Origin: Clostridia bacterium
Lineage (GTDB): Bacteria > Bacillota > Clostridia > UMGS1883
Reading direction: 5' to 3'
NCBI GenBank assembly: GCA_051866635.1
Contig: JBJDXJ010000029.1
Span: 1-39,936, forward strand
DNA length: 39,936 nt
The translations under genes and the position numbers were made by a program. Shown here in pieces: positions 1 through 39,936 of the stretch (position 1 is the stretch's first letter; the number at the start of each line of letters is the position of its first letter). The notes below the pieces were generated by a model that saw nothing but the letters and a program-made list of their open reading frames with translations, did no database searches and had not been told where the DNA came from.

Positions 1-2
1 TT

Positions 3-287
3 ACATTGGATAAGGATGGCAACTTTACAGCACGCACAGAAGGTACTGGAAGCTACAGCGGCGATATCTTCTTTGATGTTACAAGCGAAAGTTTGGACGA
101 AAGCTCTTATAAAGTTACAGTTACACCTTTGGAGAGCTTTAACAACAAGGTAACAATTATGAGCTACTGGAACGAATTTGTAAGAATTAACAATAACCAT
201 ACAACTGTTTTGACAAACATTACAGATTCTCAAATTAATCCTGACGGCAGTGTAACATTTACATTCACAGTTCCTAATGCTAAATAA
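3..287 (+). CDS. 3' end of a protein carrying the shared '...VRINNN...DG' C-terminal module (5'-truncated by the window edge)
   Basis: Frame is open to the window edge. GSYSGDIFFDV...VTVTP...YWNEFVRINNNH...PDGSVTFTF aligns by eye with the modules in 18933..26195 and 33973..38202. A terminator follows. Confidence 0.75.
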   Translation, partial: TLDKDGNFTARTEGTGSYSGDIFFDVTSESLDESSYKVTVTPLESFNNKVTIMSYWNEFVRINNNHTTVLTNITDSQINPDGSVTFTFTVPNAK

Positions 288-301
288 GCATAAGAATACA
301 A

Positions 302-337
302 AAAAAAGCATTCGGTGAAATATCCGAATGCTTTTTT
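302..337 (+). terminator. Intrinsic terminator, potentially bidirectional
   Basis: aaaaaagcattcgg-tgaaatat-ccgaatgctttttt hairpin with A and T tracts, just after the stop at 287. Confidence 0.85.
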
Positions 338-433
338 GTCGGAAAAATATCAAGGTTTTTATAAAAAATGTATTGTTTTTTTGGCTTTATTATTATATAA
401 TAAATAAAAGCTATGTATAGTAGGAGGCTTTTG

Positions 434-1075
434 ATGTTTAAATCCCTTCGTTATGATGTAAAAAGTATTATGGAGCGTGACCCTGCGGCAAAAAACGGGT
501 TTATGGTTTTGTGCTTGTATTCAGGGCTTCATGCAGTTTGTTTGCATCGTATTTCACATTGGCTTTATAAGCATAAACTGTTTTTCATTGCAAGGCTCAT
601 AAGCCAGCTGACGCGGTTTTTAACCGGCATTGAAATACATCCCGGTGCAACTATCGGTCGTGGGCTTTTAATTGACCACGGTAGCGGTGTTGTTATTGGT
701 GAAACTGCCATTGTAGGCGATAACTGCACCATATATCAGGGTGTAACATTAGGCGGTACGGGTAAGGAAAAAGGCAAACGTCATCCCACCATAGGCAACA
801 ATGTGCTAATCGGTGCAGGGGCAAAGGTACTTGGCTCCTTTAAGGTGGGGGATAATTCTGTTATTGCCGCAAACAGTGTTGTACTGCACGAGGTTCCTGA
901 AAACTCTACATGTGTGGGTGCACCTGCTCGTGTTAAAAAGATTAACGGTGTCAGGGTGGGTGATATTGACTGGGCATCGACACCTGACCTTATCGGACAG
1001 GAATTTGCACGTATGCAACAGGAACTTGATACACTCAGACAGGAAATGGAAGATATGAGAGGTATGAGACGATGA
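434..1075 (+). CDS. cysE: Serine O-acetyltransferase
   Basis: RDPAA, TGIEIHPGATIG, IDHGSGVVIGET and GKRHPTIG motifs; AGGAGG at 422-427 favours ATG 434; adjacent to cysS. Confidence 0.95.
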   Translation: MFKSLRYDVKSIMERDPAAKNGFMVLCLYSGLHAVCLHRISHWLYKHKLFFIARLISQLTRFLTGIEIHPGATIGRGLLIDHGSGVVIGETAIVGDNCTIYQGVTLGGTGKEKGKRHPTIGNNVLIGAGAKVLGSFKVGDNSVIAANSVVLHEVPENSTCVGAPARVKKINGVRVGDIDWASTPDLIGQEFARMQQELDTLRQEMEDMRGMRR

Positions 1076-2454
1076 AATTATATAACACAATGACACGTTC
1101 AAAAGAGGAATTTGTACCTATTACTCCCGGTGAAGTAAAAATGTACTCCTGCGGACCTACGGTGTATAACTATTTCCACTTGGGTAATGCACGTCCCTTT
1201 ATTGTTTTTGACTGCTTGCGTAATTTCTTTGAATATATGGGTTACAAGGTAACTTTTGTACAGAACTTTACGGATGTTGATGATAAGCTTATTAATAAAA
1301 GCAAGGAAGAGGGCATTAGCGTAAAGGAAATTGCCGATAAATACATAAAGGAATATTTTACCGATGCAAAGGGCTTAGGCATCAGGGAGGCTACTGTGCA
1401 TCCCAGAGCAACAGAAAATATTGATGCAATTATCGAAATTATAGAAAAACTTATTGAAAAAGGTCACGCATATGAAGTTGACGGGGATGTTTATTTCTCT
1501 GTTAAAAGCGACCCGGGCTACGGTAAACTTTCTCACAAGCCCTTGGAGGATCTCTTAGAGGGCGTAAGAAAGGATTTGGAAGAAGGTAAGCGTGACGCGG
1601 CTGACTTTGCCCTTTGGAAAAAGAGAAAAGATAATGAAATCGGATGGGACAGCCCCTGGGGTGTGGGACGCCCCGGCTGGCATATTGAATGTAGTGCCAT
1701 GGTTAATAAGTACCTTGGTCCCACTATTGATATTCACTCCGGCGGTGTGGATTTGGTGTTCCCTCACCATGAAAACGAAATTGCACAGAGCGAATGTGCA
1801 AACGGCTGTACTTTTGCAAACTACTGGCTTCATAACGGCTTTATCAAAGTAAATAACGAAAAAATGAGCAAGAGCTTAAACAATTTCTTTACCGTTCGTG
1901 ATATCGCCGCACAGTATGATTATGAAGTTATCCGTTTCTTTATGCTGTCGGCTCATTACCGCAGTCCCATTAACTTCTCAGACGAGCTTATAGAGGCGGC
2001 AAAGAGCAGTTTGGAAAGAATGTATACATGTCTTGATAATCTTAAGTTTTTGGCAAAAAGTGCCTCTGAAGGTGAGGTAGACGGTGAGATTAAAATTGCT
2101 ATGGAAGGATATAAGGCTAAATTCATTGAAGCTATGGAGGACGATTTGAACACTGCCGATGCAATATCTGCAATATTTGAAGCTGTCCGTTATATTAACG
2201 GCAGGGAAAATATGAATAGAGAAACCCTTAATTTTGCAGAAAATTTGATAAGCGAGCTGGGCGGTGTTTTAGGGCTTTTGCAGAACAGAAATGAAGATGA
2301 TTTAGATAGTGAAATAGAAAAATTGATTGAAGAGAGACAAACTGCAAGAAAAGAGAAAAATTTTGCACGTGCCGATGAAATACGTGATTATCTTAAGGAA
2401 AAAGGTATAGTTCTGGAAGATACACCCCAGGGCGTAAAATGGAGAAAAGCGTAA
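1072..2454 (+). CDS. cysS: Cysteine--tRNA ligase
   Basis: MYSCGPTVY..HLGN, GRPGWHIECSAM, DLVFPHHENEIAQ, KMSKS; ATGA overlap with cysE. Confidence 0.98.
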   Translation: MKLYNTMTRSKEEFVPITPGEVKMYSCGPTVYNYFHLGNARPFIVFDCLRNFFEYMGYKVTFVQNFTDVDDKLINKSKEEGISVKEIADKYIKEYFTDAKGLGIREATVHPRATENIDAIIEIIEKLIEKGHAYEVDGDVYFSVKSDPGYGKLSHKPLEDLLEGVRKDLEEGKRDAADFALWKKRKDNEIGWDSPWGVGRPGWHIECSAMVNKYLGPTIDIHSGGVDLVFPHHENEIAQSECANGCTFANYWLHNGFIKVNNEKMSKSLNNFFTVRDIAAQYDYEVIRFFMLSAHYRSPINFSDELIEAAKSSLERMYTCLDNLKFLAKSASEGEVDGEIKIAMEGYKAKFIEAMEDDLNTADAISAIFEAVRYINGRENMNRETLNFAENLISELGGVLGLLQNRNEDDLDSEIEKLIEERQTARKEKNFARADEIRDYLKEKGIVLEDTPQGVKWRKA

Positions 2455-2855
2455 TGTTTGGTGCTGAAAATTTAAATCCGAAGGACTATTCTCCCGTGGC
2501 GCTTGCCTATATAGGCGACAGTGTTTACGACCTTTTTGTACGAGGTAAAATCATGGAGAAGGGAAACAGGCATGTGACCGATATGCACAAGGAAGCTATA
2601 AAAACTGTAAGTGCGGTGGCACAGGCGAAAAGTGTACACAACATTGAAAATCTTCTCACCGAAGAAGAACAAAACATTTTAAAATGGGGCAGAAATGCCA
2701 AAAGCGGCGGTGTTCCTAAAAACGCCAACGCAGTTGATTACCGATGGGCAACCGGTTTTGAAACACTTGTGGGGTATTTGTACCTTGACAACCGTATTCA
2801 AAGACTGGAAGAAATATTAACTTTAGCATATTTAAACAAGGAGGATAAAAAATGA
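2454..2855 (+). CDS. mrnC: Mini-ribonuclease III
   Basis: LAYIGDSVYDL, GRNAK and YRWATGFETLVGYLYL motifs; usual position after cysS; TAATG overlap gives start 2454 (2439 also possible). Confidence 0.93.
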   Translation: MFGAENLNPKDYSPVALAYIGDSVYDLFVRGKIMEKGNRHVTDMHKEAIKTVSAVAQAKSVHNIENLLTEEEQNILKWGRNAKSGGVPKNANAVDYRWATGFETLVGYLYLDNRIQRLEEILTLAYLNKEDKK

Positions 2856-3685
2856 ACAAGAACGAAATTGCTCTCCACGCTTATAAAGCGAGAAAGCACG
2901 CTCTCACAGGCATTTACAATGCACAGTCAGGTCATCCCGGCGGAAGCTTATCCATTTGTGACATCCTTTCCGTACTTTATTTTGAGGTAATGAATGTAGA
3001 CCCCAAAAATCCCAAAATGGCAGACAGAGACAGATTTGTTCTCTCTAAGGGTCACTGTGCACCTGCACTTTATGCAACTTTGGCAGAAAAAGGCTTTTTC
3101 CCTGTTGAAGATGTACATACTCTCAGAAGAACAGACAGCTACATTCAGGGTCATCCCGATATGAAGGGCATTCCCGGTATCGATATGTCAACAGGTTCTC
3201 TCGGTCAGGGTATTTCTGCCGCAAACGGTATGGCACTTGCAGGAAAGCTTGCAGACAAGGACTACCGTGTGTACACAATTTTAGGCGATGGTGAACTTGA
3301 AGAAGGTCAGGTTTGGGAAGCGGCTATGTTTGCGGCCCATTATAAACTTGACAACCTTACAGCATTTGTTGACTATAACGGTCTTCAGATTGACGGTAAG
3401 ATTACAGACGTTATGAACAGCGAACCTATCGATGACAAGTTCCGTGCATTTGGCTGGAATGTTATCGTTATTGACGCTCATAATTATGATGCTATCCTTG
3501 ACGCAATCAACGAAGCTAAGGAAACTAAGGGTAAGCCCACAATGATTCTTGCTAAGAGCGTTAAGGGTAAGGGCGTTTCCTTCATGGAGAATAACCCAGC
3601 ATGGCACGGTGCCGCTCCCAACAAGGAACAGTTTGAACAGGCAATCGCAGAACTTGATGCTACAATCAAGGGCTTAGAAGCATAA
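2852..3685 (+). CDS. tkt: Transketolase, N-terminal (TPP-binding) subunit
   Basis: SGHPGGSLS, RDRFVLSKGH, STGSLGQG and GDGELEEGQVWEA TPP-binding motif. Confidence 0.93.
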   Translation: MNKNEIALHAYKARKHALTGIYNAQSGHPGGSLSICDILSVLYFEVMNVDPKNPKMADRDRFVLSKGHCAPALYATLAEKGFFPVEDVHTLRRTDSYIQGHPDMKGIPGIDMSTGSLGQGISAANGMALAGKLADKDYRVYTILGDGELEEGQVWEAAMFAAHYKLDNLTAFVDYNGLQIDGKITDVMNSEPIDDKFRAFGWNVIVIDAHNYDAILDAINEAKETKGKPTMILAKSVKGKGVSFMENNPAWHGAAPNKEQFEQAIAELDATIKGLEA

Positions 3686-3704
3686 GAAAGGAAGGTAAAC
3701 TATA

Positions 3705-4643
3705 ATGGCAGATAAGAAAGCTACAAGAGAAAGCTATGGTATGGCTTTAGCTGAACTTGGTGAAAAGTATGACATTTTAGTAATGGATGCCGACCTTTCC
3801 AAGTCCACTAAGACAGATACATTTAAGAAGAAATTCCCCGAAAGATTTATTAATACAGGTATTGCAGAAGGCAACATGATTGCGACAGCCGCAGGTATTG
3901 CCTCCACAGGCAGAGTAGTTTTTGCATCTTCTTTCGCAATGTTTGCGGCAGGCAGAGCATTTGAACAGATTCGTAACAGTGTGGCTTATCCCAAGCTTAA
4001 TGTTAAAATCGGTGCTACACATGCAGGTATTTCTGTTGGTGAAGACGGTGCCAGCCACCAGTGCCTTGAAGATATAGGTATTATGAGAACTATCCCCAAC
4101 ATGGTTATTATTAACCCTGCTGACCACTGGGAAGCTATGAAGGCTGTTGAAGCCGCTGTTAAGTATGACGGTCCAGTGTATCTCAGATTTGGTCGTCTTG
4201 CTGTTCCCATGATGTTTGATGAAAACTATGAATTTGAAATCGGTAAGGGCGTAACTCTTTCCGAAGGTACAGATGCTACAATCATTGCTACAGGTCTTAT
4301 GGTTCCCGAAGCTGTTGAAGCGGCAAAGATGCTTAGTGAAGAAGGTCTTAATGTTGGTGTTATTAACATCCACACAATTAAGCCTATCGATAAGGACATC
4401 ATCAAGGCGGCGGCTGAAAAGACAGGTGCTATCGTTACAGCTGAAGAACATAATGTTATCGGCGGTCTCGGCAGTGCTGTTGCAGAAGTACTTTGCGAAA
4501 CTTGTCCCGTTCCCCTTCTTCGTGTGGGTACACAGGACGTATTCGGCAGAAGCGGTAAGCCCGCAGAACTTTTGGAAATGTACGGCTTGACAGCAAAGAA
4601 TATTGCCGAAAATGTTAAAAAGGCAATTGCTTTGAAGAAGTAA
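3705..4643 (+). CDS. tkt: Transketolase, C-terminal subunit
   Basis: DADLSKST, GIAEGNM, RAFEQIR, GEDGASHQ, TIKPID, EEHNVIGGLG; strong RBS. Confidence 0.93.
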   Translation: MADKKATRESYGMALAELGEKYDILVMDADLSKSTKTDTFKKKFPERFINTGIAEGNMIATAAGIASTGRVVFASSFAMFAAGRAFEQIRNSVAYPKLNVKIGATHAGISVGEDGASHQCLEDIGIMRTIPNMVIINPADHWEAMKAVEAAVKYDGPVYLRFGRLAVPMMFDENYEFEIGKGVTLSEGTDATIIATGLMVPEAVEAAKMLSEEGLNVGVINIHTIKPIDKDIIKAAAEKTGAIVTAEEHNVIGGLGSAVAEVLCETCPVPLLRVGTQDVFGRSGKPAELLEMYGLTAKNIAENVKKAIALKK

Positions 4644-4657
4644 AAAGTAAAAATTAG

Positions 4658-4693
4658 AAATAGAGAATTTCTTTTGAAATTCTCTATTTTTTT
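4658..4693 (+). terminator. Intrinsic terminator after the transketolase genes
   Basis: aaatagagaatttc-tttt-gaaattctctattt followed by a T run. Confidence 0.8.
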
Positions 4694-4694
4694 G

Positions 4695-4723
4695 TTGTAA
4701 CGGAAGGGGAGATATGATAAAAT
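4695..4723 (+). promoter_or_regulatory. Putative sigma-A promoter for the pcrA operon
   Basis: TTGTAA-17 nt-TAAAAT with extended -10 TG. Confidence 0.6.
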
Positions 4724-4750
4724 TAAAAGGATTGAAAAGGATGTGTAACA

Positions 4751-6943
4751 ATGAATTTACTAAATGAACTTAATCCGGCTCAAAGAGAAGCCGCAGAATA
4801 TATTGATGGACCCCTCCTTGTTCTGGCAGGTGCAGGAAGCGGCAAAACAAGGGTGCTTACATACCGTATAGCACACATGCTTGAAGAGGGCATTATGCCA
4901 TGGAACATATTGGCGATTACCTTTACAAACAAGGCTGCAAAAGAAATGGCAGAGAGAGTGGAAAAACTTGTGGGCGAAGCGGCAAGGGATATGTGGGTTA
5001 GAACATTCCATTCCGCATGTGTGAGGATATTACGCCGTGATATTGATAAGTTGGGCTTTGACAAAAATTTTAATATTATAGATGCTGATGACCAGAAAAG
5101 CCTTGTTAAAGAATGTCTTAAAGAACTTAATCTTGACGACAAGATTTTTACCCCAAAGGGTGTTTTGGCTGAAATTTCAAGTGCAAAGGACAGCTTGTTA
5201 TTGCCTAACGAATATAAAAAGAAAACGGCAGGGGATTATAAAAAGGAAAAGATTGCCGATATTTATAAAATTTATCAGGATAAGTTAAAGGTTAGTAACT
5301 GCCTTGACTTTGACGATTTGATTGTACAGACGGTACGCCTTTTTATGACAAGCCGTGAAACACTGGAATACTATCAGAACAAGTTTAAATATATTTTAGT
5401 TGATGAATATCAGGACACAAACAATGCACAGAATATTTTGGTTATGCTTCTTGCGAAAAGTCACAGAAACCTTTGCGTTGTAGGTGATGATGACCAGAGT
5501 ATTTATAAGTTCCGTGGTGCGAATATTGAAAATATATTAAACTTTGAAAAAATGTTTGCCGAAACAAAGGTTATAAGATTGGAACAGAATTACCGTTCAA
5601 CTCAGAATATATTGGATGCGGCAAATATGGTTATTAAAAATAACATTGGCAGAAAAGGCAAAAATCTTTGGACTAACGTAGGTGAAGGGGAGAAAATTAC
5701 CGTCCACCGTGAGCCTAACGAGCAGGAGGAAGCAGTCTTTATTGCATCGGAAATAAGAAAGCTTTACGATATGGGCTATAAATATTCCGATATTGCCATT
5801 TTGTACAGAAATAACTCCCTTACAAGAAGTGCCGAAGATATTTTCATGAGAAGGGCAATTCCCTACAGACTTCTTTCAGGATTAAGGTTCTATGACCGTA
5901 TGGAAATAAGGGATATGGTGGCATATCTAAGGCTTGCGAAAAATCCTGATGATGATATGAGCTTAAAAAGAATTATAAACGTTCCCGGAAGAAAAATCGG
6001 AAAAACAACAGTTGACCATATTAGTGAAATGGCATACAGGGAAGGCACAAGTATTTTTAAATCATTAGTTTCCCATAAGGATGAAATAAAATCCAATTTA
6101 CGTGAATTTGTTGACCTTATGGAAGAAATTATCAGCCAGAAAAACGAAGTAACGGTTGATGAATTTGTAAATTATGTTTACGAAAGAACAGGCTACCGTG
6201 CATATTTGGACAATGACGAAAAGCGTGACGACAGACAAGCTAACGTGGGCGAACTTATTTCCGGTGCAAAGAATTACCATGACGGAGCAGAAAACCCCAC
6301 CTTTGACGATTATATGGACAATATTGCACTTGTCAGCGATATTGACAACTACGATGAAGAACTGGATGCCTGTGTGTTTATGACAATGCACGCCGCAAAG
6401 GGTCTTGAATTTCCTGTGGTGTTTATCCTTGGTGCAGATGAGGGTGTATTCCCTTCGTTTATGAGCATTTACGATTCAAGCGAACTGGAAGAAGAACGCA
6501 GACTTTGTTATGTAGGTATAACACGTGCAAGGAAAAAGCTGTATATAACAGGTGCTTTTTCAAGAACCGTTTACGGAAAGACAACCCCTTATCAGAAAAG
6601 CCGATTTATAGAAGAAATCCCCGAAACTTTGTGCGAATACAGCGAAAATACACCCTTTGCAAAGGGCAGTACATCAGGCGGTTTTGATGATGACTTTGGA
6701 TTTGTTCAGTTTAAAAGACCTAAGATTGAAGGAACAACCCTTATTCCCAAGAAGGAAAGCAAGGTTGACCTTACAGGCAATACCTCTTTTAAAGTGGGCG
6801 ACAGGGTAAGACATAAAAAGTTTGGTGCAGGACTTGTTACCGGAGCAGAAAATGTGGGCAATGACGTAAGATACGAAATTGCCTTTGACAGCGTAGGTGT
6901 AAAAAACCTTTTGGGATTGTACGCAAAGTTAGAGAAGGAGTAA
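4751..6943 (+). CDS. pcrA: ATP-dependent DNA helicase PcrA/UvrD
   Basis: AGAGSGKT, TFTNKAA, VDEYQDTN, VGDDDQSIY, LEQNYRS, HAAKGLEF, EEERRLCYVGITRA; C-terminal GDRVRHKKFG Tudor-like domain. Confidence 0.96.
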   Translation: MNLLNELNPAQREAAEYIDGPLLVLAGAGSGKTRVLTYRIAHMLEEGIMPWNILAITFTNKAAKEMAERVEKLVGEAARDMWVRTFHSACVRILRRDIDKLGFDKNFNIIDADDQKSLVKECLKELNLDDKIFTPKGVLAEISSAKDSLLLPNEYKKKTAGDYKKEKIADIYKIYQDKLKVSNCLDFDDLIVQTVRLFMTSRETLEYYQNKFKYILVDEYQDTNNAQNILVMLLAKSHRNLCVVGDDDQSIYKFRGANIENILNFEKMFAETKVIRLEQNYRSTQNILDAANMVIKNNIGRKGKNLWTNVGEGEKITVHREPNEQEEAVFIASEIRKLYDMGYKYSDIAILYRNNSLTRSAEDIFMRRAIPYRLLSGLRFYDRMEIRDMVAYLRLAKNPDDDMSLKRIINVPGRKIGKTTVDHISEMAYREGTSIFKSLVSHKDEIKSNLREFVDLMEEIISQKNEVTVDEFVNYVYERTGYRAYLDNDEKRDDRQANVGELISGAKNYHDGAENPTFDDYMDNIALVSDIDNYDEELDACVFMTMHAAKGLEFPVVFILGADEGVFPSFMSIYDSSELEEERRLCYVGITRARKKLYITGAFSRTVYGKTTPYQKSRFIEEIPETLCEYSENTPFAKGSTSGGFDDDFGFVQFKRPKIEGTTLIPKKESKVDLTGNTSFKVGDRVRHKKFGAGLVTGAENVGNDVRYEIAFDSVGVKNLLGLYAKLEKE

Positions 6944-6949
6944 GCCTTT

Positions 6950-7699
6950 ATGTATCAGGATTTTGCCTATTTATATGATGCATTGCAAGAAGATGTGCCA
7001 TATTCACTTTTTGCAGATTACTATGAAAAAATAATGGAGAAATTCAATAATGAAAAAGGTTTATGTCTTGACCTTGGTTGCGGAACGGGAAATATGACAA
7101 TGGAATTAAGTCACCGCGGCTTTGATATGATTGGTGTGGACTCTTCCGTGGATATGCTTGAAGTTGCAAGGGAAAAAGCACAGGAAGCTGAAAAAGATAT
7201 ACTCTACCTTAATCAGGATATGACAGAATTTGAACTTTACGGCACAGTAAGTACAGCTATTTCAAGCCTTGACTGCATAAACTATGTAACGGACGAGGAG
7301 GCACTTTTAAAGGTCTTTAAGCTGGTTAATAATTATCTGGACCCTGAGGGACTCTTTATATTTGATATTAACTCAGAATATAAATTAGAGCATATTTTAG
7401 GCAATAACACCTATGTTTCCGATGATGAAGACATTTTTTATTCATGGCAGAACAGCTATGACAAAGAAAAGAAAATATGCACCTTTGATTTAACATTTTT
7501 CCAAAGGGATGAAGATATGTATTACCGTTTTGACGAAACACATTATGAACGGGCGTACAGTGTTGAAGAAATAACGAATTTAATCAAAGAGTCGGGCATG
7601 GAGGTTGTAGGTGTTTACGATAACTTATCCTTTAATCCTCCTACCGACAAAAGCGAGAGAATTTTCTTCGTGGCAAAGGAAGTTACAAAAAATAGATAA
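6950..7699 (+). CDS. Class I SAM-dependent methyltransferase (YqeM-like)
   Basis: LDLGCGTG motif I, GVDSSVDML, QDMTEF, LDPEGLFIFD. Confidence 0.88.
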   Translation: MYQDFAYLYDALQEDVPYSLFADYYEKIMEKFNNEKGLCLDLGCGTGNMTMELSHRGFDMIGVDSSVDMLEVAREKAQEAEKDILYLNQDMTEFELYGTVSTAISSLDCINYVTDEEALLKVFKLVNNYLDPEGLFIFDINSEYKLEHILGNNTYVSDDEDIFYSWQNSYDKEKKICTFDLTFFQRDEDMYYRFDETHYERAYSVEEITNLIKESGMEVVGVYDNLSFNPPTDKSERIFFVAKEVTKNR

Positions 7700-7737
7700 T
7701 CATTGGAGATTTTAAATTTCCAAAAGAAGGTGATTTT

Positions 7738-8940
7738 ATAATAGCGATAATAGGCGGCGGTGCGGCAGGCATGATGGCGGCAATACAAGCTGCAAGACTG
7801 GGGAAAAAAGTAACCTTGATTGAGCATAATTCCTACCTTGGGAAAAAGATGGGGATTACTGGCAAAGGCAGATGCAATGTTACTAATGACTGCGATGTGG
7901 AGGAACTGTTTTTGAATGTTCCGGGAAACAGCAAGTTCTTATACAGTGCATTTTATTCTTTTTCAAATTACAACGTTAAGGAGTTTTTTGAGGATTTGGG
8001 CGTGCCTTTAAAGGTTGAACGAGGGCAGAGAGTGTTCCCTGTAAGCGATAAGGCACGTGACATTGTTGATGCAATGAGAAACGAAATAAAACGCCTTGGT
8101 GTAAATGTTCTGTTTGACCATGCAAAGTCTGTTGAAACAAAGGATGGAAGAGTGGACAGTGTAGTATGCAAAAACACAGTTATCAAATGTGATAGCTGTC
8201 TAATCGCCACAGGGGGAAAAAGCTACCCACAGACAGGCTCAACAGGTGACGGCTATATAATGGCACAAAAAATGGGACATACTGTCACAGAATTAAGACC
8301 AAGTCTTATTCCTATTGTGGCAAGCAGTGTAAAAAGCCTTATGGGGTTAAGTCTTAAAAATGTTTCTGTTACAGTCCTTGACGAAAAAGGGAAAAAACTG
8401 TATACTGATTTAGGGGAGATGCTCTTTACACATTACGGTATGTCAGGTCCTATTATTTTGTCGGCTTCGGGTCATATGCGTAAGGACAATGAATATACAA
8501 TAGTCCTTGATTTAAAACCGGCACTTGACAGAAAAACATTAGACTTACGACTGCTCCGTGATTTTGAAAAGAACATTAATAAAGATTTTATAAACTCCTT
8601 AGATGAGCTTTTACCCCAGAAAATAATACCTTTTGTCGTAGGGTTAAGCGGTATTGACCAAAGGCGAAAGGTAAATACAATAACAAAAGAAGAGCGTACA
8701 AGACTTATTGATGCCATAAAAGAAATAAAAATCCCTGTTGAAGGCTTCAGACCTATAAGTGAAGCTATTGTTACTGCAGGGGGCATATCTGTAAAGGAAA
8801 TTGACCCGTCTACAATGGAAAGTAAAAAGGTGGGCGGATTGTACTTTGCAGGGGAAATTATTGATGTTGACGCATATACCGGTGGATTTAATCTGCAGAT
8901 TGCTTTTTCTACAGGTTATGTTGCCGGAATAAATATGTAA
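7738..8940 (+). CDS. NAD(P)/FAD-dependent oxidoreductase, HI0933/BaiN/YtfP family
   Basis: ITGKGRCNVTN, ATGGKSYPQTGSTGDG, GEMLFTHYGMSGP, VTAGG, TGGFNLQIAFSTG. The IAIIGGGAAG FAD motif lies upstream of ATG 7771, so the start is placed at ATA 7738 (see findings). Confidence 0.88.
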   Translation: MIAIIGGGAAGMMAAIQAARLGKKVTLIEHNSYLGKKMGITGKGRCNVTNDCDVEELFLNVPGNSKFLYSAFYSFSNYNVKEFFEDLGVPLKVERGQRVFPVSDKARDIVDAMRNEIKRLGVNVLFDHAKSVETKDGRVDSVVCKNTVIKCDSCLIATGGKSYPQTGSTGDGYIMAQKMGHTVTELRPSLIPIVASSVKSLMGLSLKNVSVTVLDEKGKKLYTDLGEMLFTHYGMSGPIILSASGHMRKDNEYTIVLDLKPALDRKTLDLRLLRDFEKNINKDFINSLDELLPQKIIPFVVGLSGIDQRRKVNTITKEERTRLIDAIKEIKIPVEGFRPISEAIVTAGGISVKEIDPSTMESKKVGGLYFAGEIIDVDAYTGGFNLQIAFSTGYVAGINM

Positions 8941-8956
8941 TGAAAGGTTGAGGGAA

Positions 8957-9628
8957 ATGCAAATAGCTATTGACGGTCCTGCCGGCGCAGGTAAAAGTAC
9001 AATTTCAAAATTCGTGGCGACAAAATTAGGATTCCTATATATTGATACGGGTGCAATGTACCGTGCAATCGGTTACAAGGCAATAAAACAGGGGTTTGAT
9101 CTTAGTGATGAGTCATCCATTGACCAAATGGCTAAAGACACTAAGATTGAACTTAAAATTACTGATGTGGGACAGAATATTTTTCTTGACGGCAAGAATG
9201 TAAGCGACAAAATAAGAAGTGCCGAAGTTTCTATGGCGGCATCAAAGGTTTCGGCAATCAAAGGTGTCAGAGAAACTTTAGTAAAGCTTCAAAGGGAAAT
9301 TGCAGGCAGTAACAATGTGGTTATGGACGGAAGAGATGTGGGCACTGTTGTGCTTCCTGATGCGGAAATCAAAATTTTCCTTACTGCAAGTGTTGAAGAC
9401 AGAGCAATGCGTCGATATATAGAAATGCGTGAAAAAGGTATCGAAACAAGCTATCAGGCTGTTAAAGAAGACATGGAAAAGCGTGATTATAACGATACAC
9501 ACCGCTTAACTTCCCCCTTAAAAGTTGCAGATGACGCAGTGGTGATTGACACAAGCGGACAGACATTAGGCGAAAGCGTGCAGGCTATCTGCTCCTTTAT
9601 CGAAAAGAAGATGGACGGTAGAGTATGA
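8957..9628 (+). CDS. cmk: Cytidylate kinase
   Basis: IAIDGPAGAGKST, DTGAMYRA, VMDGRDVGTVVLPDA; start 8957 or 8948. Confidence 0.96.
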   Translation: MQIAIDGPAGAGKSTISKFVATKLGFLYIDTGAMYRAIGYKAIKQGFDLSDESSIDQMAKDTKIELKITDVGQNIFLDGKNVSDKIRSAEVSMAASKVSAIKGVRETLVKLQREIAGSNNVVMDGRDVGTVVLPDAEIKIFLTASVEDRAMRRYIEMREKGIETSYQAVKEDMEKRDYNDTHRLTSPLKVADDAVVIDTSGQTLGESVQAICSFIEKKMDGRV

Positions 9629-11613
9629 GTAAGGTAAAAATAGCGGACAGTGCAGGATTTTGCTTTGGTGTATCAAGAGCCTTGGAAATGACAGAGGCAG
9701 GCATCAGGGAAGGTAAAAAAATTGTTACCTACGGACCTATTATTCACAACGGTCAGGTTGTGGAAGCACTTAGTAAAAAGGGCGTAAGGATAATAGAAAA
9801 TGTGGATGAGGCGACAAAGAGCGACACTGTTGTTATAAGGAGCCACGGCGTTACTAAAGAGGTTGAAGATGCCTTTCGTCAAAAGGGCATTGAATACATT
9901 GATGCCACATGTCCTTTCGTTAAAAAAATTCATAAAATAGTTGCTGAAAATTATAAAAACGGAAAAACCATTGTAATTATAGGTGACGCACATCACCCCG
10001 AAGTCATGGGTATTAACGGATGGTGTGAAAATTCGGCGGTGATTTTTTCTTCGGAGGAGGATATAGATACCGCACTTTTACAGGGAAAAGAGTGCTGTGT
10101 GGTCTCACAAACTACTTTTGAGAGGAATTTGTGGGAAAAAATCGTAAAAATTATAAAAAACACTTGCAAAGAGGTAGTGTTTTTTGATACAATATGTAAT
10201 GCGACTAATGATAGGCAAAAAAGCACCGCTGCTCTTGCAAGGGAAAGTGATGTTTTTATAGTAATAGGCGGTCGCAACAGCTCCAATACAAAAAAACTTT
10301 ATCAGATTGCAAAAGAGCTTTGTAAAAAGACATTTCTTATTGAAGGTGCTTGGGAGCTGCCCGAGGATGTTTACCATCCGGGGGAACGAATTGGTATAAC
10401 CGCCGGTGCATCGACACCGGATTGGATAATAAAGGAGGTTTTTACAACCATGGTAAATGCAGAAAATTTAAAAGGAGAGCTTAGTTTTGCGGAGGCCTTT
10501 GAGGAATCCCTCGTAACTTTAAATACAGGACAAGTAGTTACCGGTACAGTTATGAAGATTACACCTACAGAAGTGTACGTAAATCTTGGTTTCAAGGCAG
10601 ACGGTGTCATCCCTGTAGATGAACTTTCCGACGATCCCGACGTAAAGCCCGAAGATGTAGTTAAGGTTGGCGAAGAACTTGAAGTATTCGTTGTTCGCGT
10701 TAACGATGCTGAAGGCTACGTAAAGCTTTCCAAGAAGAAGATTGATGCTGTTAAGGGTTGGGCTGCAATCGAAAATGCAGCAGAAACACAGGAAGTTCTT
10801 ACAGGTAAGGTTATCGAAGCTGTTAACCGCGGTATCGTTGTAACCGTTAACGGTACAAGAGTATTTGTTCCTTCCTCTCAGGCAAGTGAAAGATTTGTTC
10901 AGGACCTTTCCACATTAGTAGGCAACACAGTTTCTCTCCGCATCCTTAACATTAAGGAAGACAGACGCGGCAAAAAGGCTATCGGTTCCATCAAGAGCGT
11001 TCTTATGGAAGAAAAGGCTAAGAAGAGCGAAGCATTCTGGTCAGCTGTTGAAGTTGGCAAGCACTACACAGGTACAGTTAAGACACTTACATCCTTCGGT
11101 GCTTTTGTTGATATCGGCGGTGTAGATGGTCTTGTTCACATTTCCGAACTTTCCTGGACAAGAATTAAGTCCCCCGAAGAAGTGGTTAAGGTTGGCGACG
11201 TTTTGGATGTATATATTATCGAAGCAAACCGTGAAACAGGTAAGATTTCTCTCGGCTATAAGAAGACTGAGGACAACCCCTGGGTTATCGCTCAGAACAC
11301 AATGGCTGTAGGCGACGTTAAGAGCGTTAAAGTTGTAAGACTTCTTCCCTTCGGTGCTTTCGTTGAAATCATCCCCGGTGTTGAAGGTCTTATCCATGTT
11401 TCTCAGATTGATACAAAGCGTATCGGCAAGCCCGCAGATGTACTTAGTGTAGGTCAGGTTGTTGAAGCAAAGATTGTTGAAGCTGATTGGGAAGCTAAGA
11501 AGATTGGTCTTTCCATTAAGGCACTCCTTCAGCCTGAAGTTCCTGCTGAAGAAGCTCCTGCTGAAGAGGCTCCTGCTGAGGAAGCAGTTGAAGCTCCTGC
11601 TGAAGCTGAATAA
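9625..11613 (+). CDS. ispH: Fused 4-hydroxy-3-methylbut-2-enyl diphosphate reductase (IspH/LytB) / ribosomal protein S1
   Basis: AGFCFGV, DATCPFV, TICNAT, SSNT and GITAGASTP (IspH), then S1 repeats (FGAFVDIGGVDGLVHISELSW, FGAFVEIIPGVEGLIHVSQI). Confidence 0.95.
   Translation: MSKVKIADSAGFCFGVSRALEMTEAGIREGKKIVTYGPIIHNGQVVEALSKKGVRIIENVDEATKSDTVVIRSHGVTKEVEDAFRQKGIEYIDATCPFVKKIHKIVAENYKNGKTIVIIGDAHHPEVMGINGWCENSAVIFSSEEDIDTALLQGKECCVVSQTTFERNLWEKIVKIIKNTCKEVVFFDTICNATNDRQKSTAALARESDVFIVIGGRNSSNTKKLYQIAKELCKKTFLIEGAWELPEDVYHPGERIGITAGASTPDWIIKEVFTTMVNAENLKGELSFAEAFEESLVTLNTGQVVTGTVMKITPTEVYVNLGFKADGVIPVDELSDDPDVKPEDVVKVGEELEVFVVRVNDAEGYVKLSKKKIDAVKGWAAIENAAETQEVLTGKVIEAVNRGIVVTVNGTRVFVPSSQASERFVQDLSTLVGNTVSLRILNIKEDRRGKKAIGSIKSVLMEEKAKKSEAFWSAVEVGKHYTGTVKTLTSFGAFVDIGGVDGLVHISELSWTRIKSPEEVVKVGDVLDVYIIEANRETGKISLGYKKTEDNPWVIAQNTMAVGDVKSVKVVRLLPFGAFVEIIPGVEGLIHVSQIDTKRIGKPADVLSVGQVVEAKIVEADWEAKKIGLSIKALLQPEVPAEEAPAEEAPAEEAVEAPAEAE
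11542..11586 (+). repeat. 15-bp coding tandem repeat (PAEEA x3) in the acidic tail of S1
   Basis: cctgctgaagaagct cctgctgaagaggct cctgctgaggaagca. Confidence 0.7.
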
Positions 11614-11627
11614 TTTGCATAAATTCA

Positions 11628-11658
11628 AAAAACCGCATCGTAAGATGCGGTTTTTTTT
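11628..11658. terminator. Bidirectional intrinsic terminator between convergent genes
   Basis: aaaaaaccgcatc-gtaa-gatgcggtttttttt. Confidence 0.88.
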
Positions 11659-11690
11659 CAGTCTGTCGATAAACTGCTTTTGGAATTTAA

Positions 11691-13421
11691 TCAGTAAATT
11701 ATGTCACTGTCGCAACCAATCTTTTCAAGCATTCTTTGGAAAGATGCAAAGCGGTTGGGGTAGAGCTGTTTAATTCCTATTTGCAAATCACGGTTAGAAT
11801 AGCAGAGCCAGTAAAGCCGTGAAAATTCAGCAAAGCCTTCATCGCTGTTTGTATTGCCGTATGTAGAAATTGTTGCAATGTCGTCTGTTACTGCCTGAGC
11901 CCATTTAGCTCCCTGACTCCAGTGTGATGCACGGTTATTTATATCACCGTTTGCCATATAGTCGTTGCTGTGACCGAGTTCGTGGGCAAAGCCTTTTATC
12001 ATGGAGCTTTCGTTTGCCGTGCCTGTCAGGCGGACAAACAATTCTTCCCCGCCGCAGTTATATGTGGAGGTATTTCCTGAAAGATATACATACATTGTTT
12101 TAATGTTCTTGCGGTATGCATAGGGAAATTTACCAAGGGCTGTAATTGCCGTCTGAACATTTGAAAAATCAGGGTCAACGCAGTAAAGTGAAACATTCTG
12201 CTCTGTGTCTTGTGTTTTGTATGTAACTTCAATCCTATAGCAGTTAATTTCCTGACCTGTGTAGGGGTGTTCATCACTTGCGGAATAAATAACACCGTCT
12301 TCTTCCACTAAATCCCACATAACATGTTTTGTTTTAATCGGGGCAGACTGTGTAACGACAGCGTCTCCGCCGGGGAATGAGGGAACAGTGTAGTAATCAA
12401 CAAGACTGCCCATTACGGGGGTTGAAACCGCATCAAGTATTTTTTCTTTTTGTTCTTCGGCGGTTAAGCTGTTACGGTTTAAATACACAGAAGTAAATGC
12501 CGATTCAATTGTGTCTAAGAAGGACTTACCGTTTGTAGCCGCCGATGGGAACACATCAGCACCTACAGAGGTGCAAATATCCATAACCCTTTGCTTTTCA
12601 GCTTCCGTCATTAATTTAAAACCGTCAAGTGCCGTTATAAGTGTTGAGGGTGTTTCTCCCACAAATTGCATCTGCCATACATAACATTCATCCTGAATAG
12701 TTACAGCACCGTCACAAGCTGCAAGGTAACCGCCATTTGCGTGACGAAGTGCAACACCATCTTCTTTATTTTCAATTATCCAACGCTGTTTGCCACTTCC
12801 GGGGGAGTAGAAATACATTCTTACACCGTTATCTTGGGTGTATTCCAGTCGGTAACGGGGCTGTGTGTAATCCTCAAAGGAATACTGATTATCAGACATA
12901 TCCTTTAATCTTAAGAGCGTGGGCGTATCAGACAATGACACCGTTTTCCCCGAAACGGATAACGATCCTTCTGGCGAGGATAAAGTATAATAACGCTCAC
13001 TTAAGCCACTGTATGTAACTGATGAATTATTCATTAACCCTTTTGTGCAAATAATTGTTGTTTTAAGGGTGGTTTGTGGCTTAACAGGCTCCATTGTACG
13101 CTTATTTAAAACAATAACCTTTGCATAATCACCGAAGGAAACCGTTTCGGGAATGGTAATGCTTACAGTTTGCATACTTGTGTCAGAAACAGTTTTCGTA
13201 ACACAGGAATAAAGTGTGTTGTCTGAAAGGTAGTAGCCTATTGCAAACAAGACCTCCTCCGGAGCGGACTCCAACTTTAAAACCGCACTGATTTCACCCT
13301 CTGTAAGCTCGGAAGAGTAAAAACCGAACTGCCCTTCAATCTCCTGTGCGGAAATCTGAAATGCAGATAATGAAAGGCAAATGGACATACATAAAATTAA
13401 CGATATAAATTTATTTTTCAC
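11691..13421 (-). CDS. Secreted putative zinc metallopeptidase (HExxH...E) with a possible beta-trefoil-like domain
   Basis: Signal peptide MKNKFISLILCMSICLSLSAFQISA; FAHELGHSND...YGNTNSDEGFAE; QRWIIE...LRHANGGYLA segment; GTG start with AAAGGAG RBS. Confidence 0.7.
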   Translation of the reverse strand: MKNKFISLILCMSICLSLSAFQISAQEIEGQFGFYSSELTEGEISAVLKLESAPEEVLFAIGYYLSDNTLYSCVTKTVSDTSMQTVSITIPETVSFGDYAKVIVLNKRTMEPVKPQTTLKTTIICTKGLMNNSSVTYSGLSERYYTLSSPEGSLSVSGKTVSLSDTPTLLRLKDMSDNQYSFEDYTQPRYRLEYTQDNGVRMYFYSPGSGKQRWIIENKEDGVALRHANGGYLAACDGAVTIQDECYVWQMQFVGETPSTLITALDGFKLMTEAEKQRVMDICTSVGADVFPSAATNGKSFLDTIESAFTSVYLNRNSLTAEEQKEKILDAVSTPVMGSLVDYYTVPSFPGGDAVVTQSAPIKTKHVMWDLVEEDGVIYSASDEHPYTGQEINCYRIEVTYKTQDTEQNVSLYCVDPDFSNVQTAITALGKFPYAYRKNIKTMYVYLSGNTSTYNCGGEELFVRLTGTANESSMIKGFAHELGHSNDYMANGDINNRASHWSQGAKWAQAVTDDIATISTYGNTNSDEGFAEFSRLYWLCYSNRDLQIGIKQLYPNRFASFQRMLEKIGCDSDIIY

Positions 13422-13467
13422 GGCTGTTCTCCTTTACAAATGTACTAAGTCTATTATATAATATACA

Positions 13468-14238
13468 TTGTTAAATTTCAATAAACAAAGGATGAATTTT
13501 GTGCAGGCGGTTTTAATTATTTCAGGCACGGTGCTTTTTGTTAACGGAGCCTTTATGAGTTTAGTATCCAATTTCAATTTAGGTATTATTTTAACACTTT
13601 TGGCAGGGACGTTTTTTCTTTCCTGGGGTGTTTTTTATGAAAAAATCAGAGAAATAACAAAAATGGGCGTTTTAAAATGGGTTAAGCGTGTTGTTGTGAT
13701 GCTTATTTTAATTGAGATAGCATTGGTAAGTTTTATTGCTATCTACGGACAAAGTGACAATGTCTCTTACAGTGAGGACGCTGTAGTTGTACTTGGTTGC
13801 GGCATACGTGGGGACAGGGTTACCGTACCGCTTGCCTACAGGCTGAACAGTGCAATTGAATATCATAAAAAGAACCCTAATGCTGTGATTGTTGTAACGG
13901 GTGGTAAAGGTTTTCAGGAAACAATAACAGAAGCTGAAGCAATGGAAAAATACCTTATTTCACACGGTGTTGACCCGGATAAAATAATAAAAGAAGAAAA
14001 AGCAACAAGTACCAATGAGAATATGCGTTTTACAAAAGAAATTCTGGACAAGCATTTTGCAAAAGATTACAGCGTTGTTGTTATAACAAACAACTTCCAT
14101 ATATACCGCAGTGTTTCTATTGCAAAAATGGAAGGGTTTGAAAATGTTTACCATAAGCACGCCGGATTAAAATGGTACAATATGGCACCTTGCTATTTAA
14201 GAGAGAGCTTGGCAGTGTTGAAAATGTGGATGTTTTAA
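13468..14238 (+). CDS. YdcF/ElyC/SanA (DUF218) family membrane protein
   Basis: Three N-terminal hydrophobic helices; VVVLGCG, RL..AIEY, VTGGKG, TEAEAM, EEKATSTNEN, ITNNFHIYRS; exact start uncertain. Confidence 0.87.
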   Translation: MLNFNKQRMNFVQAVLIISGTVLFVNGAFMSLVSNFNLGIILTLLAGTFFLSWGVFYEKIREITKMGVLKWVKRVVVMLILIEIALVSFIAIYGQSDNVSYSEDAVVVLGCGIRGDRVTVPLAYRLNSAIEYHKKNPNAVIVVTGGKGFQETITEAEAMEKYLISHGVDPDKIIKEEKATSTNENMRFTKEILDKHFAKDYSVVVITNNFHIYRSVSIAKMEGFENVYHKHAGLKWYNMAPCYLRESLAVLKMWMF

Positions 14239-14378
14239 GCCTTCCCTTCCGGTTAGAAAGCTTTGACAGTGCATTTTGCAGTGAGAATAAGAGTATTTTA
14301 AGCCTTCCCCTTGAGTTGGAAAGCTTTGACGGTGCATTTTGCAGTGAAAATGAGAGTATTTTAAGCCTTCCCCTTGAG
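14233..14378 (+). repeat. 63-bp tandem repeat (2 full units plus a partial unit) abutting the left inverted repeat of the DUF559 gene
   Basis: Units begin ttttaagccttccc at 14233, 14296 and 14359; units 1 and 2 share gaaagctttgac.gtgcattttgcagtga.aat.agagta. Confidence 0.88.
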
Positions 14379-14812
14379 GGGAAGGGGGACCGCTTGCGGT
14401 GGATGAGGTGGAAAATAAATGAATAAAACCAATAATTCAAAATTGACAGGTTATGCAAAAACGTTAAGAAAAAATATGACAAAAGAAGAAAGACACCTTT
14501 GGTATGATTTTTTGAAAAATTTGTCTGTTACTGTAAACAGACAAAAAGTTATAGGTAAATATATTGTTGATTTTTATATAGCATCTGCCCGAATAGCTAT
14601 TGAACTTGATGGTTCGCAGCATTATGAAGAGGAAAATATAAAAGATGATAAAGAAAGAGATAAATACCTGAATGAAATAGGCATAAAAGTATTGAGGTAT
14701 TCAAATTTAGACATTAATAGCAATTTTAATGAAGTGTGTCAAAATATCTTGACCTATATAGACACCTCATCCGACGGCTGATGCCGCCACCTTCCCCTCA
14801 AGGGGAAGGCTT
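14363..14812. mobile_element. Putative REP/REPIN-like element: DUF559 gene between ~50-bp double-hairpin inverted repeats
   Basis: Left end 14363-14410 and the reverse complement of right end 14763-14812 share aagccttccccttgaggggaagg (23 nt) and ggatgaggtg (10 nt); mobility is inferred. Confidence 0.6.
14419..14781 (+). CDS. DUF559 (YcjD / very-short-patch-repair-like) endonuclease domain protein
   Basis: AKTLRKNMTKEERHLW, RQKVIGKYIVDFY, IELDGSQHY, D.ERD.YL...GIKVLRYSN. Confidence 0.92.
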   Translation: MNKTNNSKLTGYAKTLRKNMTKEERHLWYDFLKNLSVTVNRQKVIGKYIVDFYIASARIAIELDGSQHYEEENIKDDKERDKYLNEIGIKVLRYSNLDINSNFNEVCQNILTYIDTSSDG

Positions 14813-14826
14813 TTTTTCAATGAATA

Positions 14827-14855
14827 TTGACAAAATCTGTCGTTTACGTTACAAT
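14827..14855 (+). promoter_or_regulatory. Sigma-A promoter for mscL
   Basis: TTGACA-17 nt-TACAAT. Confidence 0.7.
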
Positions 14856-14887
14856 TTAAGTGAAATATGAAAAAAGGGGATAGTGAA

Positions 14888-15328
14888 ATGGGATTTTTGA
14901 AGGATTTTAAGAGCTTTGCAATGAAGGGCAATGTTATCGACATGGCTGTAGGCGTTGTAATAGGTTCAGCTTTCGGTAAAATTGTAACAAGTATTGTAAA
15001 CGATGTTATTATGCCTATATTCGGTGTTTTAACGGCAGGCATTAAATTTACAGATTTGAAGTGGGTTTTGTCACCCCAGGTTGTTGACGAGGTTACGGGA
15101 GAAGTTACAAAGGCTGAAATTGCACTTACATACGGCAACCTTATTCAGAATGTTGTTGACTTTTTATTAATTGCACTTTCAATTTTTGTTGTTATCCGTA
15201 TTGTGACTAAGGCATCGGAAAAACTTAGAAAACAAGAAGAAGCAGTTCCCGAATCTGAAGAGCCGGCAGGACCTACCCAGGAAGAACTCTTAACGGAAAT
15301 CAGAGATTTACTTAAAAATAAGCAGTAA
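14888..15328 (+). CDS. mscL: Large-conductance mechanosensitive channel
   Basis: FLKDFKSFAMKGNVIDMAVGVVIGSAFGKIVTS, YGNLIQ, LLTEIRDLL. Confidence 0.96.
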   Translation: MGFLKDFKSFAMKGNVIDMAVGVVIGSAFGKIVTSIVNDVIMPIFGVLTAGIKFTDLKWVLSPQVVDEVTGEVTKAEIALTYGNLIQNVVDFLLIALSIFVVIRIVTKASEKLRKQEEAVPESEEPAGPTQEELLTEIRDLLKNKQ

Positions 15329-15341
15329 AATGTAAAAAAGA

Positions 15342-15495
15342 AGCTGTAAAAAGAATCAACACTCAGATAACGAAAAGACCATTTCGGGACTGTCCCAACA
15401 AAACCTCGCAAGGTTTCTTTGGCAAATTGTCTCCCAATTTGCCATAAGGGGGACTGTCCCAAATGGTCTTAACTTATTTCTTTCTTTTTACAGTC
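15342..15495 (-). repeat. Copy A of the ~160-bp MITE-like 'GGGACAGTCCC' element (inverted relative to copies B-D)
   Basis: Near-exact reverse complement of 26377-26537, with a small deletion near one end. Confidence 0.9.
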
Positions 15496-15515
15496 TCTTT
15501 TTTTGGGAGCTCAGC

Positions 15516-15749
15516 TTACAGGATTTCTTCTAACTTTATGACAAAAGTACTCATTTTAATATCAAGTGCATTACAAATGCGGTATAGGGTTTCTAAGGTG
15601 GGCTTGCGTTCACCTCGTTCAATAGCACTTAAATGGCTTCTGCCTATGTCTGCAAGTCCGCTTAAAACCTCTTGTGAAACGCCTTTTTGCCGGCGGAAAA
15701 AGGCTACTGTTGCACCAACCTTAATGGAATCAAGTGTGGGTATATACAT
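15516..15749 (-). CDS. XRE-family helix-turn-helix regulator
   Basis: RRQKGVSQEVLSGLADIGRSHLSAIERGERKPTLETLYRICNALDI; GAGGTG RBS. Confidence 0.9.
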   Translation of the reverse strand: MYIPTLDSIKVGATVAFFRRQKGVSQEVLSGLADIGRSHLSAIERGERKPTLETLYRICNALDIKMSTFVIKLEEIL

Positions 15750-15792
15750 ATTCTCACCTCAAAAATAGTATATGCCATCTTAAATTATTGTT

Positions 15793-15833
15793 TGAACACA
15801 TATGTTGACAGATGAACACTTATGTGTTAAAAT
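15793..15833 (+). promoter_or_regulatory. Sigma-A promoter overlapped by two repeated candidate operator sites, divergent from the XRE gene
   Basis: TTGACA (15805)-17 nt-TAAAAT with TG extension; tgaacacatatgt and tgaacacttatgt repeats; aacac-ttat-gtgtt palindrome. Confidence 0.65.
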
Positions 15834-15857
15834 TTCCTTATTGAAAGCAAGTCAATA

Positions 15858-15886
15858 TTGATTGACATGGATTTAAAAGGTATAAT
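15858..15886 (+). promoter_or_regulatory. Second putative sigma-A promoter upstream of the GH105 gene
   Basis: TTGATT-17 nt-TATAAT; gtcaat...attgac inverted repeat over the -35 region. Confidence 0.55.
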
Positions 15887-15921
15887 TAATGAAGAAGGAA
15901 AAGAAAGGAAGAGGCAAAGAA

Positions 15922-18549
15922 ATGAAAAAAGTTTTTTGTGTTTTATTAGTGGGGATAATTATTTTATCGGCACTGCCTGTATTTGCCGCAGGACCCTACA
16001 GCGTTGTATCGGAATTTAACGATGGGGAAAAAATGGGCGTTGAAGTTGTTGCAAATTCTAACTATGAGAACGATTTTGTGCTTATTGCGGCTTTGTTTAA
16101 GGACAAAACAGTTCTGGACGTAAAAACGTATTCAAAATCTGTTTTAGAAGATGGTTGCACCATTTCTTTTGATGCCGCTACGGGCGCTGAAATTAAACTT
16201 TTTGCATGGAACAGCACTGAGGGTATGACCCCTGCAAGGGATGAATATCTGTATTCACTTTCTTATGATGAAATAATAGACTTGATGAAAAATGTAAACG
16301 ACTACTGGGTAAAGAAAAACAGAAATATATCCACCGGTACAAACCCTTGGGATGTGGCTGTTTTCCATACGGGAAATATGCAGGCATATTATATGACAGG
16401 GGATGAAACCTACCGTAATCATTCCCAACTTTGGAGCGAGGTTAATTCTTATCAGTCATACAACTATCCCACGGGAAGCACTACATTTGCAGACAACCTC
16501 TGCTGTTTTCAGACATATATTGACCTTTATAACATTACACGGGATGAAAAATATCTTGAATATGTGACAGAACAAGTGGATTATATAAAGAATTCATCCT
16601 CCGTATCTTATTGGTACTGGATTGATGCCTTTTATATGGCAGGTCCCATATTTACAAAAATGTACAAGCTGACAGGGGATAAATCATACCTTGACAAAAT
16701 GTACGATATGATTAAATATACAGCTGAAACATTAAATTGCTATGATGAAGAAGTAGGTCTTTGGTACCGTGATGCAAGCTTTATAAACAGCATTTCGGAA
16801 AACGGGGAAAAGGTTTTCTGGTCACGTGGTGACGGCTGGGTGTTTGCGGCATTTGCACGCATTATTGAAGATTTGCCCGACAGCTATGAGCATAAAGATT
16901 ATTTTGTAAATATTTTCTGCTCCATGGCGGCGGCACTTAAGAAAACACAGTGCAGTGAAGGTGCATGGCACGAAAGCTTGCTTGACCCTGACTTTAACCC
17001 CACTTGTGAAGAAAGCGGTACAGGCTTCTTTGTTTACGGACTTCTTTGGGGTATAAATAACGGTTATCTTGAAGAAAATGACTACCTTGACTGTGCATTA
17101 AAGGGCTGGAAATGGCTTACCGAGGTTTCAGTGCAGGATGATTATTCTGTGGGATACGTTCAGCATATCGGAGCACAGCCATCAAAATATGAACTTACTC
17201 CTTACACAACAGAGGATTATGCATACGCAAACTTTGTTTTTGCCGCAGGCGAATTGGCAAAGTATGTAGGCGGATTGCAGGGCGATGTGTTGCCTTATTT
17301 ACAGAAAAAACTTTTAGGCAATATTGAAGTGTATAAAAAAGACAGTAACTACGCTATAAAGAATGGCGAAATAGTTACGGGCGATAAAGCATATTTTACA
17401 GACGATGGCATACTTGACGGTGAAAAGTATACTTCTGTTGCCGAATATATTCCCCGGGGAATGTATGCTTATGAATATGAAGATTTGTGCATAATAAGTG
17501 AATACATTACACCTTTTAACAAAACCGAAGAAAATTTATTAAAAATGCTTTCTGAAACTTTAAGTAAGGGTCAGTTCCCTGAAAGACCATATTCCGACCC
17601 TGACAGAATAGTCACAAACAAAAATGAAGACAGGATTGAAAATGCCGAAATTCCAGAAACGACAACAAAGCCCGCCGCAAATAAAAAAATAACACTTACA
17701 AAAAGTGATGTCACCGCATCGTATATTGCCCAAGAGATGAATGGGCCTGAAAATGTAATTGACAAAAATCTGAGTACATACTGTGCTCTTGAAGTGGCTG
17801 ATGCTAATTCCCCCGAATATTTAGAGTTTAACCTTGGTGAAGAATGTGAAATTAATACTATCGGTATGTCACTGTTCAGAGGTGATATACGAACAAGCTG
17901 GTTCAGCGTGGAAGTCTCCACAGACGGAGTTAATTACGAAGAAGTTATCCCCGTAAGCAGTACCCCCATAAAAACTACAGGGGTGGTATATTATCCCATA
18001 GAGGCTGTAAATGCAAAATACGTAAGGCTGTACGGTTACGGAAACGACAATTCCACTTTACAGATGTGGTTTAGCCCCAGCGAGATTGAAATTTACCAAA
18101 CAACAGCAAACCCCGATAGTGACGAAATTGATATAAATAATTTCACAAAGGTTGATTATGTAGCATCCCTTTCTAACATATTCCAAGAGAGTAACGGACC
18201 TGATAATTTAAACGATTCTAACTTTTATTCCTACTGTACTGTATTCTCAGAAAACCAATCAGCTCCCGAATATATACAGCTGGATTTAGAAGAGATTACA
18301 TACGTTGATTATTTGGCACTTGCTTTTGTAAATGGTGCCTACAGAAAATCTATGTTCTATGTGGCTGTTTCCGAGGACGGCGAAAATTATAAAGAGGTTT
18401 TGCCCTACACCGAATCAAGCGGAACTACAAACGATTACGAATATTTCAAAATAGGTGCAAATGCAAAATATATCCGTATTTACGGCTACGGCAATTCTTA
18501 TTCAAATTGGTTCAGCGTTACGGAAGCGGCTGTTTTAACCGCAAAATAA
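15922..18549 (+). CDS. Secreted GH105/GH88-family glycoside hydrolase with two C-terminal F5/8 type C (CBM32/discoidin-like) domains
   Basis: Signal peptide MKKVF...PVFAA; WYWIDAFYM, FWSRGDGW, EESGTGFFVYGL, VGYVQHIG; two repeats of NGP.N..D.N...Y...L.E...F.V.VS.DG.NY.EV...NAKY.R.YGYGN...WFS..E. Confidence 0.87.
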   Translation: MKKVFCVLLVGIIILSALPVFAAGPYSVVSEFNDGEKMGVEVVANSNYENDFVLIAALFKDKTVLDVKTYSKSVLEDGCTISFDAATGAEIKLFAWNSTEGMTPARDEYLYSLSYDEIIDLMKNVNDYWVKKNRNISTGTNPWDVAVFHTGNMQAYYMTGDETYRNHSQLWSEVNSYQSYNYPTGSTTFADNLCCFQTYIDLYNITRDEKYLEYVTEQVDYIKNSSSVSYWYWIDAFYMAGPIFTKMYKLTGDKSYLDKMYDMIKYTAETLNCYDEEVGLWYRDASFINSISENGEKVFWSRGDGWVFAAFARIIEDLPDSYEHKDYFVNIFCSMAAALKKTQCSEGAWHESLLDPDFNPTCEESGTGFFVYGLLWGINNGYLEENDYLDCALKGWKWLTEVSVQDDYSVGYVQHIGAQPSKYELTPYTTEDYAYANFVFAAGELAKYVGGLQGDVLPYLQKKLLGNIEVYKKDSNYAIKNGEIVTGDKAYFTDDGILDGEKYTSVAEYIPRGMYAYEYEDLCIISEYITPFNKTEENLLKMLSETLSKGQFPERPYSDPDRIVTNKNEDRIENAEIPETTTKPAANKKITLTKSDVTASYIAQEMNGPENVIDKNLSTYCALEVADANSPEYLEFNLGEECEINTIGMSLFRGDIRTSWFSVEVSTDGVNYEEVIPVSSTPIKTTGVVYYPIEAVNAKYVRLYGYGNDNSTLQMWFSPSEIEIYQTTANPDSDEIDINNFTKVDYVASLSNIFQESNGPDNLNDSNFYSYCTVFSENQSAPEYIQLDLEEITYVDYLALAFVNGAYRKSMFYVAVSEDGENYKEVLPYTESSGTTNDYEYFKIGANAKYIRIYGYGNSYSNWFSVTEAAVLTAK

Positions 18550-18598
18550 GTTGTCTCACAGATGCGGCAGTGAGTAAAAATTCAATATAATAAGGCTA

Positions 18599-18852
18599 AA
18601 AAATTCCAAGCAGATTTTGTTTGGAATTTTAGCGCGTGGAAAAAAACCTTTGGCCCCCTCTGACGAGGGGGCTGTCAGCAAAGCTGACTGGGGGAGAGAA
18701 GATGAATTATTCCTTTTTACCGGAAAAAGGAGAAAAACTGTAACATTTTCTCTCCCTCCGTCACGGCTTTCCCGTGCCACCTCCCTCGTCAGAGGGAGGC
18801 TATTTAGTTTATCGACAGTCAAAAATTCCAAGCAAATTTTGTTTGGAATTTT
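18599..18852. repeat. Gene-less REPIN-like double-hairpin inverted-repeat element (18653-18800) enclosed by two 32-bp palindromic direct repeats
   Basis: gccccctctgacgagggggc.gtcagcaaagctgac.gggggagagaa ... ttctctccctccgtcacggctttcccgtgccacctccctcgtcagagggaggc; aaaaattccaagca(g/a)attttgtttggaatttt at 18599-18630 and 18821-18852. Confidence 0.82.
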
Positions 18853-18932
18853 GCTTGTTTATGGCATATTTTTATTGACTAAAATATTGGAATTATGATA
18901 TATTAAAATTAAGTTTAGTGAGGTGAAGTTGT

Positions 18933-21900
18933 ATGAAAAAGTTTTTATGTACTATTTTAACAATCTGCATGGTTTTCAGCACTGTTTTTGCAGTGCCTGC
19001 ATTTGCCGAAACAGCAAGCGGAGAGTGTGGCGAAAACTTAACGTGGGTTTTAACAGATGACGGAACTCTTACAATAAGCGGCAGCGGTGATATGACAAGC
19101 TGGACTTCTACTTCATCTGTGCCGTGGATCAGTTATCGTTCGGCTATCACATCCGTTGTGATTGATAGCGGCGTTACGAGCATAGGAACGTATGCGTTTT
19201 ATAATTGCACCGGTTTAACGAGTGTAGAAATCCCGGACAGCATGACGAGCATAGGGAAAAGTGCGTTTTATAAGTGCACCGGTTTAACAAGCGTAGTAAT
19301 TCCCAATAGCGTGACGAGCTTAGAAGAGCGTGCGTTCGAAAGCTGCAGCGGTTTAACGAATGTAACAATCCCCGACGGCGTTACGAGCATGGGACAGATG
19401 GCGTTTTATAATTGCACCGGTTTAACGAGCGTTACAATCGGCAGCGGCGTTACGAGCATAGGAAAGGTTACGTTTTATGGTTGCACCGGTTTAACGAGCA
19501 TTGTAATAAGCAGCAGCGTGACGAGCATAGAGTCAAGTGCGTTTTATAATTGCAGCAGCTTAACGGATGTATATTACTTTGGTAACGAGGCGGATTGGGC
19601 AAACATAACTATCGGAAGCGGAAACAACCCTCTTACAAATGCTAATATACATTACAATTCAACATCAATGCCAACGATTACAGCAAGCGGAGAGTGCGGC
19701 GAAAGCTTAACGTGGGTTTTAGAAGATGACGGAACCCTTAAAATAAGCGGCACGGGTGATATGACAAGCTGGACTTCTTATACATCTATGCCCTGGTACA
19801 GTTATCTGACAAGTATCAAATCCGTTGTGATTGACAGCGGCGTTACGAGCATAGGACAATATGCGTTCCGGGGTTGCAGCAGTTTAACAAGTATAAAAAT
19901 CCCCAAAAGCGTGACGAGTATAGGGAATTATACGTTCGAAAGTTGCACCGGTTTAACGAGCGCAGAAATCCCCGATGGCGTTACGAATATAGGGAATTAT
20001 GCGTTTGAAAATTGCAGCAGTTTAACGAGTGTAACAATCCCCAAAAGCGTGACGAGTACAGGAAATTATACGTTCTATGGTTGTAGCGGTTTAACGAGCG
20101 CAGAAATCCTCGATGGTGTGACGAGCATAGGATACGGTGTGTTCTATAATTGCAGCAGTTTAACCATTCTGACAATCCCCAATAGCGTGACGAGCATAGG
20201 GAACGGTGCGTTTTATGGTTGCAGCGGTTTAACTGAGCTGACAATCCCCAATAGCGTGACGAGCATAGGGAACAGTGTATTTAGTAGTTGCCGCAGTTTA
20301 ACGAGTGTAGAAATCCCGGACGGCGTTACGAGCATAGGGAACGGTGCGTTTAAAAATTGCAGCAGTTTAACGAGTGTAGAAATCCCGGACGGCGTTACGA
20401 GCATAGGGAAAAGTGCGTTTGAAAATTGCAGCAGTTTAACGAGTGTAGAAATCCCGGGCAGCGTGACGAGCATAGGGGACAATGCGTTTAGTAGTTGCAG
20501 CGGTTTAACGGATGTATATTACATTGGCAGTACGGCGGATTGGGCAAACATAACTATCGGAACCGGGAACGACCCTCTTACAAATGCAGCGATATATTAC
20601 GCTTTATCAAGCGGAGAATGCGGAGAAAATTTAAGATGGATTTTAACATATGACGGAACCCTTAAAATAAGAGGCACGGGTGATATGACAAACTGGACTT
20701 CTTCTTCATCAATGCCGTGGTACAGTAGCCTTACAAATATCAAATTCGTTGTGATTGACAGCGGCGTGACGAGCATAGGGGATTATGCGTTTTATAATTG
20801 CAGCAATTTAACGAGCGCAGAAATCCCCGATGGCGTGACAAGTGTAGGGGAATATGCGTTTTATAGGTGCACCGGTTTAATAAATGTAAAAATCCCCGGC
20901 AGCGTTACAATCATAGGGTACAGTTCGTTTACAGGTTGCAGCGGTTTAATGGAATTTGAAATAGGCAGCAGCGTGACGAGCATAGATAACAATGTGTTTT
21001 GGAATTGCAACGATTTAACGGATGTATATTACGTTGGCAGCGAGGCGGATTGGGCAAATATAACTATCGGAAGCGGAAACGACCGTCTTACAAATGCTAA
21101 TATACATTACAATTCATCAATGCCAACGATTATTGCAATAGGAGAATGCGGCACAAACTTAACGTGGTTTTTAAAAGATGACGGAACCCTTATAATAAGA
21201 GGCACGGGTGATATGACAAACTGGGATTCTTATACATCTGTGCCCTGGTACAGTTATCGGTCGGATATCAAATCTGTTTTAATTGATAGCGGCGTTACGA
21301 GCATAGGGGCAAGTGCGTTTTTTGAATGCAGCAGTTTAACTGAGCTGACAATCCCAAATAGCGTTACGAGCGTAGGGGGTGCTGCGTTCCGGGGTTGCAG
21401 CAGTTTAAAGATTGTAGAAATCCCCAATAGCGTTACGAACATAGGGTACGGTGCGTTTCCCTATTGCAGCAGTTTAACAAGTATAAATGTAGATTTATCA
21501 AACAATAATTACAGTTCGGAAAATGGTGTGCTTTTTAATAAAAACAAAACAGAACTGGTTTGTTACCCCGGCGGCAAAAGCGGTTCATACATAATCCCCA
21601 ATAGCGTGACGAGCATAGGACAATATGCGTTCTGGGGTTGCAGAGGTTTAACGGATTTAGAAATCGGTAGCAACGTTACGAGTATAGGGGACAAAGCGTT
21701 TTTGTATTGCAGCGGTTTATCGGATTTAGAAATCCCCAGTAGCGTGACGAGCATAGGGGACAATGCGTTTTACGGTTGCAGCAGTTTAACGGATGTATAT
21801 TACGCAGGCAGCGAGGCGGATTGGGCAAATATAACTATCGGAACCGGGAACGACCCCCTTACAAATGCTACAATACATTACGCTTTATCAAGCGGAGAAT

Positions 21901-24900
21901 GCGGCACAAACTTAACGTGGGTTTTAAAAGATGACGGAACCCTTACAATAAGCGGCACGGGTGATATGACAAACTGGACTTCTTATTCATCTGTGCCCTG
22001 GTACAGTTATCAGTCAAGTATCAAATCCGTTGTGATTGACAGCGGCGTTACGAGCATAGGACAATATGCGTTCCGGGATTGCAGCAGTTTAACGGATGTC
22101 GCAATCCCCAATAGCGTTACGAGTATAGAGGCATGTGCGTTCCAGGTTTGCAGCGGTTTAACTAAGCTGACAATCCCCGATAGCGTGACGAGCATAGGGG
22201 AGGGTGCGTTTACGGGTTGCAGCGGTTTAACGGATGTATATTACGCAGGCACCGAGGCGGATTGGGCAAACATAACTATCGGAAACTATAACGAACCTCT
22301 TACAAATGCTACGATACATTACGTTTTATCAAGCGGAGAATGCGGCACAAACTTAACGTGGGTTTTAGCAGATGACGGAACCCTTACAATAAGCGGCAGC
22401 GGTGATATGACAAGCTGGGATTATCTTACATCTGTGCCCTGGCACATTTATAAGTTAAGTATTAAATCTGTTGTGATTGACAGCGAAGTTAAGAGCATAG
22501 GAAGTTGGGCGTTTGCCTATTGCGACGATTTAACGAGCGTTACAATCCCCAATAGCGTGACGAGCATAGGGGCAAGGGCGTTTACCCATTGCACCGGTTT
22601 AACGGATGTATATTACGCAGGCAGTAAGGCGGATTGGGCAAACATAACTATCGGAACCGAGAACGACCCTCTTACAAATGCTACAATACATTACGTTTTA
22701 TCAAGCGGAGAATGCGGCACAAACTTAACGTGGGTCTTAAAAGATGACGGAACCCTTACAATAAGCGGCAGCGGTGATATGACAAGCTGGGCTTCTTATT
22801 CAGCTGTGCCCTGGTACAGTTATCGGTCAAGTATCAAATCTGTTGTAATCGTCAGCGGCGTTACGAGCATAGGGAATAATGCGTTTTATGGTTGCATCGG
22901 TTTAACGAGTGCAGCAATCCCCAATAGCGTGACGAGCATAGGGAACGGTGCGTTTAATAATTGCAGAGGTTTAAAGATTGTAGAAATCCCCAATAGCGTG
23001 ACGAGCATAGGGAACGGTGCGTTTAATAATTGCAGAGGTTTAACTGAGCTGACAATCCCCAATAGCGTTACGAGTATAGAGGCAAGTGCGTTTGCTGGTT
23101 GCACCGGTTTAACTGAGCTGACAATCCCCAATAGCGTTACGAGTATTGGAAATTATGCGTTTGATGGTTGCAGCAGTTTAACGAGCGTTACTATTCCCAA
23201 TAGCGTTACGAGAATAGGGGCATATGCGTTTGATGATTGCAGCAGTTTAACGAGCATAAATGTAGATTTATCAAACAATAATTACAGTTCGGAAAATGGT
23301 GTGCTTTTTAATAAAAACAAAACAGAACTGGTTTGTTACCCCGGCGGCAAAAGCGGTTCATACATAATCCCCAATAGCGTGACGAGTATAGGGGATCATG
23401 CGTTCGAATGTTGCAGCGGTTTAACGAGTGTAACAATCCCCGATAGTGTGACGAGTATAGGGGCATACGCGTTTTATGGTTGCGACGGTTTAACGGATGT
23501 GTATTACGGTGGCAGCGAGGCGGATTGGGCAAATATAGCTATCGGAATAGAAAACGAACTCCTTACAGATGCTACAATACATTACAATTCATCATCAATG
23601 CCTATTGCAAGCGGAGAGTGCGGCACAAACTTAACGTGGGTTTTAGCAGATGACGGAACCCTTACAATAAGCGGCACGGGTGATATGACAAGCTGGACTT
23701 CTACTTCATCTGTGCCCTGGTACAGTTATCGGTCAAGTATCAAATCCGTTGTAATCGGCAGCGGCGTTACGAGCATAGGACAACATGCGTTCTATGATTG
23801 CAGCAGTTTAACCGGCGTTGCAATCCCCAATAGCGTGACGAGCATAGGGGAGGGTGCGTTCGAAAGTTGCAGCGGTTTAACGAATGTAGAAATCCCCAAT
23901 AGCGTGACGAGCATAGGGGAGGGTGCGTTTTTCGATTGCAACGGTTTAACAAGCGTAACAATCTCCGATAGCGTTACGAGCATAGGACAAAGTACGTTTT
24001 ACGGTTGCAGCAGTTTAACGGATTTAGAAATCGGCAGTAGTGTGAAGAGCATAGGGTTGTTTGCGTTCTATGGTTGCAGCAGTTTAACAGGCGTCGCAAT
24101 CCCCGATAGCGTTACGAGCATAGGGATAGCTACGTTCTTAGATTGCAGCAGTTTAACGGATGTATATTACGCAGGCAGCGAGGCGGATTGGGCAAATATA
24201 ACTATTGGAGCCGAAAACGAACCCCTTACAAATGCTACAATACATTACAATTCATCAATGCCTATTGCAAGCGGAGAATGCGGCACAAACTTAACATGGG
24301 TTTTAGCAGATGACGGAACCCTTACAATAAGCGGCACGGGTGATATGACAAGCTGGGATTCTATTACATCTGTGCCCTGGTACAGTTATCGGTCAAGTAT
24401 CAAATCCGTTGTGATTGACAGCGGTGTTACGAGCATAGGACAATATGCGTTCCGGGGTTGCAGCGGTTTAACGGATGTCGCAATCCCCAATAGCGTTACG
24501 AGCATAGGGCGCGGTGCGTTTGCCAATTGCAGCAGTTTAAAGAATGTCACAATCCCGGATGGTGTGACGAGTATAGGGAATAATGCGTTTTATTATTGCA
24601 GCAGTTTAACTAAGCTGACAATCCCCGATAGCGTGACGAGCATAGGGGAGGATGCATTTACGGGTTGCAGCAGTTTAATAAGTATAAATGTAGATTTATC
24701 AAACAATAATTACAGTTCGGAAAATGGTGTGCTTTTTAATAAAAACAAAACAGAACTGGTTTGTTACCCCGGAGGCAAAAGCGGTTCATACATAATCCCC
24801 GATGGCGTGGCGAGTTTAGGGGCATTTGCGTTTTATAAGTGCACCGGTTTAACAAGCGTAACAATCCCCGATGGCGTGACGAGTATAGGAAATTATGCAT

Positions 24901-26195
24901 TTTATGGTTGCAGTAGTTTAACGGAGATAACAATCCCCGACAGCGTGACGAGTATAGAGCATTTTGCGTTTTATGGTTGCGACTGTTTAACGGATGTATA
25001 TTACGCAGGCAACGAAGCTGATTGGGCAAATATAACTATTGGAGACAAAAACGAACCCCTTACAAATGCTACAATACATTACAACTGTAATTCAACAGTA
25101 TCGGTAACAATTGACGGCACAGAAACGGTTTATAAGTCGTTAAATGAAGCAATAAGCTTTGCAAACGAAAGCGGAAAGACCGCCCAAATCAAGCTTTTGT
25201 GCGATTTGGAAGAGGAAGAAATCGTAAGTGATTGTGCATTTAAAATAGACCTTGGCGGATTTACCGTGGGAACACTTTCGGTTACAGGTAATGTTAATCT
25301 GGCAAACGGAACTATAAACACACTTAACATTTCGGGCATTGCGGCAACGGAAAATGTTACCGTGACAAGTACAAATGCCGTAAATTACGGCACCGAAGGC
25401 ACAAAAGGCGTGTATACAAACTATACCTCAGGTGCGAGCATGATAGACGGCGCCCAGGTACGAATTGGCGGCGGAGTAGCCGAGGACGGCACCATAGACG
25501 CACAAAGCGGATTGAGATTTATCTCAGAGGTTAACACTGCCGACACATTGGCAGCCGATATTATTTCAAACCATTATAAAAATTCAACATATGATGAAGG
25601 CTACTCTATCGGCACAATGATAACCGTTGAAGGAAGCGACGCGGCAGCTTACGTTCCGGCAACTGCTTGGCAAAATGATGACTGCACCGTATTTTCGGCA
25701 GCTATTACCAATTTAAAGTCAAACAATTTCAACCGTAAATATACGGCGCAGACATATGTTGAATATAACGGCGTTAAATTTATTAACAACGACAAAACAA
25801 CAAGAAGTATGTATCAGGTTGCAGCAGGCTTACTTGCACAGAGCAGTGAGGAAGATGCACAAAAGCTTGTAGCTGTTCTTAATGCTTACGTAAATCAAAC
25901 GGGTATCAGGCTTGTTTTATCGGACAATGTTTTGCGGGCAAACGAGGATAGCTTAGGCAAAAAAGGCGCATATTCTTCTGACGCATTTTTCTCTGTAGGC
26001 GAAACTAAGGTTGACGGAAAAACATATACGGTAGTTTTAACGCCTGTAGGCGAAAGAACAACACTCGATACCGTTAACTTTGCAAAATACATAAGAATAA
26101 ACAATAACAACAGCCAAGTTAAAGCGGCGGTAGAATTGACGGCGAACGCTGACGGAACATATACCCTTGTATTTGATTTGGAAAAAACAAACTGA
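18933..26195 (+). CDS. Giant secreted BspA/TpLRR (LRR_5) leucine-rich-repeat surface protein with a C-terminal 'GAQVRIGGG...SGLRF' module
   Basis: Signal peptide MKKFL...AVPAFA; about 52 (hand count) 23-aa repeats of IP.SVTSIG..AF..C..LT.. in nine capped blocks; GAGGTG RBS. Confidence 0.92.
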   Translation: MKKFLCTILTICMVFSTVFAVPAFAETASGECGENLTWVLTDDGTLTISGSGDMTSWTSTSSVPWISYRSAITSVVIDSGVTSIGTYAFYNCTGLTSVEIPDSMTSIGKSAFYKCTGLTSVVIPNSVTSLEERAFESCSGLTNVTIPDGVTSMGQMAFYNCTGLTSVTIGSGVTSIGKVTFYGCTGLTSIVISSSVTSIESSAFYNCSSLTDVYYFGNEADWANITIGSGNNPLTNANIHYNSTSMPTITASGECGESLTWVLEDDGTLKISGTGDMTSWTSYTSMPWYSYLTSIKSVVIDSGVTSIGQYAFRGCSSLTSIKIPKSVTSIGNYTFESCTGLTSAEIPDGVTNIGNYAFENCSSLTSVTIPKSVTSTGNYTFYGCSGLTSAEILDGVTSIGYGVFYNCSSLTILTIPNSVTSIGNGAFYGCSGLTELTIPNSVTSIGNSVFSSCRSLTSVEIPDGVTSIGNGAFKNCSSLTSVEIPDGVTSIGKSAFENCSSLTSVEIPGSVTSIGDNAFSSCSGLTDVYYIGSTADWANITIGTGNDPLTNAAIYYALSSGECGENLRWILTYDGTLKIRGTGDMTNWTSSSSMPWYSSLTNIKFVVIDSGVTSIGDYAFYNCSNLTSAEIPDGVTSVGEYAFYRCTGLINVKIPGSVTIIGYSSFTGCSGLMEFEIGSSVTSIDNNVFWNCNDLTDVYYVGSEADWANITIGSGNDRLTNANIHYNSSMPTIIAIGECGTNLTWFLKDDGTLIIRGTGDMTNWDSYTSVPWYSYRSDIKSVLIDSGVTSIGASAFFECSSLTELTIPNSVTSVGGAAFRGCSSLKIVEIPNSVTNIGYGAFPYCSSLTSINVDLSNNNYSSENGVLFNKNKTELVCYPGGKSGSYIIPNSVTSIGQYAFWGCRGLTDLEIGSNVTSIGDKAFLYCSGLSDLEIPSSVTSIGDNAFYGCSSLTDVYYAGSEADWANITIGTGNDPLTNATIHYALSSGECGTNLTWVLKDDGTLTISGTGDMTNWTSYSSVPWYSYQSSIKSVVIDSGVTSIGQYAFRDCSSLTDVAIPNSVTSIEACAFQVCSGLTKLTIPDSVTSIGEGAFTGCSGLTDVYYAGTEADWANITIGNYNEPLTNATIHYVLSSGECGTNLTWVLADDGTLTISGSGDMTSWDYLTSVPWHIYKLSIKSVVIDSEVKSIGSWAFAYCDDLTSVTIPNSVTSIGARAFTHCTGLTDVYYAGSKADWANITIGTENDPLTNATIHYVLSSGECGTNLTWVLKDDGTLTISGSGDMTSWASYSAVPWYSYRSSIKSVVIVSGVTSIGNNAFYGCIGLTSAAIPNSVTSIGNGAFNNCRGLKIVEIPNSVTSIGNGAFNNCRGLTELTIPNSVTSIEASAFAGCTGLTELTIPNSVTSIGNYAFDGCSSLTSVTIPNSVTRIGAYAFDDCSSLTSINVDLSNNNYSSENGVLFNKNKTELVCYPGGKSGSYIIPNSVTSIGDHAFECCSGLTSVTIPDSVTSIGAYAFYGCDGLTDVYYGGSEADWANIAIGIENELLTDATIHYNSSSMPIASGECGTNLTWVLADDGTLTISGTGDMTSWTSTSSVPWYSYRSSIKSVVIGSGVTSIGQHAFYDCSSLTGVAIPNSVTSIGEGAFESCSGLTNVEIPNSVTSIGEGAFFDCNGLTSVTISDSVTSIGQSTFYGCSSLTDLEIGSSVKSIGLFAFYGCSSLTGVAIPDSVTSIGIATFLDCSSLTDVYYAGSEADWANITIGAENEPLTNATIHYNSSMPIASGECGTNLTWVLADDGTLTISGTGDMTSWDSITSVPWYSYRSSIKSVVIDSGVTSIGQYAFRGCSGLTDVAIPNSVTSIGRGAFANCSSLKNVTIPDGVTSIGNNAFYYCSSLTKLTIPDSVTSIGEDAFTGCSSLISINVDLSNNNYSSENGVLFNKNKTELVCYPGGKSGSYIIPDGVASLGAFAFYKCTGLTSVTIPDGVTSIGNYAFYGCSSLTEITIPDSVTSIEHFAFYGCDCLTDVYYAGNEADWANITIGDKNEPLTNATIHYNCNSTVSVTIDGTETVYKSLNEAISFANESGKTAQIKLLCDLEEEEIVSDCAFKIDLGGFTVGTLSVTGNVNLANGTINTLNISGIAATENVTVTSTNAVNYGTEGTKGVYTNYTSGASMIDGAQVRIGGGVAEDGTIDAQSGLRFISEVNTADTLAADIISNHYKNSTYDEGYSIGTMITVEGSDAAAYVPATAWQNDDCTVFSAAITNLKSNNFNRKYTAQTYVEYNGVKFINNDKTTRSMYQVAAGLLAQSSEEDAQKLVAVLNAYVNQTGIRLVLSDNVLRANEDSLGKKGAYSSDAFFSVGETKVDGKTYTVVLTPVGERTTLDTVNFAKYIRINNNNSQVKAAVELTANADGTYTLVFDLEKTN

Positions 26196-26196
26196 C

Positions 26197-26229
26197 CAAT
26201 GGGCTATCTCTTTTTGAGATAGCCCATTG
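26197..26229 (+). terminator. Stable hairpin immediately after the LRR gene (terminator or 3' stabiliser)
   Basis: caatgggctatctc-ttttt-gagatagcccattg, 14-bp stem; no immediate U tract. Confidence 0.55.
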
Positions 26230-26265
26230 CATACTACAGCCCTTTTTTTCGTGAAATTGTTATCG

Positions 26266-26334
26266 ATTTACCACTGGGGACGGGTTCATTTTGGTAAATT
26301 TTTTACCAAAATGAACCCGTCCCCAGTGGTAAAT
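26266..26334. repeat. Perfect 33-bp-arm palindrome (REP-like), copy 1
   Basis: atttaccactggggacgggttcattttggtaaa-ttt-tttaccaaaatgaacccgtccccagtggtaaat. Confidence 0.92.
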
Positions 26335-26376
26335 GGTGTTTGTTTAGGAGTTTTTTATGTTTATGCAAAAAGAAGA

Positions 26377-26537
26377 GGCTGTAAAAAAAGTCTCTAAAGA
26401 AATAAGTTAAGACCATTTGGGACAGTCCCCCTTATGGCAAATTGGGAGACAATTTGCCAAAGAAACCTTGCGAGGTTTTGTTGGGACAGTCCCGAAATGG
26501 TCTTTTTGTTATCTCAGTGTTGACTTTTTTTACAGCC
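26377..26537 (+). mobile_element. Copy B (most complete) of the MITE-like element with perfect 16-bp terminal inverted repeats
   Basis: ggctgtaaaaaaagtc ... gactttttttacagcc; internal gggacagtccc twice plus nested hairpins; four copies in the window. Confidence 0.75.
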
Positions 26538-26554
26538 CCTTTTGTGTTGCATCA

Positions 26555-26803
26555 TTAGTTATCGGAGCCGTCTATAAGGTAATCATATGAAACGCTGAAG
26601 ATTTCTTTAATAGCCTGAAGCTCAAAGTCGGTAACGTATCGTTTGTTTGTTTCAATACGGGTTATAACGTTTTTATCCATATCAATACCGATAAGTTGAA
26701 GCTTATTGGCAAGATCCCTCTGGGAAAGACTGTCTCTTTGTCTTAAAAGCTTAAGGCGTTCGCCTATCAGATTTTTACCGTTAGAATTAGTACGCTGTTT
26801 CAT
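26555..26803 (-). CDS. XRE-family helix-turn-helix regulator
   Basis: NLIGERLKLLRQRDSLSQRDLANKLQLIGIDMDKNVITRIETNKRYVTDFEL; GGGTGA RBS. Confidence 0.9.
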   Translation of the reverse strand: MKQRTNSNGKNLIGERLKLLRQRDSLSQRDLANKLQLIGIDMDKNVITRIETNKRYVTDFELQAIKEIFSVSYDYLIDGSDN

Positions 26804-26822
26804 TTTATCACCCGATTTATAG

Positions 26823-26899
26823 TTTGTATCATTTTTAGCATTTTCTATATTGATTTTACTATTGTTAAGTGATATAATCGGTTGTAAAAATGAGACAAA
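26823..26899 (+). promoter_or_regulatory. Sigma-A promoter flanked by a 15-bp inverted-repeat operator pair
   Basis: TTGATT (26850)-17 nt-TATAAT with TG extension; tttgtatcattttta (26823-26837) versus taaaaatgagacaaa (26885-26899), one mismatch. Confidence 0.6.
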
Positions 26900-26911
26900 A
26901 GGGTGATAAAT

Positions 26912-27073
26912 ATGAAAATTACAGATGAAGTCATTGCAAACAAAATGATAAACGAAATTTACGATATAATATGCGATGATAATTTAATAGATATTGAAGC
27001 TGTGGAGGAAATTATATTGGTTTTAAAGAAATATAATGTAAAAACAGAAAATGCAATTGATGAGCATAAATGA
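26912..27073 (+). CDS. Small acidic hypothetical protein (53 aa; not in the supplied ORF track)
   Basis: MKITDEVIANKMINEIYDIICDDNLIDIEAVEEIILVLKKYNVKTENAIDEHK; AAGGGTGA RBS and promoter upstream; divergent from the XRE gene. Confidence 0.6.
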   Translation: MKITDEVIANKMINEIYDIICDDNLIDIEAVEEIILVLKKYNVKTENAIDEHK

Positions 27074-27145
27074 AATTTACCACTGGGGACGGGTTCATTT
27101 TGGTAAAAAATTTGCCAAAATGAACCCGTCCCCAGTGGTAAATTT
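27073..27145. repeat. Long palindrome (REP-like), copy 2
   Basis: aaatttaccactggggacgggttcattttggtaaaaaatttgccaaaatgaacccgtccccagtggtaaattt; same arms as 26266-26334 with one mismatch. Confidence 0.92.
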
Positions 27146-27173
27146 GGTAAATGGTGTTTTTGTTTACACAATT

Positions 27174-27201
27174 AAAAGCTCCCCAAAATCGGGGAGCTTT
27201 T
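27174..27201. terminator. Intrinsic terminator for pckG, potentially bidirectional
   Basis: aaaagctcccc-aaaatc-ggggagctttt. Confidence 0.8.
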
Positions 27202-27213
27202 GTATGCTTAAAA

Positions 27214-28971
27214 TTACTTATTAAGTCTTTCTTCAAGAGCGTTAAGCTGATCGTACAGCTCCTTGGGGAATCTTCCGTCAGTATCGAACTGAGCATAGAA
27301 TTCCTTAATGAGCTTAACTTCGTTGAGCCATACTTCCTTGTCAACGCTGAGAAGATCTTCAAGTGTCTTAGGATCAATGTCAAGACCTTCAACATTGATA
27401 TCCTTAGCATAGGGAAGGTAACCGAGAGCTGTTTCTCTTGCGTCTACCTTGCCTTCGCAACGGTCAACAATCCAGTTAAGAACACGAAGGTTGTCGCCGA
27501 AACCGGGCCACATAAAGTGACCTTCGTCATCCTTACGGAACCAGTTAACATGGAAAATCTTGGGAAGCTTTGTAATCTTTCCGCCCATGTCAATCCAGTG
27601 CTGGAAGTAGTCGCCAACATTGTAACCGATGAAGGGTCTCATAGCCATGGGGTCACGACGTACAACGCCTACAGCACCGGCTGCAGCTGCTGTTGTTTCG
27701 GAAGCCATTGTAGAACCGATGAATGTACCATGATTCCAGTCAAATGCTTCATAGCAAAGAGGAGCTGCCTTTTCACGTCTGCCACCGAAGATGATAGCGG
27801 AAATCGGAACACCGCCTGCTGCTTCAAATTCAGAAGAAATGCAGGGGCACTGTGAAGCAGGAGCTGTGAAACGGGAGTTGGGATGAGCTGCCTTTGTTCC
27901 CATATCAGGAGTCCAATCCTTACCTGTCCAGTCGATGCAGTGAGAGGGAACTTCGCCGTCCAAACCTTCCCACCAAACTGTACCGTCGTCACAAAGGGCA
28001 ACGTTTGTAAAGATAGTATTGCTCATTGTTGTCATAAGAGCGTTCTTGTTTGTCTTTGTGCTTGTACCGGGAGCTACGCCAAAGAAGCCTGCTTCGGGGT
28101 TAACTGCCCAAAGACCGCCGTCGGGACCAATCTGCATCCAGGAAATGTCATCGCCAACAGTCCATACTTTGTAGCCGGGGAAAGCCTCGGGAGGAATGAG
28201 CATTGCAAGGTTTGTCTTACCGCAGGCAGAGGGGAATGCGGCACATACGTACTTAACTTCACCCTGGGGATTTTCAAGACCAAGGATAAGCATATGTTCA
28301 GCCATCCAGCCTTCCTTCATACCAAGGTAGGAACCAATTCTGAGTGCAAAGCACTTCTTACCAAGAAGAACGTTACCGCCGTAAGCAGAGTTAACGGACA
28401 TAATTGTGTTATCTTCGGGGAAGTGAACGATATATCTTTCGTCAGGATTTACATCCTTACAAGCGTGTAAGCACTTTACAAAATCGCCGTCATCGCCAAG
28501 TTCTGCAAGAACTTTTGTGCCAACACGTGTCATGATGAGCATATTAAGAACAACGTAAATGCTGTCTGTAAGTTCAATACCGATCTTAGAGAAGGGAGAA
28601 CCTAAAGGACCCATCATGTAGGGGATAACGTACATTGTCTTACCTGCATAGCTCTTGTCGTAAAGCTTATAGAGCTTTTCGTACATTTCCGAGGGAGCCA
28701 TCCAGTTGTTCATGGGGCCGGCGTCTTCTTTCTTTGTTGTGCAGATAAATGTTCTGTCTTCTACACGGGCAACGTCGTTCTGAGCTGTTCTGTGAAGATA
28801 GCAACCGGGAAGCTTTTCCTGGTTGAGCTTAATAAGCTCGCCTGTGGAAACCGCAATTGCACGAAGCTCTTCAGCCTGTTCTTCGCTACCGTCAATCCAA
28901 ACGATTTTTTCGGGTGCAAGGAGCTTAACCATTTCGTCAAGCCATGCCTTTACTTTTGCATTATTTGTCAT
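27214..28971 (-). CDS. pckG: Phosphoenolpyruvate carboxykinase (GTP)
   Basis: DVARVE.RT, YGGNVLLGKKCFALR, WMAEHM, AFPSACGKTNLAM, VGDDISW, AHPNSRF, RRDPMAM.PF.GYN. Confidence 0.97.
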   Translation of the reverse strand: MTNNAKVKAWLDEMVKLLAPEKIVWIDGSEEQAEELRAIAVSTGELIKLNQEKLPGCYLHRTAQNDVARVEDRTFICTTKKEDAGPMNNWMAPSEMYEKLYKLYDKSYAGKTMYVIPYMMGPLGSPFSKIGIELTDSIYVVLNMLIMTRVGTKVLAELGDDGDFVKCLHACKDVNPDERYIVHFPEDNTIMSVNSAYGGNVLLGKKCFALRIGSYLGMKEGWMAEHMLILGLENPQGEVKYVCAAFPSACGKTNLAMLIPPEAFPGYKVWTVGDDISWMQIGPDGGLWAVNPEAGFFGVAPGTSTKTNKNALMTTMSNTIFTNVALCDDGTVWWEGLDGEVPSHCIDWTGKDWTPDMGTKAAHPNSRFTAPASQCPCISSEFEAAGGVPISAIIFGGRREKAAPLCYEAFDWNHGTFIGSTMASETTAAAAGAVGVVRRDPMAMRPFIGYNVGDYFQHWIDMGGKITKLPKIFHVNWFRKDDEGHFMWPGFGDNLRVLNWIVDRCEGKVDARETALGYLPYAKDINVEGLDIDPKTLEDLLSVDKEVWLNEVKLIKEFYAQFDTDGRFPKELYDQLNALEERLNK

Positions 28972-29146
28972 AATAATTGCATCCTTTCTTGTGTAATATA
29001 TTCACAATGCCTTAATTATACACTAAAAAAATTGTTTTGAAAAGCCTTTTTTGATTAAATTTTTTAAAAAAACATAGAATATTTAAAAGTTTGTCACATT
29101 TAACTAAGAAATCCGCCACCTGTGGACACTTTTTGAAATATTTTTA

Positions 29147-29175
29147 TTGAAAGACGGGGTAAAAAGTAATAAAAT
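29147..29175 (+). promoter_or_regulatory. Putative sigma-A promoter for cca
   Basis: TTGAAA-17 nt-TAAAAT. Confidence 0.55.
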
Positions 29176-29195
29176 ACTATAAGGGGGTGAAAAAA

Positions 29196-30512
29196 ATGGA
29201 TATTCCTTTCTTTGCGATGAAGGTTAAAAACCGCCTTGAAGAAAAGGGCTTTGAGGCATATTTTGTAGGCGGCTGTGTCCGTGATTATATAATGGGCGTT
29301 AAACCTTATGATTATGACATTACGACAAACGCACCGCCCGAGGAAATAAAATGCTGTTTTTTTGATTTTAACACAATTCTGACAGGTGAAAAGCACGGTA
29401 CTGTAACGGTTGTAAGCGATGGTGAAAATGTTGAGGTCACAACATACCGTATTGACGGGGCATATTCAGATTCACGACACCCTGAACAGGTGAAATTTAC
29501 CCAAAACGTTGAAAATGACCTTGCAAGACGTGATTTCACCATGAATGCAATTTGTTTTAACGGAGAATATGTTGATCCCTTTGGGGGAATGAAGGATATT
29601 GAAAATAAATTAATACGCACTGTGGGAAATGCCGATGAAAGATTTTGTGAAGATGCCCTTCGCATTATGCGGGCAATAAGGTTTTCGGCAACATTGGGCT
29701 TTGAAATTGAAGAATATACAAAAAAGAGCATACATAAAAATGCTCATCTTTTAGAAAATATTTCCAAAGAAAGGTTGTATACTGAATTTTCAAAGCTTAT
29801 CATGGGTAAAAATGCGGAAAAGGTGCTTTTGGAATACAGTGACGTGATAAGCGTTTTTATACCTGAAATTAAGCCTTGTATAGGCTTTGACCAGAAAAAC
29901 GATTACCATATTTACGACGTTTACACTCACATGGTGAAAGCTACTGCTTTTGCACCTTTTGTTTTAAATATAAGACTGGCTTCATTTTTCCATGATATAG
30001 GAAAGCCCGACACTTTTACCCTTGACGAAAAGGGCGGACACTTTAAAGGCCACAGCGAAAAATCAAGGGATATAACAGAAACTGTTTTAAAACGCCTTAA
30101 GGTTGACAATAACACCAAAAATTTGGTTACGGAGCTTGTAGCACAGCACCAGAGGAGCATTATCCCCAAAAGAAAATATGTAAAAAGGGTTTTAATGAAA
30201 TTTTCACCTGAATTTTTTGATATGCTGATGTGCCTTATGGAGGCAGACACTCTTGCACATTCAAAAAAAGCCGAAGGCAACCTGTCTGTAATTGAAGAGC
30301 TCAGAAATATTAAAAACAGCATTGTGACCGAAGGCGATTGTGTCAGCCTTAAAACCCTTAATATAAACGGAAACGATTTAATTAAAATGGGCGTGACTGA
30401 GGGCAAAAAAATAGGCGAAATATTAAAAACACTTTTGGAAAAGGTGATTGACGGGGAATTGGAAAACGAGAGAGAAAAGCTAATAGAGGAAGCAAAAAAG
30501 CATTCGGTTTAA
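29196..30512 (+). CDS. cca: CCA tRNA nucleotidyltransferase / poly(A) polymerase family, with HD domain
   Basis: VGGCVRD, DYDITT, EVTTYR, DLARRDFTMNA, RF.EDALRIMRAIRF, FFHDIGKP; RBS favours ATG 29196 (GTG 29187 possible). Confidence 0.9.
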   Translation: MDIPFFAMKVKNRLEEKGFEAYFVGGCVRDYIMGVKPYDYDITTNAPPEEIKCCFFDFNTILTGEKHGTVTVVSDGENVEVTTYRIDGAYSDSRHPEQVKFTQNVENDLARRDFTMNAICFNGEYVDPFGGMKDIENKLIRTVGNADERFCEDALRIMRAIRFSATLGFEIEEYTKKSIHKNAHLLENISKERLYTEFSKLIMGKNAEKVLLEYSDVISVFIPEIKPCIGFDQKNDYHIYDVYTHMVKATAFAPFVLNIRLASFFHDIGKPDTFTLDEKGGHFKGHSEKSRDITETVLKRLKVDNNTKNLVTELVAQHQRSIIPKRKYVKRVLMKFSPEFFDMLMCLMEADTLAHSKKAEGNLSVIEELRNIKNSIVTEGDCVSLKTLNINGNDLIKMGVTEGKKIGEILKTLLEKVIDGELENEREKLIEEAKKHSV

Positions 30513-30531
30513 TAACCGAATGCTTTTTTGC
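30492..30531. terminator. Bidirectional terminator-like hairpin overlapping both convergent stop codons
   Basis: gcaaaaaagcattcggtt-taat-aaccgaatgcttttttgc. Confidence 0.75.
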
Positions 30532-32200
30532 ATAGTTCTTCGTTTATGTACAGGGTATAAAAATTGTTCAGCTTATAGTCGTCGGCAATTAAATAGTTTA
30601 TTTTGCCGCTGTTATCGGTAAAGGTAAATATACCGTCCGACAAGGTGAGGCTTTTGCCGTTTAGTCTCATTACAACATCGCTACCTACTTTGATTGTACC
30701 GCCGGTTTCCTCTAAAAAGGCACGCATGGGGATGTATGTAATGCCGTCTTGCATATACCCTTTCACATTGAGAATTTTTCCTTTATATTTAATGGGGGTA
30801 TTGTTTTCGCTTACAAGAATTACCTTGCAATTATCAAGATGGTAAAGACTTAAAAAGGTTTGGTAAAAGTAACCGTCGTTAAACATTTGCCTTACAGCAT
30901 AGTTTTTGTTGTAGTCAATGTTGTAGTACAAAATGCTTGTATTACGTGCATCCTTTATAGCATCAAAATTTGTTTTTTCAATTTGATAATTTTTACAAAA
31001 TCCCATAAATGTAGGATAAAATAAAGCAAGTGAAAAAATAATCACAATTGATACGACAGGCAAAATAATTTTTTTATGTAAGTGCACTTTAAGGGAAAAA
31101 AGTATTGAAAGAGATGAAATTATAAGTAAAATCACACATGGGAATGCAATGCGGTATTCAAAGGTGTTGGTAGGTATCATAATTACAAGCGATACAATTG
31201 CACCTAAGATAAAAACACAGCTTTCCGATTTGTAAAACACCCAAAGGCACAAAAGAAGATAGCAAAGAAAAACTATAAGTGATGATATGTAAGAATGGTG
31301 AATGTTATGTGTAAGGGTGAAAAATAATGGCATAAAGCCGAAAAGTAAAATAGAATAACGCCCTTTATTTACAAATGCCGGAACCATTGAAATGACAATA
31401 AACAATACTATATGAATTGCAGATGATGTAAACAGAGTTTCACCGAAACGTTGAAGGTCAAAAAGAGATGCAGAAACTTCAGCATGTGCAAAATTTGTAA
31501 TGCGTGACAATGTTGCAGGGGAGAGAAAAATAGTCATATAACCTAAAAGTGCCATAAAGACGGGAGAAAAATGTTTTAATAAAATGTCAAAGGTTTTCCG
31601 TACAGGCAATGAAAAATACAAAACAGCACAAATCATCGCAACGCTTGTTATGCCCCATTGTTCGGTAGTTGCACCTGAAATAAAACATATGAGTAATGTT
31701 AAAAAACCTTTCTTTTTGCAAAGTGTAAGTGCAATAAGAATTAAAAGTGCAGGAAATACATAGTTGTAAAATGCCGATGTCCACATTATTGCTTCACGCA
31801 TAATTTTTGGACTTAAAATATAAAAAGCCGAGTAAAAAAGAAGTAAGTAAATATATAGTGATTTCTTTGATTTGTCAAGACCTATAAACTTTCCGGATAA
31901 TATTCCGATAGCTAAAATAACTAAGGAATGAAAGACCGCCCTTAAAATACGTGGAAGAAACAATGCTGTTTGGGCAAAAAAATGAACAATTGCCCTGCCG
32001 TTAACCGTCTTGAAGTGATTTATTGTAAGGCGGATAAACTCCAAAGGACCTTTTTGCCAGAAGGTGGAATAGTAATAGTCGTCTGACTGAAGTACGGAAA
32101 AGGAAAAAAACACTGCACTGATTAATAACAGCGTTAAAAGAACGGCTCCCAAAGCCGATTTTTCAGGTTCGTTTTTCAGAAAATTTTTCATTTTATGCAT
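30509..32200 (-). CDS. Multi-pass membrane protein, DUF6056 / GT-C-like putative surface-glycan glycosyltransferase, with a C-terminal copper-amine-oxidase-N-like stretch
   Basis: SDDYYY after the first TM helix, NGR.IVH, W.SAFYNY, GATTEQ, LSPATLSR; many TM segments; DGITYIPMRAFLEETGG; GGAGG RBS supports start 32200 rather than 32359. Confidence 0.75.
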   Translation of the reverse strand: MHKMKNFLKNEPEKSALGAVLLTLLLISAVFFSFSVLQSDDYYYSTFWQKGPLEFIRLTINHFKTVNGRAIVHFFAQTALFLPRILRAVFHSLVILAIGILSGKFIGLDKSKKSLYIYLLLFYSAFYILSPKIMREAIMWTSAFYNYVFPALLILIALTLCKKKGFLTLLICFISGATTEQWGITSVAMICAVLYFSLPVRKTFDILLKHFSPVFMALLGYMTIFLSPATLSRITNFAHAEVSASLFDLQRFGETLFTSSAIHIVLFIVISMVPAFVNKGRYSILLFGFMPLFFTLTHNIHHSYISSLIVFLCYLLLCLWVFYKSESCVFILGAIVSLVIMIPTNTFEYRIAFPCVILLIISSLSILFSLKVHLHKKIILPVVSIVIIFSLALFYPTFMGFCKNYQIEKTNFDAIKDARNTSILYYNIDYNKNYAVRQMFNDGYFYQTFLSLYHLDNCKVILVSENNTPIKYKGKILNVKGYMQDGITYIPMRAFLEETGGTIKVGSDVVMRLNGKSLTLSDGIFTFTDNSGKINYLIADDYKLNNFYTLYINEELCKKAFGY

Positions 32201-32222
32201 TTTTTCGCCTCCAACCGCAGTA

Positions 32223-32286
32223 ATGTTACCAAATAAAAATTCTGTTGTCAAGTAAAGTTGACAATAGGGGAAAATACTGTTATAAT
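32223..32286. promoter_or_regulatory. Back-to-back divergent sigma-A promoters
   Basis: Plus strand TTGACA (32258)-17 nt-TATAAT (32281) with TG; minus strand TTGACA (32251-32246)-17 nt-TAACAT with TG. Confidence 0.78.
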
Positions 32287-32316
32287 TAAATAAATATGTA
32301 TAGAGGAAGTGAAGGT

Positions 32317-33414
32317 ATGAAGAAAATTTTACTTGTTTTCGGAACAAGACCTGAAGCAATTAAAATGTGTCCTCTTGTAAAAGAGCTTAAAGAAAGAAAA
32401 AATGTTGAAACCGTAGTCTGCGTTACAGGTCAGCACCGACAGATGCTTGATGCAGTACTTACCGCTTTTTCCGTTGTGCCTGATTATGATTTGTCTATTA
32501 TGAAAGAACGACAAACTTTATTTGATATAACAACAAATATTTTAAATTCCATAAAAGAAATTTTGGAAAAAGAAAAGCCTGATGTTGTGCTTGTGCACGG
32601 TGATACATCCACAACCTTTGTAACGGCACTTGCATGTTTCTATTTGCAGATACCTGTAGGTCACGTGGAAGCAGGGCTTCGTACGTACAATATATATTCG
32701 CCTTATCCGGAGGAATTTAACCGTCAGGCGGTAAGCATTATTTCAAAATATAATTTTGCACCCACACAATTGTCAAAGGAAAACCTTATCCGTGAGGGTA
32801 AAAGGGAAGATAGTATCTTTGTGACGGGCAATACTGCCATCGATGCACTTAAAACTACTGTCAGAGAGGATTATACCCACGAAGAACTTGAATGGGCAAA
32901 GGGTAGCAGGCTTATTACAATAACTGCCCACAGACGCGAAAATTTAGGTGAGCCTATGAGGCAAATGTTCAGGGCAATTAAGCGTATTATTGATGAACAC
33001 AGTGATGTTAAAGCTGTTTATCCTATCCATATGAATCCTGTTGTCCGCAGTGCGGCTCAGGAAATCTTAGGTGATTCTGACCGTATTCACATTATAGAAC
33101 CGCTGGACGTTCTTGATTTTCACAACTTTTTGTCAAGAAGCTATCTTATCATAACAGACAGTGGCGGAATACAGGAGGAAGCACCTTCCTTAGGCAAGCC
33201 TGTACTTGTTATGCGTGACACCACCGAAAGGCCTGAGGGCATTAAGGCAGGCACCTTAAAACTTGTGGGAACAGAGGAAGAGACTATTTACAATGCATTT
33301 AAACTGCTCCTTGAGAATAAGGATGAGTATGAAAAGATGAGTAAAGCCTCTAATCCCTACGGTGACGGTTTTGCATCAAAGAGGATTGCAGATATACTGA
33401 CGGGAGATATTTAA
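32317..33414 (+). CDS. wecB: UDP-N-acetylglucosamine 2-epimerase (non-hydrolysing)
   Basis: VFGTRPEAIKM, TGQHRQML, HGDTSTT, HVEAGLR, HRREN, TDSGGIQEEAPSLG, NPYGDG. Confidence 0.96.
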   Translation: MKKILLVFGTRPEAIKMCPLVKELKERKNVETVVCVTGQHRQMLDAVLTAFSVVPDYDLSIMKERQTLFDITTNILNSIKEILEKEKPDVVLVHGDTSTTFVTALACFYLQIPVGHVEAGLRTYNIYSPYPEEFNRQAVSIISKYNFAPTQLSKENLIREGKREDSIFVTGNTAIDALKTTVREDYTHEELEWAKGSRLITITAHRRENLGEPMRQMFRAIKRIIDEHSDVKAVYPIHMNPVVRSAAQEILGDSDRIHIIEPLDVLDFHNFLSRSYLIITDSGGIQEEAPSLGKPVLVMRDTTERPEGIKAGTLKLVGTEEETIYNAFKLLLENKDEYEKMSKASNPYGDGFASKRIADILTGDI

Positions 33415-33427
33415 GGAGGAAATTAAG

Positions 33428-33919
33428 ATGAATGAAAGAAATAAAGAATTTGTGGCAAAGAAAAACTGGGATTTGTGGCAGAAGGTATTATTTGCAGGTG
33501 TAATTGTTGTTATGATTGCTCTTTTTCTTATCCTTCGTACAATCTGGTGGATGGTTGCATTTTTGTTTGTGCTTGTACTTTTAAGCCTTTATTATATGAA
33601 GAATACTTTTAAGGCTGAATATGCGTATACATTTTCAAATAAGTTTTTGGTGGAAATACTTAAAGCAGGCGGAAAGAGGCAGAATGTGGCAGAATTCTTC
33701 TTTTCTGATATGACTCTTTGCGGCAAGTACAACGAAGAAAATATAGAAAAGGTTAAAAATGTTTCAAATGTTATAGATGCGGCTACAAACAGTAAAGATA
33801 GTGAAGAAACTTATTTTGCACTTTTTGAGCGTGAAGGCGAAGAAAGGCTTCTTTTGTTCACACCTAACGACATGATGATTAGTGAATTGAAGAAACTGGT
33901 AAAATGCAATATTGAATAA
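33428..33919 (+). CDS. Membrane-anchored hypothetical protein (possibly DUF6106-like)
   Basis: Two N-terminal TM helices, EYAYTF motif, LLFTPN near the C-terminus; AAGGAGG RBS. Confidence 0.7.
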   Translation: MNERNKEFVAKKNWDLWQKVLFAGVIVVMIALFLILRTIWWMVAFLFVLVLLSLYYMKNTFKAEYAYTFSNKFLVEILKAGGKRQNVAEFFFSDMTLCGKYNEENIEKVKNVSNVIDAATNSKDSEETYFALFEREGEERLLLFTPNDMMISELKKLVKCNIE

Positions 33920-33926
33920 TTTAAGT

Positions 33927-33957
33927 AAACCCAAAAATTGATTTTTGGGTTTCTTTT
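33927..33957 (+). terminator. Terminator-like hairpin between 33428..33919 and the large GH105 gene
   Basis: aaacccaaaaat-tg-atttttgggttt-ctttt. Confidence 0.6.
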
Positions 33958-33972
33958 GTTGGAGGAGTTTTG

Positions 33973-36900
33973 ATGAACTTTAAAAAGTTTACAGCGTTTA
34001 TGATGTCCTTTATAATGATAATTTCACTTGTGCCTTGCGTAAGCTTTGGGGCAAGTGCCACTACTGTTATGCAATCATTAGATGCAATTGTGCTGTGGAG
34101 CTGTACTGACGGAACCTTTAACGATACTCCGGTAGCTGACGCCTTTACAGGTTGGACAAGCAATATTACATCAGGTTACGTAAATGTAAAAACCTATTCC
34201 ACAGGCAACACGCTTCAATATTATGTAAACGGGACGGATAATATAACGAGTATTGTTTCCCCGGGATATGGAAGCGGCAGTGAAAAAATAATAATTGAAT
34301 GGGTTATGAAAAGAGAAACTACCGCAAGTGATTTGTATTTTGACTTTTCGTTTAAAGATATAAACGGCACTGAAATTGCATTTTTAAAGCTGGACAAAAA
34401 TGCAACAGAGCCGGGTGCTTCCCATCCCGATGAAAATAATAACGAAATATACCAAATGGGATGGCCGAATAAAGGGGCGGACTGTGCCATTGTGGCATAT
34501 AACAACCCGGACGGAGAAACACATACCGCGGATTATTATGTGACAGGCGAAAAGGTTTACACACAGAGTGAACTTACAGGCACTATAGACGGCTTTGGTT
34601 CTATTTCATCTTCAAACGGTTTATATTCCACCTCGTGGGAGCATATCGGCTTTTCAAATTTGACAATAGGCGGTGTTTACGGAAGTTCGGCAAAAACTGT
34701 AACAGTTATATATACAATTGGTGGTAGCGAGATAGAGGGCTTAAGCGGAACATATGTGGGAAGTGAAGGCTATACATTCCCGAAAAAGACAGTTCTTTAT
34801 GACGGCGATGTGTATTATGCGGACGAGGTAACTTTAACAGAGAGTGCCACTATTGAGCTTACTAAGTACGACCGCTACAGCTCAAAGCCTATAGGTACTG
34901 TTTTTGAAGTGAATAGTACAAGCTACATATCAACAGGTGACAGCGTTATTGCGAACGGTAATTTTATAACAGGCAACACCACGGGCTGGACAAGCAGAGT
35001 GAACAGTGATGTAACAGGCGGCACTGTGAGCTATGACAGTAGCATGGACTGTAATGTTTTAAGCATTTCCACCGGGGGTAAAAACGATACAAACACCATA
35101 GGTACATCATGGAGTGTAACTGCCGGGCAACAGTATTATCTTTCCTTTTACGTTGGCGGAGCAAGGCCCACAAGTAATAACTATACATATAACCAGGTTT
35201 TTCAGTCAGACAAAACTACCTCCATTTTACCTTACGGTGCAAATATGACAGATGGTGAATGGACAAGGTTTGAAGAGATTATTAACCCCACAGGCGACAG
35301 CGTGTATTTCCAGTGTAGCTGGGTAGGAGTAATTAAGTTTGCCAATTTTGAACTTGTGCCTGTGGAAGAATACACAATAGGACAAGTGACAAAATACGAC
35401 GTGGTGGAAGATGCCTTTGTGCAGAACAATAAAATTTACGGCATAAATACCACAAATACCAACGGTGTTATGGTAGGTTCATATAGTGATGAAAACCGAG
35501 GACCCGGCTATGATGCCAACGGTGAAGCAACCTTCCTTGAAGGCTCAACGCCTACAACTTTAGGTTCATCCCGTGTAGGACTGATGAAATTCCCCGTAGT
35601 AAAATTGGACGAAAAAGACAGGGCAATACTTAATTTTTATGTAAGAGCATGGCACAGCCAGGGCTTTGACGGAGGCAATACATTTTTAAGAATTGCACTA
35701 ACACCTTTAAATGACAGCACTTGGGCAGACCAAAGCGAGGCAAGCAGTTTTTATATTGCATCAGAACCGCTTTTGTCTAACTGGCAAACACCTGTTTTTT
35801 CCGAAAAGGCAACCAATGCCCCGGGCTATGTAAAAGTTGACGTTACTGAAATCATGCACGCCGCAGAGGAGGCAAACTTAGAATACATAAGCCTTAAAAT
35901 GCAGATTTATTGGGGCGCGGCATATATTGTTGAACGTGAAGCCGCCTTAGTTGGCGGAAGCTATGAAGGTAAAGGTGCATATATTGAAGTAAGTCAGGAT
36001 GAAGAACTTTACCGTGTTACAACTTCTGGCGTGGCAACCCTTACTAAAAACGGCTCTGCTATGAACAGCTTTGCATACGTTTCAGAAACAGATGATGTGA
36101 GACTGCAGCTTGACGGTGCAGATGTAATAGGTTCCGACGAAGGTTGCTATTTCCCCGGCGAAAATTTGACTATTACAAAAGACACCTCCATCACAAATAC
36201 TATCCCCTTGGGCTTTGGACTTACAATGGTAAACGGTGCACAGGTTAGAATTGGCGGTGGTGTTGACGAAAGCGGCAAAGTGGGCAATGGAAGCGGACTG
36301 AGGTTTATAGTAACCTTAAATGGTACAGATACAATTGCAGGATTGAAAGATGCTGAGTGTGGCGTTATCATAACCGCAGAAGGAAGCAATGCAGAAAGTA
36401 AAATACCTGCAACATACTGGCAGAATGATACAGTATTTACAGCTGCAATAACAAATCTGAACCCGTCAAACTATAACCGTAAGTTTACGGCAACCCCTTA
36501 TGTTACGGTAAACGGAAGAACCTTTACGGGAACATCTGTTACAAGAAGCATATATCAGGTTGCAGCAGGCCTTTTGACAGGCGAGAATGATATGGGTGTT
36601 GATGCAAAAATACTCTACGATGTTCTTAATGCATATGTAAATCAAGTAGGTATTCGTCTTAGCTTCAGGGATAATTTTGAATTGACCGACAGGGAGCTTA
36701 CTGTGCGTACCTCAGGTAACGGTGCATACACAGGTACCCCCTTCTTTGAGGTGGGGGAAACTTCTGTAGACGGCAATATTTACAGCATTGTTTTAACACC
36801 TATAGGTGAAAACACCGTTATTAAAAACAATTATTGGAATGAATATGTAAGAATTAATAACAATAACAGCACTATCAAGGTTTGTACAGCACTTGAAGAA

Positions 36901-38202
36901 AATGAGGATGGAACATACACTTTAAGTTTTGACACCGAGAGTCTTAATTTAGGTCCTTCCCTTAAAGATAAGTTTGAAGCCATGAAGCCAACTTATGAAC
37001 GTGCCGTTGCGGCAATGGAGAGTGCAAACACTTACTGGCAGACAAACACAAGCTATATTGACTGGTATGGTAGTACACACCCTGCATTTTGGGACAAGGC
37101 GGCATATCACACAGGTAATATGGAAATGTACAATGTTACAGGCAATGAAGATTATTTGCAGTATTCCATAGACTGGGCAAACTATAACGAATGGAAGGGC
37201 AATAACTCAACTACCGACCCATCCACATGGACATGGGGTTACAACCAGACCCAGGGAAGTACCGCGGTGCTTTTCGGTGACTGGCAGATATGCTTCCAGA
37301 CTTATATTGATTTGTATAACCTTAATGAAGCCGGAACAGTTACAATAGAAGGTGCAAATATTGACCGTGTTTTAGAGGTTATAGATTATCAGATTACAAA
37401 AGAAGAGGACAGCTTCTGGTGGTGGGCAGACTCACTTTATATGGTAATGCCCGTTATGACAAAGCTGTATAAGACAACAGGCGATGAAAAGTACCTTGAC
37501 GCACTTTATAAGTATTTCCGCTATGCAAAGGAGCTTATGTATGACGGTGAGGGAGGAATACCCACATCGGCAGAGGGCTATACAACAAGTGCCTCACTTA
37601 GCGATGGTGCATACTATTCCGACCCTGACGATTATAAGAATTTATTCTTCCGTGACGCAAGCTATGTATATCCGCTACTTCCAAATGTAGGCCACGAAAC
37701 AGAAAAGAACTTTTGGGCACGTGGCGACGGATGGGTATTTGCAGGATTAAGTAAAGTGCTTTCCGATATGCCTAAATCTTACACTCATTATGACGAATTT
37801 TATAAAACGTATGTAGAAATGGCAGAAGCAATAATTTCTTGCCAGAGGTTTGACGATAGGGGCTACGGCTTCTGGACACAAAGTATGCTTCAGGATTACC
37901 CCAAGGGTTCAAACGGAAATGATATGGGCTACGAAACAAGCGGTACGGCATTCTTTGTATACGGCTTGTTCTGGGGTATAAACAACGGTGTTTTAACAGA
38001 TGACGCCTATCTTAAGGCGGCTGTACGAGGATGGGGCTATCTTGAAAATGTTGCACTCCATTCTGACGGTAAGGTTGGCTATGTTCAGCCTATCGGCTCA
38101 AAAGCAACGGAAGCTGTAAGCTATGACACAACCGCAAACTTCGGTGTAGGTGCATATTTACTTGCTTCTGCCGAGGCGGCAAGGTGGGCTTTGGCACAGT
38201 AA
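33973..38202 (+). CDS. Large secreted modular glycoside hydrolase: CBM-like domains, the shared 'GAQVRIGGG' module and a C-terminal GH105/GH88 domain
   Basis: Signal peptide; VIANGNF..G.TGW CBM4/9-like start; EDAFVQ...DVTEIM possible DNRLRE-like domain; WWWADSLYMVMP, FWARGDGW, ETSGTAFFVYGL, VGYVQPIG; GGAGGA RBS (TTG 33970 or ATG 33973). Confidence 0.85.
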   Translation: MNFKKFTAFMMSFIMIISLVPCVSFGASATTVMQSLDAIVLWSCTDGTFNDTPVADAFTGWTSNITSGYVNVKTYSTGNTLQYYVNGTDNITSIVSPGYGSGSEKIIIEWVMKRETTASDLYFDFSFKDINGTEIAFLKLDKNATEPGASHPDENNNEIYQMGWPNKGADCAIVAYNNPDGETHTADYYVTGEKVYTQSELTGTIDGFGSISSSNGLYSTSWEHIGFSNLTIGGVYGSSAKTVTVIYTIGGSEIEGLSGTYVGSEGYTFPKKTVLYDGDVYYADEVTLTESATIELTKYDRYSSKPIGTVFEVNSTSYISTGDSVIANGNFITGNTTGWTSRVNSDVTGGTVSYDSSMDCNVLSISTGGKNDTNTIGTSWSVTAGQQYYLSFYVGGARPTSNNYTYNQVFQSDKTTSILPYGANMTDGEWTRFEEIINPTGDSVYFQCSWVGVIKFANFELVPVEEYTIGQVTKYDVVEDAFVQNNKIYGINTTNTNGVMVGSYSDENRGPGYDANGEATFLEGSTPTTLGSSRVGLMKFPVVKLDEKDRAILNFYVRAWHSQGFDGGNTFLRIALTPLNDSTWADQSEASSFYIASEPLLSNWQTPVFSEKATNAPGYVKVDVTEIMHAAEEANLEYISLKMQIYWGAAYIVEREAALVGGSYEGKGAYIEVSQDEELYRVTTSGVATLTKNGSAMNSFAYVSETDDVRLQLDGADVIGSDEGCYFPGENLTITKDTSITNTIPLGFGLTMVNGAQVRIGGGVDESGKVGNGSGLRFIVTLNGTDTIAGLKDAECGVIITAEGSNAESKIPATYWQNDTVFTAAITNLNPSNYNRKFTATPYVTVNGRTFTGTSVTRSIYQVAAGLLTGENDMGVDAKILYDVLNAYVNQVGIRLSFRDNFELTDRELTVRTSGNGAYTGTPFFEVGETSVDGNIYSIVLTPIGENTVIKNNYWNEYVRINNNNSTIKVCTALEENEDGTYTLSFDTESLNLGPSLKDKFEAMKPTYERAVAAMESANTYWQTNTSYIDWYGSTHPAFWDKAAYHTGNMEMYNVTGNEDYLQYSIDWANYNEWKGNNSTTDPSTWTWGYNQTQGSTAVLFGDWQICFQTYIDLYNLNEAGTVTIEGANIDRVLEVIDYQITKEEDSFWWWADSLYMVMPVMTKLYKTTGDEKYLDALYKYFRYAKELMYDGEGGIPTSAEGYTTSASLSDGAYYSDPDDYKNLFFRDASYVYPLLPNVGHETEKNFWARGDGWVFAGLSKVLSDMPKSYTHYDEFYKTYVEMAEAIISCQRFDDRGYGFWTQSMLQDYPKGSNGNDMGYETSGTAFFVYGLFWGINNGVLTDDAYLKAAVRGWGYLENVALHSDGKVGYVQPIGSKATEAVSYDTTANFGVGAYLLASAEAARWALAQ

Positions 38203-38213
38203 GATTACAAAAG

Positions 38214-38345
38214 AGACTGTGAAAAAAGTCTCTTGAGAAATAAGTTTGACCATTTGGGACAGTCCCCTTTATGGCAAATTGGGAGACAATTTGCAAAGAA
38301 ACCTTATAAGGTTTTGTTGGGACAGTCCCGAAATGGTCTTTTTGT
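38214..38345 (+). repeat. Copy C of the MITE-like element (right end missing)
   Basis: gactgtgaaaaaagtctct...gaccatttgggacagtcccc.ttatggcaaattgggagacaatttgc...gggacagtcccgaaatggtctttttgt. Confidence 0.9.
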
Positions 38346-38399
38346 ATGGACAAAAATATTTATTTGTGGTAAAATTATATCATGAGCGAGGTCGTTAAC

Positions 38400-39152
38400 A
38401 TGGAAAATTATAAAATTACAGTTGCCTATGACGGTACACGGTATTCCGGATGGCAGAGGCAGAATAACACAGATAAGTCCATTCAAGGCAAAATTGAAGA
38501 GGTTTTGACAAAAATGTGCGGCCACAATGTTGAAATACATGGCTCGGGCAGAACTGATGCAGGGGTCCATGCCATAGGTCAGGTTGCAAATTTTAAAATT
38601 GAAACAGATAAAACAACTGATGAAATACATCATTATCTGAATGAATATCTCCCTGAAGATATTGCCGTGACTGATATATGCACAGTTGGAAATATGTTTC
38701 ATGCACGGCTTGCTAAATGCCAAAAGACATATCTTTACAGGATTAATAATTCGGATATATCTTTAGTATTTGACAGAAAGTATGTGTACAAATTTCCCGA
38801 AAAGCTCGATGTGGACAAAATGCGTAAAGCGGCTGAAAGCTTAATTGGCACACATGATTTTTTGGGCTTTTCTTCACTTAAAAGGGTTAAAAAATCCACC
38901 GTGAGGACAATATATGATGTAAAGATTGAAAAAAGCGGAAATGAAATTAAAATTTACATCACAGGCGATGGATTTTTGTATAATATGGTAAGAATTATAA
39001 TCGGAACACTTATTGAAATAGGCTCAGGTAAAGTTGATACAGAAATAATTAAAAGGGTTCTTGAAAGTAAAAAGCGACAAGATGCCGGGTTTACCGCACC
39101 GGGGTGCGGGCTTACATTGTTTAGTGTTGTGTATGACACAGAAAGGGGATAA
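38400..39152 (+). CDS. truA: tRNA pseudouridine(38-40) synthase
   Basis: AYDGTRYSGWQRQ, GSGRTDAGVHA, GTHDF, GDGFLYNMVRIIIG, TAPGCGLTL; start 38400 or 38382. Confidence 0.95.
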   Translation: MENYKITVAYDGTRYSGWQRQNNTDKSIQGKIEEVLTKMCGHNVEIHGSGRTDAGVHAIGQVANFKIETDKTTDEIHHYLNEYLPEDIAVTDICTVGNMFHARLAKCQKTYLYRINNSDISLVFDRKYVYKFPEKLDVDKMRKAAESLIGTHDFLGFSSLKRVKKSTVRTIYDVKIEKSGNEIKIYITGDGFLYNMVRIIIGTLIEIGSGKVDTEIIKRVLESKKRQDAGFTAPGCGLTLFSVVYDTERG

Positions 39153-39154
39153 TT

Positions 39155-39853
39155 ATGGTTTATGTAATTTCAAATCTTTACGGGGATTATAACAAATACG
39201 AGGCGATACTTAAAGAAATAAAACTTAAGGATGATGATATGCTCTTTGTATTGGGCAATATTGTTGACGGCGGCGATAAGGGCGTTGAAATTTTAATGGA
39301 CATGATGATGCGTGGAAATGTTTTTCCCGTTTTAGGTGACCATGAATTAATTGCTTACGAAATTCTATCCTCCATTGAAAAAGAAACACGTGAGGATTTT
39401 TCTGCTCCTTTGTCAGAAGAAGTTGCCAATAGGTGTCAAAGATGGATGGAAAGCGGCGGAGAAGGCACACTTACAGGCTATTCAAAGCTTTCGGATGATG
39501 ATAAGATTGCACTTATCGAGTATTTAGAGGAATTTACAATTTACGAAGAAGTTGAAGCCGGTGGTGAAAAGTTTGTTCTTTGCTACAGCCTGCCTGAAAA
39601 CTTTGAAGAAGGGGACCAATTGGACGATTATTCAGCCGAGGATATTTTAACGGGAAGTGTAAATTACGAAAGAAACTATTTCCCCGGGAAAACACTTATC
39701 ACAAGCAAAGATATCACAATTGAAATTGACAGAAACACTCACGGTAAAATATTCAGAAACGATTGCCATGTAGGTATTAACTGCGGAGGATATCTGGGCG
39801 GCTTAACTGCGGCATATTGTTTAGATACTGACGAAGAATATTATGTAGAATAA
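39155..39853 (+). CDS. Calcineurin-like metallophosphoesterase (Ser/Thr phosphatase-like) with degenerate metal-binding motifs
   Basis: Motif order YVISNLYG / VLGNIVDGG / VLGDHE / W...GG..T / INCG...GG...AYCLD matches the family scaffold. Confidence 0.75.
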   Translation: MVYVISNLYGDYNKYEAILKEIKLKDDDMLFVLGNIVDGGDKGVEILMDMMMRGNVFPVLGDHELIAYEILSSIEKETREDFSAPLSEEVANRCQRWMESGGEGTLTGYSKLSDDDKIALIEYLEEFTIYEEVEAGGEKFVLCYSLPENFEEGDQLDDYSAEDILTGSVNYERNYFPGKTLITSKDITIEIDRNTHGKIFRNDCHVGINCGGYLGGLTAAYCLDTDEEYYVE

Positions 39854-39868
39854 AATGCAAAAAACAAA

Positions 39869-39936
39869 GGCTATAAAAAAATCTCTAAAGAAATAAGTTA
39901 AGACCATTTGGGACAGTCCCCCTTATGGCAAATTGG
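39869..39936 (+). repeat. Copy D of the MITE-like element (cut by the window end)
   Basis: ggctataaaaaaatctctaaagaaataagttaagaccatttgggacagtcccccttatggcaaattgg, almost identical to copy B. Confidence 0.9.

Follow-up and report, generated by a model that had tools for sequence, protein, structure and literature searches.

A DUF559 nuclease gene framed by inverted hairpin units looks like an undescribed selfish DNA element

Small enzyme genes bordered by structured DNA occur in several described systems. REP/REPIN sequences are short palindromic repeats that flank, in inverted orientation, a single small gene for the HUH Y1 transposase RAYT (PF01797), and they are also dispersed through the same genome as gene-less pairs and singlets. 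The IS200/IS605 elements end in subterminal hairpins, their left and right ends being distinct, and free-standing homing endonuclease genes are small selfish genes that are present or absent at a fixed site between relatives. The BoxC/PIT/TM_ECO repeats of E. coli and other bacteria combine one C-rich arm with two G-rich blocks (Holder et al., 2015; PMC4666352, sections consulted). Here we describe a locus that resembles each of these in part. It lies in the window, a 39,936-nt stretch of contig JBJDXJ010000029.1 from a Clostridia bacterium (UMGS1883; assembly GCA_051866635.1), where a DUF559 gene enclosed by two inverted 48-50-nt units forms a cassette at 14363-14812, between a DUF218 gene and mscL. 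An initial sequence-only reading had taken it for a RAYT-analogous system in which the nuclease spreads itself and gene-less derivatives, and our literature searches found no description of such a DUF559 cassette. The parts of the locus are as follows.

14233..14362, forward strand: two 63-nt tandem junction copies, diverged DUF218 3' end (~35 nt) plus degenerate left-end outer hairpin
14363..14410, forward strand: left unit, with outer hairpin 14366-14385, inner hairpin 14389-14400 and G-rich tail 14401-14410
14366..14373, 14374..14377 and 14378..14385: Y-arm, loop and R-arm of the left unit
14419..14781, forward strand: DUF559 (Vsr-like PD-(D/E)XK) nuclease gene, 120 aa, PF04480 E 4.3e-29
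14763..14812, reverse strand: right unit, with outer hairpin and tail as in the left unit and a different inner hairpin at 14773-14788
14790..14819, forward strand: terminator-like element, the right-unit outer hairpin followed by a T run (promoter/terminator scan)

A repeat search recovered the outer inverted arms (14363-14388 and 14787-14812; 26 nt, 96% complementary) and the inner ones (14401-14410 and 14763-14772; 10 nt, 100% complementary), and together with folding it confirmed the layout given by the sequence-only reading, namely 8-bp outer hairpins, inner hairpins that differ and are each paired, and 10-nt tails. At both ends the outer hairpin has a perfect 8-bp stem and a 4-nt loop, with a pyrimidine arm Watson-Crick paired to a purine arm. 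A duplicated palindromic target was considered as the source of the inverted repeat and rejected, because the end loops TTGA and TCAA are reverse complements of each other, as in a true inverted repeat. The second loop measures 15 nt on the left and 17 nt on the right and contains a hairpin in each case. DNA folding predicts both hairpins with an unpaired tail, at -10.8 kcal/mol (z -2.7) for the left unit and -13.8 kcal/mol (z -4.3) for the right; ViennaRNA folding does not model triplexes, and its predicted folds leave the tail unpaired. The description of the ends as double hairpins held for the hairpins and was otherwise incomplete, since the tail also mirrors the purine arm, at 7/8 positions at both window ends (G.G, A.A, T.A rule, <=1 mismatch), in the pattern of intrastrand-triplex repeats. 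This mirror relation had been overlooked, as had the 63-nt tandem repeat at the left junction (14233-14378; period 63, 2.3 copies, 90% matches in TRF; families D1 and D2 of the repeat search), which duplicates the 3'-terminal ~35 nt of the DUF218 gene together with the outermost ~20 nt of the left end.

The units are also built into the gene. The left-unit tail forms the Shine-Dalgarno region and ends 8 nt before the ATG, and the right unit encodes the last residues and the stop TGA (14779-14781), which falls within the right inner hairpin; an SD-like left tail and a stop codon within the right repeat had both been claimed, and direct reading of the sequence bears them out. The terminator-like element lies just upstream of an mscL promoter-like site (14827-14855). 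The encoded protein matches PF04480 with 101 bits (cut-off 20.6) over profile positions 2-108 of 109, and its family profile matches PDB 3HRL (E 4.6e-18) and PDB 3R3P, a 'mobile intron protein' (E 0.005), the latter match indicating that it is related to a homing endonuclease. The residues singled out earlier (D in VDFY; E, D and H in IELDGSQH), that is D51, E62, D64 and H68, are invariant in a 7-sequence alignment, and their putative catalytic role is inferred from Vsr. Against homologues, pN is 0.12-0.16 and pS is saturated at ~0.7; the gene is under purifying selection. It is indeed more AT-rich than its neighbours, with a gene-body G+C of 27% vs 36% in the DUF218 gene and 38% in mscL. No transposase gene lies inside the window cassette, and an Rfam scan of 13900-15200 (E up to 10) gave no known RNA family, the best match reaching 20 bits vs a gathering score of 35, and no self-splicing intron above gathering score.

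The arrangement recurs around homologous genes. A strict detector placed a unit beside 58/80 of them, on both sides in 24, and, when each of 160 homologous flanks was shuffled 20 times, it found none (0 units); since the covariance model of the unit, in addition, scores both window ends at E 2.3e-14, a chance origin of the window units is excluded. With a looser detector, the 80 loci yielded 55 left units, 41 right units and 36 loci with both. A nuclease gene between inverted structured repeats is thus a family trait rather than a peculiarity of this locus, and the window cassette is, judging from these homologues, one member of a widespread family of compact DUF559 cassettes. Such ends characterize only a subfamily of PF04480 genes: in a phylum-wide sample 6/28 PF04480 loci had such units. 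Across the family the unit is 43-55 nt long, the gene encodes ~120 aa, and the order inward is pyrimidine arm, 3-6-nt loop, purine arm, a small inner hairpin of free sequence, and a G-rich tail mirroring the purine arm.

The tail changes together with the purine arm. Across classes, GGAGAAGG occurs with GGATGAGG, AAGGGGAGG with GGAGGGGTT, AAAGGGAGG with GGAGGGATT and GAGGGAGG with GGAGGGAG, and other families of the phylum add the arm/tail pairs GGGAAAGG with GGAAAGGG and GGGGAAGG with GGAAGGGG, so that the third block co-varies with the purine arm across at least 6 arm classes. At equal stringency in the 80 loci, a mirror rule recovers 43 left and 39 right ends (82 in all) vs 6 and 10 (16 in all) for a direct-repeat rule. 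As an alternative, the tail was matched to the pyrimidine arm by Watson-Crick pairing; this accounts for 6/8 positions in the window class and only ~3/9 in the AAGGGGAGG class, and the mirror rule was preferred. At the level of sequence, the unit pattern is that of a class II purine-motif intrastrand triplex. The inner segments are free in sequence and constrained in folding: there are 69 distinct segments with 44 distinct stem arms, and a perfect stem of >=5 bp occurs in 67% of them vs 3% of shuffles. These are per-sequence stem statistics, used in place of pair-by-pair covariation because the inner stems fall out of register in the MAFFT alignment.

Units and genes also tend to occur together. 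Unit matches were found in 20/20 related genomes with a DUF559 gene over the Pfam cut-off vs 7/21 without, a count in which the genomes are not independent and the covariance model was itself built from units beside DUF559 genes; five of the 7 unit-bearing genomes without a detected DUF559 gene are 93-100% complete. An identical 43-mer unit stands beside 8/80 genes, at either end, the proteins being 60-78% identical to the window's. In G193, at locus L175, a form with a 13-nt hairpin loop and one with a 3-nt loop lie side by side.

The cassette is not fixed at its site, being missing from the same DUF218-mscL site in 8/8 congeners examined; by tblastn, DUF559 is present at 1/9 orthologous DUF218 loci, the one being that of the window's genome (G000). 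The DUF218-mscL spacer is 631 nt here vs 54-263 nt in G002, G005, G009, G006 and G008. By these sequence comparisons, this lineage acquired the window cassette as an insertion. A second DUF559 gene in the window's genome, on contig C14, has analogous ends of different sequence (class 2, in whose units the tail mirrors the purine arm at 8/8 positions), and its site measures 66 nt in G002 vs 626 nt here. Three gene-less miniature copies of this second cassette, with a common internal 45-nt segment, occur at unrelated loci, and one of them lies in the window, between direct repeats.

18599..18630, forward strand: 32-nt terminator-like hairpin, the left member of a pair of direct repeats around the miniature
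18650..18801, reverse strand: gene-less miniature of the C14 cassette, consisting of left unit, ~45 nt and right unit
18821..18852, forward strand: right member of this 32-nt direct-repeat pair, with 1 mismatch

The copy in common with contig C11 spans 18618-18820, and the left unit of the 18650..18801 miniature folds as DNA at -15.1 kcal/mol (z -4.3). Solo units occur on C41, C49, C52 and C57, one of them in frame in an ImmA-like ORF, where it adds 16 residues that the two closest homologues lack. The gene-less derivatives that had been predicted therefore exist, as miniatures of the second cassette and as solo units, at a low copy number of about a dozen units in the window's genome. The genes flanking the miniature at 18.6-18.8 kb lack conservation, so that 9 congeners gave no orthologous empty site and the comparison was made with paralogous loci. 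In G016, two kinds of larger inverted-repeat element contain the many gene-less pairs, which something else may have amplified.

Full-length copies within one genome are old, sharing 68-81% DNA identity (G019, G006, G002, G009, G000), and those in G193 and G104 mostly have no DNA match to each other, so that the within-genome copies give no indication that the full cassette or gene has recently transposed inside a genome. Of the proposal that the nuclease spreads itself and gene-less derivatives, the derivatives were found and recent spread of the gene was not. The RAYT-analogous reading as a whole was thus partly supported: the layout, the non-fixed locus and the gene-less derivatives speak for it, and recent spread of the gene itself does not.

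Flank duplications are present at some insertions. The window's miniature copy is flanked by the 32-nt duplication (local flank alignment score 29, z 19 vs shuffles), the C11 miniature copy by one of 14 nt, and 5/23 two-ended cassettes elsewhere by ones of 28-47 nt, the other 18/23 having none; a hairpin similar to the 32-nt repeat occurs in one copy at the C6 and C41 paralogous loci. No direct repeat flanks the window cassette, for which the local flank alignment is at the shuffle mean. Compared with the shortest empty sites (G002, G005), it has at most a duplicated T run, and its junction is not fixable because the genomes are only ~72% identical. No target-site duplication of fixed length was found, the duplications being either absent (window cassette, 18/23 others) or variable (14-47 nt).

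The explanation to which we would give an even chance is that of an evolutionarily mobile cassette whose nickase acts on folded ends, with a REP/RAYT-like layout and an enzyme of another class; nuclease action, binding, cleavage, transposition and nuclease-driven spread are all parts that we infer. DUF559 would be a structure-specific nickase like its relative Vsr, recognising the folded ends when these are extruded or single-stranded and cutting one strand at or near them. Host replication or repair could then copy or move units or gene-less pairs of them and, less often, the entire cassette, and staggered nicks would give rise to the long, variable duplications of flanking DNA. The left tail doubles as ribosome-binding site, and the right unit gives the last codons, the stop codon and a putative terminator. 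Several points count against this explanation: a PD-(D/E)XK nuclease alone is not known to have a strand-transfer chemistry; the window cassette lacks a flanking direct repeat and has tandem left-junction copies for which the explanation does not account; 18/23 two-ended cassettes have no flank duplication; full-length copies within a genome are old; 7/21 related genomes carry units where no DUF559 gene was detected; the G016 pairs may owe their number to something else; and units accompany only 6/28 PF04480 loci of the phylum-wide sample.

It is rather unlikely, in our judgement, that the units are instead self-propagating, structure-prone repeats, spread by slippage, template switching or repair with no dedicated enzyme, and that the DUF559 gene was captured between two units, its product being either a passenger or a host 'caretaker' nuclease for such structures. 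Such repeats would fit the units in 7/21 related genomes where no DUF559 gene was detected, as well as the one 43-mer beside eight divergent genes at either end, from which it follows that units turn over independently of the gene; the junction duplications and tandem copies also resemble slippage. TM_ECO is likewise tied to local instability, with no adjoining mobility genes in the sections consulted of Holder et al. (2015; PMC4666352). This would leave unexplained, however, that a small gene family sits exactly between inverted units at 24-36/80 loci, that a ribosome-binding site and a stop codon are built from the units, that the unit class tracks the cassette (class-2 miniatures with the C14 gene), and that units and genes co-occur at 20/20 vs 7/21. 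If, on the other hand, the inverted units served to control expression or orientation, a 5'/3' mRNA structure would mask the ribosome-binding site, the right unit would terminate transcription and recombination between the arms would invert the gene with respect to a promoter outside it, as an on/off switch. The cassette indeed has no room for a promoter of its own, its left tail is a Shine-Dalgarno sequence and its right hairpin with T run is terminator-like; end types A and B occur around the gene in both arrangements ((A,B) 11, (B,A) 9 and (A,A) 7 of 80 loci), and the inner segment of the G016 gene-less pairs is present in both orientations. Moreover, 'DUF559 domain-containing protein' is overrepresented among the targets predicted for programmed inversion (at an odds ratio of 14.3; PMC9881135, sections consulted). 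Yet regulation would not account for the units that occur at unrelated loci, solo or as pairs with no gene, for the copy in frame within another gene or for the presence or absence of the cassette among congeners, no invertase gene adjoins the cassette, and the inner hairpins differ between the ends, each keeping its own pairing, so that local folding is favoured over long-range 5'-3' pairing; we consider such a control device improbable.

A Y1 (HUH) transposase encoded elsewhere, moving REP-like or IS200/IS605-like ends with DUF559 as cargo, is highly improbable. The layout does resemble that of REP sequences around RAYT, and the window's genome has two Y1_Tnp (PF01797) matches, at C46:95288 (one stop, contig end) and C38:210807 (28.8 bits), yet neither has a unit core within the 1.5-3 kb around it: the core 8-mer is missing from ~2.3 kb upstream of the C46 match, which is at the contig end, and from ~3 kb to the left and right of the C38 match. 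Repeats of this kind flanking a RAYT or IS200-type gene elsewhere in the genome were thus not found, and the partner conserved across the 80 loci is DUF559 and not a Y1 gene.

Going beyond the mobile cassette with a nickase on folded ends, we suggest tentatively, as a possibility that falls short of probable, that DUF559 cassettes make up a new class of mobile element in prokaryotes. In such a class, a Vsr-like nickase would act on hairpin-plus-triplex ends, and its staggered nicks would seed the copying of the ends, of gene-less pairs and of itself, also in frame into genes, with long and variable target duplications; the long-orphan BoxC/PIT/TM_ECO of E. coli and other bacteria would be its non-autonomous relics. 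If this is true, a role that can be tested would fall to DUF559, a domain both very common and of unknown function: that of a structure-specific nuclease for the folded DNA at its own flanks. BoxC/PIT/TM_ECO, linked to genome instability without a known enzyme or origin, would gain a candidate partner gene. A repeat-plus-enzyme system based on a PD-(D/E)XK nickase, and not on a HUH or DDE transposase, would add to the known routes by which DNA is mobilised, and it would account for the duplication of gene tails, for additional peptide segments in frame and for hotspots between genes. A small nuclease able to recognise the shape of DNA might also serve as a tool.

Compared with REP/REPIN-RAYT, the DUF559 cassettes have in common the single small gene between inverted short palindromic repeats, the gene-less pairs and singlets dispersed in the same genome with a repeat type that follows the gene, and gene copies that are divergent within a genome, the repeats being the multiplying part. 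They differ in that the enzyme is a PF04480 PD-(D/E)XK Vsr-like nuclease and not a HUH Y1 transposase, the repeat consists of two hairpins and a mirror-symmetric G-rich tail, the copy number is low (about a dozen) and flank duplications of 14-47 nt occur. With I-Bth0305I and other Vsr-like (EDxHD) homing endonucleases they share the nuclease fold (PDB 3R3P, E 0.005), and with free-standing homing endonuclease genes the small selfish gene at a fixed site, with empty alleles in congeners; unlike these, the DUF559 cassette is not in an intron or intein, carries structured inverted ends and has gene-less derivatives at unrelated loci, which homing alone does not produce. As in IS200/IS605, the ends carry hairpins in subterminal position, which suggests that single-stranded DNA is recognised in folded form, and as in MITEs the internally deleted non-autonomous copies share one deletion, whereas the cassette has neither a Y1 nor a DDE transposase and, in contrast to TIR transposons and MITEs, no fixed-length target duplication; its ends, in contrast to those of IS200/IS605, are inverted copies of each other. 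In the repeat itself the likeness is to BoxC/PIT/TM_ECO, for which the sections consulted of Holder et al. (2015; PMC4666352) give a C-rich arm, loop, G-rich arm, second loop and second G-rich block under the same G.G, A.A, T.A rule, a frequent occurrence as inverted pairs whose second loops are not alike (type A with type B in E. coli, inner hairpins here) and an association with locally variable DNA. By the same source, the second loop is 3 nt in TM_ECO vs 15-24 nt with a hairpin here, and the arms are 9 nt vs 8 nt here. Of the features of class II triplexes, the hairpin and the mirrored third block are found in our units and the short loop is not, the triplex in the window units being predicted from its pattern; the units fall outside the ITxF catalogue because ITxF loops are restricted to 1-6 nt. 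In those sections of Holder et al. (2015; PMC4666352) the repeats have no associated mobility or nuclease gene, whereas here they frame one. In E. coli K-12, TM_ECO no. 9 is located 168 nt downstream of the DUF559 gene ycjD, which has a degenerate look-alike over its stop codon and a 39-nt duplicate of its 3' end.

It is firmly established that the window's DUF559 cassette belongs to a widespread cassette family, that it is an insertion and that gene-less derivatives exist; its anatomy is equally firm. Repeat search, sequence reading, folding and domain matching bear out the sequence-only description of region 14363-14812 as a nuclease gene enclosed by structured inverted repeats. The outer arms (14363-14388 and 14787-14812, 26 nt) are 96% complementary and the inner pair (14401-14410 and 14763-14772, 10 nt) 100% complementary. 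Read inward, the unit at each end opens with a hairpin of two complementary 8-nt arms, pyrimidine then purine, around a 4-nt loop, continues with a small inner hairpin and closes in a 10-nt G-rich tail. Sequence reading places the inner hairpins as follows:

14389-14400, left inner hairpin
14773-14788, right inner hairpin

These two hairpins are indeed unlike in sequence with pairing kept in both. A duplicated palindrome was ruled out as the origin of the ends, and because the two loops are reverse complements, the ends constitute a true inverted repeat. In predicted DNA folds of the left (-10.8 kcal/mol, z -2.7) and right (-13.8 kcal/mol, z -4.3) units, both hairpins are formed and the tail is unpaired. 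The left tail stops 8 nt upstream of the DUF559 ATG, the stop codon falls, as claimed, inside the right unit (in its inner hairpin), and the AT-richness attributed to the gene is real, with 27% G+C in the gene body vs 36-38% in its neighbours. Directly upstream lies a 63-nt tandem repeat unmentioned earlier (14233-14378, 2.3 copies), in which every copy duplicates, with divergence, the final ~35 nt of the DUF218 gene together with a degenerate outer hairpin.

The open frame at 14419-14781, flanked by the DUF218 gene and mscL, encodes DUF559 (PF04480, E 4.3e-29). The family profile matches a solved DUF559 protein, 3HRL (E 4.6e-18), and weakly 3R3P (E 0.005), deposited as 'mobile intron protein', which we take to be the homing endonuclease I-Bth0305I. 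Residues D51, E62, D64 and H68 are invariant in a seven-sequence alignment. Relative to nine close homologues, non-synonymous differences amount to 0.12-0.19 per site and synonymous differences, which are saturated, to ~0.62-0.81; purifying selection acts on the protein. PF04480 also matches within open frames of 1425-1790 aa (loci L165, L167, L168, L172 and L173; genomes G237, G382, G174, G342 and G246), and the domain therefore also exists as a fused or embedded part of very large proteins. Elsewhere in the window, a secreted-looking 576-aa frame with an HExxH motif (11691-13421, minus strand) is probably a zinc metallopeptidase, matching the anthrax lethal-factor N/C-terminal domain family below threshold (PF07737, E 0.003, 17.7 bits vs a cut-off of 27.4).

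The association between gene and units extends to 80 loci encoding relatives of the window protein (55-79% identity). A strict detector places a unit beside 58 of them (left 43, right 39, both sides 24), with no unit found in 20 shuffles of every flank, and a looser detector gives 55 left, 41 right and 36 on both sides. Among 69 distinct inner segments, 67% have a perfectly paired stem of 5 bp or more vs 3% of shuffles; the segments carry 44 distinct stem arms and are free in sequence with pairing kept. In many, the stem is capped by a GAA or GTA triloop, as is typical of exceptionally stable DNA mini-hairpins; this hints that the unit folds as DNA rather than RNA. In a phylum-wide sample of 301 genomes, 22 of them with DUF559 at E <= 1e-10, units occur at only 6 of 28 DUF559 loci (5 convincing); unit-bearing ends are thus a trait of a DUF559 subfamily.

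Empty DUF218-mscL sites were sought in relatives by tblastn, and DUF559 is present at one of nine orthologous DUF218 loci, that of the window's genome. The DUF218-mscL spacer measures 631 nt there, and 54 nt in G002, 77 in G005, 206 in G009, 262 in G006 and 263 in G008; in G001, G004 and G007 (L004, L006, L010), DUF218 is followed, ahead of mscL, by an extra ~1.4-1.5-kb gene with a signal-peptide-like start, absent from this site in the window's genome. In L005, L008 and L009 (G009, G006, G008), as well as in L004, L006 and L010, the spacer after DUF218 holds small hairpins strung by a recurring 6-base tag (…CGATAT…). Several congener spacers carry this different hairpin-array repeat, which makes the site a structured-repeat hotspot. 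The second DUF559 gene of the window's genome, on contig C14, is bounded by analogous ends belonging to another sequence class (class 2), and its cassette lies in a 626-nt gap whose counterpart in G002 measures 66 nt. A search with the C14 locus also surfaced another dispersed repeat of ~39 nt (93-97% identity, at least 8 copies):

C14:41203-41241, C14:50922, C62:3401, C49:43966, C58:25367, C38:151639, C31:33383 and C16:60963, copies of the ~39-nt repeat

The gene-less derivatives foreseen by the sequence-only reading exist as three class-2 miniature copies at unrelated loci, on C11, on C34 and in the window:

18650-18801, minus strand, class-2 miniature copy: left unit, ~45-nt segment, right unit

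The ~45-nt segment is common to all three, so all trace back to a single internally deleted copy, later multiplied. A 2420-aa frame at 18933-26195 has many internal repeats of ~480 nt (75-80% identity) and paralogous pieces on C6, C41, C13, C25 and C54. Solo units akin to the window cassette ends occur on C41, C49, C52 and C57. That on C41 is in frame within an open ImmA-like gene, where it adds 16 residues that the two closest homologues lack; because these are only 47-48% identical, an in-frame insertion is suggested, not proved. At C52:45238-46237, a solo unit forms the end of a polysaccharide-deacetylase gene, and beyond it comes a diverged second copy of an internal part of that gene, with the triplex-type unit standing at the joint; C57:4760-4895 carries a fragment of the same gene's tail with a unit.

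Flank comparison found no flanking direct repeat around the window cassette. A 32-nt terminator-like hairpin occurs once on each side of the window miniature copy (18599-18630 and 18821-18852, z 19), a similar hairpin being single-copy at two paralogous loci; the C11 copy is flanked by 14-nt repeats. Elsewhere, 5 of 23 two-ended cassettes have flanking direct repeats of 28-47 nt near their ends, of which those at L096 and L100 may be one event. The tandem copies at the left junction of the window cassette, the deacetylase fragment repeated next to the C52 unit and, in E. coli, a duplicated ycjD 3' end beside a TM-like unit may all belong to the same phenomenon.

The best mechanistic reading, to which we give roughly even credence, is that the Vsr-like nuclease would nick its own folded ends, which host replication or repair would then copy, staggered nicks producing the variable flank duplications. 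That structure-prone repeats spread without an enzyme, DUF559 being a passenger or caretaker, is considered unlikely. Unit matches occur in 20 of 20 related genomes with DUF559 over the Pfam cut-off against 7 of 21 others, counts to be read with the genomes being kin rather than independent and the unit model deriving from gene-adjacent units. One genome, G016, has a single DUF559 gene and >90 unit matches, mostly inverted pairs ~155 nt long with a ~60-nt segment between units in both orientations; gene-less pairs (L124-L143) sit inside larger inverted-repeat elements of two kinds, one with ends resembling TAATACTAATCCCAA, the other GC-rich. Full-length copies within a genome share 68-81% DNA identity or have no DNA match, and are old. 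Yet the left unit of the window cassette recurs as an exact 43-mer, at either end, beside 8 of the 80 genes, whose products share 60-78% identity with the window protein; the ends therefore turn over faster than the gene.

That the units serve as an expression and inversion device is distinctly improbable. Around the gene, end types A and B are arranged as (A,B) at 11, (B,A) at 9 and (A,A) at 7 of the 80 loci, and the occurrence of both A/B arrangements fits a published enrichment of DUF559 genes among predicted programmed inversions, a statistic undiscussed in the accessible portion of that paper (PMC9881135). Mobilization of the units by a Y1 transposase is highly improbable: in line with the assignment of the ends to the nuclease rather than to a RAYT or IS200-type gene, no unit cores lie near the two Y1_Tnp matches of the window's genome (that on C46 at a contig end).

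The units proposed to be nicked by the nuclease have one further property unmentioned earlier: read against the purine arm of the outer hairpin, the tail is its mirror image (7 of 8 positions in the window cassette) under the G.G, A.A, T.A rule, which is the criterion of Holder et al. for class II purine-motif intrastrand triplexes (PMC4666352). Tail and purine arm co-vary across sequence classes, and at equal stringency the mirror rule is satisfied at 82 ends of the 80 loci vs 16 for a direct-repeat rule.

Purine arm / tail by sequence class
GGAGAAGG / GGATGAGG
AAGGGGAGG / GGAGGGGTT
AAAGGGAGG / GGAGGGATT
GAGGGAGG / GGAGGGAG
GGGAAAGG / GGAAAGGG (other families of the phylum)
GGGGAAGG / GGAAGGGG (other families of the phylum)

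Full-text searches, with subscription journals outside their coverage, found no account of a DUF559 gene enclosed in repeats of this kind. In E. coli K-12, TM_ECO (BoxC/PIT) intrastrand-triplex repeat no. 9 sits 168 nt downstream of ycjD, a gene that a 2026 paper (PMC12817139) reports at the locus from which the eefRABCD operon is absent. Directly upstream of the ycjD start (L113) is a perfect 16-bp inverted repeat whose 3' arm ends in GAATGAGGTG, similar to the tail sequence of the DUF559 units. Holder et al. state that mobility genes near TM_ECO were not found (PMC4666352). The second loop is 3 nt in TM_ECO, whereas in DUF559 units it spans 15-24 nt and holds a hairpin; as the published triplex-repeat finder permits loops of 1-6 nt, these units fall outside the published catalogue. 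With REP/REPIN-RAYT systems, the DUF559 cassettes share their population structure, but they have another enzyme class.
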